DNA of 49,264 nucleotides, taken from positions 124,001 to 173,264 of the forward strand of contig JBBDMM010000002.1 of the NCBI GenBank assembly GCA_040878325.1. Reading direction: 5' to 3'. Position numbers and translations under genes: made by a program. The DNA is from Acidimicrobiia bacterium. GTDB taxonomy: Bacteria > Actinomycetota > Acidimicrobiia > Spongiisociales > UBA11373. Numbering within the stretch: position 1 is the first letter of the stretch; each line of letters begins with the position of its first letter. Positions 1 to 49,264 of the stretch are shown piece after piece. The notes below the pieces were generated by a model. The model was not told the DNA's origin, did no database searches, and saw only the letters and a list, made by a program, of their open reading frames with translations.

Positions 1-1139
1 AGCAGGCCGATTCTCATCAAGGACAGAAGGGCGGCGAAGGTGCGGCCCCGCAAGTCATCCTCGGTCTGTTCGTGGAGGTGAGCGAATCCCAGTACATATG
101 CCGCGCCAGCCCCAAGACCCATCGCCGAGATCCAGCCAACCCCGCCGAAGAGAGTCTTGACGAAGGCGGCAGAGGCGAGCGACACGCCCGTCACGAGAAG
201 GGCGAAGGCGAATACCACGTCCTTGTTCTGGAACCGTGGCCCCCAGATCGTGACTCCCACGATCCCGGCTCCGGCGCCGAGTCCGAAAGCGGTCAGTAGC
301 GCGGGAAAACCAACCGTGCCCGCACCGAGCACCGAGGTGGCGAACGGCTTGCCGAGCACGACAATGATCCCGCCGCCGGCAAGCGCGACTGTCATCGCCA
401 GCACGACCGAGCGAATTCTCCGGTGGCTGGCCACGAACGTGATCCCCTCCCACAGGTCGCGCAGCGGCACCATCAGGCTGAAGCTCCGCTTCTGCCCGGG
501 CCGCCGCTGCCGCCTCGCCTGGGCGGGGAGGGTGGTGAGGATCAGGGCAGACGCGATATAAGTCATCGCGTCCAACAAGAAGGCGAGCCCCACCACTGTC
601 CCCGGTAGAAGACCACCAAGCGTGATGTCGTCGCTGATCGGTGCGATCGCGGTGAAGATCGCCGCGCCGAGCGGAAAGGTTCCGTAGGCCGCGCTCAGCG
701 AGAGGCTGTTCGCCCTGACGATCTCGCTGCGTGCCACGAGTGTCGGCACCGTGGCCTCCTTCGCCGGCTGAAAGATGAGGGTGAGCGCTTCCATCGCCAG
801 GCTTACGTAGATGAGAGCACCGATCGTCTCAACGAACGCCAGACTGAAGACAAGGCAAGCTCGCCCCACCTCGACTGCGATCATCACATACTTACGAGGC
901 AGCCGGTCGGCGATGACGCCGCCGATGGCCGCGAAGAACAGCCCGGGGACGACTCGGGACATGAGGGCGAGCACGATGCCCCCGCCACCGGCGAGCTCAT
1001 CCGCGAGGGTGAGGGTGGCGAGGATCGCCACCCAATCGCCGGTGCTGCTGATCAACCCTGCGCGCCACAGCCGCGAAAAGGGGCCCGACCGCATCAGCGC
1101 CCACGCCGATCGAGGTACGGCCCCGGTTACCTGAGTCAC
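1..1139 (-). CDS. MFS transporter, 3' end beyond window
   Basis: Manual translation from GTG at 1139: MTQVTGAVPRSAWALMRSGPFSRLWRAGLISSTGDWVAILA...GGVIADRLPRK (MFS motif A)...EQTEDDLRGRTFA. Many TM segments; frame stays open to position 1, so it is absent from the ORF track. Confidence 0.88.
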   Translation of the reverse strand, partial: MTQVTGAVPRSAWALMRSGPFSRLWRAGLISSTGDWVAILATLTLADELAGGGGIVLALMSRVVPGLFFAAIGGVIADRLPRKYVMIAVEVGRACLVFSLAFVETIGALIYVSLAMEALTLIFQPAKEATVPTLVARSEIVRANSLSLSAAYGTFPLGAAIFTAIAPISDDITLGGLLPGTVVGLAFLLDAMTYIASALILTTLPAQARRQRRPGQKRSFSLMVPLRDLWEGITFVASHRRIRSVVLAMTVALAGGGIIVVLGKPFATSVLGAGTVGFPALLTAFGLGAGAGIVGVTIWGPRFQNKDVVFAFALLVTGVSLASAAFVKTLFGGVGWISAMGLGAGAAYVLGFAHLHEQTEDDLRGRTFAALLSLMRIGL

Positions 1140-1189
1140 CCGATGAGGCTATCAGAGCCCTCCGTTGGACCCTCCGGACAAACCGAGAG

Positions 1190-3823
1190 CTACTCAGCGC
1201 CCGTCATTGCGTCCGGGGACTCCGGGACTCCCGCAGCCTCGGGGGCCTTCTTGCATGGCTTGATCTTCTTGCCTTCGGCTTCGAGCTTCGCCCGGCGTTC
1301 GGCAAGCAGCTCGGAGGCGCGTTCGATCGAGATCGATTCGACCGCGTCCTCGCGGCGCAGCGAAGCGTTGACCGAGCCATCGGTGACATACGGGCCGAAC
1401 CGACCATCGCGCACCACGACTGCGCACCCGGTTTCCGGGTCGATGCCCACCTCCCTCAAGGGACCGGTGTTCCTGGCACCTCGCCGCTTCGGCTGGGAAA
1501 AAAGCTCGAGTGCCCCGGCAAGGTCGATCTCGAAGATCTGCTCCTCCGTCTCGAGGCTGCGGGTGTCGGTCCCCTTTTTGAGGTATGGGCCGAACTTGCC
1601 GCCCTGGGCCGTGATTTGCTCCCCGCTGTCCGGATCGTTGCCGACAGTTCGAGGAAGCGCCAGAAGCCGGAGGGCGTCATCCATGGTGACCGTGTCCAGG
1701 CTCATCGACTTGAACAGCGAAGCCGTCTTCGGCTTCTTCTTCGAGTCCTCGGGCTCCACCAGAAGGACGTAAGGCCCGAACCTACCCGTCGTGGCAACCA
1801 CCTCGAGTCCGCTTTCTGGGTCGGTGCCGAGTTCGCGCTCACCTGATGGGGCGTCGAACAATTCCTCCACCTTCTCGGCGGTCAACTCGTCCGGTGCCAG
1901 GTCGTCCGGAACGCTCACACGACTCTCCCCGCGCTCGAGATAGGGCCCGTACCGGCCGCTCCGGAGCACTACATCGCCGCTTCCGCCCCCGAAGGGAATC
2001 GTGTTGATCTCCTTGGCATCGGCGTCATCGAACGTCTTGGCCACCAGATCGAGCAACCCGGGATGCCCATTCCCGAAGTAGAAAGTCGAGAGGTAGGGGA
2101 TGTGCTCGCGGTCGCCACCTGCGATCTCATCGAGGTCCTCCTCCATGCGCGCGGTGAATCCGTAGTCGACCAGCGTCGCGAAGTGCCTCTCCAGCAGGCG
2201 GACGGTGGCAAAGGCGAGGAAGGTCGGTACGAGTGCGGAGCCCTTCTTCCACACATACCCGCGATCCTGGATGGTCGAGATGATCGAGGCGTAGGTCGAT
2301 GGCCGACCGATCCCCAACTCCTCCAGCTTCTTCACGAGCGATGCCTCGGTGTACCGAGCGGGAGGTTTGGTCTCGTGCCCGACCGCCTCCAGGCTCTCGG
2401 CATCGACCGCTTGGCCCTCGGACAGGGGCGGCAACCGGACCTCCTGATCCTCGAGCTCGGCCTCCGGGTCGTCGGAGCCCTCGACATACGCCCGGAGGAA
2501 CCCGGGGAACGAGATCACCTTGCCTGATGCGGCGAACTCGGCGTCGCGTCCGGACGCCCCCGCGGCGCCAAGCCGCACCTGGACGCTCTCGCCGATCGCA
2601 TCGGCCATCTGGGAGGCCACGGTCCGTTTCCAGATGAGGTCGTAGAGCCGAGCCTCGTCCTTGTTCAGTTCCGCGGCGACCGCGTCCGGCGTGCGAAAGC
2701 GATCACCAGCCGGACGGATCGCCTCGTGGGCCTCCTGGGCGTTCTTGACCTTGCTGGCGTAGACCCGCGGCGAGTCGGGCAGATACTCGGCGCCGTACAA
2801 CTCGGCGACCTGCGACCGGGCGGCGGCAATCGCCGTCTCTGACAGCGACGTGCTGTCGGTGCGCATGTAGGTGATGTACCCGTTCTCGTAGAGCTTCTGG
2901 GCAACCTGCATCGTGCGCTGTGATCCGAAACGGAGCTTGCGTCCGGCCTCCTGCTGCAATGTGGAGGTTCGAAATGGCGGATACGGGGACCGCTTGTAGG
3001 GCTTGCTCTCGACCCGACGGATGGCGAAATCGGCGGTCTCGAGATCGGCCACGACGTTCTCGGCGCGCTCCTGGTCGAGCACAGCCACATCGCTCTTGGA
3101 GACGGCACCCACGCTGTCGAAGTCCTTCCCGGTGGCGACCCTCACCCCGTCGAGCGCGGCGAGCACGGCGGAGAAGGACCCTTCGTCGGTCGCAAAGACC
3201 CCCGCCACATCCCAGTAGCCGGCAGCCCGGAATGCCATCCGCTCGCGCTCCCGCTCGACGATTATCCGAATCGCCGGGCTCTGCACCCGGCCGGCGGACA
3301 GCTTGGGGCGAATCAACTTCCATAGGACCGGCGAAACCTCATACCCGACGAGGCGATCAAGGATGCGACGTGTCTCCTGAGCGTCGACCAGACGCCGATC
3401 CAGGTCGCGCGGAGAGTCGATGGCGCGTCGGATCGCCTCCGGGGTGATCTCGTGGAACACCATTCGCTTGACCGGCACTCTCGGACTGAGAACCTCGATG
3501 AGGTGCCATGCGATCGACTCGCCTTCTCGGTCCTCGTCGGTGGCGAGATAGACCTCGTCTGCCGCCTTCACCAACTTCTTCAGCTTCGTGATCTGGGCGC
3601 TCTTCTCATTGGGCACGATGTACAGCGGCTTGAAGTCGTTGGCCGTGTCGACCCCGAGGCGCGCCCACGACTCGTCCTTGTGAGACTTGGGAATGTCGGC
3701 GGCGCTGCGCGGCAGGTCCCGCACATGCCCGATCGAGGACTCCACGACGAAGTCGCCGCCGAGGAATCCGGCGATGGTGCGCGCCTTTGCAGGCGACTCG
3801 ACGATGACGAGTTTGGAGGGCAT
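1190..3823 (-). CDS. topA: DNA topoisomerase I (type IA) with actinobacterial C-terminal GRF/YGPY repeats
   Basis: LVIVESPAKA, ATDEDREGE TOPRIM, SAGRVQS, GYITYMRTDS active-site Tyr, QEAHEAIRP; several GR(F/Y)GPY repeats. Confidence 0.98.
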   Translation of the reverse strand: MPSKLVIVESPAKARTIAGFLGGDFVVESSIGHVRDLPRSAADIPKSHKDESWARLGVDTANDFKPLYIVPNEKSAQITKLKKLVKAADEVYLATDEDREGESIAWHLIEVLSPRVPVKRMVFHEITPEAIRRAIDSPRDLDRRLVDAQETRRILDRLVGYEVSPVLWKLIRPKLSAGRVQSPAIRIIVERERERMAFRAAGYWDVAGVFATDEGSFSAVLAALDGVRVATGKDFDSVGAVSKSDVAVLDQERAENVVADLETADFAIRRVESKPYKRSPYPPFRTSTLQQEAGRKLRFGSQRTMQVAQKLYENGYITYMRTDSTSLSETAIAAARSQVAELYGAEYLPDSPRVYASKVKNAQEAHEAIRPAGDRFRTPDAVAAELNKDEARLYDLIWKRTVASQMADAIGESVQVRLGAAGASGRDAEFAASGKVISFPGFLRAYVEGSDDPEAELEDQEVRLPPLSEGQAVDAESLEAVGHETKPPARYTEASLVKKLEELGIGRPSTYASIISTIQDRGYVWKKGSALVPTFLAFATVRLLERHFATLVDYGFTARMEEDLDEIAGGDREHIPYLSTFYFGNGHPGLLDLVAKTFDDADAKEINTIPFGGGSGDVVLRSGRYGPYLERGESRVSVPDDLAPDELTAEKVEELFDAPSGERELGTDPESGLEVVATTGRFGPYVLLVEPEDSKKKPKTASLFKSMSLDTVTMDDALRLLALPRTVGNDPDSGEQITAQGGKFGPYLKKGTDTRSLETEEQIFEIDLAGALELFSQPKRRGARNTGPLREVGIDPETGCAVVVRDGRFGPYVTDGSVNASLRREDAVESISIERASELLAERRAKLEAEGKKIKPCKKAPEAAGVPESPDAMTGAE

Positions 3824-3955
3824 GGTCTCCGCAGGGGACGGGTAGGGGGTGTGCGGATCGGTCGCTGGCTGATCTCCGGGGCGAGCCTATCCGGTAAAGG
3901 GTTTACGACGACACGGGTGCCATGTCAAGGACAGTGCTCCCAATGGCACGCAGAC

Positions 3956-5020
3956 CTATCCAGGGACGGCCTCTCGCAATCCGGCTTCGAAGCGGGCCGC
4001 GGCGGTGTCCCAGGTGAACCGTTCGGCGATCCATTTGCCGCCGGACTGCCCCATCGAAGTAGCCAAGTTCGGATCGTCGACAAGCCGGCGGAGCGCGTCG
4101 AAAAGGGCGTCGTCGCTATCGACCACGAATCCCGTGACTCCTGGATCGATCGTCTCAGGAGCACCGCCTGAACCGCCGGTTATGACGGGCAATCCGGTGG
4201 CAGCGGCCTCCAGGTAGACAACGCCGAGCCCTTCGACCTCGAGACCGAGCCAGCGTGATCGGCATGGCATGGCGAAAACCGACATCTCCCGATACAGAGA
4301 AGGGAGGCGCGAGTACGGGACGCCCACCTCGAACCGGGTCGGCACTCCGAGGCGGTCGGCGAGCCGGCGCAACCGGGCCTCGTCCCTCCCCGCCCCCACG
4401 AGTAGCGCCGAGACATCGCGACCCTCTCTTCTCAGGCGGGCAACTGCGGTGAGCACCCGCCCCTGGCCCTTCCGCGGGACGAACCTGCTCACGCAGCCCA
4501 CCACCGCGGATGCAGGAACGGCTCCGGGGCCAAACGCCGGATCGACCCCGACCCCCACCACCCGGACGGGCCGCCCCGCGAGCCGTTCTACGCGACCCGC
4601 CGTGTAGGTGGAGACTGCGAGCACCGCGTCGGCGCGCCGCAACGGGTACTTCACCAACTGCCGCGTCACCGGGAAGGCCGCCGGCATCGTGACCTCGGCG
4701 CCGTGACAGAGCACCGCATACGGAACCCCTGTCTCCTCTCGAAGGCGGGGCCCCAAGTGGGCCAACGGGTGAGGTGCCCCGAACAGCACGACATCGGGTT
4801 GGAAGTCGGCCACCTGGCTCGCCACCCAACGCCGGGTTCGCCGACTCGGCCACATGAATCGACGGTGGCCGCGGACCACTCCATCGCGCGGCCCGGCGGA
4901 GTCATCCCTCGGGGCGAGCACCCGAATCTCTCCGGGGAACGCCGCCACCAAGCCATTGAGGTACTGCTGAATCCCCCCCGGCTTAGGGGGGAAGTCGTTC
5001 GTGACCAGAAGAACACGCAT
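3956..5020 (-). CDS. Glycosyltransferase family 4 (PimB'-like mannosyltransferase)
   Basis: MRVLLVTNDFPPKPGGIQQY, SRFVPRKGQ, EGLGVVYLEAAATGLPV. Start moved to ATG at 5020 because the upstream extension runs through a heptamer repeat. Confidence 0.9.
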   Translation of the reverse strand: MRVLLVTNDFPPKPGGIQQYLNGLVAAFPGEIRVLAPRDDSAGPRDGVVRGHRRFMWPSRRTRRWVASQVADFQPDVVLFGAPHPLAHLGPRLREETGVPYAVLCHGAEVTMPAAFPVTRQLVKYPLRRADAVLAVSTYTAGRVERLAGRPVRVVGVGVDPAFGPGAVPASAVVGCVSRFVPRKGQGRVLTAVARLRREGRDVSALLVGAGRDEARLRRLADRLGVPTRFEVGVPYSRLPSLYREMSVFAMPCRSRWLGLEVEGLGVVYLEAAATGLPVITGGSGGAPETIDPGVTGFVVDSDDALFDALRRLVDDPNLATSMGQSGGKWIAERFTWDTAAARFEAGLREAVPG

Positions 5021-5043
5021 CTGCGGAGTCTCGCGGGCCGAGG

Positions 5044-5071
5044 GGCGAAGGGCGAAAGGCGAAAGGCGAAA
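5044..5071. repeat. Heptamer tandem array (GGCGAAR)x4
   Basis: ggcgaag ggcgaaa ggcgaaa ggcgaaa. Confidence 0.9.
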
Positions 5072-5143
5072 CCCCGCCGCTGGCAATCGCGACAGATCGG
5101 GTCGTCCGCGGTTTCGCGTCTGCCTCAGGGCGAGGCCCCGAAG

Positions 5144-6343
5144 TCAGACGTTGTAATCCACCAACACCTGTCTGCCGGAGTCGATGCGGACGTGACTGAC
5201 GCTGGTGTTGGACGGCATCGCCAGGCTGCGCCAATTCGACCACGACAGGCCGAGCACCCGGGCGGTCAACGACCAGATGGCGCCGCCGTGGCTGAAGAGG
5301 GCAACCCGTTCCCTCGGATGGAGCTGCTCCATTCGGTCGATGACGCCGGCCAGACGCTCCCCCACCGCGGCGAAAGTGTCGCCGGTGCCCCCACGAGGGC
5401 GGTCCTCACCACCTTCGAAGACGGCGGCCCAGTCCTCGGGATGTCGCTCGGCGATCTCGTGGGGGGTGAGGTTCTCCCAGGAGCCGAAGTCGACTTCGAT
5501 CAACTCGACGAGGGTTTCGACGGGCAAGCCGCGGATCGCGGCGAACGCCTCGGCAGTTGCACGAGCCCGCTCCAAAGGCGAGGCGTAGATACGGGTGACG
5601 CCGCGATGATGTTGGCCCAGATCGGCCGCCTGCCGGCGGCCGCGCTCGGTGAGTGGGCCATCGGTGATGCCGTGCCACCTCCCCGAGGCATTCGCCTCCG
5701 ACTCCGCATGTCGGAACAACGCGATCCCGAGATCGAGGTCGTCGTCGAGGTGGCGGCCATCGTTGAACGACACCAGCCTGAAGCTGCCCTGGTCGACTGC
5801 CATCTCGGTGATGCCGGTGTTGCGAACCCGATCGATCGGCCACGGCGCGGAGCGATCTGCAAAGCGCAGTTGGCTCGCCAGGACCGCGTGGACCACCCCC
5901 CCGTGGGTGACAACGAGAATTCGCGACCCATCGGCCGCGTCACCAACCATCTCGGCGAATGCCACTTTGATTCTCCGCCCCAGGTCGGCCCAGGACTCGG
6001 CGCCCCCCATCTTCACGGGTTGACCGGCCCGGACTCCTGCGATCTCCTCGGGGAAGCGCTCATGAACCTCGCCCCGGGTCAAGCCCTGCCACACCCCGAT
6101 ATCGATCTCCCGCCACGACAGGTCGGGTTTGGCATCGAAGCCGGCGAGGGCAGCGGTCTCGACCGCGCGCGGCAAGTCGGACGCGATGACCAGATCGAAG
6201 GTTCGATCCTGCAGGCGACGGCCCACTGCTGCGGCTTGCGAACGCCCCAGGGCGCTCAGGGGATGATCGCCGTGACCCTGCCAGATACCGGCGGCGTTGG
6301 CCTCGGTCTCGGCGTGGCGAACCAATGTGATCTCGACGGGCAT
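5144..6343 (-). CDS. Tandem two-domain histidine phosphatase (phosphoglycerate mutase-like)
   Basis: Two RHAE(T/S)EAN motifs, SDLPRA/SPLERA, EID.G.W/EVDFGSW, THGG/SHGG. Confidence 0.9.
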   Translation of the reverse strand: MPVEITLVRHAETEANAAGIWQGHGDHPLSALGRSQAAAVGRRLQDRTFDLVIASDLPRAVETAALAGFDAKPDLSWREIDIGVWQGLTRGEVHERFPEEIAGVRAGQPVKMGGAESWADLGRRIKVAFAEMVGDAADGSRILVVTHGGVVHAVLASQLRFADRSAPWPIDRVRNTGITEMAVDQGSFRLVSFNDGRHLDDDLDLGIALFRHAESEANASGRWHGITDGPLTERGRRQAADLGQHHRGVTRIYASPLERARATAEAFAAIRGLPVETLVELIEVDFGSWENLTPHEIAERHPEDWAAVFEGGEDRPRGGTGDTFAAVGERLAGVIDRMEQLHPRERVALFSHGGAIWSLTARVLGLSWSNWRSLAMPSNTSVSHVRIDSGRQVLVDYNV

Positions 6344-6427
6344 CGTGACAAGCCTGCGACGGGGCGCCAAAGGCTAGATCGAACGAATCGCCTGCCAAAT
6401 CGAGGTGCATCCCGTACAATCCACGGC

Positions 6428-6574
6428 ATGGGATTCGTCTGGGGACTCCTCGGCGCCGTCTTCATCGGCATCTACGTGCTGGTGCATCGGGCGCGGGTCA
6501 AGACCATGCGGGATTACATAGAACGCGGTCCCTGGGGCGACAACCCGCCAGGCATGGGCGACGACCGCCGCTGA
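6428..6574 (+). CDS. Small single-TM membrane protein (48 aa)
   Basis: MGFVWGLLGAVFIGIYVLVHRARVKTMRDYIERGPWGDNPPGMGDDRR; fills the intergenic gap; TACAAT -10-like box 7 nt upstream. Confidence 0.55.
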   Translation: MGFVWGLLGAVFIGIYVLVHRARVKTMRDYIERGPWGDNPPGMGDDRR

Positions 6575-6671
6575 CGAAGCGAGAAGCCGCTCTCTCGCGC
6601 CCACCCGGCCCCACAGACGACTTTGTCGATTTGCGAGGTCGCCGGGCGGCCTTCGGCCGGCCAATTACGCC

Positions 6672-8726
6672 CTAGATGAACGCCTCAGCGAAGATGAGCG
6701 ACACGATCGTCATCACCTTGATCACGATGTTCATCGCCGGACCTGCAGTGTCCTTGAATGGGTCCCCGATGGTGTCGCCCACAACGGCCGCCTTGTGAGC
6801 GTCTGAGCCCTTGCCCCCATAGGCACCTGCTTCGATGAACTTCTTGGCGTTGTCCCAGGCCCCTCCCGCGTTGGCCATGAAGATCGCCAATAGAAAGCCG
6901 GTGATCAGCGCGCCAGCCAGGAATCCCCCGAGCGCCTGAACGTCGACGAACCCGATCGCCAGTGGTAGGGCCACCGCCAGCGCCCCGGGAACGATCATCT
7001 CGCGCAGCGCCGATGCCGTTGAGATGTCGACGCAGCGGGCATAGTCCGCCCGGGCATCCTCCCGTCCTTCCCGAAGTCCGGGGATCTCGCGGAATTGGCG
7101 CCGCACTTCTTCGATCATCTGGTGGGCAGCGCGCCCCACCGCCTTGATGGCGAGCGATGCGAACAGGAACGGGAACATCGCCCCAAGGAAGAGACCCACG
7201 GTGGTCTCGACCTGGAGGATGTCGATGACCTCGAGCCCGACAGCCTCCTTGAATGCAAAGAACAGCGCCAAGGCAGTCACCCCCGCGGAGGCGATGGCGA
7301 ATCCCTTGGCGACGGCGGCGGTGGTATTTCCGAGCGAGTCGAGCGCGTCGGTCGCCTGCCGGACCTCGGCTGGAAGGTGAGCCATCTCAGCGATGCCACC
7401 CGCGTTGTCGGCGATGGGCCCGTAGGCGTCGACCGACACCGTTATCCCGAGCGTGGCCAACACCCCGATGGCCGCGATGGCGATTCCATAGATGCCGCCG
7501 TCCGTGAATGCCATCTCTCCGGCCCAGTAGGCGCCCGCAATGCCCGCGGCAACGACGATCACCGAATATGCCGCCGACCGCATCCCGTCGGCGATACCCG
7601 CGAGGACAACCGTGGCAGGACCGGTCTCTGACTGGCGGGCGATCTCCTTGACCGGCCGCCAATGATCGGACGTGAACAGCTCGGACAGTTGGCCGACGGC
7701 CAGCCCGACTGCGAGCCCGATGACGACCGAGAGGAACAACCCCAGCGGATTGTCGACGCCGTCGATGTCGCCGAACATTCCGTAGACGAGGGCAAGTGTT
7801 CCCAGCACCGTGAGGATGGCAGCGGCATAGGTGCCGCGGTGAAGAGCCGCCGCGAGGTTGGTGCCCCGAGGCCGGACCAGGAACGAGCCGATGATGGAGG
7901 CGCCCATACCGATCGCCGCCACCGCCAACGGGAACACCAGGGCCTGCGCCAGAAAGTCGCGGCCGGCGAAGACGAACGCCGCGAAGGCGATCGGCGCCAC
8001 CATCGACCCGACATAGGACTCGAACAGGTCGGCACCCATGCCGGCCACGTCACCGACGTTGTCGCCCACGTTGTCGGCGATCACCGCCGGGTTGCGAGGA
8101 TCGTCCTCGGGGATTCCGGCTTCGACCTTGCCGACGAGGTCGGCACCGACATCGGCAGCCTTGGTGTAGATACCTCCGCCGACGCGGGCGAACAGCGCAA
8201 TGGTCGATCCGCCGAGTCCGACCGCGGTCAGCACCTGAAAAGGTTGATCCACCTCGAGCCATTGGACGAAGACGAGGAAGGCGAACGCGAGACCCGCAAG
8301 TCCCAACCCGGCAACCGTGAACCCCATCACAGCCCCACCTCGGAACGCCAGAGGAAGCGCCTGCTTCACGCCGCCGACCCGCGCTGCCTCGGTGGTGCGG
8401 GAGTTGGCGGCGGTAGCGATGCGCATGCCGATGAAGCCGGCGAGACCCGAGAGCACGGCGCCGAACACATAGGCAATCGCGCCCCATGGCCGCCCGTAGT
8501 CGAGCAGGCCGAAGATCAACCCGGCCATCGCCACCACGAACACCGCCACCCAGGTGTACTCGCGGCGCATGAAGGCCCCAGACCCCTCGCGGATCGCGGC
8601 CGAAATCTCACGCATGCGCTCGTTGCCTTGGGGCGCGGCGAGCACTTGGCGGGCGAAGAAAATGGCAAGAACGAGCCCGAGCAGGCCCGCGCCGACACCG
8701 ATGTACAACCAAACTTCCGGATCCAC
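6672..8726 (-). CDS. hppA: Membrane-bound K+-dependent (probably Na+-translocating) pyrophosphatase
   Basis: GGIYTKAADVGADLVGKVEAGIPEDDPRNP, DNVGDNVGD, GNTTAA (Ala = K+-dependent type), GDTIGDPFKDT. Confidence 0.95.
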   Translation of the reverse strand: MDPEVWLYIGVGAGLLGLVLAIFFARQVLAAPQGNERMREISAAIREGSGAFMRREYTWVAVFVVAMAGLIFGLLDYGRPWGAIAYVFGAVLSGLAGFIGMRIATAANSRTTEAARVGGVKQALPLAFRGGAVMGFTVAGLGLAGLAFAFLVFVQWLEVDQPFQVLTAVGLGGSTIALFARVGGGIYTKAADVGADLVGKVEAGIPEDDPRNPAVIADNVGDNVGDVAGMGADLFESYVGSMVAPIAFAAFVFAGRDFLAQALVFPLAVAAIGMGASIIGSFLVRPRGTNLAAALHRGTYAAAILTVLGTLALVYGMFGDIDGVDNPLGLFLSVVIGLAVGLAVGQLSELFTSDHWRPVKEIARQSETGPATVVLAGIADGMRSAAYSVIVVAAGIAGAYWAGEMAFTDGGIYGIAIAAIGVLATLGITVSVDAYGPIADNAGGIAEMAHLPAEVRQATDALDSLGNTTAAVAKGFAIASAGVTALALFFAFKEAVGLEVIDILQVETTVGLFLGAMFPFLFASLAIKAVGRAAHQMIEEVRRQFREIPGLREGREDARADYARCVDISTASALREMIVPGALAVALPLAIGFVDVQALGGFLAGALITGFLLAIFMANAGGAWDNAKKFIEAGAYGGKGSDAHKAAVVGDTIGDPFKDTAGPAMNIVIKVMTIVSLIFAEAFI

Positions 8727-8819
8727 GAGCGCTCCTCAGGTGACTACGGACAGGGAGATTAGGCGTGCCCGATCAGCCGCCCGCCACCAACAGACGGGCA
8801 ACGGGCATCGGATTGCTGC

Positions 8820-10274
8820 CTACCGCCTCCACAGCTCCCGGGTGAAGAGCAGGACCAGGGGGAAAACCTCGAGACGGCCGACGATCATCAAAAAGGAAAG
8901 CAACCACTTTCCCGCGGCTGGCACTGCGAGGTAGCTGGAGGTCGGGCCGACCGCCGAGAGACCGGGGCCGACGTTCCCGAGCGCCGAGGCGACGGCGGAC
9001 ACCGAGGTCGTGAGATCGAAATTCGTCCCCGAGATCGAGTCGAGTGTGGCAAAGGCGAGTGTTCCCGTCATGAAGAAGAACATGTAAAGCAAGAAGAACG
9101 ACTGGACGCTCTCCGCCACGCGGTCGGGCACCGGCTGGTTACCCAATTTGGTGACGAATACTCCTCGCGGGTGGATGAGACGCCGCAGATCGGCCTTGGA
9201 GCCTTCGTAGAGCACTCCGAGCCGATAGACCTTGACCGAACCCGCGGTGGAACCAGCCATTCCTCCCACAAACATCAGCCCAACCGCCATCACCTGCAAC
9301 CCGGCCGCCCATTGCCCGAAGTCGGCGGTGGCGAACCCTGTGGTGGTCACCAGAGACACCGCAGTAAAGACTCCGTCGCGGATCACGTCGGCGGCGTCGG
9401 TGCCCCAGGTACCGATCACGATGAACGCCGCCGCGCCAGTGAGGATCATCACGTAGAGCCTGAACTCCGGGTGACGCACGTGGACGAGCACGTCCCGGTT
9501 TCTGATGGCCCGGTAGTGCAGTGCAAAGGACGCCCCCGCAATGATCATGAAGACGATCACGATCCACTGCGAATAGGCGTTGAACGCTTCGAGCGAAGCC
9601 GCCTTCGTGCCGAACCCACCGGTAGACATCGTCGCGAACGAATGAGTGATCGCATCGAACAACGACATGTCACCGATCACCAAAAGTGCAGTCTCGAGCG
9701 CAGTGAACGCCACGTACACGAACCAGAGCCGCTTGGCCGTCTCCCGAAAGCGAGGGGTCAGCCGGTCAGGCGTGGGTCCGGGTGACTCGGCACGGGCCAA
9801 TTGCACCCCTCCCGTTCCGAGGAGCGGGAGGATCGCGATCGACAACACGATGATTCCCATCCCGCCTATCCACTGGGTGAGAGCGCGCCACCACAAGACC
9901 GAGAAGGGCAGAGTGGCGGGGTCAGGAACAACCGACGCCCCGGTTGTGGTGAGCCCGGAGGCGGTCTCGAAGAAGGCGTTGGTAAGGCCGTCCAACGATC
10001 CGGTGATCAGGAATGGCAGAGTCCCAGCGAACGACATCGCGATCCACGAAAGACCGACCGCGGCGAACCCCTCGCGGGTGGTGAGGACTCCCTTGGTCCC
10101 GGCGACCCTGCGGCCGAACTCCCCAACTGCCATCACCACGACCGCCACAGCCGCGATCTGCCCGGCCTCGGTCCATTCCCGGTACAGCAGCCCGACCACG
10201 GATGCCGAGAGCATGGCCGCGCCGATCGCCTCCACCACGGCGAAGACGATGTGGACGAGTCTTCGATACGACAT
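8820..10274 (-). CDS. trkH: Trk potassium uptake membrane protein
   Basis: FFETASGLTTTGA, STGGF, TTTGF, GGMAGSTAGSVK, LGNVGPG, GRLE. Confidence 0.95.
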   Translation of the reverse strand: MSYRRLVHIVFAVVEAIGAAMLSASVVGLLYREWTEAGQIAAVAVVVMAVGEFGRRVAGTKGVLTTREGFAAVGLSWIAMSFAGTLPFLITGSLDGLTNAFFETASGLTTTGASVVPDPATLPFSVLWWRALTQWIGGMGIIVLSIAILPLLGTGGVQLARAESPGPTPDRLTPRFRETAKRLWFVYVAFTALETALLVIGDMSLFDAITHSFATMSTGGFGTKAASLEAFNAYSQWIVIVFMIIAGASFALHYRAIRNRDVLVHVRHPEFRLYVMILTGAAAFIVIGTWGTDAADVIRDGVFTAVSLVTTTGFATADFGQWAAGLQVMAVGLMFVGGMAGSTAGSVKVYRLGVLYEGSKADLRRLIHPRGVFVTKLGNQPVPDRVAESVQSFFLLYMFFFMTGTLAFATLDSISGTNFDLTTSVSAVASALGNVGPGLSAVGPTSSYLAVPAAGKWLLSFLMIVGRLEVFPLVLLFTRELWRR

Positions 10275-10277
10275 CGG

Positions 10278-11606
10278 TCAGCCGAAGAGTCGTTCGATCG
10301 CGTGGATCGCCTCGGGAAGTGCAATGGCGATCAGCCGGTCCTCGGCCTCGATCACAGTGTCGCCATGAGGAATGAACGCCTTCTTGCCGCGAACGATGCC
10401 GCCCACGATGCCCGATCGGGGCAAACCGATCTGGGTCAGGGTCTTCCCGATCGACTTGCTGTCCGATGACACCTGCAACTCGATCGCCTCGGCGTCGGTG
10501 TCCTCGAACGTCGCCACGGAATGGATCGTGCCCCTGCGCACCAACCGCAGGATCTCATTGGCGGCGGCGAGGCGGGTCGACACGCCGGCATCGATGCCGT
10601 GCCCCGCGAGCAGTGGGACGTATTCGAGGCGGGAGAAGCGGGCCACCGCGGTCGGCACCCCCAGGGCCTTGCCAACGAGGCACCCCAGGATGTTGACCTC
10701 ATCCCACCCCGACAAGCCGAGCACCACGTCGGCGTTCCCCACGCCCTCGGCTTCCAGGACCTTCGGATCGGTCGGATCGCCCTTGATGACGACGAGTCGG
10801 TCGTACTTTGCAGCAAGGTCCGCGGCCCGGTCGGCCTCGACGTCGACGAGAACGGTGCTGATGCCGCTCCGCACGAAAAGTTCGGCGGTGAGGAGCGCCA
10901 AGCGGGTTGCCCCCAGCACGAACACCTTCTTGGCCCGATGCTCGGCGACCCCCATCAGCTTGAGCGCCTCATCCGCCGATGATCCGCTCGACACCACCAG
11001 TACATGATCACCCGCGTGCACCATCGAGTCGCCGCGGGCGATGATCGTCTCCTCGTCGCGGACGAGCGCCGCCACTATCCAATCCCACCCGCGGACTTGC
11101 TGGCGCAGCACCCTCAGGGTGATCCCGTCGAGCGGGGCCCCCGGCTGAACTCGCCCCCCAAAGAGACTGATGCGCCCGTCCGCGAACTCCACTACCTCCG
11201 ATACACCTCCCCGGCGAATCAGCAGCAGCAATTCGCGGGTGAGCGCTTCGATCGGGTCGATCACCACGTCGACACCGTGCATATCGAGATCTTCCCGAAG
11301 CGTCGGATCCTGCACTCGGGCGACCCGGCGCGGCACCCCGAGACGGGCGGCAGCCTGACAGGCGAGGATGTTGACCGCATCGGACGAAGTCACAGCAATC
11401 AGCAGCGAAGCTTCTCCGACATTGGCGGCTTCGAGCGCGTGGATGCTCGCCCCGTTCTCGTTGATGACGAGGCAATCGACCGAGTTCTGCAGTTCGTCTG
11501 CCCGAACCGGATCGGATTCGATGACGACTACATCCTGACCCTCGAATGCGAGGCGTTCGGCGAGATGAGAGCCGACCGCCCCCGCTCCGATTATGACGAT
11601 CCGCAT
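10278..11606 (-). CDS. trkA: Trk potassium uptake NAD-binding subunit
   Basis: MRIVIIGAGAVG Rossmann fold; two RCK_N/RCK_C pairs; adjacent to trkH. Confidence 0.93.
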   Translation of the reverse strand: MRIVIIGAGAVGSHLAERLAFEGQDVVVIESDPVRADELQNSVDCLVINENGASIHALEAANVGEASLLIAVTSSDAVNILACQAAARLGVPRRVARVQDPTLREDLDMHGVDVVIDPIEALTRELLLLIRRGGVSEVVEFADGRISLFGGRVQPGAPLDGITLRVLRQQVRGWDWIVAALVRDEETIIARGDSMVHAGDHVLVVSSGSSADEALKLMGVAEHRAKKVFVLGATRLALLTAELFVRSGISTVLVDVEADRAADLAAKYDRLVVIKGDPTDPKVLEAEGVGNADVVLGLSGWDEVNILGCLVGKALGVPTAVARFSRLEYVPLLAGHGIDAGVSTRLAAANEILRLVRRGTIHSVATFEDTDAEAIELQVSSDSKSIGKTLTQIGLPRSGIVGGIVRGKKAFIPHGDTVIEAEDRLIAIALPEAIHAIERLFG

Positions 11607-11743
11607 GCGCCCCTCGGGAGATGGATGGTGCCGCGGGAAGACTAGGAGCCTCGGCTCGCGACGCACGAGTCTCTCGGAGGGGCCCTTGACGCACTGCGGC
11701 GCCTGCCGAGACGATCCCCGGACCTCACTACTCTCCCTCTCTC

Positions 11744-13141
11744 GTGGCCAGAACTCCGCCGCCAGCCGAGCACATCACGTGGCTCGAATCCGAACGGGTC
11801 GTCCCCAAGCGATTCGTGCGGCCCCTGCTTGCCTTCACCCACATCGAGTCGGCCGGTGGCGCCGTGCTGCTGCTCTCCGCCGTGGTTGCCCTTGTCTGGG
11901 CCAACTCCCCCTTCGGTGGCTCGTACCAAACCTTCTGGACCACCGAATTCGACCTCACGATTGGTCCACTCCACCTGACCGAAACCCTGAGGCATGTCGT
12001 CAACGACGGGTTGATGACCATCTTCTTCTTCGTGGTGGGCCTTGAGATCAAGCGCGAGTTGGTCAGTGGCGACCTGCGAAGCCCCAAGGCGGCCGCGCTG
12101 CCGGTCGTGGCGGCTCTCGGCGGGATGATCGTGCCGGCAACGCTCTATGTCCTCATCGCCGGAGGTACGCCGGGTGCCTATCACGGATGGGGCATCCCGA
12201 TGGCTACCGACATCGCGTTCTCGGTGGGTGTCGTCGCCCTTCTTGGAAGCCGGGTGCCCCTGGGCGGCAAGCTCTTCCTTCTGGCTTTGGCGATCGTCGA
12301 CGACATCGGGGCGATCACCGTGATCGCCGTCTTCTACACCGAGCAAGTGGCACTCGGGTTCCTCGGAGGGACGCTTCTGCTGCTGGCGGCGATCTGGGGA
12401 GCGCAACGGGTGGGGATCCGGTCCCTGGCCTTCTACCTGCCGATGGGATTCCTCGCCTGGTTCTTTCTCTTCGAGAGCGGGGTCCATGCCACCCTGGCCG
12501 GGGTGGCGCTGGGCCTGCTGACACCGGCACGGTCGATGTACACCGACGATGAGTATCTCGGTCGGGCACGTCGCATAATCAGCCGGCACGAAGTCGAGAC
12601 AGCGGACCCGCGAGGTGTCGAACGGATCGACTTCAGCGCACTCGAGTTGTCCGACGTTGCACGAGAATCGGTCGCCCCGCTGAGCCGAATCGAGAACAAA
12701 CTCCATCCCTGGTCTTCGTTCGTCGTGGTGCCGCTCTTCGCGCTGGCCAATGCCGGGGTCCGCTTCGCCGGAGTAGACCTCGTCGACGCCGCCACCCACC
12801 CCGTCGCCCTCGGCGTGGCTACCGGGCTGGTGGTGGGCAAGATGGTCGGCATCAGCGTCTTCGCCTGGGCGGCGGTGCGCCTCGGCCTCGGCGAACTGCC
12901 GAAGTTCACCAGCTGGGCCCACATCGTTGGCCTCGCCGCCATCGCCGGAATCGGGTTCACCGTGTCGCTCTTCGTCTCCGACCTCGCCTTCCGGGCGCAC
13001 GAGCTAGAGGACTTCGCCAAGACGGGAATCTTCACTGGATCTGCGATCGCCGGGATCATTGGATACCTGATTCTGCGGGCGCGACCGAGACGGCGCGGCT
13101 CTGAGTCGAATGATTCGGACCCGGGTATCGTCGCGATCTAA
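11744..13141 (+). CDS. nhaA: Na+/H+ antiporter NhaA
   Basis: NDGLMTIFFFVVGLEIKRE, GWGIPMATDIAF, LAIVDD, GIGFTVSLF. Confidence 0.96.
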   Translation: MARTPPPAEHITWLESERVVPKRFVRPLLAFTHIESAGGAVLLLSAVVALVWANSPFGGSYQTFWTTEFDLTIGPLHLTETLRHVVNDGLMTIFFFVVGLEIKRELVSGDLRSPKAAALPVVAALGGMIVPATLYVLIAGGTPGAYHGWGIPMATDIAFSVGVVALLGSRVPLGGKLFLLALAIVDDIGAITVIAVFYTEQVALGFLGGTLLLLAAIWGAQRVGIRSLAFYLPMGFLAWFFLFESGVHATLAGVALGLLTPARSMYTDDEYLGRARRIISRHEVETADPRGVERIDFSALELSDVARESVAPLSRIENKLHPWSSFVVVPLFALANAGVRFAGVDLVDAATHPVALGVATGLVVGKMVGISVFAWAAVRLGLGELPKFTSWAHIVGLAAIAGIGFTVSLFVSDLAFRAHELEDFAKTGIFTGSAIAGIIGYLILRARPRRRGSESNDSDPGIVAI

Positions 13142-14367
13142 TGAGAGCAACTCGTCCGATCGGCGTGCTTCTCGTCCTCAGCCTGATCGGGTCCGCCTGC
13201 GGAGACGACGGCGGCGCGACGACCACGACGACCAGTCCACCCACCACCACCTCGGCACCGACGACGACGCTGCCTCCGACCACGACCACCGAGGCCGCCC
13301 CCATTTCGGCCGTCATCGACGTGGTGATGGAGGGAGACGACGAGGCTGCGGCGGCGCTCGAGGCCTTTTACTCCTGGGTAGGTGACCGGACACTTCCGCT
13401 TCCGGCCGTTCCCGCCGGGCTGCTCGATCTTCTCGCCGAAGTGCACCCCACCGCAGATATGACCGTGGAGGCCGTCTTCTACTCCGCCGAGGTCGACGAG
13501 GGACGAGTGGCGGTGGTGACCGCCGACGACGACATGGTGCTGTTGGCGGACGAAGGGTCTGGCTGGGAAATCGTCGGAGGTCATCTCGCCCGGTTCGGAG
13601 TCGGCCCCTGGTACGGCGGCAACGTGCGCCACGTGCTGATCCTTGGCACCGATAAGAACATCGGCAGCTTCCAGCCGGTGTACCGCGCCGACAGCATCCA
13701 CATCCTCTCGGCCAACGTCGAGCGCGGGGCGGGCAGCGTCGTCGGGTTTCCCCGCGACACCTATGTCCAGGCTTCCTACGGCAAGGACAAGTTCTCCAGC
13801 GTGAACGCCCGCTCGGACCGCAACTCCGAGGAGATGGTCGACATCGCCGAGGAACTCTCCGGGTTGGAGATCGACGGGTACATCGTCACCGGCTTCGGGG
13901 GATTCATGAGCCTGATGAACGCCTTCGGCGGGGTGGTGGTGGACGTTCCGTTCGGGATGGCCGAACCAAAATCCAACGCGTTCCTCTCACGCGGGGTGCA
14001 ACGCCTGTTTGGTGAGGACGCTCTCGGGTTCAGCCGCAACCGGCGCATCTCCGGTGGAGACTTCACTCGATCGCTCCATCAGGGAATGGTCATCCTCGGG
14101 GCCCTCGACGGAGTGCTCGAACAAGACGTCACCCAGATTCCCACCCTCCTAGCCATCCTCCAGGACTTCACCTGGACCAACCTCTCGCTCGGCGACCTGC
14201 TCAACCTCGCCACCATCGCCTTCACCATGAGCCCCACCGAGGTCAGCAATCAAGTGTTGCCAGGCACGGTCGGGACCGCGGCGGGCGGCGCTTCGGTCGT
14301 GTTCCTCGACGAAGAAACCGCGGCAGAGGTGTTCGAGGACCTACAAGACGGCGTGATTGACGAGTAG
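13141..14367 (+). CDS. LCP (LytR-CpsA-Psr) family lipoprotein
   Basis: Lipobox-like IGSAC, Thr-rich linker, LILGTD, RADSI, FPRDT, ALGFSRNR, GDFTRSLHQ. Confidence 0.85.
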   Translation: MRATRPIGVLLVLSLIGSACGDDGGATTTTTSPPTTTSAPTTTLPPTTTTEAAPISAVIDVVMEGDDEAAAALEAFYSWVGDRTLPLPAVPAGLLDLLAEVHPTADMTVEAVFYSAEVDEGRVAVVTADDDMVLLADEGSGWEIVGGHLARFGVGPWYGGNVRHVLILGTDKNIGSFQPVYRADSIHILSANVERGAGSVVGFPRDTYVQASYGKDKFSSVNARSDRNSEEMVDIAEELSGLEIDGYIVTGFGGFMSLMNAFGGVVVDVPFGMAEPKSNAFLSRGVQRLFGEDALGFSRNRRISGGDFTRSLHQGMVILGALDGVLEQDVTQIPTLLAILQDFTWTNLSLGDLLNLATIAFTMSPTEVSNQVLPGTVGTAAGGASVVFLDEETAAEVFEDLQDGVIDE

Positions 14368-14369
14368 GA

Positions 14370-14415
14370 GCCTCGCTTCGCTCGGCTTCGCAATTCGCAA
14401 TTCGCAATTCGCAAT
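14370..14415 (+). repeat. Head motif GCCTCGCTTCGCTCGGC + (TTCGCAA)x4; target site of the IS
   Basis: Read directly; the last 8 nt (14408-14415) are duplicated at 16460-16467. Confidence 0.92.
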
Positions 14416-14590
14416 GGCGATGTTCCACTTGACGCACCAAGACCCGGTTTTTGGTGTGGGTAACTACCGCGAGTTGTCAACCCGCGACTCTCCGCACTAG
14501 TCACCGTCCACCTTGCCTGTTACGATTCGGACTTGACATACCGACACGCGTGAAATTCCATCACATGTGATTTCGGGAAGAGAGGACTGG

Positions 14591-14723
14591 GAACCCCGGT
14601 GGCCGTATCGGACTGGTACTCCGATACGGCCCTTCGGCACCTGGTTCGGCAGGGCATGCCTTGGGAGGTGCTGACGCGCACATGGTAACAACCGTGTGAT
14701 TCGCGGTCAAGGCACCTCCTAGG
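14591..14723. other. Two long stem-loops in the IS 5' non-coding region
   Basis: Perfect 12-bp stem GGCCGTATCGGA/TCCGATACGGCC (14601-14631); extended hairpin GGAGGTGC..TGAC..CACATGG/CCGTGTG..GTCA..GCACCTCC (14659-14723). Confidence 0.6.
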
Positions 14724-14760
14724 GTCGGAATTTGACACACCCAGGAAGTACTTTGACGGT

Positions 14761-15693
14761 ATGGACAACAGCACACTCAACCTCGCAGAACTTGCCAAGC
14801 ACCTCACCGACGAACACGCCGCCTGGGAACTCATCGAGAGCATCCGCTGGCCCGAAGGACCGACCTGCCCCCACTGCGGATGGGAGGACGGGGCCTACTA
14901 CCTCGGGAACCGCAAGACCCGCAAGGGCGAGGTCTCCCCTCGTCGGCTCTGGAAGTGCTCGCACTGCCGGAAGCAGTACTCCGCCCTCATCGGCACGATC
15001 TTCGAGCGCAGCCACATCCCCCTGTCGAAGTGGTTGTTGGGTATCCACCTTATGTCCGCTGGCAAGAACGGCGTCTCAGCCCACGAGTTGTCCCGGCAGT
15101 TGGGCATCACCGTCAAGTCGGCCTGGTTCATGTCGCACCGCATCCGCGAGGCGATGAAGCTCGACCCGCTCGCAGGGATGCTCTCAGGCACCATCGAAGC
15201 CGACGAGACCTACATCGGAGGCAAACGCCGCGGAAGCGGCCGCGGACGACCCGGTACAGCGTCCCACAAGACCGCCGTGTCAACGCTCGTCAGCCGAGAC
15301 GGAGAAGCCCGCAGTCAGGTTATGGAGCGAGTCACCGGCGACGACCTCGGCAAAGTGCTGTCGTCCAACGTCACGCCCGACTCCACGCTCATGACCGACG
15401 AGTTCTCGGCCTACCGCAAGCCAGGGCAGATGTTCGCCGGACACGAGACCGTCAACCACGCCCACGGCGAATACGCCCGCGGACGGGTCACCACAAACAC
15501 GGTCGAGGGGTACTTCTCACAGTTGAAGCGGTCGATCGACGGGACACACCACCATGTCACCCGCCACCACCTCCCGCGGTACCTGGCGAACTTCGACTAC
15601 CTCTACTCGACCCGCAAGCTCACCGACGGTGAGCGCACCTGGCGCACCATCCGCCAGGCCGGAGGGAGGCGACTCAAGTACGACACCCTTTAG
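14761..15693 (+). CDS. IS1595-family DDE transposase
   Basis: N-terminal Zn ribbon CPHC...CSHC, GTIFERSHIPLSKW, HTH, EADETYIGG, LMTDEFSAY, TNTVEGYFSQLKR; intact 310 aa. Confidence 0.96.
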   Translation: MDNSTLNLAELAKHLTDEHAAWELIESIRWPEGPTCPHCGWEDGAYYLGNRKTRKGEVSPRRLWKCSHCRKQYSALIGTIFERSHIPLSKWLLGIHLMSAGKNGVSAHELSRQLGITVKSAWFMSHRIREAMKLDPLAGMLSGTIEADETYIGGKRRGSGRGRPGTASHKTAVSTLVSRDGEARSQVMERVTGDDLGKVLSSNVTPDSTLMTDEFSAYRKPGQMFAGHETVNHAHGEYARGRVTTNTVEGYFSQLKRSIDGTHHHVTRHHLPRYLANFDYLYSTRKLTDGERTWRTIRQAGGRRLKYDTL

Positions 15694-15698
15694 ATCAT

Positions 15699-15787
15699 GG
15701 AGGGCTGGCAGAGTGGTCTATCGCGCTCGTCTCCAAAACGAGTAGGGGCTCCCAAGCCCCACGGGAGTTCAAATCTCCCGCCCTCCA
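15699..15787 (+). tRNA. tRNA with CCA (Trp) anticodon and Ser-like long variable arm, inside the IS
   Basis: Acceptor GGAGGGC/GCCCTCC; D-loop AGTGGTCTA; anticodon stem CTCGT/ACGAG with loop CT-CCA-AA; variable arm GGGGC-TCCCAA-GCCCC; T-arm GGGAG-TTCAAAT-CTCCC; discriminator A; no encoded CCA; one D-stem mismatch. Confidence 0.85.
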
Positions 15788-15796
15788 CTGAAAGTG

Positions 15797-15820
15797 CGGG
15801 GGCCCCTCACGGGGCCCCCG
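15797..15820. terminator. GC-rich hairpin between the convergent IS transcription units
   Basis: CGGGGGCCCC-TCAC-GGGGCCCCCG, perfect 10-bp stem; followed by CACTTT on the minus strand. Confidence 0.7.
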
Positions 15821-15826
15821 ACACCC

Positions 15827-15976
15827 TCAAGACCGGCAGACGGCGTCCAAGGCCCGGCGTCACCGACGGGCACGGTGGAGACTTTCATCCCCGAAGGGAT
15901 GCCCATCGTCTACCACCTGCGTCTGCCTCACCCGCCCCCTTGCTGGACAGTGCCTGTACAGAGGGGGTGACCTTGA
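15827..15976 (-). ncRNA. Putative multi-stem structured RNA of unknown family
   Basis: Nested pairings: TCAAG/CTTGA, GGCAGACG/CGTCTGCC, GGTGGAGAC/GTCTACCACC, CATCCC-TTCG-GGGATG (cUUCGg on minus strand), GCCCCCT/AGGGGGT. Confidence 0.5.
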
Positions 15977-15979
15977 AAC

Positions 15980-16159
15980 CTACTTATCGTCCGACTCTGA
16001 TGTATCGGTGTCGTCGGACGGAACCTTGACGGACAGAAGGCCACGGAGGGCCTGGTCGAAGGTCATGGGATGGAGACTGGTGCGCTCGTCGTAGTCGCGC
16101 TTCGCCGACTCATCCTTGCTGGAGACACGCTGAACAGGCCCACGTCGCTCAGCCGCCAT
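15980..16159 (-). CDS. Small IS passenger protein (59 aa), unknown function
   Basis: MAAERRGPVQRVSSKDESAKRDYDERTSLHPMTFDQALRGLLSVKVPSDDTDTSESDDK; GGAG RBS 6 nt before the ATG; promoter upstream; below the ORF-track cutoff. Confidence 0.65.
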   Translation of the reverse strand: MAAERRGPVQRVSSKDESAKRDYDERTSLHPMTFDQALRGLLSVKVPSDDTDTSESDDK

Positions 16160-16224
16160 CTACCGCTCCCTTGGCTGGTCCGCTCACCACACCCGTAACC
16201 ACACGCGTGTGACCAGTTGTCCAC

Positions 16225-16253
16225 ATTGTCTACCCATTACCGCTACTTGTCAA
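16225..16253 (-). promoter_or_regulatory. Sigma70-type promoter for the convergent small ORF/RNA unit
   Basis: Minus strand TTGACA-17 nt-GACAAT. Confidence 0.7.
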
Positions 16254-16484
16254 TCACACAAAACACAAGCGCACAAACCCCTATTCCTCCACCCGTGTTA
16301 CCCAATCCTCCCAATTCTGTCGACATCCGCGACAAGTAGATAGATAGGAGGGTTGATGAAAAGAAGACGAATAGGCCGCCGGTCCATGAGTGGCCCTTAA
16401 GGGCTGGCCAGGCGGCACCCGCAATTGCGGGTCGGTGGTGCGTCAAGTAGAACATCACCTTCGCAATTCGACCGAGCATGTCCA

Positions 16485-16530
16485 GCGGGCAGCCGGAAGC
16501 GGGCAGCCGGAAGCGGGCAGCGGGCAGCGG
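16485..16530. repeat. Heptamer array GCGGGCA/GCCGGAA x6.5
   Basis: Read directly. Confidence 0.88.
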
Positions 16531-16574
16531 CGATCGGGGCGTGGACGTCCGACTCTCCCTCTACCGTCGCGAAC

Positions 16575-18824
16575 ATGCACCCCGTCGTTGCCGATTGGCT
16601 TGCCGATCCTGAGCGGGCCGGGCGCATCGTCCACGTCGAGACGGTGCCCGAGCGGCGGGCCATCTTCGAAGCACTCGATCCGCCGTTGCCCGACCGGCTT
16701 GCCGAGGCGCTGGGGGCGCGAGGCATCGACCGGCTGTACCGCCATCAGGCCCAGGCGATCAGCCGGGCCCGTTCGGGGATCCACACCGTGGTGGTCGCCG
16801 GCACCGCCTCGGGGAAGTCGCTGGGGTACCAGGCGCCGATCCTCGAAGCGGCGTTGGGCGAGGGGCACGCCACCGCGCTCATGCTCTTCCCCACGAAGGC
16901 GCTGGCCCGCGACCAGTTGCGAGCCCTCGACGCCTTCGGGATCGCCGAGGCGACACCGGTGGTGTACGACGGTGACACCGACGCCGACGCCCGCGTCTGG
17001 GCCCGGCGCCACGCCAATGTGGTGATGACGAACCCCGACATGCTTCACATCGGGATCCTGCCGTCCCACAGCAAATGGGCCACCTTCTTCCGTCACCTGC
17101 AATTTGTCGTCGTCGACGAGGTCCACGTCCTGCGGGGGATCTTCGGCAGCCATGTCGGGAATGTCCTGCGCCGTCTACGTCGCGTTGCCCGTCACTACGG
17201 CGCCGACCCCACGTTCCTCGGGTCGTCGGCGACGATTGGCAACCCCGGCGAATTGATGTCGGGGCTGACCGGCCTGCCGGTGGAGGTGGTGGAACAGGAC
17301 ACCTCCCCCGCCGGCGTGCGCCACTACGTGCTGTGGAACCCCGAGATGGAGGCGGACGATCTCCGCCGGAGCGCTCTCGCCGAGACCACCGACTTGTTCG
17401 TCGACCTGGTACGGCGCGGGGAGCACACGATCGCATTCACCCGGAGCCGCAAGGGTGTCGAGCTGGTGTATCGGTGGGCGCGGGAACGGCTCGATGCCGA
17501 CCTGGCGGACCGCATTGCCCCTTACCGCGCCGGGTACCTGCCTGAGCAGCGGCGTGAGGTCGAACGCCGTCTGTTCTCAGGAGAGTTGCTCGGGGTCACC
17601 GCTACCAACGCCCTCGAACTGGGGATCGACGTCGGTGGTCTCGACGCCGCCATCGTCGCCACCTTCCCCGGCACGGTTGCCTCCTTCCGGCAACAGACGG
17701 GGCGGGCGGGACGATCCACCGACGAGTCGCTTTCGGTGTTGGTGGCGGGGCAGGATGCCCTCGACCAGTGGTACATGAACCACCCTCGGGACCTGTTCGG
17801 ACGGGCTTCCGAGGCGGCGGTGATCAACCCGTCGAACCCGCATGTGCTCGCCGGCCACATGGGATGCGCCGCCTACGAGATCCCGATGCTGTCCAACGAC
17901 GCGATCGCCACGTTCGGACCGGAAGTGGAGCCGTTGGCCGCCGACCTGGTGAACGACGGAGTGTTACGGGTCCGCAACGGTCGGCTGCTCTGGGCCGGCC
18001 GCGGTGCTCCGGCTCCCGCCATCGACATCCGCACTGCCGGTGGACCGCCCTTCACGATCGTCGACGACACCGGCGAGGTGATCGGAACGATGGACGAGAA
18101 CCGGGTGTTCTCCCAGGCCCATCCCGGGGCGGTGTACCTGCACCAGGGCGACTCGTATGTGATCGAGTATCTCGACATCGCCGACCGCCTGGTCCGCGCC
18201 CGAGCCGACGAGGTGGGCTACTACACCCAGCCCGAGGAAGACACCAACATCGACGTGCTCGAGGTGCTGCGAACTGACACCGTCGGGCGATTCGGGCATC
18301 GGCTGGGCGAGGTAGAGGTCGAGTCGCATGTCACCGGGTTCAAACGCAAGAAGATCGGCGACCGCAGCGTCGTTTCCTATGAACCGCTCGATCTGCCACC
18401 CCGTCGATACGCCACCCAGGCGATCTGGTTCACCGTCGACGAGGGCCTATTGCGTGACTCCGGCGTCATGGAGGCCGACCTCCCCGGGACACTCCACGCC
18501 GCCGAGCACACCGGAATCGCCATGCTGCCCCTCTTCGCCATCTGCGACCGCTGGGACATCGGGGGGTTGTCGACCCCGTTCCACCCGGCGGCGGGTATGC
18601 CGGTCTGGTTCATCTACGACGGCTACCCCGGCGGAGCGGGGATCGCCCCCATCGCCTACGACGCCGGTGCCCGCCACCTGCGCGCCACCCTGGAGGCGCT
18701 GCGCACCTGCCCCTGCGACACCGGCTGCCCCTCATGCGTCCAGTCGCCGAAGTGCGGCAACTTCAATGAGCCGCTCGACAAGGCGGGGGCGGTGCGTCTG
18801 CTAGAGGTGGGGCTGGGTCGATAG
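16575..18824 (+). CDS. DEAD/DEAH helicase with C-terminal DUF1998 Zn domain (MrfA/SftH/Hrq1-like)
   Basis: GTASGKS, PTKALARDQ, DEVH, SAT, TNALELGID, QQTGRAGR, CPCDTGCPSC. Confidence 0.93.
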   Translation: MHPVVADWLADPERAGRIVHVETVPERRAIFEALDPPLPDRLAEALGARGIDRLYRHQAQAISRARSGIHTVVVAGTASGKSLGYQAPILEAALGEGHATALMLFPTKALARDQLRALDAFGIAEATPVVYDGDTDADARVWARRHANVVMTNPDMLHIGILPSHSKWATFFRHLQFVVVDEVHVLRGIFGSHVGNVLRRLRRVARHYGADPTFLGSSATIGNPGELMSGLTGLPVEVVEQDTSPAGVRHYVLWNPEMEADDLRRSALAETTDLFVDLVRRGEHTIAFTRSRKGVELVYRWARERLDADLADRIAPYRAGYLPEQRREVERRLFSGELLGVTATNALELGIDVGGLDAAIVATFPGTVASFRQQTGRAGRSTDESLSVLVAGQDALDQWYMNHPRDLFGRASEAAVINPSNPHVLAGHMGCAAYEIPMLSNDAIATFGPEVEPLAADLVNDGVLRVRNGRLLWAGRGAPAPAIDIRTAGGPPFTIVDDTGEVIGTMDENRVFSQAHPGAVYLHQGDSYVIEYLDIADRLVRARADEVGYYTQPEEDTNIDVLEVLRTDTVGRFGHRLGEVEVESHVTGFKRKKIGDRSVVSYEPLDLPPRRYATQAIWFTVDEGLLRDSGVMEADLPGTLHAAEHTGIAMLPLFAICDRWDIGGLSTPFHPAAGMPVWFIYDGYPGGAGIAPIAYDAGARHLRATLEALRTCPCDTGCPSCVQSPKCGNFNEPLDKAGAVRLLEVGLGR

Positions 18825-18833
18825 GCTCGTCAC

Positions 18834-19136
18834 ATGGGCTACTTTGCCTTCATCCACCGTCCCGGGCCGGCATGGCGCCCTGGCGCCCCGGTTCTCGAAC
18901 AGCGGTTGGAGGGCCACTTCGCCTACATGGCCGAACTCGAGACCTCCGGAGTGCTTGTGGTGGGTGGGGGTTTCGGCGACGACACCGGTGCCCTCGGGAT
19001 CATCCAGGCCGCATCTATCGACGAGGCTATCGCCGTGGTCTTGAGGGATCCGGCGGTCGAGGACGGAGTAGTCGTAACCGAGGTGCATCCCCTGCTGATC
19101 ACCGTCGGCGGAAGGGTGAAGCGGTCGGTCGACTGA
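18834..19136 (+). CDS. YciI family protein
   Basis: LEGHFAYMAELETSGVLVVGGGF...GALGIIQAASIDEA...DPAV. Confidence 0.8.
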   Translation: MGYFAFIHRPGPAWRPGAPVLEQRLEGHFAYMAELETSGVLVVGGGFGDDTGALGIIQAASIDEAIAVVLRDPAVEDGVVVTEVHPLLITVGGRVKRSVD

Positions 19137-19220
19137 TGTCGAGTGATGTGCAAGCGAGCCGATTCCGGGGCTCGAGGACCGCAGTGCCGTTGAAATCCAC
19201 CCTCGGATCAGGGGATCTGA

Positions 19221-19245
19221 TGGCGAATGACGATTGGCGATTAGC
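19221..19245. repeat. Degenerate heptamer array TG(G/A)CGA(A/T)
   Basis: tggcgaa tgacgat tggcgat tagc. Confidence 0.65.
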
Positions 19246-19275
19246 CGGAGGCTGGGTTCCATTCGAACCTGCCGG

Positions 19276-19297
19276 ACCATATGCTTTAGCATATGGT
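19276..19297. promoter_or_regulatory. Palindromic operator overlapping the TA promoter
   Basis: ACCATATGC-TTTA-GCATATGGT perfect dyad containing a TAGCAT -10-like box, just before the antitoxin ATG. Confidence 0.75.
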
Positions 19298-19298
19298 G

Positions 19299-19544
19299 AT
19301 GGCTCGACGAGAAGTGTTGGTACAACTGGAAGACGATCTGGTCGAAGCGCTCGACCAGATCGCAAAGGAGCGCGACACGAACCGGTCTGAGCTCCTCAGG
19401 CGCGCGGCACGGCTGCTCGTCGATGCAGTCGATGAACAGAAGGCCGACGCCGAACTGATCGAGGCCTACCGCAAGCAACCCCAGGATCCAGCGTGGATCG
19501 ACACTCTCATGCGGACGAGCCTCGAGAACTGGCCAGCGTGGTGA
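19299..19544 (+). CDS. Ribbon-helix-helix (CopG-like) antitoxin
   Basis: EVLVQLEDDLVEALDQIA...NRSELLRRA; overlaps the toxin start. Confidence 0.85.
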   Translation: MARREVLVQLEDDLVEALDQIAKERDTNRSELLRRAARLLVDAVDEQKADAELIEAYRKQPQDPAWIDTLMRTSLENWPAW

Positions 19545-19861
19545 GAAGCCGAGAGTTGAGGTGGGCCGACCTTCCGGCCCCCTATGGCCGTAGACCCGTG
19601 TGCATCCTCACCCGCGATGCCGCCCTCACGGTGGTCATAGGCGTGACCGTCGCCCCGGTGACCACAACCGTCCGCCGGATCAGATCAGAGGTGGAAGTGG
19701 GCCGCGGCGAGGGCTTGCCGGAGGCATCGGTGATCACGTGCGACAACCTCTTGACCGTCCACCGCTCTCAGATCGACCAGATACCGATCGGCGTACTCGG
19801 GCCCGAGAAGAGGATCGAACTCGACCGCGCGTTGACCTATGCCCTAGGGATCACCAACTGA
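19538..19861 (+). CDS. mazF: MazF/PemK family endoribonuclease toxin
   Basis: WADL...RRPVCILTRD, VTVAPVTTT, SVITCDNLLTV. Confidence 0.88.
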   Translation: MVRSRELRWADLPAPYGRRPVCILTRDAALTVVIGVTVAPVTTTVRRIRSEVEVGRGEGLPEASVITCDNLLTVHRSQIDQIPIGVLGPEKRIELDRALTYALGITN

Positions 19862-19862
19862 G

Positions 19863-19920
19863 CAAGAGGGGCGGACCCGCAGGCCCGCCCCTCTTGAGTC
19901 TTGTCTTGACTCTTGACTCT
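19863..19920. terminator. Hairpin between convergent genes, followed by (S)TCTTGA heptamers
   Basis: CAAGAGGGGCGG...CCGCCCCTCTTG then gtcttga ctcttga ctct. Confidence 0.7.
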
Positions 19921-19924
19921 CTCG

Positions 19925-21520
19925 TCAATCGCCGGCGATGAAGTAGACCCAGTCGCCGTTCGCCAGGATCCCGATCCGATAGTGGTAGTAGGCACCGAAG
20001 GCTTCGAAGTCGGCAAAGTCCGCCTCGTCGAAGAGGGGTCGCAGCGACTCCCGCTCGGCGTCGGTCACGTCCTCCCACGGCTTCGTGTGCACCGACGGCC
20101 ACACGTAGTAGGTGATGTCCTGGTTCTCGAGAATGCCGAACGGCTGGCTGAGCAACTCCGCCAGGAAGCGGATCGGGTCCTCCCCATCCTCCTCGAGGCC
20201 CTGCCAGAAGTTGATCGGGGCGTCGACCGAGTCGTCCTGCCCGCCGTAGGAGTAGGCGAAGGACGGGCCGAGCAGGCTCTGGAGTTGGTCCCAGTCGCAC
20301 TCGACCGCGGCGTTCCAGATCGCAGCCCGCTTCGCGGCGACCGCATCCGGCAGCCCATCCTGTTGGGCCAACACGGCGCCGGCGAGCGATCCCGAGCACT
20401 CGGCCTCGTCGGTCGGAATTGTCGTCGAGCCGGGCGCTTCGGCGTCGCCGTGCAGCCATAGCGGATGCTCCCGGACGTTGGTCGGCCGGCCGTCCTCGGC
20501 GGACGACTCGAATGCCCGCAACGTGCCCCACTCACCGGCCTGCGAGATGCCGCTGGTGTCGTAGGCAACGGCGGCCTCCCACTCACCGCGACAGCCGGTG
20601 CCACAAGTGGCGGTGGCGAAGCCTTCGAACAGGACTGCACCCGAGCCATCGAGCAACTCGATGGTCACCGTCGCCTCGAACACGTTGGCGGTTCCCGAGA
20701 CCACCAGCGGACCGCGACTCGTTGGCTCGCCGCCATACGCCGGCGACTCGATCATCACTGCGGGGAGCAGGCCGTCGAAACCTGCCCGTGTCGCAGGATC
20801 ATCGATGATCAAACCCTCGCCGCCGAACACCGTCGTCGACACACCATCGATCTGGAACCGGACGCCGAAGACGTCATCGATCCGGGTCAATGTGTACACC
20901 ACCTGCCCCACCCGGCCGATCATCGACGCCGATCCGCCGCCCGAGACGAACTCCGACGAGAGGTCGACGATAACGATGCCGGTCGCCTCCTCGATGGCGA
21001 CTCCCAGCAGCCGGGTGCCCGCCGGAATCGCCGACGAGAGTGCCGACGCTGAGATCGCCTCGTCGCCGACTCCTTCGAGGAGTCGAGTCATCGCCGCGGC
21101 GGCGTGGTCGAGGGTGGTCTCACTCGAGGTGGCGAACTCCCCCACAGCCAGCGTCGCTTGCACGGGAACGAGGAACGGACCACCCTCCCAACCGTCGCCA
21201 ACCTGGTCGACAAAGAAGTAAACGGCTCCGTCGACCGCCACGGGTGTGACCACCGTGGTCGACGCCAATTCCTCGGTCGTCGTCGTCGTCCCCCCGCTGC
21301 CCACCGGGAGGTTGGCCTCACCGCCAGTCAGGAACAGCAGCAGCCCGCCCCCGACCGCGGCGACCACGAATGCGGCGGCGGCCGCCATCGCCCAACCCGG
21401 CATCGCTCCCTGGGACCGGTGCCCGAGAATGCGCTCGGCGACCGACATCGGCGCCATCGGCATCTCGTCCCGGCTCACCGGATTTCTCTTCTGCATCTCA
21501 TCGAACGGATCGCGGCTCAT
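19925..21520 (-). CDS. Membrane-anchored GerMN + Gmad2 Ig-like domain protein (candidate anti-sigma)
   Basis: Short cytoplasmic N-terminus, one TM, SAIPAGTRLLG..VDLSSEF..QVVYTLT (GerMN), VSGTANVFEATV (Gmad2); coupled to the ECF sigma gene. Confidence 0.8.
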   Translation of the reverse strand: MSRDPFDEMQKRNPVSRDEMPMAPMSVAERILGHRSQGAMPGWAMAAAAAFVVAAVGGGLLLFLTGGEANLPVGSGGTTTTTEELASTTVVTPVAVDGAVYFFVDQVGDGWEGGPFLVPVQATLAVGEFATSSETTLDHAAAAMTRLLEGVGDEAISASALSSAIPAGTRLLGVAIEEATGIVIVDLSSEFVSGGGSASMIGRVGQVVYTLTRIDDVFGVRFQIDGVSTTVFGGEGLIIDDPATRAGFDGLLPAVMIESPAYGGEPTSRGPLVVSGTANVFEATVTIELLDGSGAVLFEGFATATCGTGCRGEWEAAVAYDTSGISQAGEWGTLRAFESSAEDGRPTNVREHPLWLHGDAEAPGSTTIPTDEAECSGSLAGAVLAQQDGLPDAVAAKRAAIWNAAVECDWDQLQSLLGPSFAYSYGGQDDSVDAPINFWQGLEEDGEDPIRFLAELLSQPFGILENQDITYYVWPSVHTKPWEDVTDAERESLRPLFDEADFADFEAFGAYYHYRIGILANGDWVYFIAGD

Positions 21521-22044
21521 CGGCCACCTCCACTTTCATGACCCCATGCCTCTGCGAGGCGGCCCCGGGCGCGATGGAGGCGCACAGAGGCGGCGTTGGC
21601 GGAACATCCGAACACCCTTCCCATCTCCTCCGGATTCAGGCCCTCCCAGGCGGCGAGCATCAGCACTTCTCGGTCGTCGTCATCGAGCGACGCCAAAGCG
21701 GAGTCGAAGTCGACCGGGTCGTGCTCGACCCGACGCTCCGGCAATCTCGCCACCTTGGCGTCGAGCCGCTCGCGGCGTTGCAGCGAGCGGCGTTGGTTGG
21801 AGACGACCCGCCGCGCCACCCCGTAGAGCCAGGGCAACGCTTCGGACCCATCGGGTACCGATCGAATCTTCTTCCAGGCAATCGTGAACACCTCCGCGGC
21901 GGCGTCACCGGCCTCGTCCCACCCGACCCGACGGGCGGCGTATGCGAACACCGCTCCGTAATGCCGGGAGAACAGATTCCGGAACTCCTCCTCGGAAGGC
22001 AGCCCGCGCGTGCCGATGCGTGAGGCGGTCATTGCTGTCTCCAT
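21517..22044 (-). CDS. ECF RNA polymerase sigma factor
   Basis: DAAAEVFTIAW, WLYGVARR, LDDDDREVLMLAAWEGL...EMGRVFGCS..SVRLHRAR. Confidence 0.92.
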   Translation of the reverse strand: METAMTASRIGTRGLPSEEEFRNLFSRHYGAVFAYAARRVGWDEAGDAAAEVFTIAWKKIRSVPDGSEALPWLYGVARRVVSNQRRSLQRRERLDAKVARLPERRVEHDPVDFDSALASLDDDDREVLMLAAWEGLNPEEMGRVFGCSANAASVRLHRARGRLAEAWGHESGGGR

Positions 22045-22093
22045 ATTCGTGTATGTCCGGCAGTGGGTGGCGATTACCTGCTTCGTGGCGGAC

Positions 22094-22173
22094 GCGATGC
22101 GCAATGCGCGACGCGCAAAACGAGACCAAGAGTCAATCCCCTGGTCGCTCATTGCGCATTGCGCATTGCTCAT
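22094..22173. repeat. Inverted pair of heptamer arrays (GCRAYGC / GCKCATT)
   Basis: gcgatgc gcaatgc gcgacgc ... gctcatt gcgcatt gcgcatt gctcat. Confidence 0.85.
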
Positions 22174-22177
22174 CTGT

Positions 22178-22567
22178 TCACTCACCCAACAACAGCAAAG
22201 ACGGCACAAACTCCGCTCGCCCTACCGCCTCGACGGCGAACTCCCCGAGGGGCCAGATCTCGAGCGACCGTTCGGTGCGGACCTCGACGGTGCGCGGCTC
22301 CCACGACGGGTCGAGCGGGCACACGCAGGAGAGCAGGCGGGATCCGTTGAGGGCGGCGAACCGCGCTGCCTCCTCGGTGGGGGTTCCTTGCGCGCCGAAT
22401 GGCAGGAAAGTGACCGGGGCGGCGGCCAACGCGGCAGCGTCGGCGGCGGTACTCACCTCCACCCGGGCTCGCATCACCGACCCGACGGCCCCCAGGCCGA
22501 CCGCCAGCACCATCACCACCCCGGTGACCCCGAGAAGCGCCAGCGAAGCGCTGCCCTTCTCGCTCAA
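22178..22567 (-). CDS. Tad pseudopilin (Rv3654c/TadE-G-like)
   Basis: EKGSAS prepilin-like N-terminus, AADAAALAAA. Confidence 0.82.
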   Translation of the reverse strand: MSEKGSASLALLGVTGVVMVLAVGLGAVGSVMRARVEVSTAADAAALAAAPVTFLPFGAQGTPTEEAARFAALNGSRLLSCVCPLDPSWEPRTVEVRTERSLEIWPLGEFAVEAVGRAEFVPSLLLLGE

Positions 22568-22929
22568 CGTTCCACCCGCATCACCGCCCGTCCGACGAGG
22601 GTGACATCGAAGCCCCCGAACAATGGCCCGGCGACGCGGTGGCGCAGTCGCACCACCACCTCGGCGGTTCCTCCGACTACGTGCTCCCGCACGACCGACA
22701 CCCTCGCCCTGCCCCCGGCGTCCCCGCCGAGCGCTCGCCGAACGGCAGCCACTGCCCTCCCGGGCTCGGGGGTGGTGGCCGCCTCGCGAGCACCCTCACG
22801 CGCCGCCCCGGAAACCTCGAGCTGCACCCTTGCCGCCACCGCCACTTCGACCGCAGCAAGGAGCACCAGAAGTACGAGGGGCAGGACGAGGGCGAACTCC
22901 ACGGCGGCACTGCCGCGCTCGGTCGTCAT
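22564..22929 (-). CDS. TadE-like pseudopilin
   Basis: ERGSAAVEFALVLP, AAREGAREAA. Confidence 0.88.
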   Translation of the reverse strand: MTTERGSAAVEFALVLPLVLLVLLAAVEVAVAARVQLEVSGAAREGAREAATTPEPGRAVAAVRRALGGDAGGRARVSVVREHVVGGTAEVVVRLRHRVAGPLFGGFDVTLVGRAVMRVER

Positions 22930-23093
22930 CCGCCGGCACCGGCGAAGCCGCGCACCCGATCGATCACGGCATCGAAGAAGGAGGGCAACGCGTTGGATCC
23001 CGCCGCCCACGAGATCAACGCGACGGCGACGATCGCGGCGGCAACGATGACCAGGGCGTACTCCGCAGTGGCCTGGCCAGACTCATCTCTCAT
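22926..23093 (-). CDS. Flp-type pilin (DUF4244-like), 55 aa
   Basis: MRDESGQATAEYALVIVAAAIVAVALISWA...; not in the ORF track. Confidence 0.85.
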   Translation of the reverse strand: MRDESGQATAEYALVIVAAAIVAVALISWAAGSNALPSFFDAVIDRVRGFAGAGG

Positions 23094-23109
23094 TCGATTG
23101 ACCTTTCTC

Positions 23110-23733
23110 TCAAGGGGTTGAACCGAGACGCGCCAGACCCTGAAGAACCGCCGGCCCCACCGCGAGGAGGACGAAACCCGGCAGGATCAGCAGTGCGAGC
23201 GGAAGCAGCAGCCGAACCGGCAGCCTCCGGGCGCGCTCCATCCGGGTCGCATGATCGGCGTGGCGGCGTACCTTGGAAAACGCGGCGACGGCGGGGGCGA
23301 GCGGCGCCCCGCTGACGGCGGCACCGGCCGCGACCCGGGCAAGGCCCTCGAGGCGACCGCTGGTACCGGCCAGGCCCGCCGCCAATCCCGCCCGATCGAT
23401 CCGACGGCACATCGCGGTGAGGTCGGCCTGAACGGGGGCAGCGACCTGGGGAGTCGCGATGTCGATCGCGGCCCGCAGGCTCAGCCCGGCGGTCAGCCCC
23501 AGGCCGAGGAGATCGGCGAGGAGCGCCACATCGCCTTCGGCCTCTCTCTCGATCTCGGCATCCCGCCGCGCCCGCAGCCAGCGGTAGCGGGCCACGGCGA
23601 CCGCCATGACCGCGATCCCCACCATCGGCGAAAGCACGAGGAGTCCGCTGGCAGCAGCCACAAGCCAGGGGCGGCGCCAACCCACCCGGGTTGCCACCCA
23701 CCAGGCGGCACCGATCACCGGCACCGCGATCAC
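23110..23733 (-). CDS. TadC-like type II secretion F-domain protein
   Basis: DLLGLGLTAGLS, RARRLPVRLLLPLALLILPGF. Confidence 0.82.
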   Translation of the reverse strand: MIAVPVIGAAWWVATRVGWRRPWLVAAASGLLVLSPMVGIAVMAVAVARYRWLRARRDAEIEREAEGDVALLADLLGLGLTAGLSLRAAIDIATPQVAAPVQADLTAMCRRIDRAGLAAGLAGTSGRLEGLARVAAGAAVSGAPLAPAVAAFSKVRRHADHATRMERARRLPVRLLLPLALLILPGFVLLAVGPAVLQGLARLGSTP

Positions 23734-24398
23734 GTCGCCCTCCGCAACATCGTCCAGACCACCGCCACCCCCGCCGCCTGAAGGGCGATGCCCACCGCGA
23801 CGACCAGCCCCAGCGCCGGATCGGAAGCGATGCTCAACCGACCCGTACCGAACAGTCCGGCCAACAGGGCGATCGGAAGGCCAGCCACCACCCAGGCAGA
23901 AGCGCGGGCCTGTGCGGTGAGCGCTCGCCGTTCCCTGATCAGCGCTCCATCGTCGGCGGCCCGTACCGCGAGCACTTCGAAGAGAGCGGCGGCCGGACCG
24001 CCCGCGGTCGCATTGAGTGTCCAGGCAGCCGCCGCCAGCCGACCATGGGTCGGAAGCGCCTCCCTTAAGGCCCCGGCCACGCGCACGGAATCGAGACCGG
24101 CCGCTGCGAAGCGCACCGCATGCCGAAGATTGAGCATCGGAGCCCGCGAGGCTGCCGACACCAGCGCGGCCCGCGGCGGCGACCCCGCCGCCAACTCGGC
24201 GGCGAGACCCTGAAAGAATGCAGCCTCGTCGTCAGGGCCTGGCAACTGCCCCGCCTGGCGGTTTCGGGCCGCCCACACCCCCAGGCCGACGATCCCCAGC
24301 ACCGGCTGCCAGGCCATCACCATTCCCGCGCCGACGGCGGCGAGTGGCACCCCGCCCGCCAGGCCAAGCGCTCCCAGCACCGCCAGCGTCACGGCCAT
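23730..24398 (-). CDS. TadB-like type II secretion F-domain protein
   Basis: [29 protein letters not shown]. Confidence 0.82.
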
Positions 24399-25468
24399 TG
24401 CGTCTCCAGACCCGACTTCGAGACACTCGCGATCTCGACGACCCGCCTCGTTCCATCACGACGCTCGAGGTGGATGACCAGATCGATGGCCGATCGCAGC
24501 ATTTGCCGCACGGCGTCTGCCGGCAGGTTCCGATCCGCAGTGAGGGCCAGAGTCTCCACCCGCCACAGAGCCTCCTCCGGGCCGTTGGCGTGCACGGTGC
24601 CCATCGACCCGTCGTGCCCGGTGCTCATCGCCTGCACCAGGTCGAAGGCTTCGGGACCCCGGACCTCGCCCACCACGATCCGATCGGGACGCATCCGCAG
24701 TGCCTGCCGCACCAGGGAGCGCAAGGTGATCTCGCCCGCCCCCTCCGCGTTGGGCGGTCGCGCCTCGAGCCGGACCACGTGACCCGATAGGCGCAGCTCG
24801 GCGGCGTCCTCGATTGTCACCACTCGTTCGTTCGCGGGGATCACCGCGGACAGCACGTTCAAGAGGGTGGTCTTGCCGGAGCCGGTACCACCTGAGACCA
24901 GGAGGTTCCTCCGGCCGGTAACCGCGTCCCGAAGAACCTGAGCCCCTGCCTCGTCGATGGCACCGACCCGAACGGCGTCGTCCAGCGTGGCCACCACCGA
25001 GACGAACCGACGGATCGCCACCACCGGCCCATCGACCGCCGCCGGCGGAATCACCGCATGGAGCCTCGATCCGTCCGGGAGCCGGGCGTCGACTGCGGGC
25101 GAAGCCCGGTCGAGGCGGAGTCCCAGCGGAGCGATCACCCGCTCGACTGCGGCGACGATTGCTTCAGGGCCGGAGAACGAGACTCCGGCACGCTCCAACG
25201 CCCCGTGGCGCTCCAGCCAGACCTCGTCGGGACCGTTGACAAGGATGTCGCTCACCGATCCGTCGGCCAGAAGCGGTTCGAGCACACCCAGTCCGACCAG
25301 CTCGGCGGCAGCTGCCGCGGCGGCTCCCGGATCGAGAGGCGCTTCGTCGGCGGCGATACGCCGCGCCGCGCGCCCTACATCGATCCGACGCAATGGCACC
25401 TCCGATCGCAGCAATCGATCGACGATCCGGCTCACTGCTGCCACGGAAGACTCCAGGCGCTGCGCCAC
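24389..25468 (-). CDS. TadA/CpaF pilus assembly ATPase
   Basis: [45 protein letters not shown]. Confidence 0.95.
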
Positions 25469-25989
25469 GCGCGGACCCAGCGATCCTTCGCGGGAGGACG
25501 TCGGCCCTCGAGGAGAAGCCTCACCGTCGCCGGCTGGGGAACCGGAAGGCGCACCCCGACTCCGGGCAATCTGGCGAACGACGGGGTCGCCTGGAACACG
25601 GCTGGCCCCTCCTGTGGAGCGAACAGCGACCCGGGTAGAAGCAGCCTCACAGGAACCACCGGCATGGGGAGCCCAGCGGGGACGGGCCGGGGCGGCAGGC
25701 GAAGCACCAGTCGCGGAAGATGGGCGAGCAGGGCTTCGACGACGGGCCTCGCCTGGAGTGGCGCCACCCCGCCGTTGCGCAGCACTCCGATCCCCCGGCG
25801 TGGCGTCAGGTCATCCTTACGCACCCCGTCTCGCACCAGGTCGGCCAAAGATCGGTCGCCCGGATACTGCGGCCCGAGAGGATCGAGATCGACCACCACC
25901 GCGTCGTCGGCGGCGAGCGCCAAACCGAGCGGAGCGAGCGCGCCGAGGAGACCGTCCTCCGGCGTCCAGACAGCCAGCGCCGAAAACAA
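25432..25989 (-). CDS. Degenerate Ssd/CpaE-like protein of the Tad locus
   Basis: VVVDLDPLG motif, position upstream of tadA; no Walker A; start uncertain. Confidence 0.55.
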   Translation of the reverse strand: MFSALAVWTPEDGLLGALAPLGLALAADDAVVVDLDPLGPQYPGDRSLADLVRDGVRKDDLTPRRGIGVLRNGGVAPLQARPVVEALLAHLPRLVLRLPPRPVPAGLPMPVVPVRLLLPGSLFAPQEGPAVFQATPSFARLPGVGVRLPVPQPATVRLLLEGRRPPAKDRWVRAWRSAWSLPWQQ

Positions 25990-26056
25990 AGGATTGGCTC
26001 CTTGGTGGGGCCGGCAACGTACGCGCCCAGCGTCTCGGACTCAAGGGGGTCGGTCG

Positions 26057-26114
26057 GCGCAATGCGCGATGCGCTCCGCGGCAGACCGGGCCAGTTGCTC
26101 ATTGCGCATTGCGG
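26057..26114. repeat. Inverted pair of heptamer arrays
   Basis: gcgcaat gcgcgat gcgc ... ttgctca ttgcgca ttgcgg. Confidence 0.8.
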
Positions 26115-26162
26115 AGTCACGACCAGAAGCTCAACGGCACCCGCCCCGTACAATCCCTCTCG

Positions 26163-26939
26163 ATGCGCGCCGCTTTTTTCGATCTCGACAAGACCGTCAT
26201 CGCCCGGTCTTCGACCCTCGCCTTCACCGGGCACCTCTACCGGGCCGGCATGCTGGGGCGACGGGTGTTGGCGCGTGCGGCCATGGGCCAGTTGATGTTC
26301 ACGCTGTTCGGGGCCGACGAAGACCAGTTGGAAAGGGCCCGTGACGCCATGCTGCGCCTCATCAAGGGGTGGGATCGGGCCGAGGTCGAGCGCATCGTCG
26401 AGGAGGCGCTCGAGGAGGTCGTCGCCCCGATCGTCTACGCCGAAGCACTCTTCCTCATCGACGAGCACACCCGGGAGGGACGAAAGGTGTTCATCGTCTC
26501 CGCCAGCCCGTACGAGGTGGTGCACCCGCTGGCTCGCTACATCGGGGTGGAAGACGTGATCGCCACCCAGGCACGGGTCGACGAGAACGGCCTCTATACC
26601 GGTGAGGTCGAGTTGCATGCCTACGGCGCCGAGAAGGCCAACGCGGTACAGGCGGTGGCCGTGGAGCAGGGCATCGACCTGGCCGATTCGTTCGCCTACT
26701 CGGACAGCATGACCGACCTGCCCCTGCTCGAACTCGTCGGCAATCCCCATGCGGTCAACCCCGAGAAGGAACTGCGGGCCATCGCCGAGCAGCGCGGCTG
26801 GCCGATCCTCCAGTTCCAGCGCCAGGTGAGCCTCACCAAGCGCCTCACCCGCCCGGTACCGCTCATCTCCGGCGCCACCGTCGCCGCCGTGATCGGAGCC
26901 GCCATCGCCTGGGGACTGATGCGAAAACGCCGTTCGTAG
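26163..26939 (+). CDS. HAD-IB family hydrolase (Rv3661-like)
   Basis: AAFFDLDKTVIA, IVSAS, AYSDSMTDLPLL, AVNP; position divergent from the Tad locus. Confidence 0.9.
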   Translation: MRAAFFDLDKTVIARSSTLAFTGHLYRAGMLGRRVLARAAMGQLMFTLFGADEDQLERARDAMLRLIKGWDRAEVERIVEEALEEVVAPIVYAEALFLIDEHTREGRKVFIVSASPYEVVHPLARYIGVEDVIATQARVDENGLYTGEVELHAYGAEKANAVQAVAVEQGIDLADSFAYSDSMTDLPLLELVGNPHAVNPEKELRAIAEQRGWPILQFQRQVSLTKRLTRPVPLISGATVAAVIGAAIAWGLMRKRRS

Positions 26940-26974
26940 AGTCGTAGCGGTCCTCTCGCGCCAGCAGTGCCCAT

Positions 26975-27044
26975 GGCCGACGGCCTACGGCCAACATTCA
27001 GACCCACTGAAGCCAACGGCGTGTCTGGCCGTAGGCCGTCGGCC
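26975..27044. repeat. Inverted pair of heptamer arrays (GGCCNAC / GTNGGCC)
   Basis: ggccgac ggcctac ggccaac ... ctggcc gtaggcc gtcggcc. Confidence 0.85.
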
Positions 27045-27091
27045 TCTCCCACGACGGGAACACTCCTCACTGCTCTACCGTTCTGATCATC

Positions 27092-27721
27092 ATGTTCGGT
27101 CACAAATCCCAGATGATCTCTCCGTCCGACGCTCTCGATGGTCGCCCGGCGGCGATCCCCACCACCGACACCCATTTCGTCAACGGCAACCCGATCCACC
27201 CGCCCTTCCCAGATGGGATCGAGACGGCGGTGTTCGGGATGGGGTGCTTCTGGGGGGCCGAGAAGCTGTTCTGGGAGACGCCGGGAGTCTTCAGCACCGC
27301 GGTGGGCTACGCCGGTGGGTTCACCCCCAACCCCACCTATGAAGAGGTGTGCTCAGCGCTAACGGGCCACACCGAAGTGGTGCTGGTCGCCTTCGATCCG
27401 AAACAGATCTCGTTTGACGCGGTGCTCCGGCTGTTCTGGGAGAACCACGACCCCACTCAGGGCATGCGCCAGGGCGCCGACCGCGGCACCCAGTACCGCT
27501 CGGCGATCTATACCCAGTCGGACGATCAGGCCGACGCCGCCAAGCGCAGCCGCGACATGTTCCAGGCCGAGTTGAAGAAGTCAGGCTTCGGCGAGATCAC
27601 CACCGAGATCCAGCCGCTGGGCGACTTCTACTACGCCGAGGGCTACCACCAGCAATATCTAGAGAAGAACCCCAACGGCTACTGCCCGGATCACTCGTGC
27701 GGAGTGGGGTTTCCGGGGTGA
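27092..27721 (+). CDS. msrA: Peptide methionine sulfoxide reductase A
   Basis: [39 protein letters not shown]. Confidence 0.97.
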
Positions 27722-27825
27722 CTGAGCTTACCTTGTCCCGATGGCGCGGTCAGTCCCCGACAACCACGAGCGAGTCCTCACCTGCCTCGAACTGAGTGAG
27801 GTCGCTGTCCAGAATCATCACTTCA

Positions 27826-28509
27826 ATGGGCCTCATCTTCCTGTTCGACGTCGACAACACGCTGCTCGACCACGACGCCCTCAAGGTGACCCTCGGAGAC
27901 GCTCTGTTGGCCTCGCTGGACGGGACCGATGTCGCCCTCTTCTGGGAGCTGTACGAGCAGGTCCGGCGCGATCTGGGGCTGGTCAGCCTTCCCGAGACGG
28001 TGGAACGGTTCCTGCCAACCCATTGTGAGGATCCCCTCGCCCCTCAGAAGCTGGCCGAGGTGCTGTTTCATCTCGACCTCGGATCGTGCCTTCGTCCCGG
28101 GGCGGTCGAACTCCTCAGGAAGGCGAGCGAGTTCGGGACCACCGTGATCCTCTCCAACGGCGACCAGTTCTTCCAACGCTGGAAGATTTGGCAATCCGGC
28201 CTCGCCGAAGCGGTGGGGGGCCGAGTGTGGGTGTTTCCCGACAAGGTGGACCACTTCGAGGACCTCGACTCACGGTTCGGGATGGACTCGCGGTTTGTAC
28301 TCGTCGAGGACAAAGCGGACGCGTTGGCAGCGGCCCAGGCTCACTGGCGGCACCGGGTGACGACGGTGCTGGTGGCGTTCGGGCATCATGCCGCCTCCGA
28401 CACGTCCGGCGTCGAGGTCGACATGATCGTGGGGTCGCCGGCCGAACTCTTGGCGCGCTTCGGCGAAATGCTCCCGAGCGGGTGGGGTGACCACTCTTCC
28501 GCACCTTGA
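27826..28509 (+). CDS. HAD family hydrolase
   Basis: FLFDVDNTL, ILSNGD, LVEDK. Confidence 0.8.
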   Translation: MGLIFLFDVDNTLLDHDALKVTLGDALLASLDGTDVALFWELYEQVRRDLGLVSLPETVERFLPTHCEDPLAPQKLAEVLFHLDLGSCLRPGAVELLRKASEFGTTVILSNGDQFFQRWKIWQSGLAEAVGGRVWVFPDKVDHFEDLDSRFGMDSRFVLVEDKADALAAAQAHWRHRVTTVLVAFGHHAASDTSGVEVDMIVGSPAELLARFGEMLPSGWGDHSSAP

Positions 28510-28558
28510 AGGATTCGGGTGTCCGGACCCAGGCGGTCGTGACCAAGCGCCGCGGATC

Positions 28559-29386
28559 TCACTGAGGCTCGTCTTTGGTCCCGGCCGCGGCGGCGGCAAC
28601 CCCCAGCAGGACGAGTGTGACCGCGACGAGCGTCGCCCCGAGAGGGTGCGCGGCGACGACACCGGCGATCCGAGCCGCGGTGGCCTCGATCCAGTCGACG
28701 ATCGGGTTGCCAGCAAGACTCCCGGCGCCCGACGACAGCACGGTCGCCCAATACCAGACCATGAATGCTCCGGCCGAGAGCACCAGCCAACCGGCGATCG
28801 TGTGGATGTGCGGGCTGAGGCGTCGCATCCCGGCCACTACGCGGTCTTGTCCGAGACCGATGGCCACCGTGATCGTCGTCACCGACAGGGTCATGCCGAG
28901 CGCGTAGGCCCCGAATGTCAGTAGTCCGCCGCCGAGGCCGTCTCCGGTCAGGGCGCCGGCGATGAGGCTGAGGAAGATCGGAAGCGTGCAGGACAGGGAA
29001 GCGACGCCATAGGATGCGCCGAAGCCGAACATGCCTGCGGGTGTGCGGTCCCTCGTTCCGCGAACTCCCGGCACGAGGGCCGCGAGGACATTGCGACCGG
29101 CGAGCAGTGCGACGCCGACAACGATCAACCCGCCCCCGATGAGCAGGGTCACCCATGGGATCCAGGCGACCACGGCCCTGACCCCGAGGGTCACGAGCGT
29201 GCCCACCAGGAGGAAGACTGCGACGAAGCCTGCAGATACCGAGGCGGCGACGGTGAAGATCCGCCCGGGATGCTCCGAATCTCGTCCCAGGAAGAGGCCC
29301 ACGTAGGCGGGGAGCATCGCGAAGCCGCAGGGGTTCACCGTCGAGATGACCCCCGCGGCGAAGGCCGTCGCGATCACTGTGTCCAT
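28559..29386 (-). CDS. CcdA/DsbD-type thiol-disulfide transporter
   Basis: NPCGFAMLPAY, ASLSCTLPIFL. Confidence 0.88.
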   Translation of the reverse strand: MDTVIATAFAAGVISTVNPCGFAMLPAYVGLFLGRDSEHPGRIFTVAASVSAGFVAVFLLVGTLVTLGVRAVVAWIPWVTLLIGGGLIVVGVALLAGRNVLAALVPGVRGTRDRTPAGMFGFGASYGVASLSCTLPIFLSLIAGALTGDGLGGGLLTFGAYALGMTLSVTTITVAIGLGQDRVVAGMRRLSPHIHTIAGWLVLSAGAFMVWYWATVLSSGAGSLAGNPIVDWIEATAARIAGVVAAHPLGATLVAVTLVLLGVAAAAAGTKDEPQ

Positions 29387-29402
29387 GCTCGTCCTCGACT
29401 TG

Positions 29403-29924
29403 TCACCCGAGTAGCTCGGACTCGATGATGCGTCGCAGATCGTCCTCGAACAGCACGCCTCCGTGCACTCGGACGACCGAGCCGTGCGCATCGATGAAGA
29501 CCGTCGTCGGCATGGCGATCCCGCCGAACATCCGGTACAGGGCCCCGTCGCGGTCGTGGACCATTCGATACTCGACGCCGGTCTCGTCGATGAGCCTCAG
29601 CGCTGCGTCGACACTGATCTCCTGCATGTTGAGGCCGAGGAAGACGACGCGATCGCCGAATTCGCGGTGGACATCCCCGAAGTCGGCCATCTCGGCGACA
29701 CAAGCAGGGCACCATGACGCCCAGAAGTTGAGGACGACCGGCGTTCCCGCCAGGTCGGCCAGGTCTCCGGTGCTGCCGTCGAAGAATTCAAGGCGGGCGC
29801 TCACAGGCTGACCCGGCTCCGCCCCGGGCTGATCACCTGCTCCAAGCGCGATCACGAGGACGGCCGCGATCGCGGCCGCGGCCGCCGAGGCGAGTGCGTA
29901 GGTGCGTGTGCGCTGTGGTGCCAT
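29403..29924 (-). CDS. TlpA/ResA-family thiol-disulfide oxidoreductase
   Basis: VVLNFWASWCPAC, MPTTVFID, N-terminal TM. Confidence 0.92.
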   Translation of the reverse strand: MAPQRTRTYALASAAAAAIAAVLVIALGAGDQPGAEPGQPVSARLEFFDGSTGDLADLAGTPVVLNFWASWCPACVAEMADFGDVHREFGDRVVFLGLNMQEISVDAALRLIDETGVEYRMVHDRDGALYRMFGGIAMPTTVFIDAHGSVVRVHGGVLFEDDLRRIIESELLG

Positions 29925-30087
29925 CGACCCCTCCCTTCCGGTGGTTTGGGGTGTCCCGAGTGGCGGGACGTCCCAAACCCCCGGGTCGTATCGAGAGGAA
30001 CGTTGGCGCATTCACCCGTCGTCGCACGAATGTCGGCCTTCTTACAGTCCTCGGAACCTGCGGCGTCCGACCAGAGTTGTGCTGAGC

Positions 30088-31281
30088 ATGCCGGTGCCCT
30101 CGACTTTGGTCGGACTCGCCTCTGCGCTCTCGATGGTGCTCGCCGGCTGCGCTACGCCCACCGACACCACAGGAACGGGCCTGAATCACCCGGCCGAGGC
30201 GCCCCTCACCGACCGCGGAGCCCTTCCCCAGGGCCCCTCTGCCCTCGACACGCTTGACGACCCGGCCTTCCCCGAGCCCCTGATCGACCCGGAGGAGATC
30301 ATCTCGGGCGGGCCAACCCCGGACGGCATTCCGTCCATCGACGATCCGCGCTTTCTCACCGTGGACGAGGTCGACTGGATTCGTGACCAGGAAGCGGTGG
30401 TGGCGGTTGTGATCGACGGCGACGCTCGGGCCTATCCGGCCCAGATACTCATCTGGCATGAGATCGTCAATGACACGGTTGGGGGCGTCCCGGTCGCCGT
30501 CACCTTCTGCCCCCTCTGCAACAGCGCGGTGACGTTCCGTCGAGTCATCGACGGCGTCGAGACCACGTTCGGCACATCGGGCCGGCTGTTCGCTTCTGCC
30601 CTGGTCATGTACGACCGGGCCACCGAGTCACTCTGGACCCATTTCGACGGTCGCGCCGTCGTCGGGGTGCTGGCCGGTCGCCGCCTCGATCCGATTCCTG
30701 CCCCGCTCATGTCATGGGAAGAGTTCCGCACTGCATACCCCGACGGCCTCGTCCTCGACAAGTTCCGTACCGGGCACTCGCGCCGATACGGCGACAACCC
30801 CTACGTCGGTTACGACGATCCGGACGGCTTCCCCTTCCTGTTCCGCGGTGACGCGGATGGGCGGCTGCGGGCGATGCAGCGCGTCGTGGGTGTGGAGTTG
30901 GGTGGCGCCGCCAAGGCGTGGTCTCTCGACGCCGTATCGGGTGGCGAGGCACGGGCGACCAATGACACGATCGGAGGGACCCCGATCGTCGTATTCTGGC
31001 GGGCCGGCCAGGCCAGCGCCACCCATCAATTTCAGACCGACATCGGACGGATGGTCGGCACTGTCGGCGTGTTCTCACCGGTTGTCGACGGCCGGGTCCT
31101 CACCTTCCGCGCCGATGGCGACGGCTTTATCGACGGCGAGACGGGATCGCGCTGGGACATCACGGGGCGCGCCATTGCCGGGCCGTTGACTTCTACGACC
31201 CTCGAGAGGCTTCACCACCTCGACACGTTCTGGTTCGCCTGGTCGACCTACCAGCCGGACGGCGTACTCATCGAGCCGTGA
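30088..31281 (+). CDS. DUF3179 family lipoprotein
   Basis: LAGC lipobox, SGGPTPDGIPSIDDP, ARAYP, HEIVND, FCPLCNS, YDRATESLW, FWFAW. Confidence 0.85.
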   Translation: MPVPSTLVGLASALSMVLAGCATPTDTTGTGLNHPAEAPLTDRGALPQGPSALDTLDDPAFPEPLIDPEEIISGGPTPDGIPSIDDPRFLTVDEVDWIRDQEAVVAVVIDGDARAYPAQILIWHEIVNDTVGGVPVAVTFCPLCNSAVTFRRVIDGVETTFGTSGRLFASALVMYDRATESLWTHFDGRAVVGVLAGRRLDPIPAPLMSWEEFRTAYPDGLVLDKFRTGHSRRYGDNPYVGYDDPDGFPFLFRGDADGRLRAMQRVVGVELGGAAKAWSLDAVSGGEARATNDTIGGTPIVVFWRAGQASATHQFQTDIGRMVGTVGVFSPVVDGRVLTFRADGDGFIDGETGSRWDITGRAIAGPLTSTTLERLHHLDTFWFAWSTYQPDGVLIEP

Positions 31282-31324
31282 GTCTGACTGCGACCAGCCC
31301 GGGAACCGGATCACCGCTGTCGGG

Positions 31325-32506
31325 TCAGACTTGGACGGGTACGAGTCCCCGGTCCCAGTCGGGGTTCGGGGGCACCGGGACCGGTTCCCAAACCCGGGCG
31401 TTCGGCCAGAAGCGGGGCACGTCCTTGGCGAATGCCGTGAATCCCGGCAGCCGGTGAAGGATGCTCCCTCGGAGCGCTCCCTTTAGAGCGATGCCGCGCG
31501 CCGGATCCCAAACCGATGCCGTCTCCAGGTCGATGAGCGAGTCTCCCACCACCGCCAACGTGACCGTCTGATCGTCGAGGGTCCGAAGGAGCACCGACCA
31601 CCGGCGCTCGTCGCGAGGGTCGCTCACGACGGCGATCGGGGTTCCAGCCACCACCTCGTTGGCGACTCCTACCTCGCGAAGGTCCTCGATCGCGAACGTG
31701 ACCGCCTCGCCGGCGAACTCGACGACCACGACGATGTCGTCGAGGCCGATCCGTGCGTACGGGCCGGGAGTCTCGAGTACCCACTCCGGGGTCTCAAGTG
31801 CCCAGGTGTCGGGATACGCCTCACGCCAGGCCCCCCAAGTCGTCAGCTCTGATGCAAGCCGCTCGACCGTTGCCCCGGTTCGGGGACCGAGGATCGCCTC
31901 ACCGAGGGGCTGGCTCCACACGCTTCCGGTGTCGTGGTCCCACCAGGTCATGGCGTTGCGGTAGAGGGCACCCTGGATGCCGAACAGGATCTCCTGCCCA
32001 TCCAGTTCGCGGCGGTGGACCATTGCGGTCCCACAGAGCGGGCACCAGGTGACCACGACGGGAATTCCAGCTACGCGGTCGATAACCATCTCGCGGATGT
32101 CGAGGAAGATCACCGGATACGCCCGGGCGTCCCCATCGATTTCCAGGCCGATGACCAGCATGTCATCGCTCCATGAGACCTCTTCAGCCGGAAGGAAGAC
32201 AGGGTCGTAGATGGGCAGGATTTCGTCTCGAGGGAGCGCGTGACGAAATCCCTCTGGAATCTGCTCGCCCGCCCAGACCGGGTCGTACACCCGGCCGGGA
32301 AGCGCCCTGAGCGCGGGGTCGTAGGCGCGGTCCGGGGTGGCTGCCGGCGACGCGGTGTCTACCCGGACTCCGGCCGGATTCTCGACGGTGGTCGGCGATG
32401 GCGCCAGAGTCTCGTCGCCCCCACCCGGCCCGTACCGGGCCGTGACGATCAGCGAGGCCACGAGGATGACCGATCCGATCGGAAGGGCGATGGCGGTGGG
32501 GCGCAT
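31325..32506 (-). CDS. DUF3179 family protein (second, divergent copy)
   Basis: LPRDEILPIYDP, ARAYP, WCPLCGT, WDHDTGSVWSQ. Confidence 0.8.
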   Translation of the reverse strand: MRPTAIALPIGSVILVASLIVTARYGPGGGDETLAPSPTTVENPAGVRVDTASPAATPDRAYDPALRALPGRVYDPVWAGEQIPEGFRHALPRDEILPIYDPVFLPAEEVSWSDDMLVIGLEIDGDARAYPVIFLDIREMVIDRVAGIPVVVTWCPLCGTAMVHRRELDGQEILFGIQGALYRNAMTWWDHDTGSVWSQPLGEAILGPRTGATVERLASELTTWGAWREAYPDTWALETPEWVLETPGPYARIGLDDIVVVVEFAGEAVTFAIEDLREVGVANEVVAGTPIAVVSDPRDERRWSVLLRTLDDQTVTLAVVGDSLIDLETASVWDPARGIALKGALRGSILHRLPGFTAFAKDVPRFWPNARVWEPVPVPPNPDWDRGLVPVQV

Positions 32507-32544
32507 GGGGTAGGAACGGTGTGGCCTCGGGACCTGTTCCCTGC

Positions 32545-33357
32545 TCAGATCAGCGGTGACGGCAGCGCGACGAGAAGGACGAACCAACTGCCGAGAGCGA
32601 TGAGCACATAGCCGCTCCACTTCCTCACCGAGGACCCGACCATGCGGAAGGCCCGCAGGGACTCTCCTGTGGCCAGGCTCACCGCCACGGAAGCGGAGGC
32701 AATCAGCACCGTGAACACGCCGATCGCGGAGGCGAACGACCACAGGGTCGTCGCCGTGTCGGTGGTGAGGGACTGAGCGGCCAGACCGGCGAGGAGTGCT
32801 CCGGTGCATCCGAACCCGGCGAGCAGGTAACCGAGCCCATACCCGATGTCCCTTGCCCAGCGCCGCTCGGACGTCGGTTCCAGGGCCCTGGCAGCCGTGG
32901 TTGCGACGCGATCGAAGATCCTGAGGCGCAGCCGGAGCAGGTGAGCCTGATGGGCACCGAGAACGATCAGGAAGGCACCGACGAGGGCCCTCAGGGTCCG
33001 GCCGACGGGTCTGTCGAAGGCGACGGCCTTGCCGACGGCATCGCCCGCGGCCACGACCACCACCGCGACGAGAGACAGTAGGACGGCAACGCCAAGGGCC
33101 ACCCGGAAGGCGCCGAGGAGCCCCTGACGAGGCGTCTCGGCCGATCGCCTGGTCAGAAAGGTGAGCAGGAGGGGGAACGAGCAGGGCGAGAAGAAGGCGG
33201 CGAAGCCGGTGGCCGCTCCGAGGCCGACGGACCCGGCTGCCACCCCGCCGGAGGCGACGACGCGGAACCCGAGATACCCGAAGACGCCGACGGTCACAAG
33301 ACCGAGAGCGACGACCACGAACCGGGCTCGTGCCCGGCGGGCGAGGCGGCGATCCAT
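32545..33357 (-). CDS. CcdA-like membrane protein
   Basis: AAFFSPCSFPLL, GFGCTG; multiple TM. Confidence 0.75.
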   Translation of the reverse strand: MDRRLARRARARFVVVALGLVTVGVFGYLGFRVVASGGVAAGSVGLGAATGFAAFFSPCSFPLLLTFLTRRSAETPRQGLLGAFRVALGVAVLLSLVAVVVVAAGDAVGKAVAFDRPVGRTLRALVGAFLIVLGAHQAHLLRLRLRIFDRVATTAARALEPTSERRWARDIGYGLGYLLAGFGCTGALLAGLAAQSLTTDTATTLWSFASAIGVFTVLIASASVAVSLATGESLRAFRMVGSSVRKWSGYVLIALGSWFVLLVALPSPLI

Positions 33358-33361
33358 CGTT

Positions 33362-33675
33362 TCAGGCTGCACGGCAGCCCAGCGTCTTGACGTCCGTCCC
33401 GAAGCCTTGGGCGGGGAGTTTCAAGGCTTCGGCCATCGTGAGGCAGGGGTGATGGGTGCCGGCGATCTCGTCGATGGTGGCCCGGTACTTGAGCGCCATG
33501 ACGGAGGCCTGGATCACATCGCCGGCGCCGTCGGAGATCATGTGAGCGCGGATGGAGGCGCCCGCTGGCTTCATCGGCTACCAGCTCGGGCACGCCATGG
33601 GTCTCATGATCGACGGTCGCCCCGGGGACTACCTCGAGAGGCAGCACCGAGCTGCGCGGGCAGGTTCCCGGCCTC
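33362..33675 (-). pseudogene. merA: Mercuric reductase C-terminal remnant, frameshifted
   Basis: VLPLEVVP..ELVADEASGRL in one frame and AGDVIQ..HPCLTMAEALKL.AQGFGTDVKTLGCRAA in another; the C-terminal CC pair is degraded to CR; FAD/NAD domains absent. Confidence 0.75.
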
Positions 33676-34062
33676 GACGATGTGGCAGACGTAATCACCC
33701 CGCGGCCGGTTGTCGGCCGCCTCGTCCGCGAGCTTCAGGAGCCGCTTCAGCTCGCGCTGCAGCGCCTGCAGCTCCCGAATTCGCTCGCCGATCAGCGATG
33801 CCTCGCGTGCCATCGCGGCCCACACGACCTCACACGGGGCCTGGCCGGCGTGTCTCAGCTCCACGATCTCGCGGATGTCGTCCAGGGGGATCTCGAGGCG
33901 TCGGGCGCGCCTGACGAAGCGCAGCAGCTCGACGTCTTGGTCCGAGTAGTCCCGGTAGCCGGATTCGGTACGCTCGGGACCCGGCAGCACGCCCTGCTTC
34001 TCGTAGAAGCGGATGGCGCTGGCTTCCAGTCCGGCTGCTCCGGCAGCTTCACCGATACGCAT
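33604..34062 (-). CDS. MerR-family heavy-metal regulator (CueR/ZntR-like), 3' end overlaps the merA remnant
   Basis: MRIGEAA..SAIRFYEKQGVL..RTESGYRDY, APCE, CHIVE. Confidence 0.88.
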   Translation of the reverse strand: MRIGEAAGAAGLEASAIRFYEKQGVLPGPERTESGYRDYSDQDVELLRFVRRARRLEIPLDDIREIVELRHAGQAPCEVVWAAMAREASLIGERIRELQALQRELKRLLKLADEAADNRPRGDYVCHIVEAGNLPAQLGAASRGSPRGDRRS

Positions 34063-34091
34063 CGAAGACTCCTTGGGTGGTCTCCTTGTGC

Positions 34092-34122
34092 AGCGTAGAC
34101 CTTGGAGTCACTCCAAGGTCAA
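34092..34122 (-). promoter_or_regulatory. MerR-type promoter/operator
   Basis: TTGACC-19 nt-TACGCT with dyad GACCTTGGAG-N3-CTCCAAGGTC. Confidence 0.88.
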
Positions 34123-34140
34123 GGGCCCTTTCTTGGGGCG

Positions 34141-34185
34141 GGGGGGGGGGGGGGTGGCCGGCCCCCCCCCCCCCCNNNNNNNNNN
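34141..34185. other. Assembly gap (10 N) with G/C homopolymer flanks
   Basis: Poly-G and poly-C runs, then N at 34176-34185. Confidence 0.95.
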
Positions 34186-34221
34186 GGGCGGGGCAATATA
34201 CGCCCCGCCCCCGCCCGCCGA

Positions 34222-34455
34222 TCAGCGCGTGAGTTGGTGCAGCCGAGTGGTCTGGAAACGGATTACCGTGATGATCGTTGCCAGCCCGAACGTGATGCCG
34301 AACAGGTAGAGGCCGACGCCGGCCCGGCGGACGGCTTCGAGCACGTCAGCCCAGCGCCCGACCGACTCGAGGCTCCAGGTGCCAACCGCGGCAGCGGCCA
34401 CGAAATCGATGTCGAGGGCGAGCATGCCCTCATCCGGTTCGTATGGCTTTTCCAC
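34222..34455 (-). pseudogene. Probable C-terminal fragment of a membrane protein
   Basis: One TM-like segment GVGLYLFGITFGLATIITVIRFQ; short; next to the gap and decayed genes. Confidence 0.4.
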
Positions 34456-34530
34456 GGCGACTCACAATGGTCGGGAATCGCCGTATGGTCGGGAATTGTG
34501 GCCTGTTTGTCACGATCCGCCGAACCTGGG

Positions 34531-34558
34531 CCGTTGACCGTTGACCGTTGACCGTTGG
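34531..34558. repeat. Heptamer array (CCGTTGR)x4
   Basis: Read directly. Confidence 0.9.
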
Positions 34559-34564
34559 CCTCTC

Positions 34565-35554
34565 CTACCCGAGTTCCGCCAGCAGCCGCGCCTTCCCGTC
34601 CGGGGGCAGGAACGAGCTTTCGATGGCGTTGCGGGCCAGGGTGGTCAGGTCGTCGCGATCCAGATCGAGCGCTCGCTGGATCGCCAGGTAGTTGTCGCCG
34701 ATATAGCCACCGAAGTACGCCGGGTCGTCGGAGTTGACGGTCACCCGGACGCCCCGTTCGAGGAGACGTGTGAGGTTGTGCTCCTTCAGATCGTCAACGC
34801 CCCGAAGGGCGAGGTTTGACAAGGGGCACATCGTGAGGGGGATCGCTTCCCGCACCAGCCTCTCGACCAGTACGTCATCCTGCTCGCAGGCGACTCCGTG
34901 GTCGATCCGCTCGGCGCCAAGGAGATCGAGCGCGCCGGTGATGTACGAGGGCGGACCTTCCTCCCCGGCGTGCGCCACGGCCCGAAGACCGAGGTCGCGC
35001 GCTCGCCTGAACACGTGCTCGAAACGATCGGGAGGATTGCCCACCTCGCCCGAGTCGAGGCCGACCGCGGCGATCCGATCGAGGAACGGGGTGGCCTGCT
35101 CCAGGGTCTCGAACGCACTCTCCTCAGGAAGGTGGCGGAGGAAACACATGATCAGCAGGGTCGAGATGCCGAGGGTGGCTGCCGCCTCGGCCCGAGCGCG
35201 CTCGAACCCGTCCATGAACACTTGGAAGGGAATGCCCCGCTCGGTATGGGTCTGCGGATCGAAGAAGATCTCGGCATGCCGCACGTTGTCCGCCGCCGCT
35301 CGGTGGAGGTAGGCGGACATGAGGTCGGCGAAGTCCTCCTCCGTCTGCAGGACAGCGGCACCCTGGTAGTAGATATCGAGAAACGACTGGAGGTCGACGA
35401 ATTCGTAGGCCGCCCGCGTCTCCTCCACCGAGGCGAACGGCAGCGCGATCTGGTTGCGCGCCGCGATCGAGAACATCATCTCTGGTTCGAGGGTTCCTTC
35501 GATGTGGACATGGAGTTCCACCTTGGGCAGATCCCGAATGAACTTCTCCACCAC
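34565..35554 (-). CDS. add: Adenosine/adenine deaminase
   Basis: PKVELHVHIEGTLEP, FLDIYY, AHAGEE, RIDHG, CPLSN, NSDDPAYFGG; GGAGG RBS. Confidence 0.92.
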   Translation of the reverse strand: MVEKFIRDLPKVELHVHIEGTLEPEMMFSIAARNQIALPFASVEETRAAYEFVDLQSFLDIYYQGAAVLQTEEDFADLMSAYLHRAAADNVRHAEIFFDPQTHTERGIPFQVFMDGFERARAEAAATLGISTLLIMCFLRHLPEESAFETLEQATPFLDRIAAVGLDSGEVGNPPDRFEHVFRRARDLGLRAVAHAGEEGPPSYITGALDLLGAERIDHGVACEQDDVLVERLVREAIPLTMCPLSNLALRGVDDLKEHNLTRLLERGVRVTVNSDDPAYFGGYIGDNYLAIQRALDLDRDDLTTLARNAIESSFLPPDGKARLLAELG

Positions 35555-35672
35555 GCCTCCTTCCGAAAATGAGCCTTCCCGCAACCGACCCGGACATCAA
35601 GGGCCGTGTGGCCCATGTCATGGCGGCATCGACCACCCTACGATTTGAATCGAACCGACTGAAGGGTGATCG

Positions 35673-36896
35673 ATGCGCGGGAAATCATTCCGCCGATGGT
35701 TCGCCGTGATCGCCGTGTTCGCCATTGTGGCGGCGGCGTGCGGTGACGACGATGCCACGACAACCACTGGAGGGGCAGGCGAGGAGTTCGTCTTCGGGAT
35801 GATCCTCGTCGGCCCACAAAACGACCGGGGCTGGAGTCAGGCGCACTTCGAGGCGGGGCAATACCTCGAGGAGAAGCTCGGGGCGAGGATGATCGTCCTC
35901 GACCGGGTGAACACTGCCGACCGGCCCGAGACGACAGTCGATCAGGTGATCGACGACATGGTGGCCCAGGGAGCCCAGCTCATCTTCGCCACCTCGGACG
36001 ACATGAAGGACGGGGCACTCCTCGGAGCGGAGCGCAACCCCGATGTGCCGATGATTTGGGCATCCGGTGACAACGCCTGGGTGGACGGGAAGGACCATCG
36101 GCCCGACCTCGACAATCTGGGCAACGTGATGGGGCGGATGGAGTACGGCAAGATGATTGCCGGCTGCGCCGCCGCGCTGACCACCGAAACCGGAGACATC
36201 GGGTACCTCGGACCGCTCATCAACGATGAGACGAGGCGACTGACCAACTCGGCCTACCTCGGCGCCCAATACTGCTGGGAGAACTTCCGGGGCAACGATC
36301 CGGCGACCCTTGGATTCAGTGTCAACTGGATCGGGTTCTGGTTCAACATCCCGGGATTCACCCTCGATCCGACGCTGGTGGCAAACGACTTCTTCGACTC
36401 GGGCGCAGACGTCGTGATCTCCGGCATCGACACCACCGAGGGCCTTGTCGTCGCCGGCCAGCGGGCCGCGGGCGGCGAGAGCGTGTGGGCGGTGCCTTAT
36501 GACTACGAAGGGGCCTGCCAAGAGGCGCCCGAGATCTGCCTCGGCGTTCCCTACTTCCATTGGGGCCCGGCGTATCTCGAAGTAGCGCAGTCGGTGATCG
36601 ACGGCACCTTCGAGGCCACCTGGGTGTGGAACGGCCCCGATTGGGACGACATCAACAACCCGGACACGACGGCGATCGGTTGGATCGCCGGTGGCGGCCT
36701 CTCCGAAGAGGCAGCCGCTGATCTGGCGACCTTCATCGAAGGTCTCGCCGACGGCTCGATCAATCTGTACGTGGGGCCCCTCAACTACCAGGACGGATCG
36801 GAGTTCCTCGCCGATGGCGAAGAGGCCACCGACTTCCAGATCTGGTACGCCGAGCAGCTGCTCGAAGGAATGGTCGGAGCCAGCTCCGCCGAGTGA
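35673..36896 (+). CDS. BMP-family ABC substrate-binding lipoprotein (nucleoside/purine)
   Basis: AAAC lipobox, GPQNDRGWSQAH, IFATS, GADVV. Confidence 0.88.
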   Translation: MRGKSFRRWFAVIAVFAIVAAACGDDDATTTTGGAGEEFVFGMILVGPQNDRGWSQAHFEAGQYLEEKLGARMIVLDRVNTADRPETTVDQVIDDMVAQGAQLIFATSDDMKDGALLGAERNPDVPMIWASGDNAWVDGKDHRPDLDNLGNVMGRMEYGKMIAGCAAALTTETGDIGYLGPLINDETRRLTNSAYLGAQYCWENFRGNDPATLGFSVNWIGFWFNIPGFTLDPTLVANDFFDSGADVVISGIDTTEGLVVAGQRAAGGESVWAVPYDYEGACQEAPEICLGVPYFHWGPAYLEVAQSVIDGTFEATWVWNGPDWDDINNPDTTAIGWIAGGGLSEEAAADLATFIEGLADGSINLYVGPLNYQDGSEFLADGEEATDFQIWYAEQLLEGMVGASSAE

Positions 36897-36907
36897 CCGA
36901 CACCCTG

Positions 36908-36956
36908 CCCGCGGCGCGGGGAGAGGGCACTGATGCCCTTTCCCCCGCCGCGGCGC
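36908..36956. terminator. Intercistronic stem-loop
   Basis: CGCGGCG.GGGGA.AGGGCA-CTGA-TGCCCT.TCCCC.CGCCGCG. Confidence 0.55.
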
Positions 36957-36987
36957 CGGGACCTCTCCCCCTACTCTCCCCCCGGCG

Positions 36988-38448
36988 ATGAGCCTTGAGC
37001 TACGCGCCATCCACAAGCACTTCGGAACGGTGCGCGCCAACGACGGTGTGTCGCTGATTGTGGAACGCGGCTCTCTCCACGGCCTTCTCGGTGAGAACGG
37101 CGCCGGCAAGTCCACTCTGATGAAGGTGCTGTCGGGCTTCATCGAGGCCGACTCCGGCGAAGTGCTGCTCGACGGCGAGACCGTCGCCCTCGCTTCACCC
37201 CGCGATGCCATTGCCGCCGGCATCGGCATGCTCCATCAGGACCCTCTCGTCTTCCTTCCGTTCTCCGTTCTCGACAACTTCCTGCTCGGGACCCACGCGA
37301 CGAGCGACCGGTCGGCCGCAAAGGCGGAGCTCGAACGCCTCAGCCGTACATTCGGTTTCGCTTTCGATCCCGACGCTCCCGCCAGGAGCCTCACCGTCGG
37401 CGAGAGGCAACAACTCGAGATCGTCCGGCTCCTGTCGCTGGGCGCCAAAGTGCTGATCCTCGACGAGCCCACCACCGGGATCTCCGCTTCGCAGCAGGCG
37501 CTGCTATTCGCAACTCTGCGCACCCTCGCCGCCGAGGGATTGATCGTGATCTTCGTGTCCCACAAACTCGAAGAAGTGGAAGCCCTCTGCGACCGGGTCA
37601 CCGTGATGCGGCAAGGCCAGGCCGTGGGGGAACTGCCCCTTCCGGCTCCGGTGGAACGACTGGTCGAGATGATGTTCGGCCATGCGGTAGAGGTGGCCGA
37701 ACGGTCGCCCGGCAGCCCAGGTGGGGCGGCGCTCGAACTCGACGGGATCGCCGCCACCGACCGCCTCACCGCACTCGAGGGGTTGTCGCTCGAAATCCGC
37801 CAGGGCGAAGTGATCGGCCTCGCCGGACTGGAGGGCAGCGGGCAGCGAACCCTCCTCCGCACCTGTGTTGGCCTGATCGCACCCACCTCGGGAAGCGTCC
37901 GGTGCGGTGACGCCGACCTCACCTCCCGCGGCTACCACGAGCGACTCGCAGCCGGCATCCATTACGTCCCGGCGGGGCGACTCGAGGAAGGCCTGATCCA
38001 CGGGGTGACCATCACCGAGCACTTCCTGCTGTCCACGCCAAAGACAGGCCCGGTCATCGACTGGGCGGCGGCCCGACGCGCCGCCAAGGCGAAGATTGAG
38101 GAGCACGCCATCGTCGGCACCACCGACTCCAGCGCCGAGTCATTGTCGGGCGGGAATCAGCAACGGCTTCTTCTCGCGATGATGCCCGACGAGGTGAGGG
38201 TCCTGCTCATGGAGCACCCCACCCGCGGTCTCGACATCGCCTCCGCCGATTGGGTGTGGACGAAACTGCTCGAGCGGGTCGCCAAGGGGACCGCCATCGT
38301 CTTCTCCTCGGCCGACCTCGACGAACTGCTTCGGTACAGCGATCGCATCGTCGTGTTCTTCGGCGGACGGGTGTTCAAAGTGCTCGACGCCCGGGAGACA
38401 GATGCCAACCGGCTGGCCCAAATGATCGGCGGGAGGGACCTCCCGTGA
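36988..38448 (+). CDS. ABC transporter ATP-binding protein (two NBDs, CUT2 type)
   Basis: GENGAGKST, LILDEPT, LSGGNQQ, EHPTRGLD. Confidence 0.93.
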   Translation: MSLELRAIHKHFGTVRANDGVSLIVERGSLHGLLGENGAGKSTLMKVLSGFIEADSGEVLLDGETVALASPRDAIAAGIGMLHQDPLVFLPFSVLDNFLLGTHATSDRSAAKAELERLSRTFGFAFDPDAPARSLTVGERQQLEIVRLLSLGAKVLILDEPTTGISASQQALLFATLRTLAAEGLIVIFVSHKLEEVEALCDRVTVMRQGQAVGELPLPAPVERLVEMMFGHAVEVAERSPGSPGGAALELDGIAATDRLTALEGLSLEIRQGEVIGLAGLEGSGQRTLLRTCVGLIAPTSGSVRCGDADLTSRGYHERLAAGIHYVPAGRLEEGLIHGVTITEHFLLSTPKTGPVIDWAAARRAAKAKIEEHAIVGTTDSSAESLSGGNQQRLLLAMMPDEVRVLLMEHPTRGLDIASADWVWTKLLERVAKGTAIVFSSADLDELLRYSDRIVVFFGGRVFKVLDARETDANRLAQMIGGRDLP

Positions 38449-39494
38449 ACCACCGGCGCCTGAACTTCGGGGCAGGTTCGCGACTGGTCGCGGTCGTCCT
38501 CGCCGTCGGGTTCACCTCCTTGCTCATCGTTGTCGCCGGTGCCTCGCCGATCGAGGCCTTCAAGCTGCTGTGGGAGGGCTCGGTGGGCACCCAGGACAAA
38601 CTCGCCAACACCCTCATGACCTGGGTTCCATTGGTGCTTGCGTCGGCGGGGCTCGTCGTCACGTTCTCGGCCGGTCTGTGGAACATCGGGGTGGAGGGCC
38701 AAATCGTCATGGGAGCGGTCGCGGCCTCGTGGGTGGCGCGTGAGGTGAGTATCGGGACGCCGGGGATCGTCACCCTGGCTCTCATCGCCGGCCTGCTCGC
38801 GGGCTTGTTGTGGGGCCTTCTTGCCGGGGCACTACGGGTCTACGGGCGGGTCAACGAGATCTTCGGCGGCCTCGGCCTCGACTTCGTCGCCACCGGATTC
38901 GTCGTGTACCTCGTCATCGGGCCGTGGAAGCGGGCAGGCATCGCATCGACCAGCGGCACCGACCCGTTCCCCCGGGACTCCTGGCTCCCCACGATCGGCA
39001 ACAAGCTGGCACCGATCGCGTTGATCCTCGCGGTCGCCGGAGTGGTCGGGGTCCTCTACCTGATGCGGGGCACCTACTTCGGGCTCCGACTCAAGGCGGT
39101 CGGCGCCAACCCGGCGAGCGCGTTCATCATCGGCATTCAGACCCACCGTTACCTGCTGGCCGCAATGGCGATCGGGGGCGCCCTCGCTGGCGTCGCCGGC
39201 ACCATCCAGGCGATCGGGTTCCAGCACAAGTTGGTACCGTCGATATCGGGGGGTTACGGCTTCCTTGGCATCCTGGTGGTGCTGCTGGCGTCCTACCGCG
39301 CCGCGCTGATTGCCCCGATCGCCTTCTTCTTCGTGATGATCTCGGTGGGCAGCAGCCAGCTGTCATTACGCCTCGGCCTCGACTCATCGATCGGGGGCGT
39401 TATCCAGGGCAGCCTGGTGCTGATCGCCATCCTGGTCGGCGGGTGGCAGGTACAGCGTGCCCGGCGTCGCGCGGTACCCACGGTGGAGGCCTGA
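38445..39494 (+). CDS. ABC transporter permease
   Basis: GLWNIGVEGQ, VNEI, GYGFLGILV. Confidence 0.9.
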   Translation: MNHRRLNFGAGSRLVAVVLAVGFTSLLIVVAGASPIEAFKLLWEGSVGTQDKLANTLMTWVPLVLASAGLVVTFSAGLWNIGVEGQIVMGAVAASWVAREVSIGTPGIVTLALIAGLLAGLLWGLLAGALRVYGRVNEIFGGLGLDFVATGFVVYLVIGPWKRAGIASTSGTDPFPRDSWLPTIGNKLAPIALILAVAGVVGVLYLMRGTYFGLRLKAVGANPASAFIIGIQTHRYLLAAMAIGGALAGVAGTIQAIGFQHKLVPSISGGYGFLGILVVLLASYRAALIAPIAFFFVMISVGSSQLSLRLGLDSSIGGVIQGSLVLIAILVGGWQVQRARRRAVPTVEA

Positions 39495-39496
39495 CC

Positions 39497-40444
39497 GTGG
39501 AAGCCACGTTCGCCACCATCGTCGCCGCGGCGGCTCCGCTGATCTACGCCACCATGGGCGAGACGATCACCGAGAAGGCCGGGGTCATCAACCTGTCGCT
39601 CGACGGCAGCATCCTGCTCTCGGCAATGACCGGGTTCGCCACCACCTATGTCACCGGAAGTGTGATGCTCGGCTTCGTCGCCGCCATGGTCGTGTCGATG
39701 GTCATCGCCGCCCTCATCGCCTTCGCCAGCATCGAGTTGAAGCTCAACCAGATCGCGGTCGGGTTCGTGCTCACCCTTTTCGCCGCCGAACTCAGCTCGT
39801 TCCTCGGGAAGTCGTATGTCGGGGTCCGCGGCACCCATGTCCCCCACCTGGAGATCCCGTGGCTTTCCGAAATCCCCTTCTTCGGCAAGGTGCTCTTCGA
39901 CCACAACCTGTCGGTGTATGGGTCGTTCGTGGCGCTGATCGTCGCCTACCTGTTCATCTTCCGAACCAAGCGGGGCCTCGAACTCCAGGGGATCGGCGAG
40001 CGGCCCGATGCGGCCTTCGCCCGGGGGATCCCCGTCAACAAACTCCGCTACGTGTACACCATCGTCGGCGGCGCCCTCGTCGGCCTCGCCGGCGCCGCCT
40101 TCTCGCTGGACGTGAAGTTCGGCTGGCGGGAGAACCTGACCCTCAACTTCGGATGGATCGCGCTGGCGATCGTCATCTTCGGCGGCTGGCACCCGGTTCG
40201 AGCGGCGTTCGGGTGCTACCTGTTCGGAGCGCTCCAGGTGGTGGCGCTCAAACTGCAGCCGGTGCCGGCGCTGCAGAGCTTCTCGCAGATCCTCCCCATC
40301 CTCCCCTTCGTGCTGATGATCTTCACCATGGTGATCGTGTACCTCGACGGGTTCCGCAGGTTCGGCGAACGCCACCCCCGATGGCGGCGGCTGTTCGCGT
40401 CCGATCCACCGGCGGGCATCGGGAGGGTGTTCGAGAGGGAGTGA
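39497..40444 (+). CDS. ABC transporter permease
   Basis: GETITEKAGVINLSLDG, GERPDAA, GWIALAIVIFGGW. Confidence 0.9.
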   Translation: MEATFATIVAAAAPLIYATMGETITEKAGVINLSLDGSILLSAMTGFATTYVTGSVMLGFVAAMVVSMVIAALIAFASIELKLNQIAVGFVLTLFAAELSSFLGKSYVGVRGTHVPHLEIPWLSEIPFFGKVLFDHNLSVYGSFVALIVAYLFIFRTKRGLELQGIGERPDAAFARGIPVNKLRYVYTIVGGALVGLAGAAFSLDVKFGWRENLTLNFGWIALAIVIFGGWHPVRAAFGCYLFGALQVVALKLQPVPALQSFSQILPILPFVLMIFTMVIVYLDGFRRFGERHPRWRRLFASDPPAGIGRVFERE

Positions 40445-40449
40445 GGAGA

Positions 40450-40514
40450 TTCAAGAGTCAAGATTCAAGAATCAAGGCAAGGCTCTTGGCTCTTGGCTCT
40501 TGGCTCTTGGCTCT
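40450..40514. repeat. Inverted pair of heptamer arrays (NTCAAGR / GGCTCTT)
   Basis: ttcaaga gtcaaga ttcaaga atcaagg ... (ggctctt)x4. Confidence 0.88.
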
Positions 40515-41088
40515 ATCTGACGATTACCTCGTCGCCGACCCGCACGCGGTGCGCCCCCTCCAGGGTCTTCATGTCGAGGATGTAGCCGCGCATGCCGTCT
40601 TCGAGGAAGGCGAGGTGGTCGGCGATGTCATCGCGGGGGGCGACGTCGGGTCGGCCGAGCATGAATGAGGTGAACTCCCGGCAAGGGGTGGCCACCCGGG
40701 CGCCGCCGAGCGGCACCTCGCCATCGGCCGTCCTGACCACGACCACTCCCTCGAGGTCACTGACGGTGATCCGCCGGTCGGTCGCCACTATCAGGTTCTC
40801 TCCGGCGCATCCCAGCGGTGCGGATCCGAACCGTTCCGCGATCAGGTCGTAGTGGCCGGAGAATCCGATCGACAGCGCCCTCCGCCCACCGGCACGCGAG
40901 TTGGGATGGGCGGCGTGGTGGGCATCCATCACCCACGACCCCTCATGACGCCCGATCACCCCCGGCGGCCCGATGATCGCCTCCTCCACCGCCAGGATCG
41001 GACCCGAGTCGTACCCCTCCCCCTTGGCCTTCAACGGATCCCGCTGCACCTGGATACGGATGAGGAGGCCAAGGACGCGTTCGGGCAT
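40513..41088 (-). CDS. MOSC-like domain protein
   Basis: RALSI, GCAGENLIV, TPCREF, RVGDEV. Confidence 0.6.
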   Translation of the reverse strand: MPERVLGLLIRIQVQRDPLKAKGEGYDSGPILAVEEAIIGPPGVIGRHEGSWVMDAHHAAHPNSRAGGRRALSIGFSGHYDLIAERFGSAPLGCAGENLIVATDRRITVSDLEGVVVVRTADGEVPLGGARVATPCREFTSFMLGRPDVAPRDDIADHLAFLEDGMRGYILDMKTLEGAHRVRVGDEVIVR

Positions 41089-41127
41089 TCGGAGATCGTA
41101 GGGCCTGGTCAAGTCCAGGCGGCCCCC

Positions 41128-41200
41128 GCCTCCAGCAAAAGAGCGTCCTCCCCCGGCCTCCGGGGGAGGTGCCGAAGCGAAGCGAGGCGGAGGGGGCAGC
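41128..41200 (+). repeat. REP-like dispersed element, copy 1
   Basis: GCCTCCAGCAA..GAGCGTCCTCC..GGGGGAGGTG..CGGAGGGGGCAGC shared with the reverse complement of 48572-48652. Confidence 0.75.
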
Positions 41201-41243
41201 GGAGACAGCGTGCGACCCGACGCGACCTGACAAAGCGGGCGAA

Positions 41244-42002
41244 CTACCCGAAAACCACCTCATTCAGCAGGTCTGGCCTGTCGGTGATGATGCCGTCGAC
41301 GCCCATCGCCAGGAGTGTCTTCATCTGATCGGGGGCGTTCACGGTCCACACGTGAACTTGCTTGCCCGCTTTGTGGGCCGAGTCAACCAGCCGGGCCGAG
41401 GCGATCCGTCGGGGGATCTGCAACGCGTCGGCGATGCCCCGGACCGGCAGGCCCACCCGGCATGACGCCACCGCCTGGGCGAGTTCGCGGGGTCCCGCCG
41501 ACACCGCCACCCGGCCCCGAGTGAGACGGCGGAACTCGCGGATCCGCCAATCCCGAAACGACCCGATCAGCACCCGGTCCTGAGCCTGAAGGCGCTCGAT
41601 CTCGGACGCCACCACCTCCTCGATGCCCGCCTGCTTCAGGTCGATGTTGAAGAGAGCCTCGGGGAATGTCTGCAGCAGGTCCGCCAACAAGGGAACCTTC
41701 AGCCCGGTCCCCCGGAGGGGGAAGACCTCCGCCAGCTTGAAGTTGTAGGCGGCGTCCAAAGCCTGCAACTCGTCCCAGGTGCGCTCCCACACCCTCCCGA
41801 CGCCGTCGGTGAGTCGTTCGAGTCTGTCGTCGTGGAACACCACTACCCGGCCGTCGCGGGACACATGGACGTCGATCTCGAGGTACCGATATCCCATATC
41901 GACCGCCCCCTGGAACGCCACCATCGTGTTCTCCGGCCAAAGGACCCGGGAACCCCGGTGGGCCAAGCGGATGGGGTGCTCGTGGGAGAAATACGCTTTC
42001 AT
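41244..42002 (-). CDS. Glycerophosphodiester phosphodiesterase
   Basis: AHRG, PENT, EIDVH, VVFHD, NIDLK, WTVN, GVDGIITD. Confidence 0.93.
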   Translation of the reverse strand: MKAYFSHEHPIRLAHRGSRVLWPENTMVAFQGAVDMGYRYLEIDVHVSRDGRVVVFHDDRLERLTDGVGRVWERTWDELQALDAAYNFKLAEVFPLRGTGLKVPLLADLLQTFPEALFNIDLKQAGIEEVVASEIERLQAQDRVLIGSFRDWRIREFRRLTRGRVAVSAGPRELAQAVASCRVGLPVRGIADALQIPRRIASARLVDSAHKAGKQVHVWTVNAPDQMKTLLAMGVDGIITDRPDLLNEVVFG

Positions 42003-42017
42003 TGGCTCCTCGAAAGC

Positions 42018-42090
42018 CGCAATGCGCGATGCGCAATGAGCAACGCGCCCCATGAAACGGTCGCGCATCGCGCATCGCGCATCGCGCATG
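42018..42090. repeat. Inverted pair of heptamer arrays
   Basis: cgcaatg cgcgatg cgcaatg agcaacg ... (tcgcgca)x4. Confidence 0.88.
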
Positions 42091-42096
42091 GGGTTC

Positions 42097-43299
42097 TCAC
42101 GCCACCACCTCCCCGCGCTTGACCACCTTCCATACCAACGCACTTCCCGGGCGGTAGGGGATGTGGGAGTAGGAGGGGGCGTCGAAGATGGTCAGGTCGG
42201 CAAGGGTGCCGGGAGTCACTCTGCCGCGGTCGTCGAGACGCAGGGCCTGCGCTCCGCCCAGGGTGGCCGCCCACACGGCCTCCTCCGGGGTGAGACCCAT
42301 CTCGAGACAGGCGAGCGCGATCACGAAGGGCATGCTCTCGACATTGGAGGTGCCCGGGTTGCAGTCGGTGGCCAGGGCAACGGTGACCCCGGCGTCCCAC
42401 ACCATGCGCCCGGGCGCCTGCGGAGAACGCATCGAGAACGAGGCGGCAGGCAACAACACGGCGACCACGCCGGCCTCCCGGAGGAGGACGGCATCCTCGT
42501 CGGTCACGTGATCGAGGTGATCGGCCGATGCCGAGCCGATCTCGGCGGCGAGGGCGGCGGCGCCGGTGTGGGCGAGTTGCTCGGCGTGCAACTTGGCCCC
42601 CAGGCCGAGCCCGGCGGCGGCGCTCAGGATCCGCCGGGCGTCGTCGACCGTGAAGGCGCCGCGATCGCAGAAGACATCACACCACTCGGCGAGCGGCGCG
42701 CACGCCGGCAGCATCTCGTCGACGACCAGGTCGACATATTCCGATCGGTCCATCCCCCGATCCGGCACATGGGCGCCGAGAAAGGTGGCGACCACATCCA
42801 CCGGCGAGCGGCGTCCCGCCTCGATGGCTGCCTCGAGGATCCGCACCTCATCCGCCGTGGTCAGGCCGTACCCGGACTTCACCTCGACGGTGGTGGTGCC
42901 CGAGGCGAGCATCCGGCCGAGGCGGGCCACTGCCTCGTCTGCGAGCCGATCGGTCGGCGTCGACCGGGTGGCCGCAACCGTCGAGTGGATCCCGCCGCCG
43001 GCGGCGAGGATCTCCTCGTAAGACTCGCCGCGCAGGCGCCGGGCGAACTCTTCCGATCGATCACCGGCGAACACCGCATGGGTGTGCGAGTCGACGAACC
43101 CCGGCAGCACCGCCCGCCCTTCACAGTCGATGGCGTCGGCGTCGCGATGAGCCTTGGGGAGGTCGCGGGTCGATCCAGCCCAGACGACTCGATCCCCGTC
43201 CAGGGCGACCGCGGCGTCCTCGATGAGGCCCAGATCGCCGGGTACACCGGAGGCGTTGGTGACGAGTTGACCGATGTTCGTCAGTGTGAGGGTGGTCAC
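42097..43299 (-). CDS. hutI: Imidazolonepropionase
   Basis: PGFVDSHTHAVF, EVKSGYGL, FLGAH, KLHAEQL, SADHL, ATDCNPG. Confidence 0.96.
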   Translation of the reverse strand: MTTLTLTNIGQLVTNASGVPGDLGLIEDAAVALDGDRVVWAGSTRDLPKAHRDADAIDCEGRAVLPGFVDSHTHAVFAGDRSEEFARRLRGESYEEILAAGGGIHSTVAATRSTPTDRLADEAVARLGRMLASGTTTVEVKSGYGLTTADEVRILEAAIEAGRRSPVDVVATFLGAHVPDRGMDRSEYVDLVVDEMLPACAPLAEWCDVFCDRGAFTVDDARRILSAAAGLGLGAKLHAEQLAHTGAAALAAEIGSASADHLDHVTDEDAVLLREAGVVAVLLPAASFSMRSPQAPGRMVWDAGVTVALATDCNPGTSNVESMPFVIALACLEMGLTPEEAVWAATLGGAQALRLDDRGRVTPGTLADLTIFDAPSYSHIPYRPGSALVWKVVKRGEVVA

Positions 43300-43300
43300 G

Positions 43301-43407
43301 ATTGGCAATTGGCAGATGGGAGGCAAATGGCGATGCGCAATGCGCGATGCGCAACGCGACCCGACCGCCCGACCAGCATGTCGCGCATTGCGCATTGCGC
43401 ATTGCGG
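43301..43407. repeat. Inverted pair of heptamer arrays
   Basis: attggca attggca ... gcgatgc gcaatgc gcgatgc ... tcgcgca ttgcgca ttgcgca ttgcgg. Confidence 0.85.
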
Positions 43408-43447
43408 TCTCCACGGAAGCCCACCGAAAGGTCGACCGCCAACCCCC

Positions 43448-45106
43448 TCACCCCTCCTCCATCGGAATCCGCACCCCGCGCTCGTGGGCCACCTCGATGG
43501 CGCGCTCGTAACCGGCGTCGGCGTGGCGCATCACGCCCGTCCCGGGATCGTTGGTGAGCACCCGCTCCACCCGGAATGCGCCGTCGTCGGTGCCGTCGGC
43601 GACCACCTGGGCACCGGCGTGGATCGACTTGCCGATGCCCACTCCCCCGCCGTGATGGACCGCCACCCAGGCGGCGCCGGAGGCGGTGTTGAGCAGAGCG
43701 TTGAGAATCGGCCAGTCGGCGATGGCATCCGACCCGTCGAGCATCGCCTCGGTCTCCCGGTACGGAGAGGCAACCGATCCCGAGTCGAGGTGGTCCCTTC
43801 CGATCACGATCGGGGCCGACACCGCGCCGGACCGAACCAAATCGTTGAACGCCAGGCCGGCCTTGTCGCGTTCGCCATATCCGAGCCAGCAGATCCGGGA
43901 GGGGAGCCCCTGAAACTGCACCCGTTCCTCCGCCATGTCGAGCCAGCGGTGGAGTGCCCGATCCTCGGGGAACAAGTCGCGGACCGCCCGATCGGTGGCA
44001 GCGATGTCGGCGGGATCGCCGCTCAACGCCACCCAGCGGAAGGGACCCTTGCCTTCAGCGAACAGTGGCCGGACATAGGCAGGGACGAACCCGGGGTAGG
44101 CGAAGGCGTCCTCGAACCCGCCGAGGCGGGCCTCCCCGCGCAAGTTGTTGCCGTAGTCGAAGACTTCGGCGCCGGCCTTCATGAAACCCACCATCGCCTC
44201 GCAATGCTGGGCCATGGAGTCACGCGCCTGCTCGACATACCAGCCGGGGTCCTTGTCGCGCAGCTTCGGCGCCTCGTGCACCTCGATCCCGATCGGGACG
44301 TATCCGGCCAGTGGGTCGTGTGCCGAGGTCTGGTCGGTGACGATGTCGATCTCGATCCCGCGCCGCAGCAACTCCGGGAATACCTCGGCGGCATTGCCGA
44401 CCACTCCGATCGACAACGCCCGCAATTCGGCTCGGGCGGCGAGAGCGGACTCGATGGCGGCGTCGAGCGATGGAGCGAACTCGTCGAGATAGCGGGTGTC
44501 GATCCTCCGCTGGATGTGGTCGGGATCGATCTCCACGCACAATGCCACCCCGCCATTCATCGTGATCGCCAGCGGCTGGGCGCCACCCATCCCCCCCAGC
44601 CCGGCGGTGAGGGTCAGGGTCCCGGCGAGGGTGCCACCGAACCGCTGGTCGGCGATCGCTGCAAAGGTCTGATAGGTGCCCTGGAGGATCCCCTGGGTGC
44701 CGATGTAGATCCAGGACCCGGCCGTCATTTGCCCGTACATGGTGAGGCCGGCCGCCTCCAGCTCGCGGAAGGTCTCCCAATCGGCCCAGTCAGGGACCAA
44801 GAGGCTGTTGGCGATGAGCACCCTCGGCGCCATCGGGTGGGTGCGAAAGACGCCCACCGGCTTCCCCGATTGGACCAGCAGAGTCTCGTCGTCTTCGAGC
44901 GCCGTCAGCGAGCGGACGATGGCATCGAACGCTTGCCAGGATCGCGCCGCGCGGCCGGTACCGCCGTAGACGACCAGATCCTCCGGCCGCTCGGCCACCT
45001 CCGGGTCGAGGTTGTTCATCAGGCAGCGCAGTGCGGCCTCCTGCAACCAACCCTTGGTAGTGAGGGTGGAACCCCGTGAGGCCCGAACGGTGCGGGGGGA
45101 GGACAT
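43448..45106 (-). CDS. hutU: Urocanate hydratase
   Basis: [51 protein letters not shown]. Confidence 0.98.
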
Positions 45107-45184
45107 GGGGGTCAGGGTACCGAACGCCGACCGCCACCCGCCTCCCGCAAGACAGCGGCCAGCCCTCCAGACCCCTACAGCCCT

Positions 45185-45230
45185 TCGCGCATCGCGCATT
45201 GCTCATTGCGGGCCGAGCGAAGCGAGGCCC
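45185..45230 (-). repeat. Head motif + heptamer array (reverse orientation)
   Basis: Minus strand GGGCCTCGCTTCGCTCGGCC-cgcaatg agcaatg cgcgatg cgcga. Confidence 0.85.
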
Positions 45231-45274
45231 AACCCCTCTACCCTCGGAGCGTCGCACACGCGCCGGAGGACCCC

Positions 45275-45877
45275 ATGCAGCCCACCTTCGTCTACCGACA
45301 TGCGGTGAATCCCGGCAAGGGACTCGCCGTCAGCGGCATCTTCTTGATCAAGGCGGTTCTCGCACTACCCCATTTGATCGTGGTCGGCGTATTGGCGAAC
45401 GTGTCCGTGGTCGTCGCCTACATCGGGTTTTGGTTCGCCGCGATCAAGGGCGAGATGCCGACCGGCGTCTACCAACTGATCGAAATCCATTTCAGGTGGA
45501 CCGCACGGACCTACGGGTGGTTGATCGGATACACCGACCTGTATCCACCCTTCGAGACGCAACCCCAGTACCCAACGGATGCGAGGATGGAACCCCCGAC
45601 CAACCCGAACAAGAACTGGGCCATCGCCGGGATCATCCTTCCCGTGAAGGTCCTCGCCCTGCTCCCCCACTTGGTCGCACTGGTGTTCGTCACCCTGGCG
45701 GCGGTGCTAGCCACGTGGTTCGGCTACTTCGCGGTGGCGTTCACCGGCGCCCTTCCGGTCGGCATCCAGGACTTCGTAGCCGGAGTCGGCCAGTGGAACC
45801 TGCGGGTCTACGCATTCCTATTCGGGATCACGGACGAGTACCCGAAGTTCTCGTTCGACGCGACTCCTGCGGCGTAG
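45275..45877 (+). CDS. DUF4389 domain membrane protein
   Basis: Two internal repeats LALPHL..W..R..Y...TD.YP.F. Confidence 0.85.
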   Translation: MQPTFVYRHAVNPGKGLAVSGIFLIKAVLALPHLIVVGVLANVSVVVAYIGFWFAAIKGEMPTGVYQLIEIHFRWTARTYGWLIGYTDLYPPFETQPQYPTDARMEPPTNPNKNWAIAGIILPVKVLALLPHLVALVFVTLAAVLATWFGYFAVAFTGALPVGIQDFVAGVGQWNLRVYAFLFGITDEYPKFSFDATPAA

Positions 45878-45894
45878 ACCTACCGTCGAATGGA

Positions 45895-45984
45895 GGCGAA
45901 CGGCGAACGGCCAGATAGAGCCACGGCGCGGAGTGGCTTGCCTGGCGGTTCTGGCTGTGGGCTGTAGGCCGTCGGCCGTTGGCT
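45895..45984. repeat. Degenerate inverted heptamer arrays
   Basis: ggcgaac ggcgaac ggccag ... ggctgtg ggctgta ggccgtc ggccgtt ggct. Confidence 0.75.
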
Positions 45985-47494
45985 ACTTGTCGAACTCCCC
46001 AGACTCCACGAGTCGCGCCACCGCTTCGATGCCCGGCCCCGGGGGTCGGTCGCGGTCTAGTCGGGGGACCACCGCACGGACCGTGTCGCGGCCGCGGCCG
46101 GTTTTCGGGGCGGGCTGCAGCGGGGCGCGGAGGTCGATGCCCTCGGCGGCGCAAATCAGTTCCACCGCCACCACCCTCGCGGTATTGGTCAGCACGTCTT
46201 CGAGTTTGCGGCCGGCACCCCACCCCATCGATACATGGTCCTCCTGAAGGCCCGAGGTGGGGATGCTGTCCACCGAAGCCGGATGGCTGAGTACCCGGTT
46301 CTCGGCGACGAGGGCGGCGGCGGTGTACTGGGCGAGCATGTAGCCGCTGTTCAACCCCGGCTTGCTGGCCAGGAACGGTGGCAGACCGGATGACCTGGCC
46401 GGGTCGAGGATGCGATCGGTGCGGCGTTCCGAGATCGAGGCGATCTCGGACATTGCGATGGCCACGAAGTCGAGGGCGAAGGCCAAGGGCTCACCGTGGA
46501 AGTTCCCCGCGGAGACCACTTCCCCGGTCTCCGGAAAGACGATCGGATTGTCGACCACTGATCCGAGTTCCCGACCGGCAGTGGCGGCAGCGAAGTCGAG
46601 CACGTCGCCGACCGCCCCGTGCACCTGGGGAGCGCACCGGATGCTGTAGGCGTCTTGAACCGCGTGGCTGAAGTCGTCGCGGTGGCTCTCCGCGATCTTG
46701 CTGCCTTCGAGGGCGTCGCGGATTCGTCGCGCCGACTCGGCCTGCCCCGGGTGCGGCCGCACCAGGTGGACATCGGCGCGGAACGGGCGGCTGCTGCCGA
46801 GCACTGCCTCGACCGTCATGGCACAGGCGAGATCGGCCGCGCGAACGATACGACGTGCTCGGTCGAGGCCGAGGGCAAGGAAGGCCAGCATCCCCTCGGT
46901 GCCGTTGAGCAGGCTCAGCCCTTCCTTCGCCTTGAGCGTCAGCGGGGTGAGGCCGCGATCGGCGAGCACCTCGGCGGCGGGTCGGACCGCTCCATCGACC
47001 CTGATCTCCCCCTCGCCGATCAGCGGAAGGGCGAGGTGGGCGAAAGGGGCAAGATCACCCGAGGCGCCGACCGACCCTTGACCGGGCACCACCGGCAAAA
47101 GGTCGCGCTGCAACATCTCGACGATCCGCTCGACGATCAATGGCCGTACCCCGGAGTGCCCCTGAGAGAGAGTCCGCGCCCGCAGCAAGAGCATCGCCCG
47201 CACCAACCGGTCCGCCAGCGGCCGACCGACCCCGGCAGCATGCGACCTGAGGAGGGCGACCTGCATCTCGGCGGACATCTCTGGTTCCACCCGGGTCGAG
47301 GCGAGAGCACCGAAGCCGGTCGTCACGCCGTAGACCACGTCACCGGCAGCAAGAACGTCATCGATCACTTGCCGCGCCGGAGCCATCCGGGCGGCGACAC
47401 CGGAGCCCACCTCTACCGTGGCAGTCCGATCGGCCACCGCCACCACTTGGTCGATCGTCAGCGGATCCCCGGTGATGGTGACGACCCCGGTCAT
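45983..47494 (-). CDS. hutH: Histidine ammonia-lyase
   Basis: YGVTTGFG, GSVGASGDLAP (MIO), KEGLSLLNGT, QDAYSIRC, GNFHG, QEDHVSMG. Confidence 0.98.
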   Translation of the reverse strand: MTGVVTITGDPLTIDQVVAVADRTATVEVGSGVAARMAPARQVIDDVLAAGDVVYGVTTGFGALASTRVEPEMSAEMQVALLRSHAAGVGRPLADRLVRAMLLLRARTLSQGHSGVRPLIVERIVEMLQRDLLPVVPGQGSVGASGDLAPFAHLALPLIGEGEIRVDGAVRPAAEVLADRGLTPLTLKAKEGLSLLNGTEGMLAFLALGLDRARRIVRAADLACAMTVEAVLGSSRPFRADVHLVRPHPGQAESARRIRDALEGSKIAESHRDDFSHAVQDAYSIRCAPQVHGAVGDVLDFAAATAGRELGSVVDNPIVFPETGEVVSAGNFHGEPLAFALDFVAIAMSEIASISERRTDRILDPARSSGLPPFLASKPGLNSGYMLAQYTAAALVAENRVLSHPASVDSIPTSGLQEDHVSMGWGAGRKLEDVLTNTARVVAVELICAAEGIDLRAPLQPAPKTGRGRDTVRAVVPRLDRDRPPGPGIEAVARLVESGEFDK

Positions 47495-48390
47495 CGTGTC
47501 TTCCTCCCGGCCAGCCCCGATACGAAAGCGAGAAAGGCATTCGCCATGTTCATCACGGTCATCCCCTCGCGGTCGCGGGCGGGATCGACCTCGACGAAGT
47601 CCACCGCCCGCACCGCCTCGTGTCGGCCCGCCGCCCGGCATGCGGCCGCGAGCTGGCGTGGCGTCATCCCCCCCGGCCGGGCGCCGGGGCATCCCGGGGC
47701 GAACGCCGCGTCGAGCACATCCAGATCGACGTCGACGTAGATCCACCGGCATCGCTGGGCGAGATCGTTGAGCGCGGTGGTCACCACCCAGCCGACGCCC
47801 ACCTCGTCGACGGTCGCCATCGTCACCACTTCGATGCCGTGGTCCTCGCAATAGGCGCGGTACTCGCGCGAGTTGGCGAACGAATGGATCCCGATCTGAA
47901 TCACCCGCCCATCGGGCAGACCGTCCTCGATCAGCCCCCGGATCGGGCTGCCGCTGTTGGGCCCGGAGTCGGTCACCCGCACATCGTGGTGGGCGTCGAG
48001 GGTGAGCACTCCGACGTCCTCGAGAACACCCAGGCTCCTGACCAGGGGACGGGTGATGGCATTGTCGCCGCCGAAGAATGCCCGCACCGGACCCTCCGGC
48101 AGCTCCTGGGTGAGCCGTTCCACCTCACCCGGCATCACCTGCATGTCGAGACCGTCGACCGGCCAATCCCCCAGATCGACGACCCGAACCGCGGCGAGGT
48201 CGGCTCCGGTCTCGCTGTCGAATGTCGAGAAACCTGTCAGCGCCGCCCGCACTGCCACGGGCGCCCGCCATGCCTGCGAGGGACGCAGCGACGCCGAGGA
48301 GGAGGGCACCCCCACCACCAGGAGGTCGGGGTCGGCATCCGCACTGCCGAGCCAGCCATCGGCGCGAGGCCACAGGGGATCGGAGATCAT
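47491..48390 (-). CDS. hutG: Formimidoylglutamase (arginase/agmatinase family)
   Basis: GGDNAIT, DAHHD, DVDLDVLD..APGC; located in the hut operon. Confidence 0.85.
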   Translation of the reverse strand: MISDPLWPRADGWLGSADADPDLLVVGVPSSSASLRPSQAWRAPVAVRAALTGFSTFDSETGADLAAVRVVDLGDWPVDGLDMQVMPGEVERLTQELPEGPVRAFFGGDNAITRPLVRSLGVLEDVGVLTLDAHHDVRVTDSGPNSGSPIRGLIEDGLPDGRVIQIGIHSFANSREYRAYCEDHGIEVVTMATVDEVGVGWVVTTALNDLAQRCRWIYVDVDLDVLDAAFAPGCPGARPGGMTPRQLAAACRAAGRHEAVRAVDFVEVDPARDREGMTVMNMANAFLAFVSGLAGRKTR

Positions 48391-48408
48391 TCGGGGGGAG
48401 GCTACAGG

Positions 48409-48502
48409 GGCCTCGCTTCGCTCGGCCCCCGCGATTGGCGATTGGCAAGAGGGCCTCGCTGCGCTCGGCCCGCAATTCGCAATTCGCAATTCGCAATTCG
48501 AC
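48409..48502 (+). repeat. Two head+heptamer modules; the second equals the empty IS target
   Basis: ggcctcgcttcgctcggcccc-cgcgattg gcgattg gc; gcctcgctgcgctcggcc-cgcaa(ttcgcaa)x3 ttcgac. Confidence 0.9.
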
Positions 48503-48571
48503 ACAACGCGTGCGAGACGTCCGGAGGGTCTTCCGGTAGGAGAGATCGCGTGGTGCGCGCCCGCAGGGTCA

Positions 48572-48652
48572 GCTGCCCCCTCCGTCACCGCCCTACGGGC
48601 GGTGCCACCTCCCCCGTCGAAGACGACGGAGGAGGACGCTCTTGCTGGAGGC
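48572..48652 (-). repeat. REP-like dispersed element, copy 2
   Basis: Matches 41128-41200 in its conserved blocks; internal hairpins differ. Confidence 0.72.
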
Positions 48653-48685
48653 TGGACGCTGGAGGCTGGAGGCCATACTGGACCC

Positions 48686-49117
48686 ATGCCTTCCGAACCC
48701 GCCATCCCCATCGGGCGAATGTTCACGATCCCCGCCGCTGAACTGCAGTGGCGGTTCGAGCCCAGTGGGGGCCCTGGGGGCCAGCACGCCAACAAGGCGT
48801 CGACTCGGGCCGAATTGATCTGGGATCTGTCGGCGAGTCCCTCCGTGCCCACAGACCTGCGGGAGCGGATGATGGAACGCCTCGGCGGCAGGGCCCCCGG
48901 GGGCATCCTCACGATCGGGGTCGACGAGACCCGGTCACAGTGGCGCAATAGGGCGATCGCTCGCCGTCGACTCGCCGAGATCCTCACCGACGCCGCCAAG
49001 AAGCCCAAGCGCCGCATCGGCACCGCCCCCAGCCGAGCAGCCAGACGCCGCAGGCTGGAAAGGAAGCGCCAGCGAGCAGAGATCAAGCGGATGCGAGGCA
49101 GGGTGGAGCCGGAATAG
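48686..49117 (+). CDS. arfB: Alternative ribosome rescue peptidyl-tRNA hydrolase
   Basis: SGGPGGQHANK, RSQWRNR, basic C-terminal tail. Confidence 0.93.
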   Translation: MPSEPAIPIGRMFTIPAAELQWRFEPSGGPGGQHANKASTRAELIWDLSASPSVPTDLRERMMERLGGRAPGGILTIGVDETRSQWRNRAIARRRLAEILTDAAKKPKRRIGTAPSRAARRRRLERKRQRAEIKRMRGRVEPE

Positions 49118-49211
49118 CCTCCAGCCTCCAGTCTCCAGTCAAGAGGGCCTTCCGCCTTCCGCAGGAGCTCAACTGGCAGGCCTCTACGCGTTCCGTCGTA
49201 TTGCGTATTGG

Positions 49212-49264
49212 TGAACCATCAGGACATCGTTGACACATTTCCATCAGAACATCGTTGACACTTT
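49212..49264 (+). mobile_element. Possible transposon/IS end, truncated by the window end
   Basis: TG start, then 21-bp direct repeat CCATCAGRACATCGTTGACAC at 49216 and 49241. Confidence 0.4.

Follow-up and report, generated by a model that had tools for sequence, protein, structure and literature searches.

The window analyzed here, a 49,264-nucleotide stretch of an Acidimicrobiia genome, contains an intact insertion sequence (IS) of the IS1595 family, read directly from the sequence as 2,044 bp long (14416..16459) and flanked by genes for a LytR_cpsA_psr protein and a DEAD/MZB helicase. Its terminal inverted repeats (TIRs) comprise GGCGATGTTCCACTTGACGCACCA on the left (14416..14439, + strand) and an inverted counterpart on the right (16436..16459, − strand), which agree at 22 of 24 positions; a repeat search stretches the match to 29 nt at 86%. 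The octamer TTCGCAAT abuts both ends as an exact target duplication (14408..14415 and 16460..16467), and the 24-bp TIRs, 8-bp duplication and element length of the initial annotation thereby hold. The left octamer lies within a (GCAATTC)n heptamer array (direct-repeat family D2), so part of the 8-bp identity is inherent in the target; about 35 arrays of this type occur in the host genome. Related elements L013, L015, L016, L053, L066, L088, L093 and L094 also show 8-bp duplications, and the end motif GGYGAT..ACTTGAC.AACC is common to 73 related loci. The ends, GGCGAT(T/G)..T (GGCGATTAT.. in relatives), presumably resemble those of the ISNwi1 subgroup of IS1595. The host carries the element in single copy. 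A sister species (G001) carries a copy with 100% identical ends in another heptamer array, with the duplication TTGGCAAT, and in a related strain the contigs connect 14368 to 16575 with the element absent, i.e. an empty site; the other site and the element-free site indicate that the element has moved recently. RNA-guided targeting of the bridge-RNA kind was set aside, given the classical inverted ends, DDE transposase and 8-bp duplication. Inspection by eye revealed no match between the tRNA loops and the heptamer target, and this analysis found no evidence for the role in target choice that the initial annotation had considered.

The transposase, annotated initially as a 933-bp IS1595-type gene, is indeed encoded at 14761..15693 (+ strand) and comprises 310 residues. 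An N-terminal zinc ribbon (Zn_ribbon_IS1595, PF12760; residues 17-72, 2.5e-12) is accompanied by the ISXO2/IS1595-type DDE domain (DDE_Tnp_IS1595, PF12762; 6.1e-35), and the NCBIfam model NF033547 matches at 198.4 bits (cut-off 75; 1.3e-58). DDE domain, zinc ribbon, TIRs and 8-bp duplication together place the element within the IS1595 family, and relatives of its transposase were detected 253 times in genome contigs and 512 times in metagenome contigs. The same combination of a single DDE transposase, N-terminal zinc ribbon, TIRs and 8-bp duplication, with extra DNA inside the ends, describes the transporter IS (tIS) of this family (cf. Siguier, Gagnevin & Chandler 2009). These are distinguished by non-transposase genes between the TIRs, which in the window are a tRNA and a 59-aa open reading frame (ORF). 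The window element is an intact, recently mobile, transporter-type IS of the IS1595 family. Unlike in the tIS described, however, its extra DNA encodes no ordinary passengers, but a tRNA together with a tiny protein for which binding to the transposase is predicted, both conserved across a sub-lineage.

The tRNA that the initial annotation had placed behind the transposase begins 5 nt past the transposase stop codon (15699..15788, + strand). ARAGORN reports a 90-nt tRNA with the anticodon CCA, and the Rfam tRNA model gives it 49.1 bits (gathering score 29); a weak overlapping match to sX4 (21.5 bits, gathering score 70) was rejected. Its variable arm is long, as in class II, its body is of the serine type and its discriminator is A73; the tRNA is 72% identical to the host tRNA-Ser(GCU) as against 57% to the host tRNA-Trp (C9:70090-70164). 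The acceptor stem is 7 bp and the T stem 5 bp, with U33, A37, the T-loop TTCAAAT, a D-loop containing GG, the anticodon loop CU-CCA-AA and a single A·C mismatch in the D-stem. The serine identity set of E. coli comprises G1:C72, G2:C71, A3:U70 and C11:G24, all of which are present, whereas A73 departs from the G73 of host Ser tRNAs. The anticodon is neither NGA nor GCU, as serine would require, and the 90-nt long-armed body is not the class-I body of about 75 nt that carries CCA in a tRNA-Trp; the host retains a normal tRNA-Trp. Across six Ser-type IS tRNAs the cloverleaf is preserved, with changes on both sides in 14 of 28 pairs. The window tRNA is structurally sound and joins a Ser-type body to the Trp anticodon CCA.

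The non-coding parts of the element vary in their conservation. The 5′ hairpins of the initial annotation exist, within a leader at 14440..14728 (+ strand) whose stable stems include a perfect 12-bp one at 14603-14633; the fold z of −3.96 was computed on 14440-14765. In the closest relative, L092, the leader is conserved only in part, with one hairpin retained in a different sequence; the leader may act as an insulator. Immediately before the ATG, a conserved motif, TGACACACCCAG..GTACYTTG (14729..14760, + strand), is kept in the window, L092, L093 and L094. Its sequence is similar to the inner part of the terminal repeat, and in L099 a real terminal repeat occupies its position; the motif may be the promoter of a leaderless mRNA. 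Apparent inner copies of the terminal repeat at 14530 and 14729 were rejected as such, with 10/14 matches that lie within chance (43 such sites window-wide), and it is conservation alone that backs the site at 14729. Between the converging tRNA and tiny-ORF units lies the annotated GC hairpin (15795..15822), with a perfect 9-bp stem (15798-15806 with 15811-15819); L092 has a hairpin of other sequence in its place, and the structure looks like a terminator acting in both directions. The minus-strand structured RNA of the initial annotation was not confirmed as a separate feature. The stretch in question (15823..15979, − strand) is a spacer plus the 3′ untranslated stretch of the tiny ORF, unconserved in L092 save for one block that is a coding tail there. 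The fold z of −4.04 over 15789-15982 comes largely from the terminator-like hairpin, and an Rfam search of leader, spacer and right arm returned no family besides tRNA. The label of a "multi-RNA cassette" is accordingly overstated. Upstream of the tiny ORF, the annotated TTGACA-17-GACAAT (16225..16253, − strand) is present with 10 of 12 matches, and a scan for the pattern gave 2 sites, where shuffled sequences would lead one to expect 0.5; L092 carries a deletion of the −35 part, which makes this promoter-like site weak evidence. The remaining right-hand stretch (16254..16435), of which about 110 bp is missing from L092, includes a palindrome, CCCGCAATTGCGGG, similar to the target repeat.

The 59-aa ORF lies on the opposite strand at 15980..16159, as annotated, and encodes a protein with the core motif TSLHPMTFDQALRGLL. 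Pfam and NCBIfam searches assigned it to no family. An HMM search recovered 37 frames from 35 distinct related loci at E ≤ 2e-5, and the family includes 64 database proteins, every one unnamed and without a Pfam assignment. Comparison with the copy in L092 gives a pN/pS of 0.21, indicating that the tiny ORF is under purifying selection. When the transposase and tiny protein are modeled together, the predicted complex reaches an ipSAE, a measure of model confidence, of 0.73 against 0.00 in the best of 3 controls; 116 of 157 solved complexes attain this mark, as do 2 of 215 mismatched pairs. Contacts agree to 64% or more, the partner pLDDT is 55 or higher, and the predicted interface joins transposase residues 77-136, the helix-turn-helix region, to residues 21-48 of the tiny protein. 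These models favor reading the small ORF as a candidate transposase partner over reading it as cargo, and as a transposition factor it would not be a true passenger of the element. Small regulators of transposition are encoded by other IS, e.g. InsA of IS1, the Tn5 inhibitor and OrfA of IS911, and the tiny protein resembles these as a small element-encoded protein predicted to act on the transposase or on its DNA-binding function, here by contacts at residues 77-136. It differs from them in being the product of a separate gene with its own frame, not derived from the transposase, whose position and orientation vary among relatives.

The same architecture recurs in the closest relatives. In L092 and L002, whose transposases are 80% and about 60% identical to that of the window at the amino acid level, the transposase is followed by a same-strand Ser-type tRNA, a hairpin and a tiny ORF facing back. 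After de-duplication, the elements with defined ends and an identity of 58% or more carry the tiny ORF and a long-arm tRNA in 9/9 cases each, whereas across all loci of at least 58% identity the tRNA is present in 14/23, and amongst more distant relatives it is rare (2/22 and 1/36). The module proposed initially is thus ordered, conserved and not a one-off capture, but its tRNA is not universal; the gene order is shared with the closest relatives, while the proposed structured RNA and promoter are unconserved in L092. These data show that the tiny protein gene and a class-II tRNA form a lineage-specific module of the element, in which a conserved hairpin closes the transposase-tRNA unit. The literature searched holds no description of tRNA cargo in the IS1595 family, or of this lineage, in agreement with the novelty claimed at the outset, and the earlier reading of the element as a whole is partly supported.

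A wider comparison of the tRNAs covers 19 long-arm examples in 16 elements. All bodies are Ser-like or Leu-like, as assigned by nearest-neighbor similarity to the host's class-II tRNAs, and in none of the 19 does the anticodon fit the body. An unlikely alternative to a decoding role is that the tRNA-shaped RNA is structural, serving as a processing and stability signal that defines the 3′ end of the transposase mRNA by RNase P cleavage, or as a ligand or scaffold for the transposase, tiny protein or variable cargo proteins. The tRNA does lie 5-20 nt past the transposase stop codon on the same strand in the window, L092 and L002, and close relatives differ in anticodon (CCA, UUC, CAU, CAA) but preserve the stems. 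Irregular forms also suit a structural role: L012, L072 and L106 have C33 instead of U33, the L092 tRNA passes the Rfam tRNA-Sec model (50.5 bits, gathering score 47), L003 has a 72-nt form with acceptor/T-arm only, and in L066 the tRNA slot is filled by another structured RNA, DUF3800-VII, beside a DUF3800 gene. However, tRNA and transposase lie on opposite strands in most relatives, an arrangement that speaks against any general function at the 3′ end of the mRNA. Moreover, a structural role leaves unexplained why only bodies of two anticodon-blind synthetase classes appear, as it does the wobble-base-exact match of anticodons to two fixed codons in sister elements.

This match concerns two transposase columns, X1 (window P134) and Y (window L310), together with X2, which neighbors X1. 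Sister elements carry Leu-type tRNAs with Pro anticodons. A UGG anticodon is paired with CCA/CCA at X1/Y in 7/7 elements, AGG with CCT/CCT in L002 and L193, and CGG with CCG at both sites in L016 and at X1 in L012; the totals are 11/11 at X1 and 10/10 at Y. A quick tree places the origin of the CGG anticodon in two separate clades. In the GC-rich L015 and L095, X1 and Y are the only CCA codons of the transposase gene, just as they are the only two CCG codons of the gene in L016. Ser-type CAA tRNAs, in turn, are paired with TTG at X2 in 3/3 elements. CCA/CCA also occurs in elements without a detectable tRNA (L108, L022, L133), and an E-value Rfam search of 10 CCA/CCA tRNA-less loci returned no tRNA; the matched codons therefore do not require the tRNA. 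Relatives carry Pro, Thr, Val or Leu at X1 and Y, such that no "true" residue can be read at these sites. Three further schemes were rejected. Suppression of a stop codon was considered for the UUA tRNA of L050, but TGA is the stop of the ORF behind this tRNA, the following ORF starts at an ATG with a separate ribosome-binding site, and no read-through of TAA takes place. A private code restoring a consensus finds matched codons at conserved W, E and P in their standard meaning, and no column with a "true" Ser or Leu. The third, that an element would shun the matched codon in its genes, is contradicted by L015, L095 and L072, which use CCG and CCA freely.

That the Pro anticodons of sister Leu-type tRNAs exactly match Pro codons at two substitution-tolerant fixed sites is what suggests that these tRNAs decode, and the element may thus influence the decoding of its own genes. 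Taken as a whole, the best explanation, to which we assign a probability of about 0.42, is a mobile IS1595 element in which the tiny protein tunes transposition and the tRNA decodes UGG in the element's own mRNA. The tiny protein would bind the transposase at its helix-turn-helix and linker region. The tRNA would be co-transcribed with the transposase mRNA, then processed and charged, with Ser via SerRS, which disregards the anticodon, or possibly with Trp via TrpRS through the anticodon. The charged tRNA would decode UGG and alter the rate or isoforms of the element's own translation; made together with the transposase message, it would act mainly on that message. The sequencing runs listed for this stretch are 4 DNA runs of a single study, with no RNA run among them. 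The transposase holds seven Trp residues, all encoded by UGG, of which three are nearly invariant (W30 in 160/161, W91 in 158, W122 in 158), and Ser at these positions would therefore harm the element's own enzyme. Further extended, this explanation would make the lineage carry a private decoding circuit, in which anticodon-switched Ser- or Leu-body tRNAs and matched codons near the predicted tiny-protein interface allow the element to set the rate or isoform of its transposase, the window copy being a retargeted UGG reader; we put this forward tentatively, as a doubtful extension.

The window copy itself has CCG, CTC and CTT at X1, X2 and Y, none of which matches its own CCA tRNA. With no UGG at the matched sites, the role of this tRNA can only be inferred from its relatives, and since UGG is the sole Trp codon, tests on synonymous codons do not apply to the window. 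The tRNA would either have been retargeted to the seven UGG codons of the transposase, or be a one-base derivative of a CAA tRNA that lost its target. The latter leads to a quite improbable reading, in which it is an orphan, i.e. a well-folded remnant of a CAA ancestor whose target codon was lost, now without a role. CCA is indeed one base from the CAA of L093, L094 and L098 (loop CTCAAAA there, CTCCAAA in the window), and X2 is CTC in the window rather than TTG, as it is in L092, with CTG in L002. The A·C mismatch in the D-stem points the same way, as does the loss of the tRNA from many relatives, e.g. L096, which lacks it although 93% identical to the tRNA-bearing L095. An orphan is hard to reconcile, however, with an intact cloverleaf scoring 49.1 bits, or with L092 keeping a tRNA at the same place, yet with another anticodon. 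The sister-species copy with its identical ends also counts against it, as it indicates a recent spread of the element with the content it has now.

tRNAs of comparable build have precedents. Mukai et al. (2017, PMC5389517) reported allo-tRNAs and polycistrons of irregular tRNAs from Acidobacteria and soil metagenomes, and those described in passages of that paper resemble the window tRNA in having a long arm, Ser-like identity and anticodons for other amino acids or stops. The tRNA-Sec match of L092 adds to the likeness. The window tRNA differs in its ordinary 7/5 arrangement, as opposed to the 12-bp 8/4 or 9/3 branch given for allo-tRNAs in these passages, and in its position within a defined IS1595 element; matching of anticodons to the codons of a transposase does not feature in the paper's passages on allo-tRNAs (PMC5389517). 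The same passages report that induction of Ser-identity tRNAs with Leu anticodons arrested the growth of E. coli, and place such tRNAs close to toxin-antitoxin genes and to a transposon-related ORF (Mukai et al. 2017, PMC5389517). This raises the possibility that the tRNA targets the host or other mobile elements, either as a low-level mistranslator of the whole proteome (a stress diversifier or addiction toxin) or as a decoy or spare tRNA in conflicts with tRNA-cutting defense systems, which we consider very improbable. Cargo in relatives does include Cas2-like, SocA/Panacea, XRE, DUF3800 and DUF5343 proteins, but PADLOC assigned no defense family to the 19 proteins searched, aside from two weak JetA coiled-coil matches. 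The window element has no toxin or defense gene, its host keeps a normal tRNA-Trp, and the codon matching concerns the elements' own transposase. A second precedent, tRNA-ProX of Streptomyces and Kitasatospora, is reportedly a mistranslating tRNA with a Pro-type body and an adjoining gene for a dedicated ProRS isoform. It shares with the window tRNA the disagreement between body and anticodon in a natural bacterial tRNA, whereas the latter is Ser-type and carried by an IS, with no synthetase gene in or beside the element.

The usual view of an IS is a transposase gene between two ends, to which this widespread sub-lineage adds a tiny putative transposase-binding protein and tRNAs whose body and anticodon are mismatched. 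If the tRNAs decode, they would provide a natural example of a mobile element that edits how its genes are read, with a bearing on the tolerance of the genetic code for local exceptions and on the self-limitation of transposition. Code engineering could also gain from them compact tRNA scaffolds that are independent of the anticodon. Sampling of 401 Actinomycetota genomes returned 4 matches, the element's own genome included, and 401 Chloroflexota genomes returned 7; no tRNA with a Pro anticodon was found within 1.5 kb of the new loci (Actinomycetota and the 7 from Chloroflexota). Relatives in the viral collection reach 53% identity at most. These elements provide a genomic home for part of the "irregular tRNAs" of soil metagenomes, and one orphan DUF3800 RNA motif is linked to their cargo.

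The element at positions 14416–16459 of the window is an IS1595 member by every IS1595 criterion applied, and it also satisfies the definition of a transporter IS. The bounds proposed in the initial annotation are borne out by inverted ends, GGCGATGTTCCACTTGACGCACCA and its near-complement (22 of 24 positions matching; a repeat search of the window returned arms of 29 nt with an 86% match), and by a target duplication, TTCGCAAT, present at both flanks. The sole long ORF of the element (14761–15693, + strand) encodes an IS1595 transposase of 310 aa, with a zinc ribbon (PF12760, 2.5e-12), a DDE domain (PF12762, 6.1e-35) and a score of 198 bits against NF033547. Because the flanking genes encode a LytR_cpsA_psr protein and a DEAD/MZB helicase, the insertion is intergenic. 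Three tandem 14-nt units (CAGCGGGCAGCCGGAAGCGGG and variants) occupy 16483–16531, immediately to the right of the element and ahead of the helicase gene.

The element moved recently. It is present as a single copy in the window's own 2.2-Mb genome (G000). The genome of a sister species in the same genus (G001) holds both ends, 100% identical, at the termini of two contigs, with flanks unlike those of the window and a duplication of TTGGCAAT. Two further runs from the same study contain contigs of a related strain that join 14368 to 16575 without the element, and other contigs that hold it beside different flanking sequence. Distribution is patchy, with a relative at E ≤ 1e-60 in 14 of 401 sampled genomes of the class. 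The site itself (14369–14415 and 16460–16475) belongs to a repeat family in which a G+C hairpin precedes a (GCAATTC)n heptamer array; GCAATTCGCAATTC matches 52 times in G000, counting overlaps, across about 35 loci, and read depth on the repeat is 5–12x that of its flanks. Similar duplications occur at several related elements (TTGGCAAT in G001 and at locus L093, TTGCGAAT at L012, ATTGCGAA at L155), so this sub-lineage may prefer arrays of the (GCAATTC)n type as targets.

Genome contigs yielded 253 relatives of the transposase and metagenome contigs 512, and the best 80 from either set were retained. An inverted-repeat pair with at least 16 matches was found at 79 of 163 loci examined, 73 of the 79 with a family-like end motif, delimiting elements of 1.9–4.3 kb around a transposase gene of ~0.95 kb, with duplications of 8 bp where determined. 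This agrees with the concept of transporter IS in the literature, a type that a TnCentral preprint confines to the IS1595 and IS66 families. The cargo is varied, comprising DUF5343-like proteins (L016, L082), a Cas2-like protein of 89 aa (L023), a SocA/Panacea antitoxin-domain protein (L082), XRE regulators (L072) and several familyless proteins of 170–290 aa; cargo proteins from these four loci gave no match to PADLOC defence models. The 3.9-kb element of L066 carries, just past its transposase, an Rfam DUF3800-VII RNA (3992–4085, − strand; 74.2 bits, gathering score 36.2) adjoining a DUF3800 gene (4163–4924, − strand; Pfam 2e-8), which places this orphan DUF3800-associated RNA motif, one of those of Weinberg et al. 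2017, in IS1595 cargo.

An all-against-all comparison of ORFs from 15 elements clustered the 59-aa ORF of the window with small ORFs of four others. With a small HMM, 37 frames carrying the core motif [IV]SL.PL.FEEAL..LL...P were recovered (E ≤ 2e-5), corresponding to 35 distinct loci since L102 repeats L016 and L009 repeats L002; the position and orientation of the ORF vary across them. A profile search of a large protein collection returned 64 proteins at E ≤ 0.001, all unnamed and none with a Pfam domain, and matches in a protein atlas were 'hypothetical protein' clusters only; the window protein had no match in Pfam, NCBIfam or PADLOC. Over a 30-codon core, divergence between the window and the related locus L092 is 0.74 at synonymous and 0.16 at non-synonymous sites (pN/pS 0.21). 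As judged from these comparisons, the tiny ORF is a real gene. When co-folded with the transposase, using a 30-row alignment for each, its product scored ipSAE 0.73, 0.73 and 0.71 over three runs, where the highest-scoring control out of three had 0.00; the mark attained by this pair was also attained by 116 of 157 solved complexes and by 2 of 215 mismatched pairs. The contacts agreed to 64% or more and partner pLDDT was 55 or higher, with confident contacts joining residues 21–48 of the tiny protein, its conserved core, to transposase residues 77–136, which span the helix-turn-helix region to the linker ahead of the catalytic domain. The model thus predicts binding, and the tiny protein is probably a partner of the transposase. 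The transposase 3' end (15616–15639) and the tiny ORF (16079–16102) also share a 24-nt inverted similarity (75%), both stretches encoding K..D.ERT; the resemblance could be coincidental, or could point to an origin of the tiny gene in the transposase tail.

ARAGORN calls one tRNA in the window, a 90-nt molecule with anticodon CCA (15699–15788, + strand; 49.1 bits against Rfam, gathering score 29) that starts 5 nt past the stop codon of the transposase. The acceptor stem is 7 bp long and the T stem 5 bp; the T-loop is TTCAAAT, the D-loop contains GG and the anticodon loop is CU-CCA-AA. The variable arm measures 5 bp and the D stem has a single A·C mismatch, an overall structure that makes it a class-II tRNA. 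The host genome encodes an ordinary 75-nt tRNA-Trp and four tRNA-Ser; identity of the window tRNA is 72% to tRNA-Ser(GCU), 61–68% to the other Ser, 62% to Tyr, 48–61% to Leu and 57% to Trp tRNAs, and its discriminator is A73 versus G73 in the host Ser tRNAs. It resembles the allo-tRNAs and irregular tRNAs of Mukai et al. 2017 (PMC5389517), who noted their links to transposon-related ORFs and toxin-antitoxin genes and showed in E. coli that Ser is inserted where Leu codons stand; given its ordinary 7/5 geometry, it is not an allo-tRNA. ARAGORN also returned three over-long calls elsewhere in G000, Glu-CUC of 103 nt (C6:52571–52673), Cys-GCA of 99 nt (C9:73366–73464) and Arg-GCG of 87 nt (C10:138354–138440), which could be additional irregular tRNAs or could be spurious. 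In the tRNA-ProX systems of Streptomyces, a synthetase gene reportedly accompanies the tRNA; the window tRNA differs in having no such gene beside it.

Carriage of tRNAs recurs through the lineage. Among de-duplicated elements with defined ends, counting tRNAs of at least 80 nt, all nine at ≥58% identity have both the tiny ORF and a tRNA; at 47–57% identity the ORF is present in 14 and a tRNA in two of 22 elements, and below 47% each occurs once in 36. When all loci at ≥58% are included, ends found or not, 14 of 23 carry such a tRNA. Four of the nine lacking one lie on short or cut contigs (L099, L101, L105, L192); four with full flanks (L096, L097, L017, L118) gave no tRNA in a permissive Rfam search; and L003, from a genome of the window's own family, has only an irregular tRNA-like piece of 72 nt downstream of the transposase (2429–2500, − strand). 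This piece has an 8-bp acceptor stem, a normal T arm and a hairpin replacing the D and anticodon arms, and scores 34.6 bits against the tmRNA model, under the gathering score.

Nearest-neighbour similarity to host class-II tRNAs divides the tRNAs carried by these elements into two groups. The Ser-like group bears the anticodons CCA (window), UUC (L092; 50.5 bits, enough to pass the tRNA-Sec model), CAU (L002) and CAA (L093, L094, L098); the Leu-like group bears UGG (L015, L023, L072, L095, L103, L106), CGG (L012, L016), AGG (L002, L193), UUC (L094), GGA (L013) and UUA (L050). Ser and Leu tRNAs are the classes whose synthetases are not known to read the anticodon, and in none of the 19 tRNAs, from 16 elements, does the anticodon fit the body. 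RNAalifold predicts 28 pairs for the six Ser-like tRNAs, 14 of which keep pairing through two-sided changes, and the structure is, on this covariation, under selection. The window, L092 and L002, the three closest, share the order transposase, same-strand tRNA, then tiny ORF facing back. The L002/L191 transposase (G014:C16:908–1801) has one in-frame TAG in the catalytic domain; since neither of its tRNAs (CAU, AGG) would read TAG, this is probably a broken copy.

Testing anticodons against transposase codons across the collected loci, two alignment columns stand out: X1 (window P134), the last residue of a motif ahead of the catalytic domain and within the predicted interface region, and Y (window L310), three residues past the conserved C-terminal Tyr. 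Elements with UGG tRNAs (the six Leu-like and an irregular 69-nt tRNA of L013) have CCA at X1 in 7/7 and at Y in 7/7; CGG tRNAs pair with CCG (X1 and Y in L016, X1 in L012, whose Y is unaligned) and AGG tRNAs with CCT at both (L002, L193). Including the wobble base, the match is 11/11 at X1 and 10/10 at Y, counts that are not probabilities because the relatives are not independent. These are the sole two CCA codons in the transposase genes of L015 and L095 (~65% G+C), and the sole two CCG codons in that of L016. The CGG elements fall in separate clades of a quick tree and the two AGG tRNAs are only 53% alike, so the switch happened more than once. At X2, which adjoins X1, all three elements with a Ser-like CAA tRNA have TTG. 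Against matching, CCA is common at X1 in the sub-lineage both with and without a tRNA (over all loci, CCA 30, CCG 14, CCT 5, CCC 5), some CCA/CCA elements have no tRNA even by permissive search, and elements lacking a CAA tRNA can likewise have TTG at X2. None of seven new relatives, drawn from a Chloroflexota sample, has a Pro-anticodon tRNA within 1.5 kb on each side. Since residues vary among relatives at X1 (Pro, Ser, Gly, Ala) and Y (Pro, Thr, Val, Leu), the columns do not reveal an intended amino acid.

The window has CCG, CTC and CTT at X1, X2 and Y, leaving its CCA tRNA without a visible partner codon there (X2 is CTC in L092 and CTG in L002), and because Trp has a single codon, synonymous-codon tests are blind for the window. 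Three of the seven UGG codons in its transposase encode the near-invariant W30 (160/161), W91 (158/161) and W122 (158/161), where Ser would harm the enzyme. At W41 the commonest residues are Val, Ser and Gly, and Trp is unique to the window among the 26 alignment rows displayed. The anticodon loop is one base off the CAA loop of L093, L094 and L098, which leaves two readings of the window tRNA, as a retargeted molecule or as an orphaned CAA form. The proposal that the element is a functional module is partly upheld; for the window tRNA itself, the role is inferred. The strongest new points are the predicted transposase/tiny-protein pair and the codon matching of sister elements. In the open literature searched, no description was found of IS1595 elements with tRNA cargo, in agreement with the initial annotation, nor of the tiny protein or the codon matching.

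The non-coding parts fared unevenly. The hairpin 3' of the tRNA, retained in L092 with a different sequence, looks like a terminator, sitting as it does between converging units. The leader has a stable fold (z = −3.96) and only partial conservation. Four elements share a conserved motif, TGACACACCCAG..GTACYTTG, directly ahead of the transposase ATG, and in L099 the true terminal repeat occupies its position; together these suggest acquisition of the leader outside an older left end and a possibly leaderless transposase mRNA. The minus-strand 'structured RNA' has z = −4.04, yet is not conserved: its one conserved block is coding tail in L092, behind a TAG stop in the window. The earlier description of the element is largely right. 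As a pattern the TTGACA-17-GACAAT site matches well, but L092 has a deletion of the −35 part. About 110 bp of the right arm (16254–16435), which contains the target-repeat-like CCCGCAATTGCGGG, are missing from L092, whose right end aligns inside this arm at about 16329–16349, suggesting that an older right end lay further in.

Follow-up and report, generated by a model that had tools for sequence, protein, structure and literature searches.

A serine-type tRNA gene with a tryptophan anticodon in an IS1595-family insertion sequence

What is a tRNA gene with the body of a serine tRNA and the anticodon of a tryptophan tRNA doing a few nucleotides downstream of a transposase gene? Few natural tRNAs have identity elements at odds with their anticodon, and such tRNAs are raw material for changes of the genetic code. 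The gene considered here lies in a 49,264-nucleotide stretch of an Acidimicrobiia contig, the whole of which is referred to below as the window. An earlier sequence-only reading had described the gene as a chimera, and had proposed either a missense tRNA or a processing signal for transcripts of the insertion sequence. Our results add a context that this reading lacked: the gene is a passenger on an element that has demonstrably moved, and relatives of the element in many phyla bear cargo of this kind with different anticodons.

The tRNA gene and its mixed identity

ARAGORN reports a single tRNA across the 49-kb window (15699-15788, plus strand, anticodon cca), and Rfam RF00005 matches 15699-15787 over the full length of the model (positions 1-71 of 71) with 49.1 bits and an E value of 1.4e-07, the gathering score being 29. 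Read from the sequence, the acceptor stem is GGAGGGC/GCCCTCC with the pairs G1-C72, G2-C71 and A3-U70, the anticodon loop is CU-CCA-AA with A36-A37-A38 present in CUCCAAA, the variable region of 20 nt holds a 5-bp stem (GGGGC/GCCCC), and the T-arm is GGGAG-TTCAAAT-CTCCC. The D-stem (GCAG/TCGC) has two Watson-Crick pairs only, among them C11-G24, besides an A12-C23 mismatch and a G13-U22 wobble. Four of the five helices are intact, as are all conserved tertiary positions, and the universal positions U8, A14, G18G19, A21, U33, A37, G53-T54-T55-C56, A58 and C61 are present. A73 is followed by CTG, and the CCA end is not encoded in the gene. The sequence-only reading had already given the cloverleaf, the paired variable arm of about 20 nt, the three acceptor pairs, C11-G24, the loop and a distance of 5 nt from the transposase stop (TAG, 15691-15693), with A73, the A12-C23 mismatch and the missing CCA as its caveats, and all of these are correct on the sequence.

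In a shuffle test of the tRNA fold, z was -4.5 and none of 200 shuffled sequences folded equally well. The cloverleaf (-38.8 kcal/mol) is not the minimum-energy fold of the unmodified RNA (-44.2 kcal/mol), lying 5.4 kcal/mol higher, and the minimum-energy fold departs from the cloverleaf in three of seven folded host class II tRNAs too (in one of them in the D arm alone). The Rfam score is lower than those of all seven host class II tRNAs scored (52.1-63.0). No promoter of the tRNA's own was seen, and within the element no second tRNA-like gene was found down to E = 1. Contigs from three runs of one study, of which one (X1) is possibly the source sample and two (X2 and X3) are other samples, span the tRNA with no difference listed over 14588-16010. 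These contigs, which are assemblies and not raw reads, agree at the three anticodon bases, for which the earlier reading had wanted confirmation, and an assembly error as the origin of the anticodon is ruled out by their agreement. Structurally, the gene encodes an intact class II tRNA in which a serine-type body is joined to the tryptophan anticodon CCA.

The type of the body was assigned by identity with the anticodon masked, against the 45 tRNAs of the host genome, a crude stand-in for isotype scoring by which the nearest host bodies are tRNA-Ser (0.71, 0.71 and 0.68), followed by tRNA-Sec (0.67). Six of the seven bacterial serine determinants in the table of Giege and Eriani (2023; PMC9976931) are present, namely C72, G2-C71, G4-C69, C11-G24, a large variable region and G30-C40. 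The seventh, G73, which is a moderate determinant in E. coli and a strong one in some systems (PMC9976931), is replaced by A, and the anticodon is CCA where serine tRNAs have NGA or GCU. The length of the D-loop and the layout of the variable arm (2 nt, 5-bp stem, 2 nt) are as in host Ser(GCU) and unlike those of host tRNA-Leu or tRNA-Tyr. A tRNA-Leu would combine A73 with a Leu-type D-loop and tertiary layout; A73 is present, however G2-C71, the D-loop and the variable arm are Ser-like, the four nearest bodies include no tRNA-Leu, and tRNA-Leu has C2-G71, which blocks SerRS (PMC9976931). From tRNA-Trp the gene has the CCA anticodon, and 15 of the 17 bases of its anticodon arm are those of the host tRNA-Trp (C9:70090-70164); it lacks the class I short variable loop, G73 and A1-U72, all of which the host tRNA-Trp possesses. 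Nor does it look like tRNA-Sec, being reported under RF00005 only and not under RF01852, and having no UCA anticodon. The earlier description of a serine body with a tryptophan anticodon was right, given the nearest host bodies and the six determinants.

Among the host's own genes are a normal tRNA-Trp and four tRNA-Ser, together with a single serS at C6:232813-234069 and a single trpS at C13:58406-59371; no extra synthetase was found above the cut-off in the host, and none within the element. The cargo tRNA is present in a single copy in the genome, is at most 71% identical to any host tRNA, and has no close homologue by BLAST among 40 relatives. The host did not give rise to it, and it supplements the canonical tRNA-Trp. 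A one-step origin of CCA from the serine anticodon CGA, as had been suggested, finds no support as a local event, since the gene is 68% identical to host Ser(CGA) and arrived with the insertion sequence; its low identity to every host tRNA and its location between inverted repeats rule out a local copy of a host tRNA-Ser that mutated once from CGA.

The element and its relatives

The carrier is an IS1595-family element of 2,044 bp (14416-16459), bounded by 24-nt terminal inverted repeats and a perfect 8-bp target duplication (Table 1). The family is recognized by its DDE_Tnp_IS1595 domain with zinc ribbon and by the terminal inverted repeats, and an 8-bp target duplication is typical of it. 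Between the transposase and the right repeat lie the tRNA and a 59-aa ORF, so that the tRNA is a passenger gene of what is called a 'transporter' insertion sequence. Because the 24-nt inverted repeats and the perfect 8-bp duplication were left behind, we conclude that the element transposed as a unit into the heptamer-repeat array. It is young, as indicated by the perfect duplication, the 22 of 24 matching repeat positions and the intact ORF.

Table 1. Features of the IS1595-family element and its flanks (positions in the window)
Feature	Position	Strand	Remarks
Left 8-bp target duplication, TTCGCAAT	14408..14415	.	In (TTCGCAA)n heptamer array 14387-14415; direct repeat family D2
Left terminal inverted repeat, GGCGATGTTCCACTTGACGCACCA	14416..14439	+	Inverted repeat I1; also at both ends of L042, L043 and L044
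Non-coding left part / leader	14440..14760	+	Perfect palindrome 14601-14631; hairpin arms 14659-14671 / 14712-14724; inner IR-like word TTTGACACACCCA at 14731-14743
IS1595-family transposase, 310 aa	14761..15693	+	Pfam DDE_Tnp_IS1595 (PF12762) 6.1e-35, Zn_ribbon_IS1595 (PF12760) 2.5e-12; NCBIfam NF033547, 198.4 bits (cut-off 75)
Class II tRNA, serine-type	15699..15787	+	Anticodon CCA 15733-15735; discriminator A73 at 15787
10-bp G+C hairpin, loop TCAC	15797..15820	+	Directly 3' of tRNA; terminator-like, without T run
Small conserved ORF, 59 aa	15980..16159	-	Convergent with tRNA; tblastx and ORFs
Promoter-like site TTGACA-17-GACAAT	16225..16253	-	Upstream of small ORF; consensus match only
Right terminal inverted repeat	16436..16459	-	22/24 match to left
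Right 8-bp target duplication, TTCGCAAT	16460..16467	.	Copy of left

The leader folds strongly (-94.9 kcal/mol over 211 nt), and a conserved structure shared among the leaders of the elements could not be shown, though these leaders fold strongly. The contigs of all three runs break at the hairpin that follows the tRNA, those of X2 and X3 break at 14413-14415 (the edge of the left repeat), and contigs break at 16461-16468 on the right. Among RNA runs, none is listed as containing the 2,044-bp element. The small ORF encodes the motif RDYDERTSLxPLxFEEALxGLLxVKP and an acidic tail; tblastn recovers it at 16 of the searched loci, mostly beside related transposases, with no match in Pfam or NCBIfam and only 'hypothetical protein' among Atlas clusters. 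In 17 aligned transposases W30, W64, W91 and W122 are invariant, and the variable W41 is the only Trp aligned with Ser, in 3 of the 17. A private code for the element's transposase, with Ser intended at UGG, is ruled out by the four invariant residues.

Relatives of this transposase number at least 7,998 at E values up to 1e-10. Eight of 15 metagenomic loci with transposases at least 58% identical carry tRNAs. These tRNAs number 12, nine of them class II, and in all nine the anticodon (UUC, CAA, UGG or CGG) disagrees with a Ser-, Sec- or Leu-type body, with the reservations that the typing is rough, having the 45 tRNAs of one genome as reference, that L048 and L056 are ambiguous by identity, and that the loci are not independent, several coming from the same projects. 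The survey of anticodons in homologous copies that the sequence-only reading had proposed finds that mismatched class II cargo recurs. Below 58% transposase identity, 4 of 65 loci carry tRNAs, none of class II, and in genomes of the same phylum 2 of 27 loci (34-51% identity) have a tRNA, one with a Leu-type body and the anticodon GUC. The closest relative (80%) has an identical layout with a different tRNA. In L042, L043 and L044 alike, both repeats are present, enclose tRNA cargo and are flanked by an 8-bp duplication particular to the element, and the tRNA of L042, which is followed by a hairpin equivalent to that in the window, passes RF01852 (50.5 vs 47) and has the loop CUUUCAA. By this typing the element lineage carries mismatched tRNAs, predicted to be of Ser, Sec and Leu type, in an exchangeable slot.

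Among nine aligned relatives the discriminator is G in six, A in two and U in one, and compensatory change is seen at 18 of 26 pairs. Between L043 and L044, whose transposases are 91.5% and whose CAA tRNAs are 83.7% identical, both partners of pairs 30-40, 49-65 and 50-64 have been replaced, and neither variable stem is lost. Judged by the aligned sequences, the tRNA fold has been kept by compensatory changes between related copies.

Comparison with known systems

Cases in which identity and anticodon disagree in naturally kept tRNAs include Streptomyces tRNA-ProX, which forms with ProRSx a natural bacterial mistranslation pair with its own synthetase, and nematode long-arm tRNAs with Gly or Ile anticodons, which are charged with Leu. 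The window tRNA resembles both in this disagreement, and differs from the Streptomyces pair in that its element is without a synthetase and its host has one serS and one trpS.

Closer in kind are the allo-tRNAs of environmental bacteria, which have a long variable arm and the identity marks of serine tRNAs, together with a wide range of non-serine anticodons (Mukai et al. 2017, PMC5389517). Their hosts are Clostridia, Proteobacteria and Acidobacteria (reviewed in PMC7609411). In E. coli some of them insert Ser at sense or stop codons, and others show no activity; their genes are reported close to toxin-antitoxin systems, one of them overlapping an ORF described as 'transposon-related' (PMC5389517). 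Like them, the window tRNA combines serine marks with a non-serine anticodon on a mobile element, and relatives of the element have Panacea-domain genes. Unlike them, it has the standard 7/5 cloverleaf and not the 12-bp acceptor branch (8/4 or 9/3) of the allo-tRNAs. The passages of PMC5389517 considered here mention neither an IS family nor inverted repeats or target duplications, and the terms 'IS1595' and 'ISXO2' are absent from that text.

The element itself fits the IS1595 'transporter IS' (Siguier, Gagnevin and Chandler 2009, via PMC3129680), with DDE_Tnp_IS1595 and an N-terminal zinc ribbon, inverted repeats, an 8-bp duplication and extra genes inside. It departs from the transporter IS known from that source in its cargo, which is a tRNA with mismatched body and anticodon plus a small conserved ORF, and in that four of the four elements with both ends visible lie in heptamer arrays. 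A literature search for tRNA cargo in the IS1595 family found no paper. Engineered yeast tRNA-Ser variants likewise join a Ser body to a foreign anticodon under an anticodon-blind SerRS, and are often toxic (PMC6125640). These variants are laboratory constructs or rare alleles, whereas the window tRNA is natural, bacterial, mobile and has A73.

Charging, decoding and alternative roles

We are highly confident that an intact, mismatched class II tRNA, foreign to its host, is cargo of an IS1595 element whose lineage carries other mismatched cargo. As the best overall explanation we favor an IS-borne serine-type CCA tRNA that would be charged with Ser and would decode UGG at a low level, a reading to which we give even chances; charging and decoding themselves, as predicted from the determinants, fall just short of that. 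Because the gene starts 5 nt past the stop and shows no promoter of its own, it would be co-transcribed with the transposase mRNA, freed by RNase P and 3' trimming, and given its CCA by the CCA-adding enzyme. Charging would fall mainly to the single host SerRS, expected to be blind to the anticodon, and Ser and Leu synthetases do not read it (PMC9976931). It would probably be inefficient because of A in place of G73, and A73 might also lift the block against LeuRS and TyrRS. In competition with tRNA-Trp at UGG the outcome would be a low level of Trp-to-Ser, or perhaps Leu, substitution. A73 and the weak D-stem would argue for low activity, and efficient Trp-to-Ser decoding would harm the element because its transposase needs the four invariant Trp. 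Three further points are in line with the favored reading: engineered tRNA-Ser with non-Ser anticodons puts Ser at targeted codons (PMC6125640), the anticodon arm has A36-A37-A38 and agrees with that of the host tRNA-Trp at 15 of 17 bases, and the Ser and Leu bodies of the cargo suggest the pattern expected from selection for charged, re-targeted tRNAs, since the synthetases of these bodies skip the anticodon.

A rival reading is a tRNA-shaped RNA that acts outside translation, and poor charging is suggested by A73, the weak D-stem and an Rfam score lowest among the class II tRNAs of the host. It could be a decoy for an anticodon-loop nuclease or another tRNA-targeting toxin, with the Trp-type loop as bait, or a regulator of the element's own expression. 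The toxin-antitoxin parts of related elements (a SocA/Panacea antitoxin-domain gene in L046 and a second one in L044, inside an element that also bears two odd tRNAs), the reported neighborhood of allo-tRNAs (Mukai et al. 2017), the inactivity in E. coli of six tested allo-tRNA(UAU) variants (PMC5389517) and a slot that stays constant while the anticodon differs from element to element all point this way. However, serine determinants would be superfluous in a decoy, whereas G1-C72 and G2-C71 do not vary across the nine aligned tRNAs and the bodies are of anticodon-blind types; the window element carries no toxin gene; and the four elements hold no 7-nt complement to the anticodon loop elsewhere, hence no sign, at the level of 7-nt matches, of T-box-like leader pairing or other pairing with element RNA. 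We regard such a role as unlikely. Neutral hitch-hiking, in which a tRNA-Ser, once captured, drifted free of selection towards a pseudogene and so acquired CCA, A73 and a broken D-stem, seems to us decidedly improbable. IS1595 transporter elements do take on passenger genes of unrelated kinds (PMC3129680, which cites Siguier et al. 2009), three departures from standard tRNA-Ser meet in one gene, that gene is single and without BLAST matches in relatives, and the tRNAs of L043 and L044 have diverged more than the transposases. But decay sits badly with the intact tertiary positions and the four intact helices of five, with the compensatory substitutions and with the youth of the element; the A12-C23 D-stem is also found in CCA tRNAs from two further phyla (L004 and L025), which makes it a lineage trait and not fresh damage; and drift predicts neither the excess of class II tRNAs (9 of 12 in the cargo vs 10 of 45 in the host) nor a mismatch in nine of nine.

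We give little credence to a genuine, harmless extra tryptophan tRNA, charged by TrpRS through its CCA despite the long arm. The CCA anticodon is a strong Trp determinant in bacteria, the anticodon arm is nearly that of the host tRNA-Trp, and two Firmicutes genomes and a 345-kb phage encode class II CCA tRNAs whose acceptor is Trp-like, with A1-U72 and G73 (L015, L018 and L038); here, A73 and G1-C72 stand against the major determinant G73 and the minor A1-U72 of TrpRS (PMC9976931). Even less credible is that the tRNA serves solely as a processing or stability signal, at which RNase P and 3' nucleases cut the transposase transcript and release an RNA with no role of its own. This idea of the sequence-only reading (as an RNase P/Z signal) suits the present copy and its nearest relative, in which the tRNAs begin 5 and 6 nt past the stop and strong hairpins follow both; it fails for relatives with the tRNA upstream on the other strand (L043 and L044) or downstream on the other strand (L045, L048, L052, L053 and L056), and it leaves the mismatched anticodons unexplained, as any tRNA would do as a cut site.

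Were the tRNA charged, as in the reading we favor, insertion sequences would be spreading low-level codon misreading among bacteria, which bears on the onset of codon reassignment and on the tolerance of mistranslation, and which warns against inferring the amino acid of a tRNA from its anticodon in metagenomic annotation. Were it uncharged, it would represent a new class of transposon-borne tRNA mimics. The elements are also a ready set of natural, compact and anticodon-flexible tRNA scaffolds. A wider proposal, possible but doubtful, is that this clade of IS1595 transporter elements is a horizontal vehicle for re-targeted Ser-, Leu- and Sec-type tRNAs with interchangeable anticodons in a cassette-like slot, delivering missense decoding to any host and selected for regulated mistranslation or for offensive or defensive use in conflicts over tRNAs.

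Class II CCA tRNAs also occur outside this element. A pattern search of species genomes gave 23 matches, of which 8 are class II CCA tRNAs. Around the IS1595 genes of two genomic CCA cases (L013 and L025) no terminal repeats were found, the relation there being one of adjacency only. An IS1595 transposase adjoins two of the eight class II CCA tRNAs, and none of the 15 pattern matches without such a tRNA and none of 8 viral loci.

A serine-type tRNA gene with a tryptophan anticodon

The serine-type tRNA gene with a tryptophan anticodon in the window is real. It is the only tRNA that ARAGORN reports there (15699-15788, forward strand, anticodon cca), and the Rfam tRNA model matches it over its full length (49.1 bits, gathering score 29, E 1.4e-07). 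The sequence, GGAGGGC-TG-GCAG-AGTGGTCTA-TCGC-G-CTCGT-CTCCAAA-ACGAG-TA-GGGGC-TCCCAA-GCCCC-AC-GGGAG-TTCAAAT-CTCCC-GCCCTCC-A, has the full set of usual invariant tRNA positions, and the features described in the sequence-only reading can be read from it: the pairs G1-C72, G2-C71, A3-U70 and C11-G24, the A12-C23 mismatch, the paired variable arm (a 5-bp stem within a variable region of 20 nt), A73, the lack of an encoded CCA and the spacer of 5 nt after the transposase stop codon. Its helices are far better than those of shuffled sequences (z = -4.5). The computed minimum-energy fold of the unmodified tRNA is not the cloverleaf (-44.2 versus -38.8 kcal/mol for the cloverleaf), because the weak D-stem allows the D-loop to pair with the anticodon stem; three of seven folded host class II tRNAs likewise have a non-cloverleaf minimum, one of them in the D arm only. 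Contigs of three runs from one sediment study, one run possibly being the source sample, span the gene with zero differences listed across 14588-16010, and this agreement, between assemblies rather than raw reads, argues against an assembly error at CCA.

The host genome (2.21 Mb in 18 contigs, 66% G+C) encodes a canonical tRNA-Trp(CCA) of 75 nt with A1-U72 and G73, four tRNA-Ser (GCU, UGA, CGA, GGA), tRNA-Sec, five tRNA-Leu and one tRNA-Tyr, together with one serS and one trpS above curated cut-offs; the window tRNA is therefore an extra. With the anticodon masked, the nearest host bodies are Ser(GGA) and Ser(GCU) (both 0.71), Ser(CGA) (0.68) and Sec (0.67), in agreement with the serine-type body given in the sequence-only reading, so that by this comparison the tRNA is of serine type, yet no recent copy of any host gene. 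Its Rfam score lies below those of all seven host class II tRNAs scored (52.1-63.0), the region 14500-16000 is single-copy in the host genome, and BLAST searches of 40 relatives gave no match to the tRNA.

Compared with the bacterial identity sets tabulated in Giege and Eriani 2023 (PMC9976931), the window tRNA has the serine determinants C72, G2-C71, G4-C69, C11-G24, a large variable region and G30-C40, and is without G73. According to the same source, G73 of E. coli tRNA-Ser is a block against LeuRS and TyrRS, and bacterial TrpRS depends on G73 and to a minor extent on A1-U72; A73 should therefore weaken both serine and tryptophan identity and leave room for leucine or tyrosine.

An IS1595 transporter element as vehicle

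An IS1595 transporter element that transposed recently brought the tRNA in. The ORF upstream of it encodes an IS1595-family transposase, with matches to Pfam PF12762 and PF12760 and to NCBIfam NF033547 (198 bits, cut-off 75). Comparison with the closest relatives revealed two short conserved blocks, which are terminal inverted repeats; together with the duplication flanking them, these delimit the element. From left to right it contains a non-coding left part of 345 nt, then the transposase, followed by the tRNA, a 10-bp G+C hairpin and a convergent 59-aa ORF.

Coordinates of features in the window and in the loci (L) from metagenomes, genomes or viruses compared with it
Feature	Position	Detail
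Element	14416-16459	2,044 bp; TTCGCAAT on both sides
Terminal inverted repeats	14416-14439 and 16436-16459	22 of 24 positions match
Conserved blocks	14403-14438 and 16437-16470
TTCGCAA array	14387-14415 and 16460-16473	insertion site
Left part	14440-14760
Palindrome	14601-14631	perfect, 12+12
Inner repeat-like word	14731-14743	TTTGACACACCCA
Transposase ORF	14761-15693	stop 15691-15693
Window tRNA	15699-15787 (+)	Rfam match
Three tandem 14-nt units	16483-16531	consensus near GCGGGCAGCCGGAA
Toxin-antitoxin pair	19293-19861	ribbon-helix-helix, PemK/MazF
L042 tRNA	3431-3526	anticodon UUC
L141 tRNA	3277-3365	89 nt, leucine type, GUC
Class I tRNAs adjoining class II cargo	L048 1811-1882; L052 3547-3620; L043 1212-1288
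SocA/Panacea gene beside small ORF	L044 2291-3245; L046 3686-4527	ORF of no known family
Long-arm CCA tRNAs, A1-U72 and G73	L015 650-735; L018 2953-3039; L038 1994-2085
ROOL RNA	L018 3230-3797	Rfam RF03087, 354 bits

Contigs of two of the runs (X2 and X3) end at 14413-14415 and 16461-16468, coinciding with the assembly-graph breaks that would be expected of a mobile or polymorphic element. Two same-genus genomes have neither an insertion sequence nor a tRNA between the LytR-CpsA-Psr gene and the MrfA-type helicase gene; the interval holds an ORF of ~900 aa on the other strand, with the motifs DKTGT and GDGVNDAP. We take these to be P-type ATPase motifs. X2 and X3 also have a minor, diverged contig in which 14368 is followed, after 31 other letters, by 16575; both the element and the ATPase gene are absent from it. 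The P-type-ATPase-like gene is also missing from the window genome.

TTCGCAA arrays like that at the insertion site, of 3-7 units with conserved flanks, occur at 22 places in the genome, including near window 48476. Both ends are visible in four related elements (window, L042, L043, L044), each of which lies within a CAATTCG, CAATTGG or CAATTGC array, and the single visible end of L051 borders similar heptamer repeats, which suggests a target preference for such repeats. In the left part, ~300 nt separate the outer left repeat from the inner word, which in more distant relatives is the actual left end, directly upstream of the transposase. This part shows strong predicted folding and could represent cargo on the left side or a leader with a regulatory role; a conserved leader structure was not confirmed among the related leaders compared. 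Immediately right of the element, the 14-nt units precede the conserved part of the helicase gene, and the toxin-antitoxin pair lies outside the element, 2.8 kb downstream.

Mismatched and exchangeable cargo in the element's lineage

The lineage of the element has exchangeable, mismatched tRNA cargo. The protein collection holds at least 7,998 transposase relatives at E up to 1e-10 (the best 80% identical), those named coming from several phyla, and a metagenome contig scan gave 512 confirmed relatives, the best 80 of which were kept with flanks and scanned for tRNAs. Where the transposase was at least 58% identical, 8 of 15 loci had a tRNA (12 tRNAs, nine of them class II, 83-96 nt); below 58%, the count was 4 of 65, two of these loci being duplicates, with no class II tRNA. 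Among same-phylum genome loci at 34-51% identity (27 of 29 scanned, two from an unpublished genome being omitted) two had a tRNA, an ordinary-looking Ser(CGA) and an 89-nt Leu-type body with GUC. The latter, in L141, has A73, encoded CCA and loop UUGUCUC and lies ~1 kb from a distant IS1595 transposase (36% identical).

The sequence-only reading had proposed a survey of anticodons in homologous elements. Typed by their masked identity to host tRNAs and by marks in the acceptor and at the discriminator, all nine class II cargo tRNAs show a mismatch of body and anticodon: Ser- or Sec-type bodies carry UUC (L042) or CAA (L043, L044, L048), and Leu-type bodies UUC (L044), UGG (L045, L053, L056) or CGG (L052), in a rough typing that uses a single reference genome and in which L048 and L056 are ambiguous on identity alone. 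The adjoining class I tRNAs also look re-targeted; the closest host body of the L048 GUC tRNA is tRNA-Asn (0.73), and the L043 tRNA has anticodon AGC with A34 and is without G3-U70.

In L042, L043 and L044 both inverted repeats are present with the tRNAs between them, and each element has an 8-bp duplication of its own. L042 is the closest relative of the window element across the transposase (80% protein, 77% DNA identity) and its parts are arranged in the same sequence: tRNA 6 nt past the stop, hairpin, convergent small ORF and right repeat. Its ~290-nt tRNA segment is unrelated to the window's, so that a conserved slot holds exchangeable content. The L042 tRNA passes the Rfam tRNA-Sec model (50.5 bits versus 47), with loop CUUUCAA, a 7/5 frame and an enlarged D-arm. 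The small conserved protein of the 59-aa ORF was confirmed at related loci.

When nine Ser-type tRNAs with CCA or CAA are aligned, 18 of 26 predicted pairs are preserved by two-sided changes. G1-C72 and G2-C71 are invariant, as are C11-G24 and G10-C25, the latter two imposed by the search pattern for five of the nine sequences. The closer pair L043 and L044 is more informative: identity is 91.5% between the transposases and 83.7% between the CAA tRNAs, pairs 30-40, 49-65 and 50-64 of these tRNAs are among those that changed on both sides, and the variable stems differ, both being fully paired. Such a pattern marks a maintained fold and not the random decay considered in the sequence-only reading. 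Class II tRNAs make up 9 of 12 cargo tRNAs versus 10 of 45 host tRNAs in the masked-identity comparison. Their identities belong to synthetases that do not read the anticodon (PMC9976931), and the excess matches what would be expected if the tRNAs must stay chargeable after an anticodon change.

Putative decoding, its rivals and CCA tRNAs in other genomes

We propose that the window tRNA is co-transcribed with the transposase, released by RNase P and 3' trimming and completed by CCA addition, and that it would be charged mostly by SerRS, at reduced efficiency, and compete with tRNA-Trp at UGG. In yeast, tRNA-Ser variants engineered to carry foreign anticodons put serine at the codons they target and are often toxic (PMC6125640). 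Against efficient decoding, the element's transposase has four invariant Trp residues; together with A73 and the weak D-stem, these suggest that misreading, if any, stays low.

The chief alternative is a tRNA mimic that would have no part in translation and would be linked to conflicts over tRNAs. It draws on the SocA/Panacea antitoxin-domain genes of related elements, one of which (L044) shares its element with two mismatched tRNAs, and on the allo-tRNAs described near toxin-antitoxin systems by Mukai et al. (PMC5389517); the conserved serine marks make a simple decoy less likely. A role purely as a processing signal, as also raised in the sequence-only reading, fits elements with a same-strand tRNA after the transposase and none of the other layouts. 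As to putative decoding by the window tRNA, allo-tRNAs are the nearest published relatives by function, but it lacks their defining 8/4 or 9/3 geometry and would thus be allo-tRNA-like without being a member. By vehicle the nearest are the IS1595 transporter IS, of which the window element shows every feature tested; full-text literature searches, with the supplements of Mukai et al. outside their scope, found no paper on tRNAs as cargo of IS1595 elements. The observation stands as real, and its context makes it more interesting than a single odd gene: it extends two known kinds, natural mismatched-anticodon tRNAs and cargo-carrying IS1595 elements, with a putative function.

From the tRNA side, a pattern scan of one genome per species (Ser-type D-arm, then loop CTCCAAA) gave 23 genome matches, eight of them class II tRNAs with CCA (six phyla). 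Two of the eight (L013 and L025, both Dehalococcoidia) lie less than 300 nt from an IS1595-type transposase gene, around which no terminal repeats were found, adjacency alone being established; such a transposase was absent from the other 15 genome matches and 8 viral loci. A class I tRNA-Trp pattern also matched in four of the eight genomes searched (L013, L017, L025, L004), in ordinary form in the first three, and in at least these the long-arm CCA tRNA is therefore an extra. The GCAG/TCGC D-stem with A12-C23 is common to the window tRNA, L004 and L025, so the mismatch is a lineage trait and not fresh damage.

Two Firmicutes genomes (L015, L018) and a 345-kb phage (L038) have long-arm CCA tRNAs whose acceptor is tryptophan-like. 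The class I tRNA-Trp pattern had no match in the two Firmicutes genomes, which may be incomplete, and these tRNAs could be the working tRNA-Trp of those organisms. Those of L018 and L038 lie within large tRNA arrays and that of L015 beside tRNA-Asp; the L018 locus, from an Acutalibacteraceae genome, has a ROOL RNA inside its array of 15 tRNAs.
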